This document shows positions 1-64,000 of a stretch of DNA of 64,000 bases, in pieces; positions within the stretch are counted from its first letter, which is position 1, and the number at the start of each line of letters is the position of its first letter. The translations under genes and the position numbers were made by a program. The DNA is from Podarcis erhardii (taxonomy: Eukaryota). The notes beneath the pieces were generated by a model. The model had not been told where the DNA came from and did no database searches. It saw only the letters and a program-made list of their open reading frames with translations. The stretch lies in NCBI GenBank assembly GCA_964252035.1, contig OZ176204.1; one strand, given 5' to 3'.

Positions 1-429
1 ACCGATGGCACATGCATGCACAGCGCTGAACCCAGAAGTGACCTGAAAACATCACGAAATGAGTCACTAAAAGGGCAGAACAGGGTGCGGGGAGCTTATA
101 CATGCTCTGCCAATGCATGCTTGGGCCAGGAACAGAACCTCTGTACAAAATGGTCATTTACTGTAACTCCTCTTTCTGGATATATTACTCAGCAGTTTTG
201 TATAATTAGGGGGAAATCCTGACAGCTTCCACAGAAGAGCATATACTTCTGGATTTTGTCTGTGGATTATGTCATCTGGTACAATACACACCAGCTATTT
301 AGCACTTGAAGCAACTGAAACACTCAGAGGAAAAGCAACTTGCACATCATCTGTGACTATTACTTTTTTTAATTACAAAAATCATTAAAATGGACGAACA
401 GTTTCCCTCCACATCTTATAAACTGTTTA

Positions 430-12259
<11,830 letters not shown>

Positions 12260-12268
12260 GATGGAGCC

Positions 12269-12289
12269 CCGCCGCCGCCGCCGCCGCCG
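12269..12289 (-). repeat. (CGG)7 in the ABRAXAS2 5' UTR
   Basis: Read directly; ends 9 nt upstream of the ATG. Confidence 0.9.
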
Positions 12290-12381
12290 CCACCTCCGAC
12301 GACGGTCCCACAAACCACCGCACCTGCGCCTAACCCGGCTCACTCTCGCGCCCGGGCTTCCGGCGAGCGCCGCGAGGCCTC

Positions 12382-12397
12382 CTGGGAAATGTAGTTT
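12382..12397 (-). promoter_or_regulatory. ZNF143/THAP11-type (SBS) motif AAACTACATTTCCCAG
   Basis: Matches the ACTACAnnTCCCA consensus typical of bidirectional housekeeping promoters. Confidence 0.75.
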
Positions 12398-12688
12398 CCC
12401 CCGCGAACCGTTAGAAGCCCATGGGTCTGAGGGAAAAGGCCCCTCAGGAGCACCCGGGGCCTGGCCGTGAAAAGGCGCGGTATAGCGAAATAGCTGCACG
12501 GAGAATGTCAGGATTCGGAGCAAGGCCTTCTTTCATTTCTCGTAACTGGGGCCAGTGGCCCAGCCCCGGTTCCCACCTTTCCGCCAATTATAGGCGGACT
12601 CCTATTGACTGCAATGGAGGTTGAACCGCTTCCTCTTCCCCAGGGGGAGTTAGAGAAGAGGTGACGTAATGGGGGCGGGGCATGGTAC

Positions 12689-12689
<1 letters not shown>

Positions 12690-12723
<34 letters not shown>
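12690..12723. repeat. (TC)17 microsatellite in the shared promoter
   Basis: Read directly. Confidence 0.95.
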
Positions 12724-12725
<2 letters not shown>

Positions 12726-12932
12726 CCCCCCTTCCCGGCTTTTCTTCCTGCCGCGGCAACTGTAGCCTCGGAAACAGCTGGTGCTTCCCAGCCTTACCCT
12801 CAAAACCCCACAGGAAGAGGTTAAAGGAGCAAGGAAGGGCAGGTCCTCCAGAAGCCTAGAGAGGCAAAGATTAAAGAGCTGGGTTGGCAGCGCGCTGCTT
12901 CCTGTCGCGATCGGGCTGGCCGCCGTTTGGCA

Positions 12933-12985
12933 ATGGGCGCCCGGGAGGAGGAGTTCGGCCCTTCGGCCCTGGGCACCAAAGAGCA
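12933..12985 (+). CDS. EEF1AKMT2: EEF1AKMT2 coding exon 1
   Basis: gcaATG GGC GCC CGG GAG GAG GAG TTC GGC CCT TCG GCC CTG GGC ACC AAA GAG CA|gtgagt; the PSALGTKEH motif joins in phase 2 to exon 2. Confidence 0.92.
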
Positions 12986-15900
12986 GTGAGTGCTGCGCCG
13001 CCGCGTGGGGAGCGGCTGGGCTGGAGGCACCGCGGGAAGCTTCGCCTTCCCTTCGCGACGTTTGGGCTGAACCCAAATCCCGTTGATAGAGCTCGATTCT
13101 CCTTGAAGTCAATGGGACTCGACTTGCCTTTACTGCAATGGGACCTGTATTCAGCTTAACCTAGATTGGTCCTAGACGCCCTAATTGAATAAGTCCTCTG
13201 GTTCAGTGGCGAAACTAAGTGTCCTGATGACTTGCCGGAGTCCCCCCCCCCACTTGCTTTTAATGATGTGCAAAACATCATCACCATCATCATATAAAGG
13301 AACGAAAAACCCACTTCGTTATTAATATTTTAAAACAACTTCATTTGTTTTTAGACTAACCCCTGTTAAAATGGTCAGCTGCACGGTTTCAAAAAGCAAA
13401 ACGGAAACAAGGGGTTTAAATCTTGTCCTATGGGGAAGTGGTTTTTTTTTTTTATTTAATTGATTTAAATTATATGTGAACAGTGGTTGCATTCTGAAAT
13501 GCACAGCATTACCTGCCAACTGCATACAAATCGGTGGAGGGGGAAATGTGAAGTTTCTGTTAAATGCAACTCCGTACAAAGTAGAGGAGGGTTACTGTTT
13601 GTATGGCAACTGCCATGGCAATATGGTTTTTAATATTGGCCCTATGAATGAATTCAGAGTAAGTTTGTACATGTGTGTTGGTAAAGCTTTTGTCGACTGA
13701 TCTTCATTAAGTTAATACAGGTTCAGGGCCTTTCTTGGTCCTAGAATACTCTGGATTGTGTGGTGTAGAAAGGGCACCTAAGGGCATGTGCAGAATCTCA
13801 CATCTGGGAGTAGTGTGAGAGAGTTCTAGGTAAAATGTGTGACTATTAGGCTGACTTGAACCAAGTGGTATATTTCATTTTAGAAACTAAAAATGTAAGT
13901 TTAGTTTAGATGTGGTATTCCTCTGAATAACTGTGGTGAGGACTCAAGCAGGGAAAGTTGTGTTGCACTTGTGTCCTGTTCACTGGTTTCCCGTAGGCGT
14001 CTGGTTAATAAGTTTTGCCAGAGGAGCACAACTTCCTTTACTTGCAAATGTTAATTTGCTTACTTTTTGCATATGTAGGTTGTCAGCCAGTGTGCCATGA
14101 CACCCTGGGACGACTTGTTTTTAAGGTTTGAAAACATAGTCATTGTAAGATGTGGTATATTTTTGGGGCGTGGGGGGACGATAAATCATGCAGTGCTCTC
14201 CTGTGTATACTTACTTGTAAGGAGGTACTGCTGCATTCAGTGGAGCTTACTCTTACGTTAGTTGGCATATTCTGCAGCTTCACTGGGACTGGGTCAAGTT
14301 TTGGATCAGTGGTGAGTAGGGTTAAGGTAAAGGATGGGCTCTGGGTTTCTGTGGTAACAGGGTAGCCCCTACTTCCTTGTGTAGTCCTTCCACACTATTG
14401 GATTACAAGATATGAAGCCATTGCAATGTTAACTTCCATGTTGTTTTCTCCCTGTAGTTGGGATGCAGCATATGAACGTGAACTGAAAAATTTTAAGGAA
14501 AATGGTGCTCCTGGTGAGATCTGGCAAGTGTCAGTAACAACATAACATGCTGCATTAAATGTTTTTGCATTATTTTCTTTCTAAAAGTGCATGCAATAAA
14601 ATAAAATGGTACATCTGCTGTTTTGCTTAGAGTACTGGTAATGTGATGCAGAGGTTTTCATTAAAAACACCAGCTCTTGTCTAGGCTAAACCTGTTGCAA
14701 ATTAAAATAGCTAATTATCATGTGGCATCTGTTTTTTATGTGGGAAATGAATTGCTGGCTACAGTCTGCTTGGTAGAGGCCAATTGTTCATATCCCTGAT
14801 GTTTGTCAAAAATTGAATAAGTGCATAGACAAAGTTGCACTGCTGCTTTGTGTTTCTATAGATTAAAAAACAACAACACCAAACCCATCTCATCTTCTGT
14901 AATGTTAACCCAGCAGGTTTCAGAGCCATCCGTTCGCTTACAAAATTAAGCCAAACTAACTTGCAATGTGATCTCTTGAGATTGATGCCGTCATGAAGTG
15001 GATGCATTGCATGAGATTGACAATGTTCGTTTGCCTTTGTTTTGTGTAGTCTAACAGTGTTAGTTACCTGAACCTCTGTTTCTGATTAGGTTTGGTGAAG
15101 AAAGCATGACTCGTTTAATTAGATGGATAGAAAAGCAAAAGATACCCCTGGACAGCTCTGTGCTTGACATTGGAACAGGAAACGGTGTTCTGCTAGTTGA
15201 ATTGGTTGGTATTTGTAAATCTGGTGTTTTTCGATGCAAATCTAAATCTAGTGACAGAGCAAGCAAGAGTTAAAACATTAGCTAAAATGCACAACGTCCA
15301 TGTAATTTAACACTTCAGTGGCCTATCTCCATCTCTATTATTGAACCATAGGAATTCATTCTGAATATGAATTGTTACAGTTCAGTTGCATAAAAATTAT
15401 TGTGTATGTGTTTGTCACTTTAAACTTCCAAAAGTTTTTAAACTGCTTTGAGGGTTTTATTTTACAATTAAGCGGCGTATAAATGCTATGAAATAAATAA
15501 ATAAAATATTATCAAAAGAAGAAGCATCACAAAATCAGCCCAGAGTATCTAAAATGGTTTCATGTGTTACACTGAATTCTCAGTTTATTTCCTATACCCT
15601 TACTCTTCCTCTGATGAGAACCTAAGGCAGCTAACAATAAAAAATGCAGCATTAAAAATAAAAGTAGAACTGCAGTGCACAATACAACATGCAATAATAA
15701 CCAGTGTTACATTATTATACAAACAGTCTCACTCCAGTTATGTTCCAAAGGACTGTCTGAACAAGTAGGTCTTAAATTGCTGCCTGAATTAACATTTGTG
15801 TGTGAGAGAGAGAGGGGGGGGGGGAGAGAGATTTTACATCTCCTTTGTAGTGAGATGTGTGACCTGACTTCAACTAGTATCTGTCTTCTGGTAAGGTTGA

Positions 15901-18900
15901 TTTAAGACTATGGATGTCACGTAGCACTAGAAAGGTGAAAAATTGATTCTGCACACATAACCACTTCTTTTGTGTCAGTGCTGCCTTTGAAAGCACCCTG
16001 TTCTGAGCCAGTTTATGAAATCCACAAATACATCGCTGTAATAGTGTTCTGATGCAACGCTCAGTAGTCTTTTCAGATTACAGCTTGAACTCACCCATGG
16101 AAAGTGTTCAAACTTTGTTATGTAGAAATAGTCCTTGTGGTCTTTCATGCTTGCTTCCTTAAGCAGCCAGGGCAATTTTAGCTTTCCTGAATTTCATCTC
16201 AAATTATCTTTTACATTTGCCCAATATCCTCCAGCTGCTATACTACTTAAAATTCCAAGAACCAGATTACAGCAATAGCTTTTGGGGGCCAACCAAATGT
16301 TACTAAATAGTGAGAAAGTTTTTGAGTTCTCCAGAACTTGCATCAGGCAAAATGGTAAGCAATACAAGGGGAAGGGGAGAGAGAAAAAATGTTGACACCA
16401 ATAAATGGTCTTTAGATGGAACGTTGCCGGCAGTATTGAACATAGTGAAGCTCTGTTAGTTGCATTGCTGAATTTAAGTTGTATCTGCTGCTGCAAAGGA
16501 GAAACATAAGACTGCTGATCCTTCCTTTTTTAGAAATACAAAATCCGGTTGTTGCCCAGATCTGTCTTCACCCTTAGGTGAAAGACACCTTGGTAAATGG
16601 AAAAAGGAACACTGAAAATTAGACAGCACTTACATTAACAATTCTGGAGCCTAATCTTAAGTGGTGGGCCAATATAACTACCTTTATTTGTTGTGTATAT
16701 TGTTTCAGTGCTGTAGCCTGGCATGATGTGGCTTTTGGTGGGGAAAGATACAGGGAATAGCCTCATCCAATCCCCCCCCCCATATTTGCAGGGTGAACTG
16801 AGTGTGGTTTTGGGATCCCACATGAGATTTCTCCCCTTTTCACATGGAGCGTTATCAGTAACACTTAATGTTCAGCCTTGCCTTTAATGCAGTGAATTAG
16901 CCTTTAACAATTTTGTCAACCTAAAAATTGAAATGGAATCTGATTCTTTCATGGGCCCTCTGGAATAAAAGCAGGAATAAATATCAGGAACTATCTTAAG
17001 GTATAGTGTAGGCCTGAAGCTTGGTTGACTTTTCACAGTGATCTAAGTTAGCTGTGACTATGCGGGACTGAAACATAAGGGTCCCACAAAGTATATGAAG
17101 TTTAGAAGAAAAACAGAGCGAAGATATTGTATACATGCATCTGAGATTTAATGCGATAATATCTCTCTTGTAAAATATGTCCTGCAGTTTAGCATCTTTG
17201 ATGCACAAGTGCATGATCTTTGTTGCATTTTCTTCTATAACGTAGCATTGTTTGCTGCCATGTTTCAATCTTGTACAGTCATACCTCGGGTTGAAGTAGC
17301 TTCGGGTTGAGCTTTTTTGGGTTGCGCTCCATGGCAACCTGGAAGTAATGGAACGCGTTACTTCCGGGTTTCGCCGCTCCAGAACGGATCCCGTTTGCAT
17401 CCAGAGGTACCACTGTATAGATTTTCTTCAGAGTAAATGCCATGAAAATCAACTAGTAAGCCAACGAAACATTTAGGGCTTAATGGACTTTTCCTCTCTT
17501 TAGGCCAAATCTGGTTATACCAATCTTACAGGAGTTGATTATTCTTTGCCTGCAGTGCAGCTTTCAAAAAGCATAATGGAAAAAGAAGGGTTGCCTCACA
17601 TTAAGTTGCAGGTAAGTCTTCATGGGTGCAAAATGATAAGAGTATGGGGATAGGAGGGCTTTTCCTATAAAAAAGGCTAAAAATTTGGAATAACTTAGCT
17701 TAGGAAAAAATAACTGAGGGATGGACATTTATAAAATTACGCATGTTGCAGTGAGAGCATAGATAGAATTTTTCTTCCTCTGTCATAAAGCAAAAGCCTG
17801 AGCCCCACCCCCCTTTTGGAAGTTTCAAAAGTTTCCTTGTGTGCTTCTTTACACAAGATGTTGTGATGGGCACTAATTTAAATGGCCTTAATATGGGCTT
17901 AAACACATTTACTGAGGGAAGGTCTATCGTTGGGTGCTGGTCATGAAAACTAAATGGGATTTCCAAAGCCCGTCTTAAACTGAATACCAAACACTGAAAT
18001 TGGGGCAAGTGTCAGGTGAGGCTTTTTGTTTTCACACTTACCTAGAAGTTTCATTGAACATAGCGGGACTTTCTTTTGAATAGGTTTGTACTGTGTATGA
18101 CCCTGGACCAATTACTCCCATATATGGAGATTGCCTCATCTCTTCTAAACTAAAAAGTTGTATGAAATGTTTTTTGGCAGTACACGGAATACATTGCCTA
18201 CCAGGTTTTGTTTACACAATCAAGATTCAGAGCTTATTCTTTCAGGGTTGTTGTCCTGTGACCTCAGTCTCCCATGTTTGGGAATAAGATCTAGATGTCT
18301 CCATCACATTGTATTGCTGATTTTATGCTGCCTTACGTTGATTTTATGTTTTCTTTTTTTAATTAGTCTGTATTTTACTGTTCTTACGAGAAGTGTTTTG
18401 TAAACTGCCCTGTAGATTTTGTTGATGAATGATGCAGCAATATCTAAACAAGCAAATAAATAAAATATCCCTGAATGCCTGGTTTAGGAGTGTTCTGCAC
18501 TTCTTTTCTTTCTATGATCCTAGGAAGGCATAGGCATAGTAGACCTGATAGGAAATATTAAGTAATGACTGCAGTAAGAGGTTTGACAGCTATAACTACC
18601 TTCTACAGGTAGAAGATATTTTAAATCCATCAGATGCATTATCAGACTTTCAGATTTGTATTGATAAAGGGACTTTTGACGCAATCAGTCTGAACCCAGA
18701 CAACGCAGCACAGAAGAGGAAGCAATATGTGAATTCCCTGCACAGAGTGTTGAAGCCTGGAGGCTTTTTCATCGTAACGTCTTGTAACTGGACCAAAGAG
18801 GAGCTGCTCAAAGAGTTCAAAGAAGGTGAGTGCATGCCTCTCTTTAAGGTATTTTGGATATTAAGATACAGTACTAGTGAGAGAGCTTTGTGTCCCGACT

Positions 18901-19524
18901 TAACCTGCTCAGCCTGAATCGATATAGATAGAGCAACCACTGCAAAGTTGTTCTAGGGCTGATGCTTAATATGCTCAGTTGTGTGTGAATTTCTGTGAAG
19001 ATGGTTTCTGCCTGAATACTTGGAATTCAGATGTACTTTTTGCTAACCTGAGCCATCACAGGCAGGTTGATAGAGGAGAAGGCTTTCTTGCAGATAAATT
19101 AACCAAGTTTGTATTTACAGAAGGTAAATAGACTTTGGATTTTCTGGTCCCCAAGCTGTTTTCTGATTCCAGAAGTAATTATTGACATTGGTGGTTGGGG
19201 AAAATTGGAATTACTGGCATGATAGCAGCCTGTTGTCTGTTTATAATACGAGGACTAAATCTTACCTTGGCAATATCGGTCAGCGATATAAAACATACAA
19301 GTCTATAGAAAGTGGTAGAGTCTTCTAATTTGTCTGTGCTCCATTTTGAATTAATATAAATAGCTATCGAATGAGGATATAGCTTCATTTTTTTCCTAAC
19401 AAAAGCATTTTTCTTATGGTTAGCAGGCTTTCATCTTCTGGAGGAACTGCCAACACCCACATTCTGCTTTGGAGGAAGAACTGGAAACAGTGTAACTGCC
19501 TTGGTTTTCCAACAGAAAATATAA
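12933..19524 (+). CDS. EEF1AKMT2: eEF1A lysine methyltransferase 2 (METTL10), complete: join(12933-12985, 14458-14523, 15090-15204, 17504-17611, 18609-18825, 19427-19524), 657 nt, 218 aa
   Basis: Translation MGAREEEFGPSALGTKEHWDAAYERELKNFKENGAPGEIWFGEESMTRLIRWIEKQKIPLDSSVLDIGTGNGVLLVELAKSGYTNLTGVDYS...DKGTFDAISLNPD...TSCNWTKEELLKEFKEGFHLLEELPTPTFCFGGRTGNSVTALVFQQKI. Shows SAM motif I (VLDIGTGNG) and the DKGTFDAI post-II motif; the frame is intact across all junctions. Confidence 0.96.
14458..14523 (+). CDS. EEF1AKMT2: EEF1AKMT2 exon 2 (66 nt), ends at a GC donor
   Basis: ccctgtag|T TGG GAT GCA GCA TAT GAA CGT GAA...GAG ATC TG|gcaagt. Confidence 0.92.
15090..15204 (+). CDS. EEF1AKMT2: EEF1AKMT2 exon 3 (115 nt)
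   Basis: gattag|G TTT GGT GAA GAA...GTT GAA TTG|gttggt; contains SAM motif I. Confidence 0.95.
17276..17415. mobile_element. Tigger/pogo-like MITE (CAGTGGTACCTC TIR family), 140 bp
   Basis: TA|CAGTCATACCTCGG ... AGAGGTACCACTG|TA. Confidence 0.85.
17504..17611 (+). CDS. EEF1AKMT2: EEF1AKMT2 exon 4 (108 nt)
   Basis: ctctttag|GCC AAA TCT GGT TAT...AAG TTG CAG|gtaagt; encodes TGVDYS. Confidence 0.95.
18609..18825 (+). CDS. EEF1AKMT2: EEF1AKMT2 exon 5 (217 nt)
   Basis: ttctacag|GTA GAA GAT ATT...TTC AAA GAA G|gtgagt; encodes DKGTFDAISL and TSCNWT. Confidence 0.96.
19427..19524 (+). CDS. EEF1AKMT2: EEF1AKMT2 last coding exon (stop TAA 19522-19524)
   Basis: tagcag|GC TTT CAT CTT CTG GAG GAA CTG CCA ACA CCC...CAG AAA ATA TAA. 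Confidence 0.94.
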
Positions 19525-19744
19525 AGTTTTCTTTTTAGGTGAACTTTGGATAAGGACTTCATTCTAAATTTCACTGACATTTTGTATAAAAAAATACAGG
19601 TTTCAGAAACAGCTTTCTCTTAACTACTCCTTATTGCTGTATGTCATTATATCAGCATTTTATACTACCTCAAATAGTGCTGGCGCAAATTAGGAACAGC
19701 TACCAATATTACTGATGATGAGACCATACCCATAAAGGCAATTT

Positions 19745-19750
19745 AATAAA
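19745..19750 (+). terminator. Probable polyadenylation signal of EEF1AKMT2
   Basis: First AATAAA after the stop codon, about 220 nt downstream. Confidence 0.55.
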
Positions 19751-21492
19751 CTGTCCGGCAGAGTCAATTGCAATATGTGCAAAAAGTGAGGTGGGGGAGG
19801 GAGGACACTTTGCTGAAGTTTGTAAGTCTCCTGTCCAGGTGCTTATAAATAAGAACGAGGAACATCACATTTCCTGGGGGGAATTTTTGAGTGACAGGAC
19901 TCCACCACGCTTCCCCATATTGTCGGGGGAATATGGCCACAAATTGCAGCTGTGAACGGATTCATCCTACCCATACACTATTTAATTAAAGCATTTTAAT
20001 TCTGCTTTACAGCTGGAAAAGTTATGACAGCAGTTTACAATCTGAAAGACACAGCATAAAAGGGAGGAAAAAAGAAAGGGAGGGGGGAGAAGCAGTATAA
20101 GTCTGCTTCCAGATGGGTGGTTCCTAGTGCAACTCAATCACTTCTCTTCCTTCGAAAGCTATAAGCAGATTGTAGCTGGCTTTCCATACTGTTAGAAGTA
20201 CTGTCCTTTCCCTATCCTTCTGTGTTCTGTCCACCCTAGTGATTGTGCCATGGCTGCTTTGAGTGGGGCCATTTGAGGCTCAACACACATTCACAATGCA
20301 TGTTGTGGTGGGTGCCATTTTGTGATCCCATTTATAATTATTAATCAATCTTCAAATTAGCATTGAAACACTTTTCTATAATTATTTCTGAATAGAAGAC
20401 TTATACCACCATAATGTTACCGCTTGTAATAATGGTGTTACAGTGCTGCAATGCCACAAATACAATAATGGTAATTTTAAAAGAGTTTTAAAAATCATTA
20501 TGATGTCCCAGCCAATTTTGCAACTGAAACGGTTTTGTAAAACAGTTTTATGGTGGGACAGTGCAATATATTTCAAAAATTATAGCTGGAAATTATTTTA
20601 GTGCTAATTATAGATGAAAATCAATGGGATTGTAAAGCAGCACCCATTGTAAAGACTTTGCTGAAAGTGAGCTGAGCTGCCATAAGGTTCACTTGAACAA
20701 TTAATCACTGCTGTCGAAACATAATCTTTTGAAAAGATAGAAGGGTATTGCTAAAGTCACCTATACCTGTGGGCGCTGCACTTTTCTATTTTTCTGAAAA
20801 ACGTTGGACTTTCTGTGGTCTGAGAAAAGATTGAAGAACAACAAAGAAAATACAGGTTGACAGTGTTGGGATGTCTGTGCCATGCAGATGCACGGTCAAA
20901 AAAACATGGATCAGACACAGCATTTCCCACATTTAGTATCTTCAGGCACCAGTTATTAAAGTTAAAATAGTTAGACCATTGTTTCCCCCCTGGCTTCACA
21001 AAGTCTTCTTTTTAATCCCAAGTCTTCGCCTGCAAACATCAGATACCCATCCAATTAGATATAAGGGTGCTCCTATTGCCATAAATGGCCATTTCATGTG
21101 CGTTTCACTGCTATCCTGGAATGCAAAGGATGCATTACTGAGGGAAGAGTGCACACTGCACAGAGGAGCTTCAATACTGAAATGGAATCACGACAGAACT
21201 CCAGTTTGTGTTGGACCTAAATAGCGTGGACCCTGTTTATGTTAGAAGAATCTAAAACCGAGAATTCATACGCTTCTTTCATTGCTTATTTCTCAGAGGT
21301 TTTTTGCTGATAACTCCTGGTATTCAGAATACTCTTCCAGATCATTTACCCTGTTGTCTGATTTCAAGCCAAAAGGGTGTTAAAGAAGATGAGGATGAAT
21401 GGCTGGTAATTCCCCCAAATCATCCAAGGTGAGATTACACCTCCAGACTGGAAAGGAAACTTGAGTGCTGGCCCAAGTGCTTGCTAGTTTTA

Positions 21493-23359
21493 TTTATTTT
21501 TATTTTTTTTATAAATTTTTATTGGGTTTTTAAATTTTTTAACAAACAAACAAACATATAAAGACAAAACAAAACATGCATAACTTCATCACCTTACTTT
21601 CATTACCTTCTTTCATTGACTTCCCCGCACCCTCCCTCCCACATTCCAATTTCGTTGATTATCTCAGCAAGTTATTTCTCTCGTCCCTTAAATATTTCTT
21701 ATCTTTTCTTAAAGTTTATCTCATACACTTAACCCAGTTTAATTTATCCAACTTTACACAATTAGTCATTTCTCTAAGGGCGGCCTAAGTTTTCTCCCAT
21801 AAATTTCTCCCTTCTCATATTACACCAAGAATCATAATATAGCGATTCTAAATCTCAGATTTCAACTATTCTACTCTCCCCTCCCTCCCTGCCCCGGTTC
21901 TGTCCCTTCCCAAACCGATGTCCCAATAAGTTGGCTGTTTTAGCCCGGGTTTCTCACATCAGAGGCTCTTAAGCCCCAGTTAGTCTCTCTCCACCAGTTT
22001 TGTTGGTAGTCCGTTTTGTTGGCTCTCTCTTTTTGAAGAGGTTCTGTCACCAGCCCCTCATGTTTTTCTCCTTCCAAATCAGTCAATGTCAGTTTCTGCT
22101 CAGGACCGCTCAATCTCTCATACTCCAACCAGATGAAGAAGTCCCAATCATGCTTGTTTGCTCTTATATAGTCCAGTATTCCTGTTATTTCAGGGACTTC
22201 TTCCTTTCTCTCTCTCTCCTTTTGCAGATTTGCGATCCACTTGTCATTTCCTTTGTTTCCTTTGTTTCCAAAGGTTGCCGGCTTTTGGTTGATTTTTTCC
22301 ACCTGAAAATCCTCTCCTTCTTCCTCTTTCTTTTCCCCCAGTTCCAAAGTTATCTCATCCTCTGCAGCTGCAGAATTTTTTTCCATCAGCTTTGTATCAT
22401 TGGCAGAGATGCCCAGTTCCAGACCAAAAGTCTCCAGTTGTTTACTCATTGTAGTACTTTGCTCTTGTAAAGTTCCCACGAGAAAAAACATCCTTTGAAT
22501 CTCTGCCCACAGTTTCTCTTCTGCAGCCATTGCAATATCTTTAGTTCCCTCCAGGGGGGTTTCCATCATGATCCTATTCCAACAATCCGTTACTGTTGTT
22601 CCCTGCTACTTTGTTGTTCCCAATCACTTTGTTTCTAAAAGTTCAGTTATAAATGTAGCTCTTTTAACCCAAAAGGGGACTAGCAACACAGTTCCAAATC
22701 TTTTCCACTCGTTTGACAGCTCCTTTGACAGCTGTCAAACTCTTTGTTCTTTTTCCTCGGGCTCACACGCAGGGCGCTCCCGGGTCCAAGGGGGGGGGGG
22801 ATTACCAAAAAAGAAAAGCTTCCGAAATTCTACTCTTTTCCACTCCAGCACAAAAACTTATAATCCAATTCATGAGAGTGTCTATTTAAACACCAAAGTC
22901 TTTTCCGCCTTAGTGCTCCTCTCCTTGCTTTGAATCTTTCTGTGGGGGGGGGAGTGCAGACTTCCTTTTAACACCCCCCCGGTCGTACTCAATTTTAGGT
23001 ATAGAAATTTTAGTGCCAAAATTTCCTTCTACTCACGGGTTATTTGTTTCAGTCCGAATTTCAGGAAGAAAGATAGCGCTCTCCGGTCATGGCTCGCGGC
23101 TTCACTCCGCCAAGGCAGCGATCGACTCTCAGCGCCACGCCACTCTCCGGTCCACTCCGTAGCCTTTAAAAAGGCTCTTCGCGGGTCGGGGAGGGCGCTT
23201 AAGGTGCCCACCGAGTCTCCATGTCCGCAGGCTTCAGCGCCTGCGGTTTCTAAGGGTCCCCGTGTCGCCGGCACGGCAAGACCCGTCCTTGGCGGAGCCG
23301 ACTCCCTCCGGAGCTCAGAGGGAATCCGCCATTACCCCGTTCGCGCTATCCCGGAAGTC
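21493..23359 (-). mobile_element. Full-length non-autonomous L1-type (HAL1-like) retroposon, 1867 bp
   Basis: 16-17 bp TSD AGTGCTTGCTAGTTTT(A) at 21476-21492 and 23360-23376; TT/AAAA target site; CpG-rich 5' end starting GACTTCCGG; single 209-aa ORF; AATAAA (21518-21523, minus strand) followed by an A-rich tail. Confidence 0.85.
21940..22569 (-). CDS. Retroposon-encoded 209-aa Glu/Lys-rich ORF (ORF1-like position, function unknown)
   Basis: ATG-to-TAA uninterrupted ORF in the sense orientation of the TSD-flanked element; longest ORF in the window; no RT or EN motifs. Confidence 0.5.
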   Translation of the reverse strand: MMETPLEGTKDIAMAAEEKLWAEIQRMFFLVGTLQEQSTTMSKQLETFGLELGISANDTKLMEKNSAAAEDEITLELGEKKEEEGEDFQVEKINQKPATFGNKGNKGNDKWIANLQKERERKEEVPEITGILDYIRANKHDWDFFIWLEYERLSGPEQKLTLTDLEGEKHEGLVTEPLQKERANKTDYQQNWWRETNWGLRASDVRNPG

Positions 23360-23525
23360 AGTGCTTGCTAGTTTTAAACCTGATATAACCAAAGGACGGT
23401 CATGCAAGAATAAAATACCTGAACATTTGCAACAGGACAGGCAACTGTCCTTTTCAATAAGTGGGTATTGAGAATTGATGAGTAGCACTAGCCTCTCTGC
23501 ATTTGATTAAAGTAGCCCATGATGA

Positions 23526-23892
23526 AAGGGACGCGGGTGGCGCTGTGGTCTAAGCCACTGAGCCTCTTGGGCTTGCCGATCAGAAGGTCGGCGGTTCGAA
23601 TCCCTGCGACGGGGTGAGCTGCTGTTGCTCGGTCCCAGCTCCTGTCAACCTAGCAGTCTGAAAGCACGTCAAAGTGCATGTAGATAAATAGGTACCGTTC
23701 TGGCGGGAAGGTAAACAGCACTTCCGTGCGCTGCTCTGGTTTCGCCAGAAGCGGCTTAGTCATGCTGGCCACATGACCCAGAAAAACTGTCCGTGGACGA
23801 ACGTCGGCTCCCTCGGCTAGTAAAGCGAGATGAGTGCCGCAACCCCAGAGTTGTTCACGACTGGACTTAACTGTCAGGGGTCCTTGACCTTT
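23526..23892 (+). mobile_element. Full-length Sauria SINE
   Basis: Box A TGGCGCTGTGG (23538-23548), box B GGTTCGAATCC (23593-23603), acctt-type tail; 13-bp TSD TAGCCCATGATGA (23513-23525, 23893-23905). Confidence 0.92.
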
Positions 23893-25439
23893 TAGCCCAT
23901 GATGATCGCCTAGGTAGGAGTTTGATTAAAAGAACGACGAGACAAAAGCTTTGGATGCCCAGGAATGGACAAAACCACTGAGGAACTAATCAAGATTTAT
24001 GTGATTTATGCCTTCTGTGGAAATATCTCAGAAGTCTTTCATCATTCTGTTATGTCCAACAGAGGGCATGCAAGGCCAGCATCAGTGAGGCTGAACCAGG
24101 CTCATTGTCATGGTGTGATATCATCAGCTCCCATTGTCCTTCCCACCCCTACCTTCTACTACGGCTTTTGTGAGCAGCAGGGCTGCAGATGTGGTGACCC
24201 ATTGCTCCACTAAGCCCCACCAGAGAAGAACAGAGTTTGGGTTGCACCCTAACTAAGCAACAGGTTAACAAATGGCAAGATAGTATTCCCACTGACTAAC
24301 AATAAAATTAAGGGCAATACTCCCATTTACTAAATACTGTACTTTTGCTGGATGTTTCGACTTCATTTAAAAACTTGAACTGATGAGGCAAAGAGTCATA
24401 CTTAGAAGTCTCATTGAGTCCAATGGAGATTATTCCCAGTGGGTATAGGATTGCAGCATGAGGCTGCAATCTAATTATAGTTATTTAGGACTAAGTCTAC
24501 TTGAATTTAGTGGCACTTCCAAGTTAACATGCACAGCAGGATAGGGTTACAGGACTAATTGATCAGGAAAATGGCACAGAAAACGCGTGATTGCCCTACC
24601 TAATCACAACTTTCAGATAAACAACCCTGAGCAGAAGAATGGAAGATGGCATAAGAGCAGCAATGGAAGGAAGGAAAACAAGTGGCTTCTAGGGCTTTTC
24701 TGTTGTACCAGAAGTTTGTTAGGGGATCAGCATATGCCAGTAGGAGTCACTCTTGGCTTCTTAATAGATTTTAAAATAAATTAATGCAAGGCATTCTCAC
24801 AACCAAATATACCAATTATTTATTGTAGGTATCAATGTCAATAAAAATGCAGGTGGCGTGCTTACCCTTACATTATTTCTGTTTAACATATTTTCTTGTT
24901 ACAATATAATTAATTCAAATACCATGAGTCTCCTCAAGTTTGAAAGAACACAAATCTGAAGTTAGTATAGCCAAATCAATTTGTTGGGCTAAAATTGAAT
25001 TATATTGTAAGCATGAGAACTACAGCTAATTTTTATATTTTAGTGGTACACAGTTGATGTATTTAGATATAATTGTCACAAGCAAATTAAACCATCACAA
25101 TTAAAAAATGCACCCAACAACAATAGCATACAAGACAAATATGGTTATAACCCAACCTTCTATCAATTCCTTCATTACAGTATTCACATGTGCTACATTT
25201 GTGTACATATAAACTGATGGAACTCAGTAACTCAGAAGGAGAAGTGGAAATTGGAATTTTGCACTCACAGATCACACAAAAGTACCTCAAGCAGCATGTC
25301 GTTGAGCTCTGCTTCATATCGAGTGATACCAGAATTTAAATTTGCCTATTATAAAATGATCCCAAACTAACTACTTGTCTGTGGATTGCATATTCATAAC
25401 TACCAAGCTACTGTTATTATATATAGGCCTGGAATATAT

Positions 25440-25610
25440 CACACTTTAATTTAGCACAGCTATTTAATCTCATTTGTCCTCACAATAACCTTAACAGTCC
25501 CATTGTTATTACCATTTTAGAAGCTGAGGAAAAATCTGTCTATCCCAAGCCCATGACTGATCAAGGATCTGAACACAGACTTGCTGTGTCTAATTTCTGT
25601 ATTTCTGCCC
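25440..25610 (-). mobile_element. MIR-like SINE remnant
   Basis: aatctcatttgtcctcacaataacc...ccattttagaagctgaggaaa resembles the MIR core. Confidence 0.55.
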
Positions 25611-27099
25611 TACACTTTTAGTTCTAGATTTATTTTATTCTATTTTACATGGAATAAAAGTAGCTCTGAGGTCAAAGCAGTGTTTTAAGCTATAATCATA
25701 TGCACGCTTACAGTACAGGCCCATACATGCCTACTGAGAAGTTAAGTCCTATTGAATTCAATGGAACTTGTACACGTGTATAGGATTGCAGCCTCGCCCT
25801 GGGAGTAAACTTCATTGGATATGGTGGACCTTATTGCCCAGTAAATATGTATAGAATGGAGCTGAACAAATTAGCCACCACACCTTTAGCAAAAAGCAAA
25901 TAGAACTGTAGAGAATTCAGTAAAATTCTATTTAGGGTCATATTTATTCCATCTGATTGCCTGACCACCTAAGGCAGGGCTGGACTTATCAACAGGCAGA
26001 TTGGGGTGGCCACCTCAAGCTGCAGATCCTGGGGTATGGGGATAGTCACCCAGCTCTGTTGGAGGACAACTGTGTGTCATGAGACCTGTTCTGAACCAAA
26101 CCTTGCCTGGTACTCTCAGGAGCGGTGGACGATGTGTGTCCAGGAGGGGGCACCATCTTATATGGCTCAGGCAGCAAAAAAAAAAAAAAAAAAAAAAGAG
26201 GGGGGGGGGCCTGGCCTTGGCCTTTCTTCTAGGCAGCTCCTTGTTATGGAGCTCCCTCCAAAGGAAGATTTGGCTGGCCTCTAGCCTCCTTGGCAAAAAT
26301 GTATGCTTTTCTGGAGAGTTTGCTCTGTGCTGCTTTCTGCTTTTTATTTTCAAAACTTTTATGGCGGTCTATGTGTTTTTATTATGTCTATGGTGGGATT
26401 ATTAAAAACACCAACAACAAAACCAACTAGCCAAGGTACTCTGTGTCTCTTTCCATTTTGCCCCTCCAGTGTTATAAATTAGATACGTTTTGAGAACTGC
26501 TTTCAAATGGCAAAAATAATAATAGCATTTTCCATTGAAAGAGCGGGGAGCTGGGTACAATCAGGACTGATTCAGCTGCCCAAAAATAATAGTCAGTTAC
26601 ATGCAATGCTATGGGTGGGGGTTTTTTTTGGGGTGGTGGGGGATTTTGCCCCAGCATCCCTGTAAGGAACTGTAGACATCACGCCTCTTAGTTACTCTGA
26701 AGCCGCAAGAAGTTATTGGGGGCAACAAGAAAACAGACCCTGCCCTTTCTTCCAAATCCAGACTGACCACTAACCACTACTCTAGGTATTAGTGCTTAGT
26801 TCCCAAGGGTGCGACCCTAACCTCACTTACCTGGGAATAAGCCTCATTGCACTCTGCGGGGCTGACCTCTCAGCAGACGCATTTAGGATTGCGCGGTCAG
26901 ATGTGAAAATCCCAGGGTTTCCAAACCTGTCCAGGAGCCCCTGCCTAACCTTTGACCTGGAAGGCCTTCCCTTCATCCCGGATGTGCTCAGGAGGGATGC
27001 ATATGTGCATGTTTGCATGCAGCGGTGCGAGAAAGGAGGAGAAGCAGCCCCTGGCCATTCCCAAATGCGCTCTCCCTGCTGTTTCTCGTCCCCGGGTTG

Positions 27100-28000
27100 T
27101 TGCAGTAAATAAGTGCCCGGGGGCCGAGGAGGAATCGTCTGAATAATAGGAACTTTCATCGTCACTTAAACAAACCAGCCGCGAGATGCGATGCCGGTTT
27201 GATCGCATAGGCCCTGCGCTTTGACCCGAACCGGGAGAGCACGCTAATGTGAAGCAGATTGGCAGCCGGCGAGAGAGGCCCCGGTCACAAACCCGCCCGT
27301 CCACCCCCGAGCTGCTGCTCCGGCTTTAGCGCAACAAGAGCCCCGTAGGAGATGGGCGGAAGGCCGCTTCCAAGCCTTCGCTTTGCAAAGGCTGCTGCCG
27401 CTGCCTCTGCCTCCGCCGCCCCTTCCTTTCATTCCCCCAGAGGCTACGCAGTCCGCCCTGCTAACAGCAAGTGAGTGGTGGCTGCTGCTGCTGCTGCCGC
27501 TATTGCTGCTTGCAAGGGACTTGCAATTAGCAGGAGCCCGGCACGAGTTCAGCCCAGCGCCTTTCACTTATTCACTTATCATTTTATCATTTTATTTTAA
27601 TTCCAAACCCCTCCTATACTTTTTTTTTTTTTAAAGTAAGCCGCACTCGCTGAGAAAACAACCCAGGAAGTGACAAGCCCATTTCCTTTCTCCGGGAGGA
27701 TCAGTCCAATACAGCACCGCCGTTTCGGCAGGGGAGTCCTGGCGCAGCCTTGGCAAGATTGCGGAGCTTCCCGCAGGGACACACGCGCGACGGGGCGGCT
27801 TGGTAACGCAGGGTCCCAAGTCCTCTAGCCGGGGTAAGAGAAGGTGGCCTCTGAGCGCTTGCACGCGGACCTTCCCTTCTGCAAATCCTCTCTCCACCCC
27901 CCCCCCGTCTTTCTCCCTCGTTGGTCTCGTCCTGGGCAGATATTGTTACAATGTGTAGAATAGTAGAGCGGAGACACTTTCATTCCCCTCTCGGACAGAG
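27100..28000 (+). promoter_or_regulatory. FAM53B: CpG island, probable FAM53B promoter and non-coding first exon(s)
   Basis: CpG-rich island with ATTGG (27258-27262), CCCGCCC (27292-27298) and ETS CAGGAAGTG (27664-27672). Plus-strand donors at 27471, 27636 and 27834; no coding exon. Position fits the vertebrate gene order. Confidence 0.65.
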
Positions 28001-29340
28001 AGAGAGAAAGAGAGGCTTTCTTGATGGCTTGAGGTGGAAGCTATTTATTATCTGCTATTTCCTTCTCTCCCCCCCCCTCCCTCCTCCTTCTCCTCCCTCC
28101 TCCACTTTTCAGTTTTTATTTTGTTGGTGTTTGGGAAATTCTGCTCCCGCTTCCTTGCCGGTGCCTGGGATGAGGAGATGACAGGAGCGATCAGAGACAG
28201 GGGACCAAGTTCCTATTGCTGCTGCTACTGCAAAGGCTGCTATTGGCATTCCGGAAAGGAGCAAGCGGGGAATGCACGATGGTGATTGATCTGGGGTGTG
28301 TGCGTGCGTGTGTGCTCCTTTAACCCGGTTTCTAACTCCATCGTTCTGGGCTGTCATTATCAGCAAACAAGAGAGGCGAGCTTAGAGAAGGGACAAGAGG
28401 TTGGGGGGGGGGGGCTGCGATGAGTTTAGGAATTATCATTTTGTTTATTGAACTTTGCATGTGGACAAGGAAAAGGCTGCCTGCCCTGATTGATTGAACT
28501 GAGACCGTGCACTGGGGCTGCTGCTAACCAACTGGAAGTGTGCTAACATTTCCCCCCTCCCCCTCCTAGCTACCTCCCACCCCCACCCCTGGTTAGATAT
28601 GTTCCTTTTCTGTTTCTTTTTTACGTAGCCATAACTATAAATATGATGATGATAATTTGACGGGAGTGAGACTTTACTGTATGGATTGCATTTGCACATG
28701 GCAAAAGAATCTGCCCTTGAAAGGCTCTTTTAAAGTTAAGAGTTTTGCAGTACGTCATTGATTTGTCAGCTGTATGAGAGTTTAGTCCTCAGGCTTCATT
28801 TCTCTTTCCCCTTTCATGAAAATGTAGAAGTCGGCCTGGACACAAGCAGGCTGACAAACGCTTCCTTATTCATGAGTGTTTTATATCTCTGTTCATAACA
28901 GCAGTTGCCAGCAGTGTTTATGTCTGTATGTCCCATTTGCTCTTGCACCCCATATTTTTCACATTTTATTTTTAGCTCTTTTTCTCGTTTCCTCCTCTGG
29001 GATAATGTTTCTGCATACTGTGAGCCTCAGTGAGTGTACTGTGCATATGCTTGCATGGTGATTTTGTTATGCTTGATCAATGGAGGGCTGTCAATGTTCC
29101 AAACCACCATTATATCACTGGCAGTGTACTCAGATGTGACTTATATGTTTGCATGTATTCAGGTAGCTTATGCTTCCATTAAAACAAGCTCAGCATGAAG
29201 TTGGATTTAATATTCACTTTTTTGGGGGGGTGTAGTATGACTAACTAGCCTAACCAGATATCTTTTTTTAAAAGATAATCATAGATTAAATGTGTTACTT
29301 TCCTGAATTCTCAGTTACATCTTGCTTTTACAGAGCCTAG

Positions 29341-29445
29341 GGGTGGCATTCAACTAAGTTTTACTCCAAGTCTGTGAACGTGACTAAGTTAAATTCATTA
29401 ATTTCAATGTGTCTACTCTGGAAAAAAAGCAGTTGACCACCACCC
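29341..29445. mobile_element. Short palindromic MITE (GGGTG...CACCC termini)
   Basis: Same family as 40229-40346; 3-bp TAG direct repeat on both flanks. Confidence 0.6.
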
Positions 29446-29596
29446 TAGGTTTCTTATAAAGTTTGTTTTGAGTAGGTAAATGGATGTCATAGTATTGATC
29501 AACTAGCATGTTAATAGCATTGTACACATAAGCCATGTTACAAGTACTGATGAAAGTAACAGCACTCCTCGTTCTTCAGTGTGTCTTGGACTGTAG

Positions 29597-29599
<3 letters not shown>

Positions 29600-29637
<38 letters not shown>
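29600..29637. repeat. (TG)19 microsatellite
   Basis: Read directly. Confidence 0.95.
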
Positions 29638-29639
<2 letters not shown>

Positions 29640-32607
29640 TACACTCTTCAAGTGGTGGGGCAGGACACACAGGTGGACCACAACAGGGGCACTATCACTA
29701 TGCAAATATATGGCAAAAGATCAATAAATGGGTTCCCAAATGCATGTTTGGGTTAAAGGGGAATACTGGGTCTGAAAAGTTTCTAGACTCCTGCTCTAGA
29801 TGAACTTTGTGCAGATCAGATATTTGGTATTAGATTGGTTAACAGTTTGCAGATTGTTAGCACTGTAAAAGAAATCTTGAGGGAGACTGTAAAATCCGGA
29901 GCAGACTCCTCGGTTTCACAGCCCCTTTTTGGATCAAGGGAAATGGTGCCTTTTGCTGATATGATTTAGGAGTGTGCTCTCATATGTAGTCTTGGCAGCA
30001 CAGCAGACGTAGTCTGCTTGATTACAAGCTCTGCCCTGTGTTCAGGAGACCACAGTGCAGTTTGACTATAGGGAAAAGATACAGAGCCAACTAAGCAAGC
30101 GATACTGTGAGAGAACAGGCATGCAACCAGAGAATGGTACTAATTATGAAATTGGATGCATATTTGTTACAGGATTATGCCCCACCCCCAGTGTGAAGAA
30201 CACCTTATATTTGGCTTCACTGATTAATGTTAACCCACATATTCTCACTGGGTTAACGAAATAATTTATTTCCTTTTTTCTATCATTTTTTTTTTAAAAT
30301 CTGAACTGAGGAATGGTTTTGTTAAACATAAATGTTTGCATAGTAACAAAAAAATCAGAGTGCTTGTTGTTGTTGTTGTTTTACTGCCCTATGAGACAAT
30401 CCTATATATGTTTACTCATAATTAAGCCCCACTGCATTTAGTGGGGCTTGCTCCATAGCGTTTAAGACTTCAGCCTCTGTTTATTTGGGTTTTTCTTGCA
30501 AATGCCTTCACCAATACCTGCTAGATTATTTTCCTAGAATCTGAAATGCACAAGAAGACCTTTATCAGGGACAATCCAGTAAGGACAGATTAAACAACCT
30601 GTGTTTATTTGATAAGCAATTAGGTATTCAGCCAGAGAATGGAGTTGAGCTTTGCATTTTGAACTGAAACAAGTTAAATTTTCTCTCCACGTCAGTTGTG
30701 TGCAGCTAATGCATTTGGAGATTTGAGTTAATATCTACTTTTTTCAATGAAGCTGACACACTGACTACGGACAAGTTTCTATTGCTATGTCTTTGCAGGG
30801 TTCTTTTTTGATCGATGCCTGAAAGTGTAGGTGAGACTTGAAAGCTGATGGATGTTCCTCACAGCCAGATTACCATATGATGGTCCAAGGAGTACTGGGG
30901 AGGTGCCCAGGACATCCTAAAATTATCACTCTTATGTGATTACCCATCCATCTATCAATTCAATAGTTTCTCTCTAGTAGTTGGCATACTTCCATATTTC
31001 CTATTCATACTGAAACTACATTTTAGAAGATGTCTTCCAAATCATAAGTTAGAAATATTCCAAAATCTGGTCAGTTCAGAACTGTAGAACGTAAGGAAAA
31101 ATAATGTTGTTAGATCCAACTGACAGTTGGAGAGCAATTACTTGACATGGCTGCAAAACTATGGGCAACATACTTTCATTGCCTACTTGCTCAATGGAAA
31201 TCCGCTTGCAGAGTAGGAGTTTCGGTTTCTCTTCTCCATCCTTTTCACGTGCCCTCAAATCTGCTTGGACAGAATCCAAATGCTCCAGAGTAGATGTTGG
31301 GGTTCAAAGAGGTGTGTGTGTGCTCTGACCCTGTCTATTTTGCCCTTTGCTATACTGTACCAGAGTCCAGTTTTCAGCTGGGTAATTCAATTGGCCGATC
31401 TGATTTTTAAAAATATTAAGTGGTTTAGAAATGCTTTTAAATAATATTACGCTAAGATAACAATTTCTCTCCAAGTAATACAATATGAAATAATTAAGGT
31501 TAGTGGGGCACAGTTTTCCATGTAGCTAACACATGTGTCCTTGGAAACCTTTGGCCACTTTCACTCAGATTGGAAGTAGACTTATCTCTATATATATTTC
31601 TGTAGAGAAATTATTTTTAAAGCAAGCCACAATTTATTATGTAATATGTTGATAAAAGGAGGCTTCAGCTTTAGATTCGACCCAGATGTTAAAGGTTTTC
31701 TTTCTAAATGCTTTAAAAATAATAATACTGGTGATCATAAATACCACACCAGGTTTAAAGTGACTTCCAAGCTGCAGAAAGTAATGTTGGCTTGCAGTAA
31801 TCAGGATTTAAAACATTATCTACTCCAGGAGCATTTGGTCTCTCCTCCCGAAATCCTATTTAATTCCATTCACTTCTCAAACACTCAATTTTCATGATTC
31901 TGCCTTGAAAGAATGGTTTGCTTTACAGTCGTGATATACATGGTGTCAGTGTGGCCTGACCTACCTCACTTGGTCATATGCTTTAAACATCATGGCTTTC
32001 GATATTTGCAAGGAAAGAAAATGCTTCTATATCCACTTTCAACAAATAAAATGCACACGGTGATTTCGTAGCTGATTGGAGAAGTGGTCATATAAATGGG
32101 CTAGCAGTAGAGCCAGTGGAGTGATCAATAAAATGTAATAAGTGAAATGCAGCTCATGTTTGTATGGCTGCCGCTTAAAAATCTGGCATAGAGTTTGTTC
32201 TCCTTTCTTCTCAGAGGTAATGCCGTACCACAATATTTCCACTGGTTCATGAATGGTTGCTTTGCATTGAGGTAGTACTACATACATGGATATGTGTATT
32301 GAAGTTGGGCTTTGTACATATTCTGCTTTAGATTCAGTTCTTTCCGTACAATCTTGCAATATATTTAATTCTGTCCCTTTTTTCTATTTTTGTTGTCCTA
32401 GTATTTATTGCACCAGCAAACAGTGTTTTACAGAATAGCAAAAGTATATAAAAAAGCCCTCATTCTGTTTAAATACCAAAGAGTCTTGCAGATCTTTAAG
32501 GTGGCCTGAGGCCCTTTTGTGGTCTAGACTCCACTTCATCAAGTAGCTGATGAATGTTTCTGCTGTGAAACATTTGTCAGGTTTTTTTGCTACATAGTTT
32601 GTACCCT

Positions 32608-32786
32608 CAGTGGCGTAGCGTGGGTTGTCAGCACCCGGGGCAAGGCAAGTAATTTGCGCCCCCTAACCCATGGATTTGCGCCCCCAACCCGTGGATTTGC
32701 GCCCCCTAACCCGTGGATTTGCCCTAACCCCAGATGTTGCGCCCGGTGCGGCCGGCCCCCCCTGCACCCCCCACGCTACGCCACTG
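32608..32786. mobile_element. Young hAT MITE with internal tandem repeat
   Basis: Perfect 17-bp TIRs CAGTGGCGTAGCGTGGG; perfect 8-bp TSD TGTACCCT (32600-32607, 32787-32794). Confidence 0.93.
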
Positions 32787-32819
32787 TGTACCCTTGGAAG
32801 TTTTGTTGGTAAGGGTGGC

Positions 32820-32960
32820 AGTGGTTAATCTGTGCCCCCCGCGTGTTGCTGGCCCTACAACTCCCATCTCTTAAGAACTGGCCTTGCTGCCTGCGGCTGA
32901 TGGGAACTGGAGTTCAAAACATCTGAAGAGTAGGACGTTAACTGGCCCCAGCTTGGAGGA
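32820..32960. mobile_element. Degenerate hAT-type MITE (ctacaactcccatc family)
   Basis: tgttgctggccctacaactcccatc ... gctgatgggaactggagttcaaaacatctg internal inverted repeat, common in squamates. Confidence 0.55.
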
Positions 32961-32982
32961 AGTGTTCAAATCAAATCAAATA

Positions 32983-33212
32983 CAGTAGTACCTCGGGTTA
33001 AGTACTTACTGTAATTCGTTCCAGAGGTCCGTTCTTAACCTGAAGCACCACTTTAGCTAATGGGGCCGCCTGCTGTCGCCGCACCGCCAGAGCCCGATTT
33101 CTGTTCTTATCTTGAAGCAAAGTTCTTAACCTGAAACACTATTTCTAGGTTAGCGGAGTGTGTAATCTGAAGCGTATGTAACCTGAAGCGTATGTAACCC
33201 GAGGTACCACTG
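32983..33212 (+). mobile_element. Tigger/pogo-like MITE, 230 bp
   Basis: TA|CAGTAGTACCTCGGGTTA ... TAACCCGAGGTACCACTG|TA. Confidence 0.92.
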
Positions 33213-34498
33213 TAGTGTATCAAGGAGCAAATGCATTCAGATACCATTACATTTTATCACCCTGAACATCTCACATGAGAAAGATTTAGGACTAGCTGTG
33301 TAGATCTTCTTCAGTTCTTTTGGAGCACTTCATTAAGGAGCTACTTAATTCAGCCTGTTTGTGGATGCATGGAAACCTCGTTATACAAGAGCAGGATGGA
33401 GGCAAAATTGCTACGGTCAAAGTGCAAAACTTGGGATGTTTGATTTGCTTTTGTTAGAGAAGCCCTTACCACATTGCTTTATAAAATTTGCTGTGTGTTG
33501 GCCTGCTTTACTAGTGGTAGGTGTGTTGCTGTGACAAAAAAGATAACTGTACAAGCACAGCAAGTTTGGCTGTATTGTGGCCATGATGTTTACTAGAAAA
33601 ACCATTGGGTGTTTGCTGTTATACTTACTATTAGCCCTGGGGCCTAGTTCAGGTCTGACATGGAGGGATGGGCATGAACTAGCTGGATGTCAGGCACCAG
33701 ATTAGGCAGACAGGAACCAAGGATAAGAGGCATGTGATGTAGTCACGAACAGGCTGGAGGTCAAATACCAGATTGGATAAAGCAAAGTTGGGCCTCATAT
33801 GAGATGAAGTGTGAGAGAGAGTCTGTGTTATGTACTAGGATGAGTTGCTGACCCTAGCAGACCAGTTTAGAAAGAAGGGATTTATAGGGCCTGGTGACTT
33901 TCCACTGTCGACCAACACCTGGACCGCTGCTTCAGCCTAGAAGGAGCCCTTGCCCTATGAATAGCCGGATCCATCTGTCTGGCTGAAGGACTAGAGTGCT
34001 GGTGGCTGCTGGAGGCCATTTTTTAAGACCTTTGCCATTTGCCTTGTTTAAGCTTATGTTTAACTTCTTGTATATAAAATGAACCTGCCCACATAGGAAA
34101 TATGAATAAGTAACAGCCTATTTCTAACCTCGGACTAGCTTCTCCAGAAATAAGACAAGGGCTATTGATTCCGACTATTTTTTTGCTATGACAGCTTTTT
34201 ACTTGAATGATGGAGCCAATGCTACGACTACTCCAACTTAAGCATTTACAAACATTTTTGTTAAAATTCGGGTAATACCGGGGAGATCAAAATCTGATTT
34301 GAGGGCAACTGAAGTGCTTGACTTTTCTTCTCACCGTCCCCAGCCCCCAAAGTGAAGCAAATAGCAGAATATATGCTGTAATAAAATTTCGTTATTGGAG
34401 CACGGAGCAGGGAGGAGTAAGTAGGACAGGCATTATTCTGTTTAAATGAAGTCACTGTTGGCAAAACAGAAAGTTATTTGACTGGGAAATATTCAGTG

Positions 34499-34499
<1 letters not shown>

Positions 34500-34534
<35 letters not shown>
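34500..34534. repeat. (CA)17 microsatellite
   Basis: Read directly. Confidence 0.95.
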
Positions 34535-34537
<3 letters not shown>

Positions 34538-36729
34538 GGCAGTCCTAGTTGCCTAGTTTTTTTTTAGTTTTTTTTTTTGTAAGTTAAATTTGTCAATACA
34601 GCTGAAAAAGTTTGATTGGTTTTGCATATTGTGTGTGTGAGAGAGAAACAGGGCCTGCTCTGCTATTTAGATGGTTGAGATGGGCAACCACAGAAAGCAG
34701 GTTTTGAGGGTGTTGTTAAAGGGCACATTGTCAATTACTTCATTCATTTTAATATTTATTTACTGCAATGGAGGAACCATCTTCTACATCAAATACCAAA
34801 ATATATTTTGAGGGGGAAAAGTTGCTTATTTCTAAACACACTTTTACAGTAGCCATCTCAAATATCATGTTGTTTGCATACATTTAAAAGCCATGTCTCC
34901 ATAATACCACATAGATAGATAAACTTAAGATCCAGTTCACTCACAGAGCTGTGTAATTCATAGCCCACCGGAGATTGTTTGAGCTAAACCCATTTTAGAT
35001 ATTCATGTAATTAAGAACAAGTCCAAGTCTCATGTTGCCAATTCACATATTAATTCCACATACATATCCATGTATGTAGGCAGTTGTTTATTTACATATA
35101 TAACTCTTGAACGCAGCCTAATGTTTCAAACCATGCCTGCATTAACACTTCCTTTTCTTGATTAGTTATTTTCTTTCTGGTATGACAGAGATTGAGCTCT
35201 GAAGAAGTAAGAGAAAAAAGGCCGACCAGCTCATATATTTGCAGTTGAAACTAAAAATATTGTGCTATTTTATTCTTGTCTAAAAATTCTTTTTTAAGGC
35301 TGAAACATCTAATATAAATTAATATATCAATATTAATTATATTGATAAAACAATATACTTCAAAAGTTATTCTTCCTCTTTCACGATGTTCATACCTTTT
35401 ATCCCATTTTCTCCACCAGGTAGGAGGCGGACCATGGCAGAAGCCATCTCTGGTGACTAAGGAAACAAAGAACATCGCTGAAGGATTTTGGATACCTGTG
35501 CATTTCAAAGGTATATGAAATACATAGCCATACATATTTCTAGAGTTGTTTTCACCATCTCTTACTAGAAGGGAGGGTGTCAGGCAGTATGTACATGATG
35601 GCAAATGGCTGGGCTCTTTGTAATGACCTGTAAGGAACGGTATAGGAATAAAGTGTTTTCAGAACCTTCCCTTTGGAAGCCTCAATGAACATTAACCAAT
35701 ACAAGTTACAGCTTTTCTATTAATGAATTTGGGTTTCATGGATTAATTCGGCTCTTTCCTTGCACATTGAAACAATGTTCTATTGATCTAGTGTTGTCCT
35801 TTGGGCAAAACGTTCAACATGGCCTTGAGAACCGACTTCAAGTTGGAGCGCGGTCACTGCCTTGCTGGGTGTCCTCTCTGAAGCGCCTCGTGACGCATGC
35901 TCTTATCTGTAAAATGCTAACAAAGACATAGCTTTCATTCTCACAACTCATTCTGCAAGTTATCATGATTATTAGATTAGCTAATACAGTTTCTGCAAAA
36001 GCTCATTTTCTGCAAAAGCATATTGCGTACAAAGTATCACCAGTGTTTCCTCCCCCCCAGAAATCTAGCATGCATGAACTATATCACCAAGAAGTATAAA
36101 ACCCTTAATCAAATGATCAAAGGTCTTTGTAAACTTTGCCCATAGAGCTTCCACCTTGAAAAGGAAGATTTGAGCTGGTATTTGGGATGCTTGGGTAGCT
36201 GCCAGGGACGCAGCACTGTGGCAAGGCTCACCCCTCTTGCTTTTTGCACTGGACTGACACAGCAGCTGGCATCACTCTGGGGCACTGTGGAAAATTAAAA
36301 GACCCAGTTGCCCAGTGCTCTTGGAAGTGCTGCCACCAACAGTCGGGTACCAGACAGTCACAGTGCACAAAGTGGGGTGCTGCCACTGCGCAGGTTACCT
36401 GGTTGCAGTGGTCCTGCTGCTCACCAGGACCTGGACGGGATGAGACAAGGCAGTTCCAAGGGCAGAAGAGACTGAGCAGCTGCACCGCCACAAGTTGCCA
36501 GTCTAGTGCTTCCTTCGCCCTTGCCACTGCCTTGCCCCACCCCAGTGTTCACAAGCAGCAGCATGGCCATAGCTAAAAAGGCAGTGCGGTGGCAGCACCA
36601 CAACTACTACTTGGTCCCCCCTCAAACCTGGAATTAGCCCTAAGAGATAGATTTTTCCACAAGTAGGGTTCTCAGATGCTCCCTAGCCTACCTTATTTTA
36701 TTTTACCCTCAAACTTGACACCAAAGGTA

Positions 36730-37181
36730 CTGTATATACTCGAGTATAAGCCGACCCAAATATAAGCTGAGGCACCTAATTTTAGCACAAAAAACTGGGA
36801 AAACTTATTGACTCAAGTATAAGCCGGTTCACCACACCACAAACCTGGTAGTGGTGGTGGCGGCAGCGGCGGAGGAAGAACAACCAGCCCGAAAGGGCTA
36901 CTTTTGGGCTGCTCGTCCCTCTGCCGCCGCCTCACAAGAGCAGGCATAGGAGCCACAGTTGGGAGAGGCACAGCGCAGCACCGCGCTTCTCCAAACTGCG
37001 GCTCCTGTGCCTGCCCTTGCGAGAGATGGGCAGCTGCTGGACCAGTGGCGAAAAAGGGCTCCTTTCTGGCTGTTCGTTCCTCCACTGCCACCGCCCGCCT
37101 CACTTGAGTATATGCCGAGGGGGGGCTTTTTCACCATAAAAAATGTGCTGAAAAAGTCAGCTTATACTCGAGTATATACGG
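36730..37181. mobile_element. Tc1/mariner-type MITE (CCGTATATACTCGAGTATAAGC TIR), 452 bp
   Basis: TA|CTGTATATACTCGAGTATAAGC ... GCTTATACTCGAGTATATACGG|TA; GC-rich self-complementary interior. Confidence 0.92.
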
Positions 37182-37587
37182 TAAGTGCTTTAATTCAAAA
37201 TCATCAAAAGGTGCTGAGCTCTTATTCCTTTGATTACTCTCTTAAATATAAAGCTTGTCACCTTAAATGCTTATCAGTTAAGTGTGCCTGTGGTCCTGTA
37301 TTTCTGTATAAAGGTGTGTCCATGCACATCAAAAAGTGAGAAAGGAGCAGATTGTTGACACCAGTAATACTGATATCAAAACCTGTTCCCAAATTGACAG
37401 TGTGGTTGCCAGAATGCTTACTGGGAGAGTGAGATGGAATCGCAAAACACTGGATTCAGAAGGAGTTAGATTGGTTGTCTGTTTACTTCTGGGCCAAATT
37501 CAAGATGCTGGTTCTTATCTATTAAGCCCTAAAGGGCTTGGGACCCCAGTACATTACAGATGATCATGTTTTAAAGCTCTTATCTGT

Positions 37588-37945
37588 GTCCCTTTGTCAG
37601 GGAGGTTCAGTGGTACATGGCAATGTGGAAGAAAGGCTTCTCTCTAGGGATGCATCATTTGATGAGCACCTCCCCTCAGAAGCACACCTGGCTCCAATAT
37701 TGTTATCTTTTCGGTGCCATCTTAAGGCATATTTGTTTGCCCAGGCATTTTAATTGGTTTAGTTTAGCCTGCTGTCTTGTTTCAATCTGCTCATCTTATT
37801 TATTGAGGTATTTTATGGTTTTATTATGGTATATTACATTTGATATTGGGTTTGTTTACATACATGTTGTACCATGTCCTGGTAATTACATAGATGAAAG
37901 CTGGGCCAGAAGTACTTTTACAAAAAATGAATGAATGAATAAAAA
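37588..37945 (+). mobile_element. L2 LINE 3' end
   Basis: ggctccaatattgttatcttttcggtgccatcttaaggcatatttgtttgcccaggcattt, followed by an (ATGA)n tail. Confidence 0.7.
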
Positions 37946-38059
37946 TGTTAGAACTCGGATATTTGAAGAAAATACATAGCTGAGCCCTTCTGAAAATGCT
38001 GTCTCCAAATGAGTCAGATCATTGGTTCATGTAGTACATTATTGCCTACCGTAACTGGT

Positions 38060-38175
38060 GACAAGACTCCAAGGCATTGCAACCAGAGATCTTTTTAGCT
38101 GGCGGTTCTGTGGACTGAACCTGGGACATTTCTACATGCAAATGTTGTGCTAACTTATGGAACCTCCTCTAAGCA
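38060..38175 (-). mobile_element. Degenerate squamate tRNA-derived SINE
   Basis: ggactgaacctgggacatttctacatgcaaatg is the reverse of a box-B/box-A head. Confidence 0.5.
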
Positions 38176-40228
38176 GGTCTAAGGTACAGGCCCATGCCTC
38201 TCCTTCAGCCAGGGAGTCTGTGGTATTTAAACACACAGCTTTACGGGCGCAAGCTGGTAACAATGCCAGACCTAAAGTGCTGAATCTCAAATACAGGAAC
38301 TTCAGTGCTTAGAGGCCAATGCTGTTTTTTCTGTAGTCGCATAGGTAGGACTCTGAACATATTGGCTAGAATCCAGTCATGGGGTCTAGCAATATGAACA
38401 TGAATTGCCCAAGCCAGCCAAAAAGTGACTTGGTTCAAACAGAAGTTGGCATCTAAGTGCACAGACCTATCTAAAGTTAGGCTACTATGGGGTACGTTTT
38501 GGTGGCATCTCCTGCTGGTCATCCTCTGCCCTTCCCATCAATAGCTTATGTAGCAGATGGGAAGCATGGAGATGTCTGAGATCTGTTTGAAGCATCCTTT
38601 TAGGGATTATGCACTCCTGAATGAAAATGTCTTCCCTAAAAGAACACCAATTCTAAGCTGTCTCTGTCAAAAAACCAACAACAATTAAGAGAACATTTTT
38701 TTAAGAAATTTCTTACCCACCCTTCACCATAAGGTCTCAGGATACTGTACAAAAATGTAATCATGCAGTTTTAAAACCAAATAAAACAGTTGCAGAGCAA
38801 AATCTGAACATTATGCATAAGACAACAGAGTGATGCTGTGATTGGAAGCATTACTGGGTGTAAATTTTTAGAAAGACTTAAGCTGGGATTCAGACTTTTG
38901 GGAGCAGAGGTGTTTGTCTTTTTTCATACTTCTTCTTTGGAAAGAAAAACTCTTAAAATGCATGCAGTCTTAATATTATTAAAGTCTTCCATAAACTCTG
39001 TGTCCAAATTCCTTAGGGGAAGGGAATTTTATAATTTGATGGGGTAGCTAAAGCAACTGTCATGCAGTATCAGAATAATCCTGCTAAGTTAACAGACCAA
39101 AGGCAGAAAACATAGCCATGGTTCTCTTGGGCTCACTGTTCCCCTTTGGGGCAGGTTATATACTCAGCATATTTTTGCATTCGCTTTTCTAGTCATTAAC
39201 TTTTGCCTTAAATAAAATAAAGTTAGAAGTTATCGTTGGATATGGTCCAATGAGATCCATGAATCTTGGATATATCTAGTACTATAAAGTTTTGGAGCTT
39301 CTCACTTGTTCTTTCCTTTTGGTGTTTGTACTCCGTGTCCAGCAGAAAACTCCCCCCCCCCCCGCAGAACCGTCCTGCGAATACTTGAGATTATGCAGAT
39401 TTTTATGACACCGACAAGATCATATGGAACTACTTGCTAAGTTTGACCGATCTTCTAGGTGACCTGGTCTAAATGCATTTGACTAGAGATAGTTGCCAGG
39501 AACATAAAAAACGTAATGCCAAATTGCTGAAAATTGCAACAGCTCATCTAAATTCCAAACTTACATGTCATTTTGTCATTCTCTTAGGAATGAGTCCACT
39601 TCTAAAAGTCTGGGGAAATTGCAATTAGCAGTTTGTTGCCTTTGAGAACTAGGCAGCCATGGTGCCTCGCAGTCTTTGGTGAACTTCTAAGAGTGTTTAA
39701 TTTTTCACTAGAAAAAGTTCTCATCCTGTGTGTTGTGCAGATGTACTACTAATAAGCAACACTAGAATGCTGAAGTTCTTGCATGGATCTAAAGGCCACA
39801 TTTGCACATAATACTAAACTAAGGTGTGGTTTGAGCTAACCTTAATGTCCATGAGTTGTGTGCTGCTGCACACAGCTCAAGGACTCCTGCTTTGTTCCCC
39901 CCTTAGCTGAACAGGGTAACAAAGCATGGAGTGGCTGGTTTAGTGTTATCTTTGTACAATGCTATAATTAGAAAGGGAAGAAATAGTTGCAGTTTTTAAT
40001 CTTGCATTTCATACAAAAATTACAAGTAGTCAAATTGAGTAAGGAGACACACGCTAAAAATTATTTTTAAGTCTCCCTGTTTTTAGTAGGAAGGTGAAGC
40101 TGCTGAGCATATGCTTAATGTTTTTCAATAAAATCATAGGTATTTATTTATTTTTGTATTTAAATAGTATACATTTTTTAAAACAACATGCAGTCTTAAA
40201 AAAAAAAAAACCCTACCAAAAAAACCCA

Positions 40229-40346
40229 GGGTGTATTCAACTAAGTTTTACTCAGAGTAAATCTGTTGAAATTAATGGACCTAACTTGTTCATGTTCATT
40301 AATTTCAGCGTGTCTACTCTGAGTAAAACTTAGTTGACTGTCACCC
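40229..40346. mobile_element. Short palindromic MITE
   Basis: GGGTG...CACCC termini; 23-bp perfect arms TCAACTAAGTTTTACTCAGAGTA / TACTCTGAGTAAAACTTAGTTGA. Confidence 0.75.
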
Positions 40347-40917
40347 TCTGAATGCAGTGAAGCACATATTTAAAATAAAGGAGATGGGGGTAAGGGAACA
40401 TCAAAGCGTTTTCTTACTGTTTCTTGTGCCCAGTACCCCAGAAAAAGACCCTCATTTTACATCTTTTGGTATGTGACTGTTCAACAGCTAATTAGACATT
40501 CGGATATATCCAAAATGCTCCCAGTGCAAGCAGGGTGGTGCGTGCTGCTTTGCATAGTTGCCACATCCCTGTTCATTTCTTGGGGCCTCTCCTTCCCTCC
40601 CTCCCCATAAATAAGGGGTCTCAGTTCCCAGCCTTGAAATACGAAGGTGAGGAGCTGCAGCTGTCTGCTGTATCTGTGTAAAGGTTTTAATTTGGGGGAA
40701 GGAGCACTGTCTGGTTCTATGTGTGTGAAAGTTGTGTGTGCCCACATTTGTATATGGTGGTGACGTGTATGTTTTGTTTCCATATTTATATATGCAGTGG
40801 ACATGCTTGTTTTAATCCAGTAACCCTGAATCACGCCCACCCTTTTTGTATGGGTAACATCCTGCCGTACCAATTATCATAGTTTAACCATTATAGGAAT
40901 ATTAAAAAGACCATTGT

Positions 40918-41100
40918 ACATAAGATCATGGAGCATAAGGACAGCACTGCTGGACCAGAACAATGTCCCATGTAGTCCAGCAGACATGGCGCTGCGGGTT
41001 GCGAGCATGCTTCCCACACAGATAACATTCGCAACCCAAGCATCCACTGTACAGTGTGCGAGAAAGTATTTTATTTTGTCTGCCCTGAATCTTCCAATGG
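40918..41100 (-). mobile_element. CR1-type 3' fragment (degenerate)
   Basis: cataagatcatggagcataaggacagcactgctggaccagaacaatgtcccatgtagtccagca resembles a reverse CR1 end. Confidence 0.55.
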
Positions 41101-42044
41101 ATAAGTGAAGATCATCATCCGAGCTTTTATCACTGTTGCCATACCTTGACATGAGCCTGAAAACCCCTACATTTTAACCACTCACATACTGAGTTTGGCA
41201 GGGTGCTTAAAAGGGATTAGGTGCAATTTGAAGTGATCTTGAAAGTAATCTACCCTTTAAGTGACCTCTTATCTCTTTAAGCGCCTACTGTGTTCACAGT
41301 CATAGCTGCTAAAAGGGGATTTGTTGAGGATCACTTAAGCATGATCAAGGTGATTGTGGTCTTGACAGTTTCAACCTGAGCTAGGCGAAATCTTGATGTG
41401 GGCAGGTGAGGTGGGTGGGTCTTTGAAACTATTGTTCATGCATGGACTAATGGCACCAATGCTGCCATGGTAAAAAGTAGGAATTGGTTTTTAGTTAATT
41501 TTATTTCAAGTAAACTCGTTTAGAGTCAGGTGATAAACCTGCTAAAACAGTGAAGCCCTGACATACCATAGTTTAACAAACAGGAACACTAAAATTCTCC
41601 TTAACAAACTGGAGCACTAATTTAAGGAGCATTAGGTCTTTCTCTGAAGCTTTATCCTTTATGACATTTGAAAAGGAAATGCTCTGTCATCTATTGTACA
41701 ATACAATGAAACCGCTCTCATCGGCCAATGAGGAAATACTGGAAGTACTGTCAAGCCCATAGGCTCATCAAATGGATTTGTTTTGCTCGTTATCTAAATG
41801 CTCACTTGTCAATTACCAGCATGTATTTGCTTTGGCCTGATTGTGCTTTCTTGTACACATGCATCCTATTACTTATGCAGTGTGTACAGGTGCCTGTGTT
41901 TGCATTTCCCCCTTCAAACATATTGGTGGTTTTTCTCTTTCCAAAGAGAAGCCAAAAGGAAACTTGGTTAGGTTTAGATGGTCCGTTTTACCTGCCAGCT
42001 CAATCAGTACAACCTCATTGTTAAACTATGGAATTCGCTATATT

Positions 42045-42240
42045 ACAGGATGCCGCGATGGCCACCAACACCGATGACTTTAAAAGGGGATTAGAATTAG
42101 TCAAGCACCATAACTACTCCTCACGATGGCTGCTCTATTTGTAGTCCATCTTTCAGGGTATCTGTCAAGATCAGAGGTAGCTTGCTTCTGACTCAGGTTC
42201 AGAGGTAGCTTGCTTCTGAATACCAGTCGCTGGTGTTCAG
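42045..42240 (+). mobile_element. CR1-type 3' fragment with a 21-bp internal duplication
   Basis: gatggccaccaac...tttaaaaggggattaga; TCAGAGGTAGCTTGCTTCTGA occurs at 42171-42191 and 42199-42219. Confidence 0.65.
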
Positions 42241-42370
42241 TGATGGAGAGCTGTTGTCACATCCAATTGGCTACTGTGGGGAAACAGGGTGCTAGACTGG
42301 CCTGGCCTTTGATGCAGCAGAGATGCTCTTATATCCTTAAGAACATGTATGTATGGAAACTTCTGACTCT

Positions 42371-42413
42371 CTTCTTCTTCTTCCTCCTCCTCCTCCTCCT
42401 CCTCCTCTTCTTC
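42371..42413. repeat. Compound (CTT)/(CCT) trinucleotide repeat
   Basis: Read directly. Confidence 0.9.
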
Positions 42414-43290
42414 TTTTTGTTTTTGCAGTTCTGCACCTAATGCAATACAGTATATTAAAATTCCTGACATTTATACATTCTGCCTTTCTCATCCAATAAA
42501 ATCTGACAAGACCAAAAGTATAAGCTACAGCCAAGTTACAAATGGGAGTGCATTGAGCAGTGCAGTCCTCTGCCCATGTGGCGCAGTGGCGCTTTGAGTT
42601 TTGCATGCTCTTCCCCTTTGATGCTAATACTACACCCTGAGATTCCATGCCAGTAAAGAATACTGCTAATTCATCATAGGGATTTTGAGATTTAAGAAGG
42701 CTAAGATTGCACTCATATGAGTCTACGCACAGCTCTTGTATTGCTAGTTGGGCAGCATACTGACTACTCTGTGTGGCGTGCCATCCTATTAATGTAGATT
42801 ACTGTTCCTGTCTACAAACAATTGTTCCATATTCCAACTTGGATGTAGGGCAGGCAAATTGATCCACAGCTTTGTGAGAGCAAAAATATCCCTGGGACTG
42901 GTGGGTGGTAAAGAAATAGAAGAGTTTTTACATTCATGCTATGATAAGTTGTATTCTGGATGCTCATTTGCCCAACATGGTTTGAGGTTTTCCCCTTTCC
43001 CTCCTATCATGTAAGCCCAGACATTTTCTTCAGCTGTCAGTGTCTCCCTGCTGGTTCACACACTGATAGGGGTTTGCATAGGATGTGAAATCAGCCCATA
43101 AGGACATCCCAGCTGGTGGGGAGATAGATGCTTGTCTTCTTAACATGACAGGCTTCCAGCACTGCTTGGTCATCCTCTGTAACTACCAGTTTGAAACATA
43201 TAACTGGAAGCATTTTAAAGCAATGGCTGAGTGTGTACACACTTGCATGCAGTAGGTTTCAGGAAGTAGTGTTGGGTTTATTCAGATATA

Positions 43291-43632
43291 CCGTGTATAA
43301 CACGACCCCATGTATAAGACGACCCCTGTTTTTGGGAGCCCTCAACAGGTGTTGAGCTTCTTTTGTAAGTTTGCTGAGCTGTTGAGCAGCTTTTCAACGA
43401 TCCCCCGCTCTGGCTGACGGTACTGGTGCCGTAATACACCGCATACTGGCGCTCACCAAATATTCTTCCTAAGCCAGGAAGAGTGGGTAAGCAGCCTCCT
43501 CTCCGACATGTCTCTGCTACCGCTGCAGCACCAGCCCTTGCTTACTTAGCATATTAACCCATGTATAAGATGACCCTCAATTTATCACAAAAGATTCAGA
43601 GAAAAGGTCATCTTATACATGCAAAAATACAG
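43291..43632. mobile_element. Tc1/mariner-type MITE with damaged left TIR
   Basis: Right end CTTATACATGCAAAAATACAG|TA; left TA|CCGTGTATAACACGAC; tgtataagacgaccc subterminal repeats. Confidence 0.75.
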
Positions 43633-46600
43633 TACTTGCCTCATTTGGAGCATGGTATATGTTTGGATATGCGTGTACATCCTTCTCACACAATTTGTGC
43701 ACTCCTGTACTTAAAAAATAAAAAGAAAAAAGGACAGATTGCATGCCAAGATATACATGTCAGGTCTTACATCTGCACATGGGTATGGTGTGTGAACTTG
43801 TTGTACAGCATTAGAAATCCAGCTATATGTGAAATGGTATCAGAGAAAAAATGGAACCTTTCACATCCCTGCTGCTTTCTTGAGACACCTGCGCATCCAC
43901 AGAGCTAGTATGCTAAAGAAGCTGGCCATCTAATGCTTATGTTAGCCAGAACTATCCTTAAAAGCTTTGCTAGGCTGCTTGCAAAAGAGAACATTCCTTT
44001 AGCAATTCTCTACCCATTCATATGACATATAACTGGTTTAACTGCCTTTTGGGTGAAGACTCCACAAGATTCAAGATTTTGAGGATTAAAATTAGCATCC
44101 CTACAATTAGGGGGATGTGTTGTATTAAAAAATATATGATTTTTTATAGGTTTATGTTGGAGATTTGACAAGGGTGGGGGAACCTTTTTTCTGGGGGTTT
44201 ACATATCAGTGGTGAACGAGATAAGAGGTAAAAGTGGGAAGAGCAATAGGTGTGACTCTTAACTTTTGCACACCTGTAATGAAGCCCACTGTGTAAAGTC
44301 ATAGAGGTTTCTACCTCATCAAGCACACATCCCTCCATCAGGGCAAGCAAAATGTATCATTACAGTTCAAGGATGCATATTCCAGACACCTCCCCTTGCA
44401 ATTTATTTGTTCTGAATTTACACAAAGGCTTTCCGACATCATAGAAGAACCGAGGCTGAGAGGACAAAATGGCCAGAGCTGCCCATGTAGTTCCAAGGTA
44501 GATAAATGATGTCTTCACTACCCTGCGCACTGACTGTAAACCCTGTTGCCTGATGTGTACATGACAGAAGACCAGACGATAAGAAAATTAGAGAAGGTGA
44601 ACAGAGGGAAGCAGCCAACAGGGGAACAACAAGACAGTAGCTGAGAGAAAAGGCTTCTGGAGGCAAAAGTCGCTCGCAGTAAGATAAGCAGATGTCAGGG
44701 AGACGGGAAATAAGAGAAGTTAAATAGTCATAGAAGCTGTGAGAGAGGCAGTGAGGCAGAGAAGGGAGGATGATGAACAATAATAGTTACAAGCCTTTTG
44801 ATAATGCTTCATAAAATGAGTAGGAGAGGTAATATCCCATAGCATAAAGCCATTTAGAAACTCTCCAGGGTAGCGAAGCCCCACAAGGCAACTGGTTTTA
44901 AAAATACAGCTGTATGTATCATAGGCCACAGGGGGATATTTATATGAAGGCCTCTTGTTAAAGCCTTGGCAGCACTTTGCTAGGTGGGGCAGCTCCATTT
45001 TGTATGATAAATATGGCTCTTTGTTTTGAGAAGCAGGAAGTCATTAGAAAGAGAAATGTACTGCCATATCACATCACATTCTGCATACGAAAGAATGGCG
45101 GGGAGGAATATTTTAACTCCTCCTTTTGGCTTCTTCCGAGATCAAAGATGGCCACAACAAAATGGGATTTGTCATTGCGATAAGAAGAGCAAATCAATTA
45201 TCAAATTAATTTCCAGGAAGTACGTTTTTATAAGGACTGTCCGCACTGTAATGTTTTTGAAGCAGCTTGTTTGTTTGAACCCTTTGTCTTTACTTTACAG
45301 ACTTTACATCATCAATGGGAACTTTTTCCTGTGCTGGGCATTTGGTCTCTCTTGAATTCTGCTTGTATCATGTTATTTGATATTTTGTTATTTTCATCAC
45401 TGTAAGCAAGAAGGACTATCTCAGTTCAAGGACACATTCTCGTGAGGCAAAGGCACTCAGGGAGGGTGTGTGGCATGGTGAGAGTCCTGAGGGCCAGGTA
45501 GATAGGCTACCAGGCCTGAGATGCCCCCCCCCCACTTCAAAGGTTACCATTTATCACTATCTCCAATATCCTTCCTTTGTCTGTTTAGATGTGCAAGTTA
45601 CAATTCCAGGAAAACGTGCAAAGATGCATACTTTAATTTTGATTACAGAATTCATGATCCTGAAAACGTTTGTGTTATTTTTATTTATTTAAAGAAAACG
45701 TTTCTAACCCTTATGACTATTAAAGAAAATTTTCACATTTCTTTGCTCCTTCTCACCATTAGCGGGAATAAATTAGGAGTCTGAGTTGATCTGGTGTATA
45801 ATTCCGAGTTTTGTTTTGTTTTTAGTGAAAGGTACACAGAGCTCTGTTAGCAATGGCTAAAAAGAAGCCTCACAAGAACTCTGCTGCAAGGTTTCCTTAA
45901 CTGAAAAGAGTGGATACAGATGGTTCCCTCTTTGCTCCAAGAAAAAGTATGTAGGGTGGGAAGGGAGCATTCCCTCCCTCCTCCATATTCATACCTCAGC
46001 TAGAAATGTCGGCACTGATTCCTTTGCAGCCAGCGCACGTAGGGGCCATCTTCAGGGAACAGACTGTAATGTATTTAAGAGGAAAGTAAGAAATTGTAAA
46101 TGCTGCAGGGCAACACACACTTGCTATTCAATCTGCCAGATTTGTGCCAATTAAGACAACTTGCAGCTGTTTGGCTCCTCCTTATTAGGAGACATTTGTA
46201 TCAGGTACCAGGTTAAGCATTTATTTTCTCTGACATGTTGAAAACGCTTTGGTGACACCTAGTCACTTTGTAAGCAAAGACTGAAACAGTGTTATTTACT
46301 GGATGCATGCAGTAAGGAGCAAGTTCGTTCTTTTTTAAAAAAAATAATAATACACTGCCTTTTCTCAGAGGTGTCTGTGTGCAGGTAGATTGTATTTAAA
46401 AGGTTTGCAGCAGAGGTCCTACAGACACACATTTGCATATAATGTGCAAATGTTAATTTATATGTACCAGGGCAAAGAAAGACTAATTTTCTCTTCCAGT
46501 CACCCTGGATAAACCCTTTTGCACCCAACTTGCACCCCAAATCAGTTTACACCCCGCTTTATTTACCTCAATTAATTTCCCAACAGTTCCTGCTCCGAAA

Positions 46601-47279
46601 CAGTTCAGTTCCCATTCCTTACCCCAGTCAAATCCAGATAAAGTAATCTTAACTGATTTCCTCAAATTAATATCCTGCCCAGTTACTAAGGCCCATCCTC
46701 CAAATCACTTTCCCCCAGTTTCACTACGTAGCCAAAAACACTAAAATAGCAGATTCAGGGCCCACTCCCAGCAAAACCCCAGTCTGTGTGCAGAGGAAAT
46801 ACTGTACAGGATTGTATCCAACCAAGTTATGCTATTACTGTAACTCAAGGTCTTCTGCCTATGCACCCTCCATCTCATCTGGATATTTGGGGACAATCCC
46901 CAGAACAGATTTGGAAGAGGAGTGGGGTGGGGGGAAAGGGAGAGGAAGTCCCATTATAAGCAGGCAGACGCCATTGAGCTAACTGGATGACTTCACTGCG
47001 TACAACCCACAGTAATTTGGCTTCCATTGATCAATTATGGGTTGAAATTCAAGTGAACTGAAGCATGACTAAGGCTGCAGTCCTAAATACACTTACAAGG
47101 AAGTAAGTCCCATTGAAACTGTCCCAAGTTAAACAAGCATAATTTTGCCCTGTAAGTGTTATTATATATGGTGTGTTTCTTCTCATCTTGAATGTGATAC
47201 TGTTTGGCATAGAGGCTGTCATAACTTGAGACATGCCTGCACCTGCTTGTTTCCACATGTCAGAGCCAAAATGGGTGTA

Positions 47280-47496
47280 CAGTCATACCTTGTGTTACGT
47301 TTGCTTCACGTTGCGGCTTTTCAGGTTATGAACAGGGCAAACCCGGGAGTGTTTACTTCCGGGTTCGCTGCACGTGTATGCACAGAAGCGATCTGCGTGC
47401 TTCACGCACGCGCAGTTGCAGTGCTCTACTTATGGACTTTTCGGGGTGCGAACGGCACCCTGAAATGGATCGTGTTCATAAGTAGAGGTACCACTG
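47280..47496. mobile_element. Tigger/pogo-like MITE, 217 bp
   Basis: TA|CAGTCATACCTTG ... AGAGGTACCACTG|TA; shares the ttacttccgggtt core with 17276-17415. Confidence 0.88.
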
Positions 47497-50400
47497 TACA
47501 CTGAAACACATGTGGGCTATACTGTTTTCACAGTGTACTGCTCTCACCATTCACACATTCACTGGTAACAAAAGAAATGCGAGGCAACTTAAAGTGCCGC
47601 ATTGCAGCAGTCAGATTTTTAGTGTTGGGATACAGTTATCCTGTTCAACTTTGTACTGGACTGTAATGAATACATGATTCATCGTGGCCATAAGTGGGAA
47701 CAATTAAAGTGTAAATTCAGGCTAATCCTTGGACGCCTGTTTGTGCCACTTCCATCATGTTTTGACAAAACGACTTGATTGTCATGTGCCCACTGTAGAA
47801 GGTACATATTCCAATGGCTGCCGTATGAGAATAAATAATCACATAGGGCTGATAATAACTTTAATTTATGGAGTCATCGGTATTAATAAAGTTGTCCTTA
47901 TTTACAATGGTAATTTTGAATTGCCTGGATTGGTCTGACTGAGAACCAGTTTTAACAGCAGTCCTTAATACCTCTGCTCTTGCCAAAGTCTCTTTCCATA
48001 GCCAGCTAATCAGAACTCCAGAGATATTTTGTGCCTTCTGTAAATGTGTGGGTGCAATTACTCAGAGAAGGCAGAATGCTGCTTGCTATTTATAACTTTC
48101 ATTTTACCTTTTATCTCTCCTTGCACACACTCTCCCTAGCGCTATTCAGATTCCCTTCATAATGATGGCTGATTCCTGACTCCTTTTTTTTTAAATCTAC
48201 CGGGTCAGTGGGAGGTCATAATTTAACTGTGTTGCTGTATGTGGCAATGCTTTTCTCTTGTCACACATACTTGAAACAATATAGCAAGAGGCACAATTAG
48301 TGCTTTTTAGCACATGGGCCAAACTTCAGTGAGCTGCTCCTGTTCAAAAAGGAATTTAAAGAGATAGTTGGCAAGGAAAGCCAACCCTGGACATGTCCAA
48401 GAATTCCATGTAAGGCAGTGACTGAGCCTGCTGCTGGATTTCTGGGATAAAGGACCAATTCTGCACTCTCTACATCACTCAGTAATAGCTTCCCAGTGCA
48501 CTCAAGCAGGCTCCAATCTATAGTGATGGCACTTATTGTTGTAGAAGAGAAAATATGATGGCAAAATCTGGGTGGACCCTTGAATAGCATGGCTGGCCGG
48601 GAATGGAAAGAGCCCCCTTGGGTTTCAATATAGTTTGGTCCATAGCATAGCAGGAGCATCCACCAAAGTTTCAGGCCAAGAAGGCCCATGAAATAACACC
48701 AGGGTCATACTTCCTTGCTTGCATAGAATGTCACAGTCTCTCTCTATAGTTGCTGGTGTTGATCTAGCAGAAATAGTTCAAATGCCACTAAGATTGGAGC
48801 CTAAGTTGGGAGGGAGAGGGGTGGGAGGGAAATAAATTGCACTTCAGGAGAATGTCCTTGCTGCAGTATGGGTAGTCTTGTCAGGTCCAGACATTTATTC
48901 TCTGCCTGCACCCCCCCGCCCCTAGTACTGTCTCTGTTTTGAAAAATAATAATGGAGGACTTCTTTTTGATCCTTTTGTTTTAGCTCTCACATTTCTGCA
49001 GGAAGGCCCCACTTGACTGAAAAAGTTGAAATGTTATCACTAAAAAAGATGGCACACAGTTGCATATAATCTGCATGTGCTATTTTATACATTTAGATGC
49101 CAATTTAGAAATTGCTATAATTGAAATAGAAATACAAATACAGGGTATCTCACCATAGTCCATGAAGTCTGAACTGGTGATTTCTTTGCCTTTCCAATTC
49201 AGGTTCTAACTGATGGTGGGCAATATCCTGGCCCCTGCTCTCTTTTCTTAGGGTTCTTTTTATTTAACAAACCAAACATGGTCCAGACAGTTCTCCAGAT
49301 AGAAGACACACCAAATAGAGAACCATCTTCTGTAGAACAGGACCCATGCACCCCCTTCATTTCTGTCTGATTGATTGATTATATTTAAACTCTGCTCTCT
49401 ACCCCCATCCATTCTACATAATTAGAAGCACTCTGTCCTTCTAACCATCCTTGTTAGGCAGGGTAAGCTCTGAGGTAATAACTGGACTAATGAGTGTCAG
49501 GGCTGAGAGTGGATATAAATCTGCACCCCTCTGTTCCTAGTCTGATGCTACACTGCACTGACTCTCACAGGCTTTGTATTTATAGGCATATATGACAGTA
49601 TAATATTCATGCATATTAGTTACAGTATACAAGTGTGCATTGACAATTGAATACTCTTTGGATACTGTTCCTGCCCTTGGTATCCAGTGCCAATTATTCT
49701 ATACACTCTAAAGACTGGATATTTAATAGATTTGCTCACATGTTCTGGAGCCTGTGCATCTTACATTAGCAGTAACCTTCTCCCTTCAGCAGCCAGACCT
49801 TTTCAGCTTTCCTGCCTTCCTGGGATTTGTAGGCGAGGACACAGTTCTGTCTTTCAGAAGACAAGCCCTAGAGTTCTACATGTGTTTCATTCTTTTCAAA
49901 GGAGGCCTCTTCTAGCTCACTGTTCAGAATGTTGCTTGCTCTGTTTTAACACTATTTCGGATGGGCTTTGGTGAATTTCACAACAGGATATCTATAGATA
50001 TGTAAATAAAAAGGAAGTAATTTTGCATAAAACCCTTAGGCATAATGTACAATTTAGGTTGTAATCCTAGACATATCTACTGAGAAGCTATTCTTGTAGA
50101 CTTAAATGATATACCCCTGGAAAGTGTACAGTATTCAGGATTGCAACTTTAGCCTCAGTATCCCCCTAAAACTAATGGACTTTTGTAGCCCAGGTTAGGG
50201 CCTTGGTAAAGTGTATTTATTGTGTGTCCACTTACACACACACGGGTCCTGAGACTTGTTAATGTGTGCCCTCCCGTTTTTTTGTAAAGTAATTAGACAT
50301 GCATCCCACAATGGGGCAAAGGGTCTCCAAAGAAGAGAGAGAAGAAACAAAATCAAAGGCATGGAAAAGATTGGGATGATTGGGAAGAGCTCTGCAAGTT

Positions 50401-51888
50401 TTTGCTACTTTTAAAGAAGGGGTTGTACATGTGCTCAAGCACTGGAGTACACAGCCAGTGATATATTAAAAAATGCAGGCATAGATAAGGAGTGTTGCAT
50501 CACTAAGGGTGGTGAAATATACACAACAGCTGGGTAACGAAAGTACTCTTTTGTGCTGAAAACTGATCATGAGCAAAAGCCCATGAGCAATGTGTCACTC
50601 TCATCCACATAATAAAATCCAGAGGAAGTTGGGAGTCTTCTCTGCAAGTCTGAGGAACAGCAGAAAAAGCAGCTGCTCTGTGCTAGTGGGTATAAATATC
50701 TCATGACTGGCCAGTCAGGACTTGTTTTACTACAAAGCTATTAGAATGGATCATTATTGCAATATAGAGACTTGAAGAAGTCTCCCAAAGCCTTTGCTAC
50801 CTTAGTGACTTGGAGGGTCCTGTGTTCGTAGAACTAGTACTACTCAGACTGAATGCATTACAAAAAGAAGAAGAAGAAATCACTTTTCAGCCATATTAAT
50901 TGATCTGAAACCTATCCATTCCAGAAGGCAGTGTGTATAATTCCCTAACCGCCCCACCCCCTCACCCAATGGTATAGTTGACGTTATTGCTTTCTTTCCT
51001 TGGTTACTAGATTTGTTATTTTCCCCCTTCTTCCGTTTCCTCATATCTTTATTTGTAGTGTTGGAGGACTGAAATTGATGACCTCTGTGCCCGAGTGGAG
51101 GGGAAATATTGCTTCTTTAGCAGCCTACTTAGTGCTAGCTGCCAAAAGATTAATTTAGCCTGGAGAAGTGTCCTTGAAAAAGCAGCCATTTGAGTTAGAA
51201 GGCAGGCAACTTGCTCATCTCTCAGGGTCCTGCCAGATACCTGTTGTGCATTGGAGTGCTGCTCTTAATTTCAGTATCTGCCTGTGCACACACAGGTAGA
51301 GAGACCATTTGGATTTTTGTAAAGGAGCTTATTAGTTTATGCTATCCTAACAGTATGCAGTAGATGCAATAAGAGCAGCATCAGCTTGCAGTGCAGTAGC
51401 TGTTGTGGTACCCTCACCTTCCCAGGACCCCATTCCCTCCACCCTTATTTTCACAAGTAGTATTGTGCAGTACAAGACCGTGAGAATGAATGAGTTATTT
51501 GAAAGCACTTGGACAATTCAAGGATGCTATGTAGACCATCCTGATGCTGATCGTATAAGATGGCGTCCCTTTACCAACAATCAAAGAGTGAGGTCTGCTT
51601 TAGGAAATTGTTTCATCATTTGACTCCATTTAATTAATGAAACTAATGTAGTTCAAGGATAAAAATGTATTTGCTTTTTAAAGATGCATTCAGACACTCC
51701 AGTTGGCGTTGAATCACAATTCATATTGGGTTCATTTAATTGTTCTGCTTTATTTCTGATAAAATACGCAGCTGAATTGATGTGGGATCACTTCCATGTT
51801 ACTGAATAGTTGTATGTGCCTATAGAAAGGGACTCACCTCTTACGTGATAGCATAGGAGATAAAAGTGGCTGCTGCTATCCATGGAAA

Positions 51889-51891
<3 letters not shown>

Positions 51892-51926
<35 letters not shown>
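51892..51926. repeat. (GT)17 microsatellite
   Basis: Read directly. Confidence 0.95.
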
Positions 51927-51931
<5 letters not shown>

Positions 51932-54900
51932 TAGAGTGTGATTTTAGAGACACTTAGTGAAAAGAAATTGTCACTTCTCTGCCTTATGAACCATGGAAGT
52001 GCATAGCAACATTCTGTTGTGAGAGATATTGTTCCAGGGAACAGGTCTGTTATAACCCTGGTACTCTCTATTACAACTTCGTAAAGACCCAGTGTGGGAT
52101 TTTTCATGAATATGGAAAAACGATTATTTGCTAACAAAGTTTTCCATTTCCATGTATCGAGCACAGTTTATGACTATTCCTTCCAGTGCTTATGGTACTC
52201 TTGCTGGTGGGAAGAATTAAATCGGCATACATGAGAGTTTGCATAAGGGTGAGCTTTAGGACATGTTACAGCTCCCTTCTGTCTCAGGCCTTGGATCACA
52301 AATCATACCCTGGAAGCAAAGCTTTGATAAATCAGTCTGTGAATGCAGCAAATTGCATTTATTTTATTTTATTTCTTTAATCTTAAAGCATTACTTCTAT
52401 GATATGCTGGTGTTACACCCATGTTTTTCACAGCAGATGTGTGAAGTACGAATGATGGATGCTGTTATTAAGCACCTGTCTGCAAATGGTGAGGAGTCAT
52501 GGCTCAAACAGCCCATGAGTTCTCGAGGGTTAGTAGGTAGGTTTTGAAAACATACTTTGTGGCTTTAAACTGAAGCCTATACATTCAATTAACAAAGCAG
52601 CTACTGTTCTGTAAATCCATATTTGCATGTACACATTCATGCAGCCAAAGAATGTATGAATAGGTTCTTCAAAACAGAGCAGTGCCCTTTTACCATCTTG
52701 AATAAAATTATCTGTTTCTAGAGAAATTGCTTTGTTGCATTTAGGGAACAACTTGGCATCATGTTAGGCTCTGGTCATATCAAGCCTCAGGAATGTTGCA
52801 TGCATTGGAAAATATTAACTTCTGAAAGGAGATCTCAAATCACTTAGGGAAGCAAAGCCTTTGAATCCTCTTTATTTTATTTTATTTATTTAAGTTTCGT
52901 TAATTTCTTAATTATAAAAATACACATAAGCATTACAAAACTAATACAGCATTTCAGAGACAATTAAATGCATTGTTAGTTTAAAATGCTTCCCATTAAT
53001 AAAACACAGATTTTATTTCTTAATTCTTTTTAGGTATTTCTGACTTGTCCAAATGTATTGGTCCTGTTTCAGTGTGAGTGAACAGTTAAGAGGTCTAGGC
53101 TGACACAGTGTTAGAAACTGAGATATGAAAGCTAGGAGCTACATGGGACCCTAAACCTAGGTTATGGGTGCAACAATGGAATGTCTAGGCACACTTTTTT
53201 ATAGCAATAATACAAAGCTGAAAATGAATGAACTGCAGCTAAAATATTATGTTTATTTTCCATATGGTCTAGTTCTTCCCTTGCCCACATCCTTCATATT
53301 CTTAAGAGGGTCTCTTCTCCTGTCTTCAGAGACTAGCTGGAAGTGGGGAGGCAGAAAAAGGTCCTCCTTTCCTTCCACTCTGCAGTTTTAATCTGAAATC
53401 TTAGGCTCAGTACTGCACCCAGAGCTCAGAAACTGCTCACACTAATGAAATTCCCTGTTGCAAACTGCGCCTAGAACAATGGGAGTTTTGAACACTGCTG
53501 ACATGGTAATGCTCTGCCATTTTCCTTTTTATTAATCTATGTAATGAAATCAAACCATTCCGAAATAAAATTGTCCATCTTTTTAATCCTCTTGGCCATT
53601 CTCAGTTTATGTGTCAACATCTCTTGCTCAGTGCAATACTACAGATTTTTCTATGCCCATAGTCCCTTGTGACCCCCTTCATCTATCTCCAAAATTGTGC
53701 TACTGTTGACCTGGCTGCCGCTAGTAAGTTGCTGATCAGGGCCTCAGCATTTTGATTTATATTATTTTCAGAGAAAATGAGTTTGAATCCTCTTAATCAC
53801 ATAGTTACAGCCAGATATGCAATATCCTTTTCTTGAGAAGGTAAAATGAAGACACATTCAATAGAATTCCAGCTTAAGCTTTTAAAAACAAATCATATCG
53901 TTCCTTTTATTATACTCTTTCCACTTGGTTACATAGATTTGTCTTTGAGGGCATGTTCATCACAACAGGATGTCCTTTTCAAGAAGTAGTATTTTGCCTG
54001 TACTTGCAAAATCATTGTTGTAAAGTCTCTTGAGTTACTTGCAAAAGCATTAATCATTACCTTAGGGAAAATATAATTATCTGTGGAGAAATCATGTCTT
54101 GAGTCTAGGTAACTCTGACTTAACAGCTTGACTGCTGCTCAGTATTCCAGAGGAGAATAGTCTTGGCACCATGCTACTTATTTCCATGCTAGTTCAGTGC
54201 AGTTTAATGAACTGCTGTAGGTAGATCAAATGGTTCCTTTTTTTAAAAGGAGGAAAATGATTCATTCAACTCTGAACACGTTTATCTCCCCTTTAAGCTG
54301 TAATTTCTCCCACTGGAAAAAAAAATGGTATTCAGAAGTACTCTGGAAGAGGTCATAGCTCTGTGCTAGAACACATGTTTTACATACAGAAGACAATCTT
54401 AAAATTTACATGGAGGCAAAGAATTCAACCCCTTTTTCATTTTAGATAGCAACACAGAGAGAGGTTCCCTTCCTGAGATCTTGATGTGGTGCTTTCATAA
54501 AGAGCATACAATATTGGACTCAAGGGACCAGTTGTGACCCAGTATGTGGCCGCTTTGCTTAACTTCCATTGTGTCATACCCAGTGAATCTGTAGTTGGCA
54601 ACCTGCAGCAAATGCGCATTTGGAATTGATAGGATTCAAGGACTGTGCATGGTCACAATGCTAAGACAAAACAAGGTTCAGCAAATTATAGCCCAAACAA
54701 ACCTAAGATCCATGAACCTTGGCTTCTTTGGAGACAAAACAACAACAACAACAACTGTGAACACTGGTGTGAACCTAAACCTAAACCAGCCACTTCATTA
54801 TTTGTTTCACCTGCTGGAGGAAGCGAGGAGCAAAGTGGGAGGGCTTGAGCTGTGTGCCCATAATTCATGCACAGACTTGCTTAACCATGGTTTTTGGTTG

Positions 54901-56436
54901 AGCATTGCATGACCAATGAATGCCATGGGATATGAGTTATAGTTGAAAGGAGAGGAAGTATGAAGAAGGCAGCATTTGCCCATTTTTCTTTTGTTTGGAA
55001 ACACAGAAAAGCCAAAGAGTTGAAGCCATCTATAGCAAACTCCTCCCTGTGCCCCACTAAGTATGATTTGAGTCTTGAACTACTCATGATTTTTAATCTC
55101 AATACCTATAGTAAAGTTTATTCCTCATACGTTGATTTCATTAATGATTAACAATGTAAGGAGAACTCCGCAAAGTACTTACAGTCCTACCGTTGTAAGA
55201 AAATAGGTCTCCACCCTTTTCAGAATGCAATTGCTTCTCAAAGTCCTGGTGCAAGCCAGCCACTGGGCACACCCAAGTGCTGCTGAAGACATCTCAATGT
55301 GCAGAAAATGGCCGACCTAGGTGGTAGCCTTAGTTAATTGTTAGTGCTATTTAATTTAATTTAATTTAATTTATTTATTTTTTAAAAAACAGTTTTCAAT
55401 TCAGGTGCTGCTGTTTTTCATCAACTGGTAGAATAACTTGGAGAGTCAATAAAGTTGCTCCCTTTTATCTGGGCTATTATGGGACCACCCGAGGGGCAAA
55501 TCAGAAGATGGTGTCATGGCATGAGAAGGGCTGTACTGTGGCGGTCAGTATTTTTAAGTCAGAAAGAAGAGAAGAACCTCCCCTTCCTTATGCATTGGAA
55601 AGAGTGCTGCATTTCCTCTCATTTCTCCCTCTATCCCCATCATAACCCAGGATTGGCAGTATCTGTCCATCAGGTCAACTTGCTCAGTCACTTGCCAGGT
55701 CTCCCTTTAGGTTGTGTTACTTGCAGTTGATACATGATTCTCTTACTGTTCTGCTGGAGCGCTAACAAGTGATAGGTGATATGGAGTAGTGATATTTTCA
55801 CGGACCCTATTTCCGCATTGCTAGCTGACAGTTTTGATGTCAAGGGACAAGCTTGCATGGCACGACTGGGATCCTCTGGCTGGCAAGTTTAATGCTACAG
55901 ACATGCTCAGAAGTGAATGACTCAGAACTTTTCACTTGGTGATAAGGTGTCATGGGAGAGGTCACTGGTCTGCTCACTCCAGTTTGTGCATGCTTCTGCT
56001 TTTGTAAGTTCACAAATGAAAAAATCTAAGCATATTGGTCTGATGTCAAAGTTCAGGACTCTTTGGGGTCACTAACTTAGTAGCTTTAGCCTGCAGATAT
56101 GAGAGCTAGAGAGAGGCTTCAGGGACGTGACTTTCTCATTGCCTCTGGCTAGCTGCAGAAGATCCTGGCCACCAAATGTTTAGAAGTGACATATCCAAAT
56201 GTCAAATATTTGAAGATGTATGTGAAAGACCCATGACCTAGCATTGAAGCTGTACCTGATACTCAAAATAAAATTGTTAGCAGAGGAAAAAGTCATTCCA
56301 GTATAAAACTGACGCAAGTGAACAGCCAGGTCTTGTCTGTGTTTATCTTTTGCCCCACACTTTCCAAGCATAGGTCCGTGTCTGAGTAGGGTTGTTGTTT
56401 TTTTGTCCAGAGCTTTCCTTGAAAAAACCTGCTCTT

Positions 56437-56686
56437 GGGTCATTCCACACCAAATCACCTCATTTTAATACTCGACTGTGCTCTCACAACTCGGATTTTC
56501 TTCATTTTTTTAAAAAAATGTGTAGATACCTATGAGATAACCTCAAGATTTAAGATTTTTTTGGGTTCAAAATGGGGCACAGGAGAATTTTTTGAAAATT
56601 TTGATTTTCACACATAATTTTTTTTTATGAAGAAAATCTGAGTTGTGAGAGCGCATGGCACCAGGTGATTTGATGTAGAATGACCG
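56437..56686. mobile_element. MITE with long imperfect TIRs, superfamily unassigned
   Basis: Outer arms match at 20/22 and inner arms at 26/28; TCTT direct repeat on both flanks. Confidence 0.75.
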
Positions 56687-58185
56687 TCTTTAAATCTGAA
56701 TTGGAGCGCAGTTAATGGCTTCTTCTAATATTCGAAGTGACTCACATTCATCTGGGCCATCTCATAATTTATGCTTGAAAAACAGTTTCCAACTAAGCCT
56801 TGTGTTGCACATTGAGCTATTCCTGAAGACTGCTTGGAAGTTGCTGCAGTAGCAGAATCCGATGGCCTGGCTTCCTTCATGAATAGGTTGCATACCTGCC
56901 AATGTGGCATGAGCCCAAGGTGCTGGTGATCTCTCTTTTTACAATAGCTTTATATAAACTGGTTGCATCAAACATTCAGCATCACCTTCTCTCATATGAA
57001 CTTCCCTGTTGATCAGCTGGACTTAACTTTCCTGAGAAGACATGTATCAGATTGCCATGCTGGAAATTTAGTGTAGATTTTTTTGGCAGGCTTTCTAGAC
57101 TTTTACTGGAAATTTGGGCATCCTTTCTCTGATGTGGTTTAGTATGTGTTAGGACTGGTCTTTCCATTTTTTCTTAGCTAAGTCCACTATATAGTAGAAA
57201 ATGATTATCTTGAGTGCATTGGGCTTGTGGCAGTGAACCCTCTAGTTCTGATTCAGTAAGCTGGTGCGATAGCTCACAACGTTCAAACTCAGTAATTTGC
57301 CGGACAGTTCCTGTTAAGGAAAACTGTCATTTTGGCGGGGGTTAAAACCTCACACAGATGGTTGAGGAATGGGAAGAGCCTGAACCATGGGGGTTTTATG
57401 CTGTAAAACCTGGCATCTTTAAAGGGCTACCAAGGACTAAGAAGCAGTTCAGGGGTAGCAAGGCTGATTTTCACAGAGTGAATTCAGCGAGGCCATTATT
57501 TTGCTGCAGGCTTCCAGTAAATAAAATAAAAGTGCACTCCAGGGCATACAGGTTTTGCAGGAAGGCACTAATCCCCTCCTGGGTCTCAGTGCCTGCTTCA
57601 GCTGCTCTTGACAGTTTCAAACCACTCGAGCAACTTGGTAGTACAGCTGTATGCAAATTTTCAAGTGACACAGGAATTTCATCCTTTGGGGTTTTGTGTG
57701 TGACTCAATAGTCCTAAATCAACAAAAGTTTATCTGTGTAGGAGTCACAAGAAGGTCTTAGTGAAGCAGAATGAAAAATATCTGCCATACTGAGACCTTT
57801 CTCCACTCTAACTCTTGCAGAATGCTATAAGTACCACTCCATTAAAATGTCACTTAATTGATAATGTTTTCTGCCTGATATAGAGCCCTGTATAATTCAA
57901 ATGCTTACAAATTCCTGTACCTATATCTTCATGTACTAAAGATGAGTAAAAATGAAATTGCATTAAATTATATGTATGATAGTTTTCAAAAGACCAATTT
58001 TAGATGGGACAAGAGTGCACTAGTTTTCCAGTTGTATGCAAGCCCTCAGTCGCTGCGCAGGGAGTGTTGGGCAGGAACGTACAATATATGAAATGTATCA
58101 TTTTTTGCTGTAACTTTCTTTTATGTGGGACTGTGTAGGTTTGTTTCCAACTTTGCCATTTATTATTTGTCCCACAGAATAAAAA

Positions 58186-58517
58186 GTGCTGTTGTCTAAA
58201 CCACTGAGCCTCTTGAGCTTGCTGATCAGAAGGTCGGTGGTTCGAGTCCGCCCAACAGGTTGAGCTCCCATTGCTCTGTCCAAGCTTCTGCCAACCTAGC
58301 AGTTTGAAAGCACACCAATGCAAGTAGATAAATAGGGAATATAACTGGCTTTGTCACAGTGTTCTGTTGCACCAGAAGCAGTTTAGTCCTGCTGGCCACA
58401 TGACCCGGAAAGCTGTCTGTGGACAAATGCCAGCTCTCTTGGCCTGAAGCGAGATGAGCGCCGCACCCCATAGTTGCCTTTGACTGGACGTAACCATCCA
58501 GGGGCCCATTACCTTTA
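58186..58517 (+). mobile_element. Sauria SINE, slightly 5'-truncated
   Basis: Aligns with 23526-23892; 15-bp TSD CCCACAGAATAAAAA (58171-58185, 58518-58532). Confidence 0.9.
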
Positions 58518-60878
58518 CCCACAGAATAAAAAACTTGCTCATAGTGCAATTCTTAGAAGCTTCCATAAGATTCAACCCAACATTCAACCCAACATTCAGC
58601 TCAATCTCACAGTCAGGATTACGAAAGACCACAGCCCCTTTTTCTCCACACACACAGCTCCCTTGGCTGGAATCTGTTGTTAAAGAGATTTAAAACTGGT
58701 TTAAACAGTCTGCACTACTGCAGCAGTAGTATCTGAGAAGCAAAATGAGAAATTGAGTAAGAACTTGGTCAGGTAGCTTATGTTTTATAATAAAGAGTTC
58801 TCTGTTGCCGTAAAGATAGCCACCGTGGCATAAATTGTTTAAATTTGGTGGCTGCAAGGCAGGTAGATGCTCAGACCAACAAACAAGCCCACCTTGCTCA
58901 TGTCACATAATCCTGGGCAGCTAAAGCAGAAACACTGCCCTTTGTGCCCTTGGCTAAGCATATTTTTAGGATTCAAGTGTTCGTCTTGTTTTGTCGCATC
59001 TTCTCTGCTTGTAGTTTTCATAATTCTCAGGAGGTCGTTAGGTTCTTGAGAAATTAATGAGAAATCTCCTAACAAAGTGTACTTGAAGACAACCAGTATG
59101 ACACACATAATATCAGACTCCATTACACTTCCTTTTTCCAACAGTAAATCTTCAGAAAAATGTATCGATTTTCTTCCTTCCAAGGTTCTGCACTTTGGGT
59201 GAACTTAGTTCTGACAAAACAATAGTAGATAATTTTTCTTTACTAGCCAGCTGGCCTTTAAACGTGCATTTTCAATGGCATCCACTTGCAAACTCAAATC
59301 CAAATAAACAATAAATATGATTTGCAAGCTGATTTAGGGAATCAATATTGGCTCTTAGTCAGTTCTTATGCTTATCAGCATATTCTAAATCATTGACCTT
59401 ACATCAAACTACTTGGTTTTAATTGCACATTAGGGGATAAATGTTTAGTGTCGTATGGCTCATTATTTCTCTCTCTCTCCTCTTTAGCATTGACAAAAAA
59501 TGCAGCAAAATATTTGAACAGGATTATAAGGATTACTTTGGGAAATTATTGTATAATTAGATTCTTACTGCAGTTTGTTCATTTTTGCATGGTATGCATC
59601 TAGCTGTAGGCCTGCCAGAAGCAAAAAAACCAGAAACTTGTCTTGGCTATCTGACTCCCCTGTGGTTCCCACCATGTAGCTCATGTTAATATCTCCTCAT
59701 TGTTTGTTTGAACTTTTATCTGAAATGTTTTGAAGGCTGCCCAGGGGTTCGAGTAAATAACGTTGGCCTATAGGCAAACAACTCTATGAATTATATAACA
59801 TTTATTCAGCCTTTTTATTGAAACTTCATTCCACACAAATCTTCAACAGCATCAGGTCTAGATTAACTATTTTTCTAAATATGCTACAGCAGCACAAGGC
59901 TTTCACTGAGTCAACAGACCAGAAATCTCCCTGATACTAAGCTGTGTGTTGCTCATCCTGTTCCCAAGAGTCAGCTAGTTTTTAAAAATTCCATAGGCAG
60001 CTGTACCTTTTGTTACATAAAGTAGGAGCAATGAACATATTCCCAGATGTGCGCATTTAGTCAACCAACATTGGCTCAGCAAGATGAGCATATTTAAGCT
60101 GTTCTTGCTTTCCCACCATCCTCAGTGAAAACCAAACCAACTTTGTGGGCAAATACACCACATCAAGTTCAGAGTAGAACATAATAGTTCTAAATACAAT
60201 CCTCACTTCTTTTTGCCTTGGGATAGATTTGCTTCTGATTCCTGATGAGTTGGAAACTAGCTTTCAGGCTATACTTGGAGACGCGGACAAGAAGTGTAGG
60301 CCTCTTTCCGTTTCATAGCCTGCAACAAATTCCTATTATTTGAGCTACTTGTGGCCCCTGTGGTGAGGGTGGCCATCCATTGTCTTAGAGCCAGAATTCT
60401 ATAGCAAAAAATTACTTATGCTACAGAATATCTTTCTATCGTAACCAGCTTGTTGCTTGTGAATCTGTAGCAAATGTGAGAATCTGAAATACAACATCAA
60501 ATTAGCAGCTTGGTGGTAGTTTGGAGTCACAGAATTAGAATTTCCTCATCCTTGTTCCTTTGCCACTGACATTCTACTTCCTGATTTTGCTAGCAGCTGA
60601 TTGTCACCAGCCTACTGTAGGCCTTATCTGCTCACTATACTCTCCCCTCTGCACCTATGCAGTTCACATAACAAACTATCTTTCTGGTTTTTCTTTTTCC
60701 AGAGGTTGAAGACTTTCAAGCATTTTGTGTCAAGCCATCCAGTTTGCAAAACAGATGGGATTTGGTTCTACCAAACCTTTCTTCTGGGAAAATGCACTGA
60801 ATCAGAGGCTGTGCCTAATATGGCTGGTTTTGACCTTTACCTCTACTGGAATGGACCCCAATGCATGACTTCGTTACC

Positions 60879-60947
60879 ATGGTGATGATCTTAACTACAA
60901 CTCTGGAAAACAAAGGTGCTGATTCTCTATCATGCAGGGCTGAGTTG
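60879..60947 (+). CDS. FAM53B: FAM53B (Simplet) first coding segment; exon 60703-60947, later exons lie beyond the window
   Basis: accATG GTG ATG ATC TTA ACT ACA ACT CTG GAA AAC AAA GGT GCT GAT TCT CTA TCA TGC AGG GCT GAG TTG|gtaaga gives MVMILTTTLENKGADSLSCRAEL, similar to mammalian MVMVLSESLSTRGADSIAC...REL as recalled. Strong acceptor ttctttttccag at 60702; synteny with EEF1AKMT2/ABRAXAS2. Confidence 0.88.
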
Positions 60948-61408
60948 GTAAGAGAGTTCATTTCACACCAACAGCTTAGTTTACTCTATCAGCCGTTTAT
61001 ATTCTTCAGAGTGCAGGGCTATCTCCTTTGGGGTAAAACAAATGGGACTCTTTCCTTAAAGCTCAATGTAATTATGCCAATGGGTGCACAAGAAGAACAT
61101 ACCTGTTTGGTGCTGCATATGTAGAGTCTTGTGTTTTAAAGGACAATGTTGGCTTACCTGCGCATTAGCTGTGCATAAGGGATCTTTGGTCTGGGAGTTC
61201 TGCAAGAGTAGGTACTGAGGACTTACTTTAATTGAGTCACTTGGTTTATGAAATGTCACATGGGTAAGCTCTTCTGGCCTGCTTAGCATCACATTTAAAT
61301 TTGACAGTATTCCCAGAGATGTTCATGATATGACTGCATTCAGACTTAACAGTTACCTGTTGAAACAACAGTTGTTGTTGATTTCATTTCTATACTATAA
61401 GAATAAGA

Positions 61409-61692
61409 ATTTATTATTTATACCCAGCCCATCTGGCTGGGTTTCCCCAGCCACTCTGGGCGGCTTCCAACAGAACACTAAAATACAATAACCTATTAAA
61501 CATTAAAAGCTTACCTAAACAGGGCTGCCTTCAGATGTCTTCTAAAAGTTTGGTAGTTATTTTTCTCTTTGACATCTGGTGGGAGGGTGTTCCACAGGGT
61601 GGGTGCCACTACCGAGAAGGCCCTCTGCCTTGTTCCCTGTAACTTGGCTTCTTGTAGCGAGGGAACCGCCAGAAGGCCCTCGGCACTGGACC
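61409..61692 (-). mobile_element. L2 LINE 3' end
   Basis: tttattatttatacc...ccactctgggcggcttccaaca...gagggtgttccacagggtgggtgccactaccgagaaggccc, typical of a lacertid L2 end. Confidence 0.8.
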
Positions 61693-61840
61693 ATCATGGT
61701 GTCTTCCAAAATGCTGATAGTGTGTATAATAATGCAAACAGAATTATGATGTGTCTTTCCCAAACTGTTCTGACTATAGAATTGTGGCTTTAGTGCCAAT
61801 TTTGACTTTTCTTGGCATTTTGTAAACCATTTGCTTAATA

Positions 61841-62078
61841 CACTGGTACTTCGGGCTACATACACTTCAGGTTACAGACGCTTCAGGTTACAGACTCCGC
61901 TAACCCAGAAATAGTACCTCGGGCTAAGAACTTTGCTTCAGGATGAGAACAGAAATCGTGCTCCGGCGGCACGGTGGCAGCAGGAGGCCCCATTAGCTAA
62001 AGTGCTTCAGTTAAGAACAGTTTCAGGTTAAGAACGGACCTCCGGAATGAATTAAGTACTTAACCAGAGGTATCACTG
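61841..62078 (-). mobile_element. Tigger/pogo-like MITE, same family as 32983-33212 but inverted
   Basis: TA|CACTGGTACTTCGGGCTA ... AACCAGAGGTATCACTG|TA; its reverse complement aligns end to end with 32983-33212. Confidence 0.9.
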
Positions 62079-63189
62079 TATTCTGGTTACTCGTTGTCCC
62101 AGAATTGGTTACTAGTGCAGATAATCTCATAAGAATTGGAGCAAAGCACACTTGGATCAAAAGAACTCCATCTTTCCATTCACAAAGGAAGGTTTTAGGA
62201 AGAGCGGAAATAGATAAATTAAACTTTTTGCTTATCCTAAGAAAAACAATTGTGGTTACAGATAATTTACTCCTTCCTTCCTAGTTTACTATAAGACCCA
62301 ACCCTTGTGAAATGGCAATTACGGTTAAAATAGGGAGAAATGTAGTTTCAAAACATTCTTCCTACTAACTCTCTCCCCCCCCCCATCTAAAACCAGTCTT
62401 CTAAATAATCATTTTATATTTGGATGCTCACACATCTAAATGTTATAAATACAGTTCTACAAAGACAAAATGCACACATTGTAAACATAAGGAATAATAT
62501 ATTTAAGTGAATAGATATGAGGGATTCATACATTTATGTGTATAAAAAGGCTTTCTTATTTACATGTAATCAGTAATAGCTGAATTTAACTGCTACCTAT
62601 TGACCTATTTTTTAAAAAAAAAGTGATCAAAGGTTCAAGACAACACCATCCCAGTGACATTCTCCCTTCTTTTGTATGCCATTATAGTTTCATACTTAAC
62701 TTTATAGATGTAGTTGAACTTGATAAATATAAATGTGTAAGTGTCATTTGTAGCAGGTTGTCTCAGAAAGTTGGGAGAATGAGGAAAGTTTTAATTGGAA
62801 ATATTTTACCAGTACATAGCTTAATAGGCATGAGCAGGAGAGGCATTGAATTAAGTCCAAGAGGGAAAGGAAGGTAATAGGCTTTGTTTTGACATTTGGT
62901 AAATGGCACCATTTCCCCCGCTTTAAGGTGATATTATTTGTTATCTTTGTGATATCAACCACCGTTAGCAATCCCTAACCCCATCTCAGGCCTATTTGCA
63001 TGCCTAGCAATCAATGTACTGCTTGATAATGGATGAAGTAAGGGCTGCTATGCTTAACAGGCCTGGAAAGAAAGTGCCAAGAATTAATGTGGCTGTACAG
63101 AGGAGAGGAACAATGATCACAACTGAGTAGCAGTGCAGGTCAGAGACAAATGTGAGCATCCCAAAAGATGGAAAGAAAAAGAAGCAGGA

Positions 63190-63192
<3 letters not shown>

Positions 63193-63234
<42 letters not shown>

Positions 63235-63236
63235 AA
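63193..63236. repeat. (GAAA)11 microsatellite
   Basis: Read directly. Confidence 0.95.
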
Positions 63237-64000
63237 AGTTGGGCAGGGGAGATGAAGGCCAAACCAGCTGAGGAGAGAGTAGGGATGGCATTGCTCATTC
63301 GCGATGCTACAACTCCTTCACATTTCAACACATGCTCCAGCATGTGTTTAAAATCTTGCACTCCAGAACTCTGGTAATTGATAGTAGAAATTATTCCTGA
63401 GTAGGATTGGACTCAGTTCAGCCCTTTGTGTAAATGTGCACAGGGTTGCAGCCTAAGTATTAGAATGTGTAAGATTCCATACAAAGAAAAAAAGCAAAAG
63501 TTATTGCGGAAACTTAGAAACTGTGGAAATACTTGCTTGATTGCAGGGCAGGGAATCTGCTTTGTTACTTCTAATGGGTTGTGGGTTGCATTCAACATAG
63601 TGCCAAAGCTAAGGTTCTGCCAGTGCAAGGATTTCTCCTTGAGTAATGGAGCATTGTTTCACACTCCTCTCCCCATGTGCTACCTAAATCTACTCTGGAA
63701 TTTTCTCCAACTCTCCAGAGTGGGGTTGGGGGGTAGTGGAGGGGGTGTGCTGGGGGTGTCCCATTGCACTAGTGGTAATCCTTGTGGGCGTGCAGATATT
63801 TTGTTGAATATCACCTTAAATAATTCTCTTTTTGCAAAGCAAGATTGGTCTGCTAGGGGGGAAAATAGAAAAGCAGAACAGAGATCAAGTACTTTGAATT
63901 TCATGGACATTACTAACATGTTGTGTTATTGGATACCAAACTGCAATTTGTTTCTGCTCTTCTTCTTTGAGTCATGAGGTGATGATATTGACAAAGGAGA

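Follow-up and report, generated by a model that had tools for sequence, protein, structure and literature searches.

What is the 1867-bp insert on the minus strand close to EEF1AKMT2 in this 64-kb window (the whole stretch of Podarcis erhardii DNA that was analysed), and how could it have been copied with no enzyme of its own? Very probably a non-autonomous retroposon that relies on lizard LINE-1 (L1) inserted here very recently and in full length; its family is multi-copy and lineage-specific. An initial annotation had read the insert as young, complete, with the marks of L1 insertion and from a family of such elements; the empty site, the relatives and the intact 5' end described below bear this out. 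It had also labelled the insert a 'half-L1', which implies an ORF1-like protein, and from this label the evidence on the protein departs.

The insertion and its target site

We recovered the same boundaries and layout of the insert as first annotated (Table 1). It is flanked by the direct repeat AGTGCTTGCTAGTTTTA, the two 17-nt copies of which are 100% identical. The A/T at the end of the tail leaves the length of the duplication at either 16 or 17 nt. The target in element orientation is GGTT(T)/AAAACTAGCAAGCACT, i.e., TTTT/A on the nicked strand; the perfect 16-17 bp target-site duplication (TSD) at an L1 endonuclease site is thus as originally reported. All parts of the 3' region listed before (G-rich tracts, AATAAA and A-rich tail) were located. 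This region totals 447 nt with the tail included, and no excess RNA folding was detected in the 3' UTR.

Table 1. Positions of the retroposon copy and its parts in the window.
Feature	Position	Strand	Details
Complete non-autonomous retroposon copy	21493-23359	-	1867 bp
TSD, element 5' side	23360-23376	.	17-mer identical to the other copy; sole copy in empty-site contigs
TSD, element 3' side	21476-21492	.	Identical 17-mer; outermost base ambiguous with the tail
L1-type 5' terminus	23327-23359	-	GACTTCCGG = bases 1-9; ATGGCG = bases 28-33
CpG-island-like, strongly folding leader (putative internal promoter)	23060-23359	-	CpG observed/expected ~1.05; GC 62-66%
Remaining 5' UTR (790 nt overall)	22570-23059	-	Four short upstream ORFs; G7, C9 and C11 runs
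Acidic-protein ORF, 209 aa	21940-22569	-	Conserved N-terminal heptad helix; C-terminal ~25 aa also conserved, up to ASDVRNPG-stop
3' UTR with two G-tract motifs and AATAAA	21511-21939	-	G-tracts 21878-21895 and 21623-21640; AATAAA 21518-21523
A-rich tail	21493-21510	-	A8-T-A5-T-A3

Contigs of three public runs (X1, X5 and X15) join position 21475 directly to 23360 and keep one copy of the duplication, the outcome that a check for the empty site was proposed to seek. In one X1 contig, record positions 3198-4073 correspond to 20600-21475 and 4074-4270 to 23360-23556. These record positions run on without a gap, and therefore the contig is contiguous across the insertion site. Between the X1 flanks and the window, 3 of ~1500 bases are different (0.2%). 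Because the insert-free run differs so little in its flanks, we infer that the insertion either happened very recently or is polymorphic.

The flanking gene had been correctly named as EEF1AKMT2. Its exons are on the + strand at ~15.1 kb, 18.6-18.8 kb and 19.44-19.52 kb, and its stop codon occupies 19522-19524. The retroposon copy lies antisense to this gene, ~1.95 kb downstream of the stop codon; it adjoins EEF1AKMT2 and perhaps falls inside the EEF1AKMT2 3' UTR. A BLASTN search of the window with the element as query returned no second copy and no related L1, and regular-expression scans for ORF1 RRM and ORF2 endonuclease/reverse transcriptase motifs did not turn up any LINE relic there.

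The first 9 nt of the element (GACTTCCGG) and the downstream ATGGCG agree, as a motif-level match, with the 5' consensus published for anole clade-1 L1 (GACTTCCGGTGN8ATGGCG; PMC5381506). The 9-mer occurs once in the 64-kb window, at the first base of the insert (0.08 occurrences expected), and the promoter end is intact, as had been claimed. We place the 790-nt 5' UTR and the 3' UTR within the ranges published for clade-1 L1 (5' UTR minimum 792; 3' UTR 345 +/- 118; PMC5381506). The 5' UTR had been described as CpG-rich; its length stands, but CpG richness is limited to the first 300 nt, beyond which CpG observed/expected falls to 0.45-0.60. The RNA fold z-score of this leader is -4.4, and its summed contig depth far exceeds that of the ORF.

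A multi-copy family with an acidic protein

In Pfam scans, no reverse transcriptase, endonuclease or other domain was identified in the ORF and ten other sense-frame pieces, in agreement with the earlier reading; the Pfam scans extended to 18 further long open frames of the window, outside the element. The scan of sense-frame pieces lent no support to an ORF2 C-terminus relic, suggested at 21670-21776 in the 3' UTR. With no copying enzyme of its own, the element must borrow that of LINE-1. We rejected an autonomous L1, given the absence of ORF2 endonuclease and reverse transcriptase domains and the short length. SINEs have a Pol III head from a small RNA, measure a few hundred bp and are non-coding. 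The element was rejected as a SINE on its 1.87-kb length, CpG-island 5' end and conserved ORF, and an Rfam search of 19000-26000, a span that includes the entire element, gave no match.

The ORF belongs to a small family of proteins of 129-215 aa at 25-70% identity. Three protein clusters (201-208 aa) comprise 10, 1 and 7 distinct intact variants. An exhaustive profile search of 1.84 billion proteins gave 9 matches, all 129-215 aa, and a word-index search with the family alignment returned family members alone. Relatives at 25-40% identity have homologous start and stop positions and lengths of 176-215 aa; the relatives of 129 aa and 154 aa have undergone truncation or a frameshift. Metagenome scans with the family alignment and with the 5'-terminal 22-mer found nothing.

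In X1, contigs that match the element perfectly for 273, 322 and 163 nt reach depths of 208-222 (flanks, 19-20), and the run holds further contigs 89-92% identical to it. In three runs from three organisms, element-derived contigs are at least 10-fold deeper than the flanks, contig depth being a rough proxy only for copy number. On the strength of the ORF relatives and of this large excess in depth over the flanks, we consider the family to be multi-copy; with related copies in evidence, the initial annotation passes one of the two tests that it had set for its own refutation, the other being the empty site. Low-depth related contigs in a run guessed to be RNA are weak evidence for transcription.

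The single 209-aa ORF was recovered as first annotated. L1 ORF1p is a basic protein, whereas the predicted pI of the ORF protein is 4.7. Residues 20-52 follow a conserved heptad pattern (hydrophobic a/d fraction 0.73 vs 0.20 elsewhere), and this N-terminal helix, with invariant residues on its a/d core, is the sole confident part of the structure model. A predicted complex of three copies of residues 8-80 scored 0.02, which argues neither for nor against oligomerisation. The eight visible ORF variants are divided between synonymous (4) and non-synonymous (4) changes, an uninformative split. A 2A-type recoding peptide (D[VI]ExNPGP) was considered for the C-terminus and rejected, as the register is off by one residue, the N is replaced by S or D among relatives, and a stop codon stands where Pro is required.

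Searches for similarity to ORF1p were negative. Transposase_22 had no match at E up to 10 in 12 family members (Pfam), the RRM and C-terminal domain of ORF1p had none in the ORF protein, and no L1 ORF1p chain in the PDB matched at E up to 10. A Foldseek search of the model against the PDB gave no match. The best score in an ESM Atlas feature search, 0.78 to viral nucleoprotein clusters, is under any useful threshold. As judged from sequence and model, the protein is not recognisable as an ORF1p. The element behaves like a half-L1, and an ORF1-only nature is not demonstrated. What appears to have been kept open across deeply diverged subfamilies is an acidic protein of ~200 aa with only two conserved modules: the heptad helix of coiled-coil type near the N-terminus and a stretch of ~25 residues at the C-terminus.

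Origin, coding status and mobilization

The layout of 5' UTR, ORF, 3' UTR, AATAAA, A tail and target duplication would also be expected of a processed pseudogene, and could come from a cellular mRNA or, with no transposing family, from a one-off internally deleted L1. Both are most improbable, and are already contradicted: the 5' end of the element is an L1 terminus, many distinct ORF variants of the same length fall in several diverged clusters, and the deep contigs of three runs indicate multiple copies. A processed pseudogene would also occur in one or few copies and have a parent gene, with introns, for the same protein; only short orphan ORFs, and no host gene homologue, were found among the 1.84 billion proteins.

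A true HAL1-type element, carrying a much-altered ORF1, is a possibility that we consider distinctly less than even. The ORF begins at base 791, approximately where ORF1 would follow the shortest published clade-1 5' UTR (792 nt; PMC5381506). The ORF1p coiled coil, well conserved among lizard clade-1 families, is likewise N-terminal, as are the heptads and confidently modelled helix found here. However, heptads can occur in any helix-rich protein, and this one is acidic. The failure of Transposase_22 and PDB ORF1p chains to match, the word-index result, and the lack of anything longer than 215 aa in the exhaustive profile search all weigh against ORF1 ancestry. Alternatively, the ORF may be non-functional and the family an effectively non-coding L1 parasite, with the frame open through the youth of the copies and a purine-rich sense strand, and protein conservation reflecting RNA or DNA constraints. 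Dinucleotide shuffling of the element does yield frames of at least 209 aa, in 4 of 1000 cases, and C-terminal conservation extends ~60 nt beyond the stop codon (as seen from the frameshifted relative P0024). Intact copies are also over-sampled, because the protein database lists open frames only. We nevertheless consider this reading unlikely, as members of only 25-40% identity retain homologous starts and stops at 176-215 aa, and the invariant residues sit on the helix a/d core.

For the preferred reading, an L1-dependent family, we propose the following mechanism. The clade-1 type 5' terminus lies within the CpG-rich, structured 300-nt leader, the presumed internal Pol II promoter. The transcript would be polyadenylated at the element's own AATAAA. 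L1 ORF2p, supplied in trans, would nick the TTTT/A site, and the element would be copied by target-primed reverse transcription. The outcome of the last step is directly visible in the 16-17-nt duplication, A-rich tail and complete 5' end. The protein might bring the RNA to L1's machinery, perhaps by coiled-coil contacts, or might be a remnant of the ORF1 coiled coil. A bolder proposal, which we offer tentatively, is that this is a distinct protein-coding L1 parasite in which a promoter and tail of L1 are joined to an acidic, conserved coiled-coil protein other than ORF1p. Its RDLRASDVRNPG-type invariant C-terminal peptide and N-terminal helix would hijack or modulate the L1 ribonucleoprotein, and the family would still be transposing in wall-lizard populations.

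Non-autonomous elements must overcome the preference of L1 for copying its own RNA. We know of no account of how protein-coding parasites, mammalian HAL1 included, circumvent this preference. The family is a natural system for the question: it is young and probably still polymorphic, has an L1-type promoter end, and encodes a small protein with two conserved modules, neither of which is the RNA-binding part of ORF1p. It could reveal whether such a protein aids the parasite, inhibits L1, or both. The copy beside EEF1AKMT2 is a ready presence/absence marker.

Comparison with known systems

Mammalian HAL1 elements are non-autonomous L1 derivatives without ORF2 that have one ORF, are presumed to be mobilized by L1, and were born within lineages (PMC5753468). 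The element described here likewise lacks ORF2 (1867 bp overall, no Pfam match), has a single ORF, is presumably mobilized by L1 and is lineage-specific. It shares L1 terminal sequences at motif level, through the first 9 nt and ATGGCG, and is multi-copy with L1-type hallmarks (16-17-nt duplication, TTTT/A target, A-rich tail, ORF variants and deep contigs). In contrast, HAL1 by definition encodes ORF1p (coiled coil, RRM and C-terminal domain; Pfam Transposase_22), whereas no similarity to the RRM, the C-terminal domain or Transposase_22 was detected in the acidic protein encoded here. HAL1 hosts are mammals and the host here is a lizard; no description of a lizard HAL1 was found in the literature searched.

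Compared with lizard clade-1 L1 (anole L1_AC; Boissinot and Sookdeo, 2016, PMC5381506), the element has the same 5'-terminal 9-mer followed by ATGGCG, a long CpG-containing 5' UTR, an A-rich sense strand, and a 3' UTR of a few hundred nt with AATAAA and an A tail at its end. It differs in lacking ORF2 and a recognisable ORF1, in length (1.87 kb vs ~6.4 kb), and in motif spacing (18 nt vs 10 nt in the anole consensus). G-rich 3' tracts, present here, are exceptional in anole L1 (PMC5381506).

Truncated human ORF1p fragments (N-terminus plus coiled coil) act in trans and suppress L1 (PMC5605252). The protein studied here is similarly short, with an N-terminal coiled-coil-type helix as its sole confident feature, and is part of an L1-type unit. 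The human fragments, however, are demonstrably ORF1p, whereas this protein showed no similarity to ORF1p in the searches and is not known to have any activity. Trans mobilization, L1-type duplications, A tails and TT/AAAA targets are shared with SVA, Alu and other L1-dependent retroposons. Those elements are non-coding and have other promoters, whereas this one begins with an L1-type 5' terminus and carries an ORF that is conserved.

Insert boundaries, layout and the empty site

A perfect 17-nt direct repeat (AGTGCTTGCTAGTTTTA on the + strand) was confirmed both in the minus-strand reading of 21300-23550 and with a repeat finder, and its two copies bound a 1867-bp insert. Read in the orientation of the element, the target is GGTT(T)/AAAACTAGCAAGCACT. 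Thus, the strand that primed reverse transcription was nicked at TTTT/A, the nicking preference of the L1 endonuclease. The outermost base could equally belong to the tail, which puts the length of the duplication at 16 or 17 nt, in agreement with the initial annotation. The layout that it described, from the UTR lengths and single ORF to the G-tracts, AATAAA and A-rich tail, was also recovered (see table). It had called the entire 5' UTR CpG-rich; the length stands, but CpG-island-like sequence is limited to the first 300 nt (CpG observed/expected about 1.05, GC 62-66%). Folding of these 300 nt is far better than that of shuffled sequence (z = -4.4); the 3' region folds no better than shuffled sequence (z = +1.1). 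A Pfam scan of the ORF and ten other sense-frame pieces of the element gave no match, consistent with the reported lack of reverse transcriptase and endonuclease. The pieces proposed as a relic of the ORF2 C-terminus were among those scanned, and that proposal was not upheld.

Features of the insert and its surroundings (window positions)
Feature	Position	Strand	Details
EEF1AKMT2 exon	18603-18830	+	Methyltransf_31 match, E = 1e-6
EEF1AKMT2 last coding exon, stop codon	19522-19524	+	
Duplication bounding the insert	21476-21492 and 23360-23376	+	17 nt, perfect
5' UTR		minus	790 nt
Single ORF	21940-22569	minus	209 aa
3' UTR with two G-tract motifs		minus	447 nt
AATAAA	21518-21523	minus	
A-rich tail		minus	A8-T-A5-T-A3
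SINE-like repeat	23526-23892	+	150 bp from element
Duplication flanking SINE-like repeat	23513-23525 and 23893-23905		13 nt, perfect

Logan contigs of four public sequencing runs (X1, X4, X5 and X15) were mapped onto window positions 20600-24300. One 4270-nt contig of X1 spans the empty site with one copy of the duplication (contig positions 3198-4073 correspond to 20600-21475, and 4074-4270 to 23360-23556). Relative to the window, the X1 flanks show about 3 changes in 1500 bases, a within-species level. The same uninterrupted 21475/23360 join is present in X5 and X15, which are from other coded organisms and whose flanks diverge by 3-4%; the X4 contigs leave the insertion site unresolved. The empty site with a single duplication copy, which the initial annotation had set as a test, therefore exists, making this a very young or polymorphic insertion.

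Copy number and genomic neighbourhood

The element is clearly multi-copy, as had been proposed. Contigs of X1 that are identical to it over 273, 322 and 163 nt have depths of 208-222, compared with 19-20 in the single-copy flanks, although by the tool's own caveat contig depth is not a copy number and we take it no further. Other X1 contigs, with similar depths, are 89-92% identical to the element (21979-22278 and 22575-22756). Their presence beside identical contigs indicates that at least two subfamilies coexist in this genome. No second copy was found within the 64-kb window. In Logan assemblies, relatives of the ORF form a 208-aa cluster (70% identity, 10 distinct variants) and two 201-aa clusters, one at 54% identity and the other at 36-39% (7 variants). 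A profile search of all 1.84 billion representative proteins gave nine matches, every one 129-215 aa long, and a word-index search with widened alignment added two further relatives.

Across the ~280 nt at the 5' end of the element (23080-23359, minus), summed contig depth is 10-100 times that of the ORF in three runs. Thus, a far larger set of repeats, presumably L1s and other L1 derivatives, appears to carry this CpG-rich front end as well.

The exon of EEF1AKMT2 with the methyltransferase match is at least 74% identical to named EEF1A lysine methyltransferase 2 fragments. The element lies antisense to this gene, about 1.95 kb downstream of its stop codon, and on the + strand it introduces neither of the canonical poly(A) signals AATAAA and ATTAAA. 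A 2628-nt contig of X15, a run only guessed to be RNA, lacks the element and runs at depth 47.7 from ~19.0 kb over the empty site to 23520; this is 11 times the depth past the neighbouring SINE (4.2). The element may therefore be within the EEF1AKMT2 3' UTR, in the + strand interval 19441-23525, and extend that UTR by 1.9 kb. The neighbouring SINE-like repeat is flanked by its own duplication (TAGCCCATGATGA) and is very high-copy, with summed contig depth into the millions in all four runs. ARAGORN identified no tRNA in it.

The 209-aa protein

The protein is acidic (pI 4.7, 15% Glu). Only two modules are conserved across the family, a heptad pattern at residues 20-52 (a/d positions hydrophobic at 0.73, compared with 0.20 elsewhere, and including invariant residues) and the last ~25 residues, which end [RK]DL[RK]ASD[VL]R[NSD]PG-stop. 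Between these modules, neither sequence nor length is constant. In the AlphaFold model only the N-terminal helix is confident (residues about 10-50, pLDDT 81-89), and pLDDT is below 50 from residue 72 on. Start and stop positions are still homologous in relatives at 25-40% identity, suggesting that the frame stayed open in master copies. P0024, a frameshifted relative, parallels the +1 frame of the window for about 26 codons, which indicates that nucleotide conservation extends ~60 nt beyond the stop codon and reaches the first G-tract (21869-21966, minus).

One possible role of the protein would be a contact, made by its putative coiled coil, either to L1 ORF1p or to itself. In human cells, ORF1p fragments consisting of the N-terminus together with the coiled coil affect L1 in trans (PMC5605252).

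Relationship to L1 and HAL1

Clade-1 L1 families of the anole have a common conserved 5' extremity, GACTTCCGGTGN8ATGGCG, long 5' UTRs with CpG islands (1268 +/- 198 nt, minimum 792), 3' UTRs of 345 +/- 118 nt, and a canonical AATAAA and A tail (Boissinot & Sookdeo, 2016; PMC5381506). The element, whose start point is set independently by the duplication, begins GACTTCCGG, has ATGGCG at bases 28-33, and has UTR lengths that fit these published ranges. A search of both strands found no further occurrence of the opening sequence in the 64-kb window (0.08 expected). These 5'-terminal motifs suggest, at motif level, a link to L1. We identified no LINE relic in the window, and metagenome scans gave no match.

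The insert is complete at its 5' end and A-rich at its tail, is bounded by a 16-17-nt duplication at TTTT/A and lacks enzyme genes, and an empty allele exists. Transcription would start from an L1-type internal promoter, followed by polyadenylation at AATAAA and translation of the ORF; reverse transcription would be by L1 ORF2p provided in trans.

A search of the accessible literature returned no description of such an element in lizards. The 'half-L1' label of the initial annotation likens it to HAL1, non-autonomous L1 derivatives that code for ORF1p only and have several origins in mammals (PMC5753468). The way of working is indeed alike, but the ORF does not have the defining feature of HAL1. 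Transposase_22, the Pfam domain of L1 ORF1p, was not detected in 12 family members at E up to 10, PDB sequences provided no L1 ORF1p match to the ORF, the exhaustive profile search yielded no relative longer than 215 aa, and a fold search with the ORF model found no match. The element is therefore classed outside HAL1, as a retroposon that depends on L1 and carries an orphan ORF.
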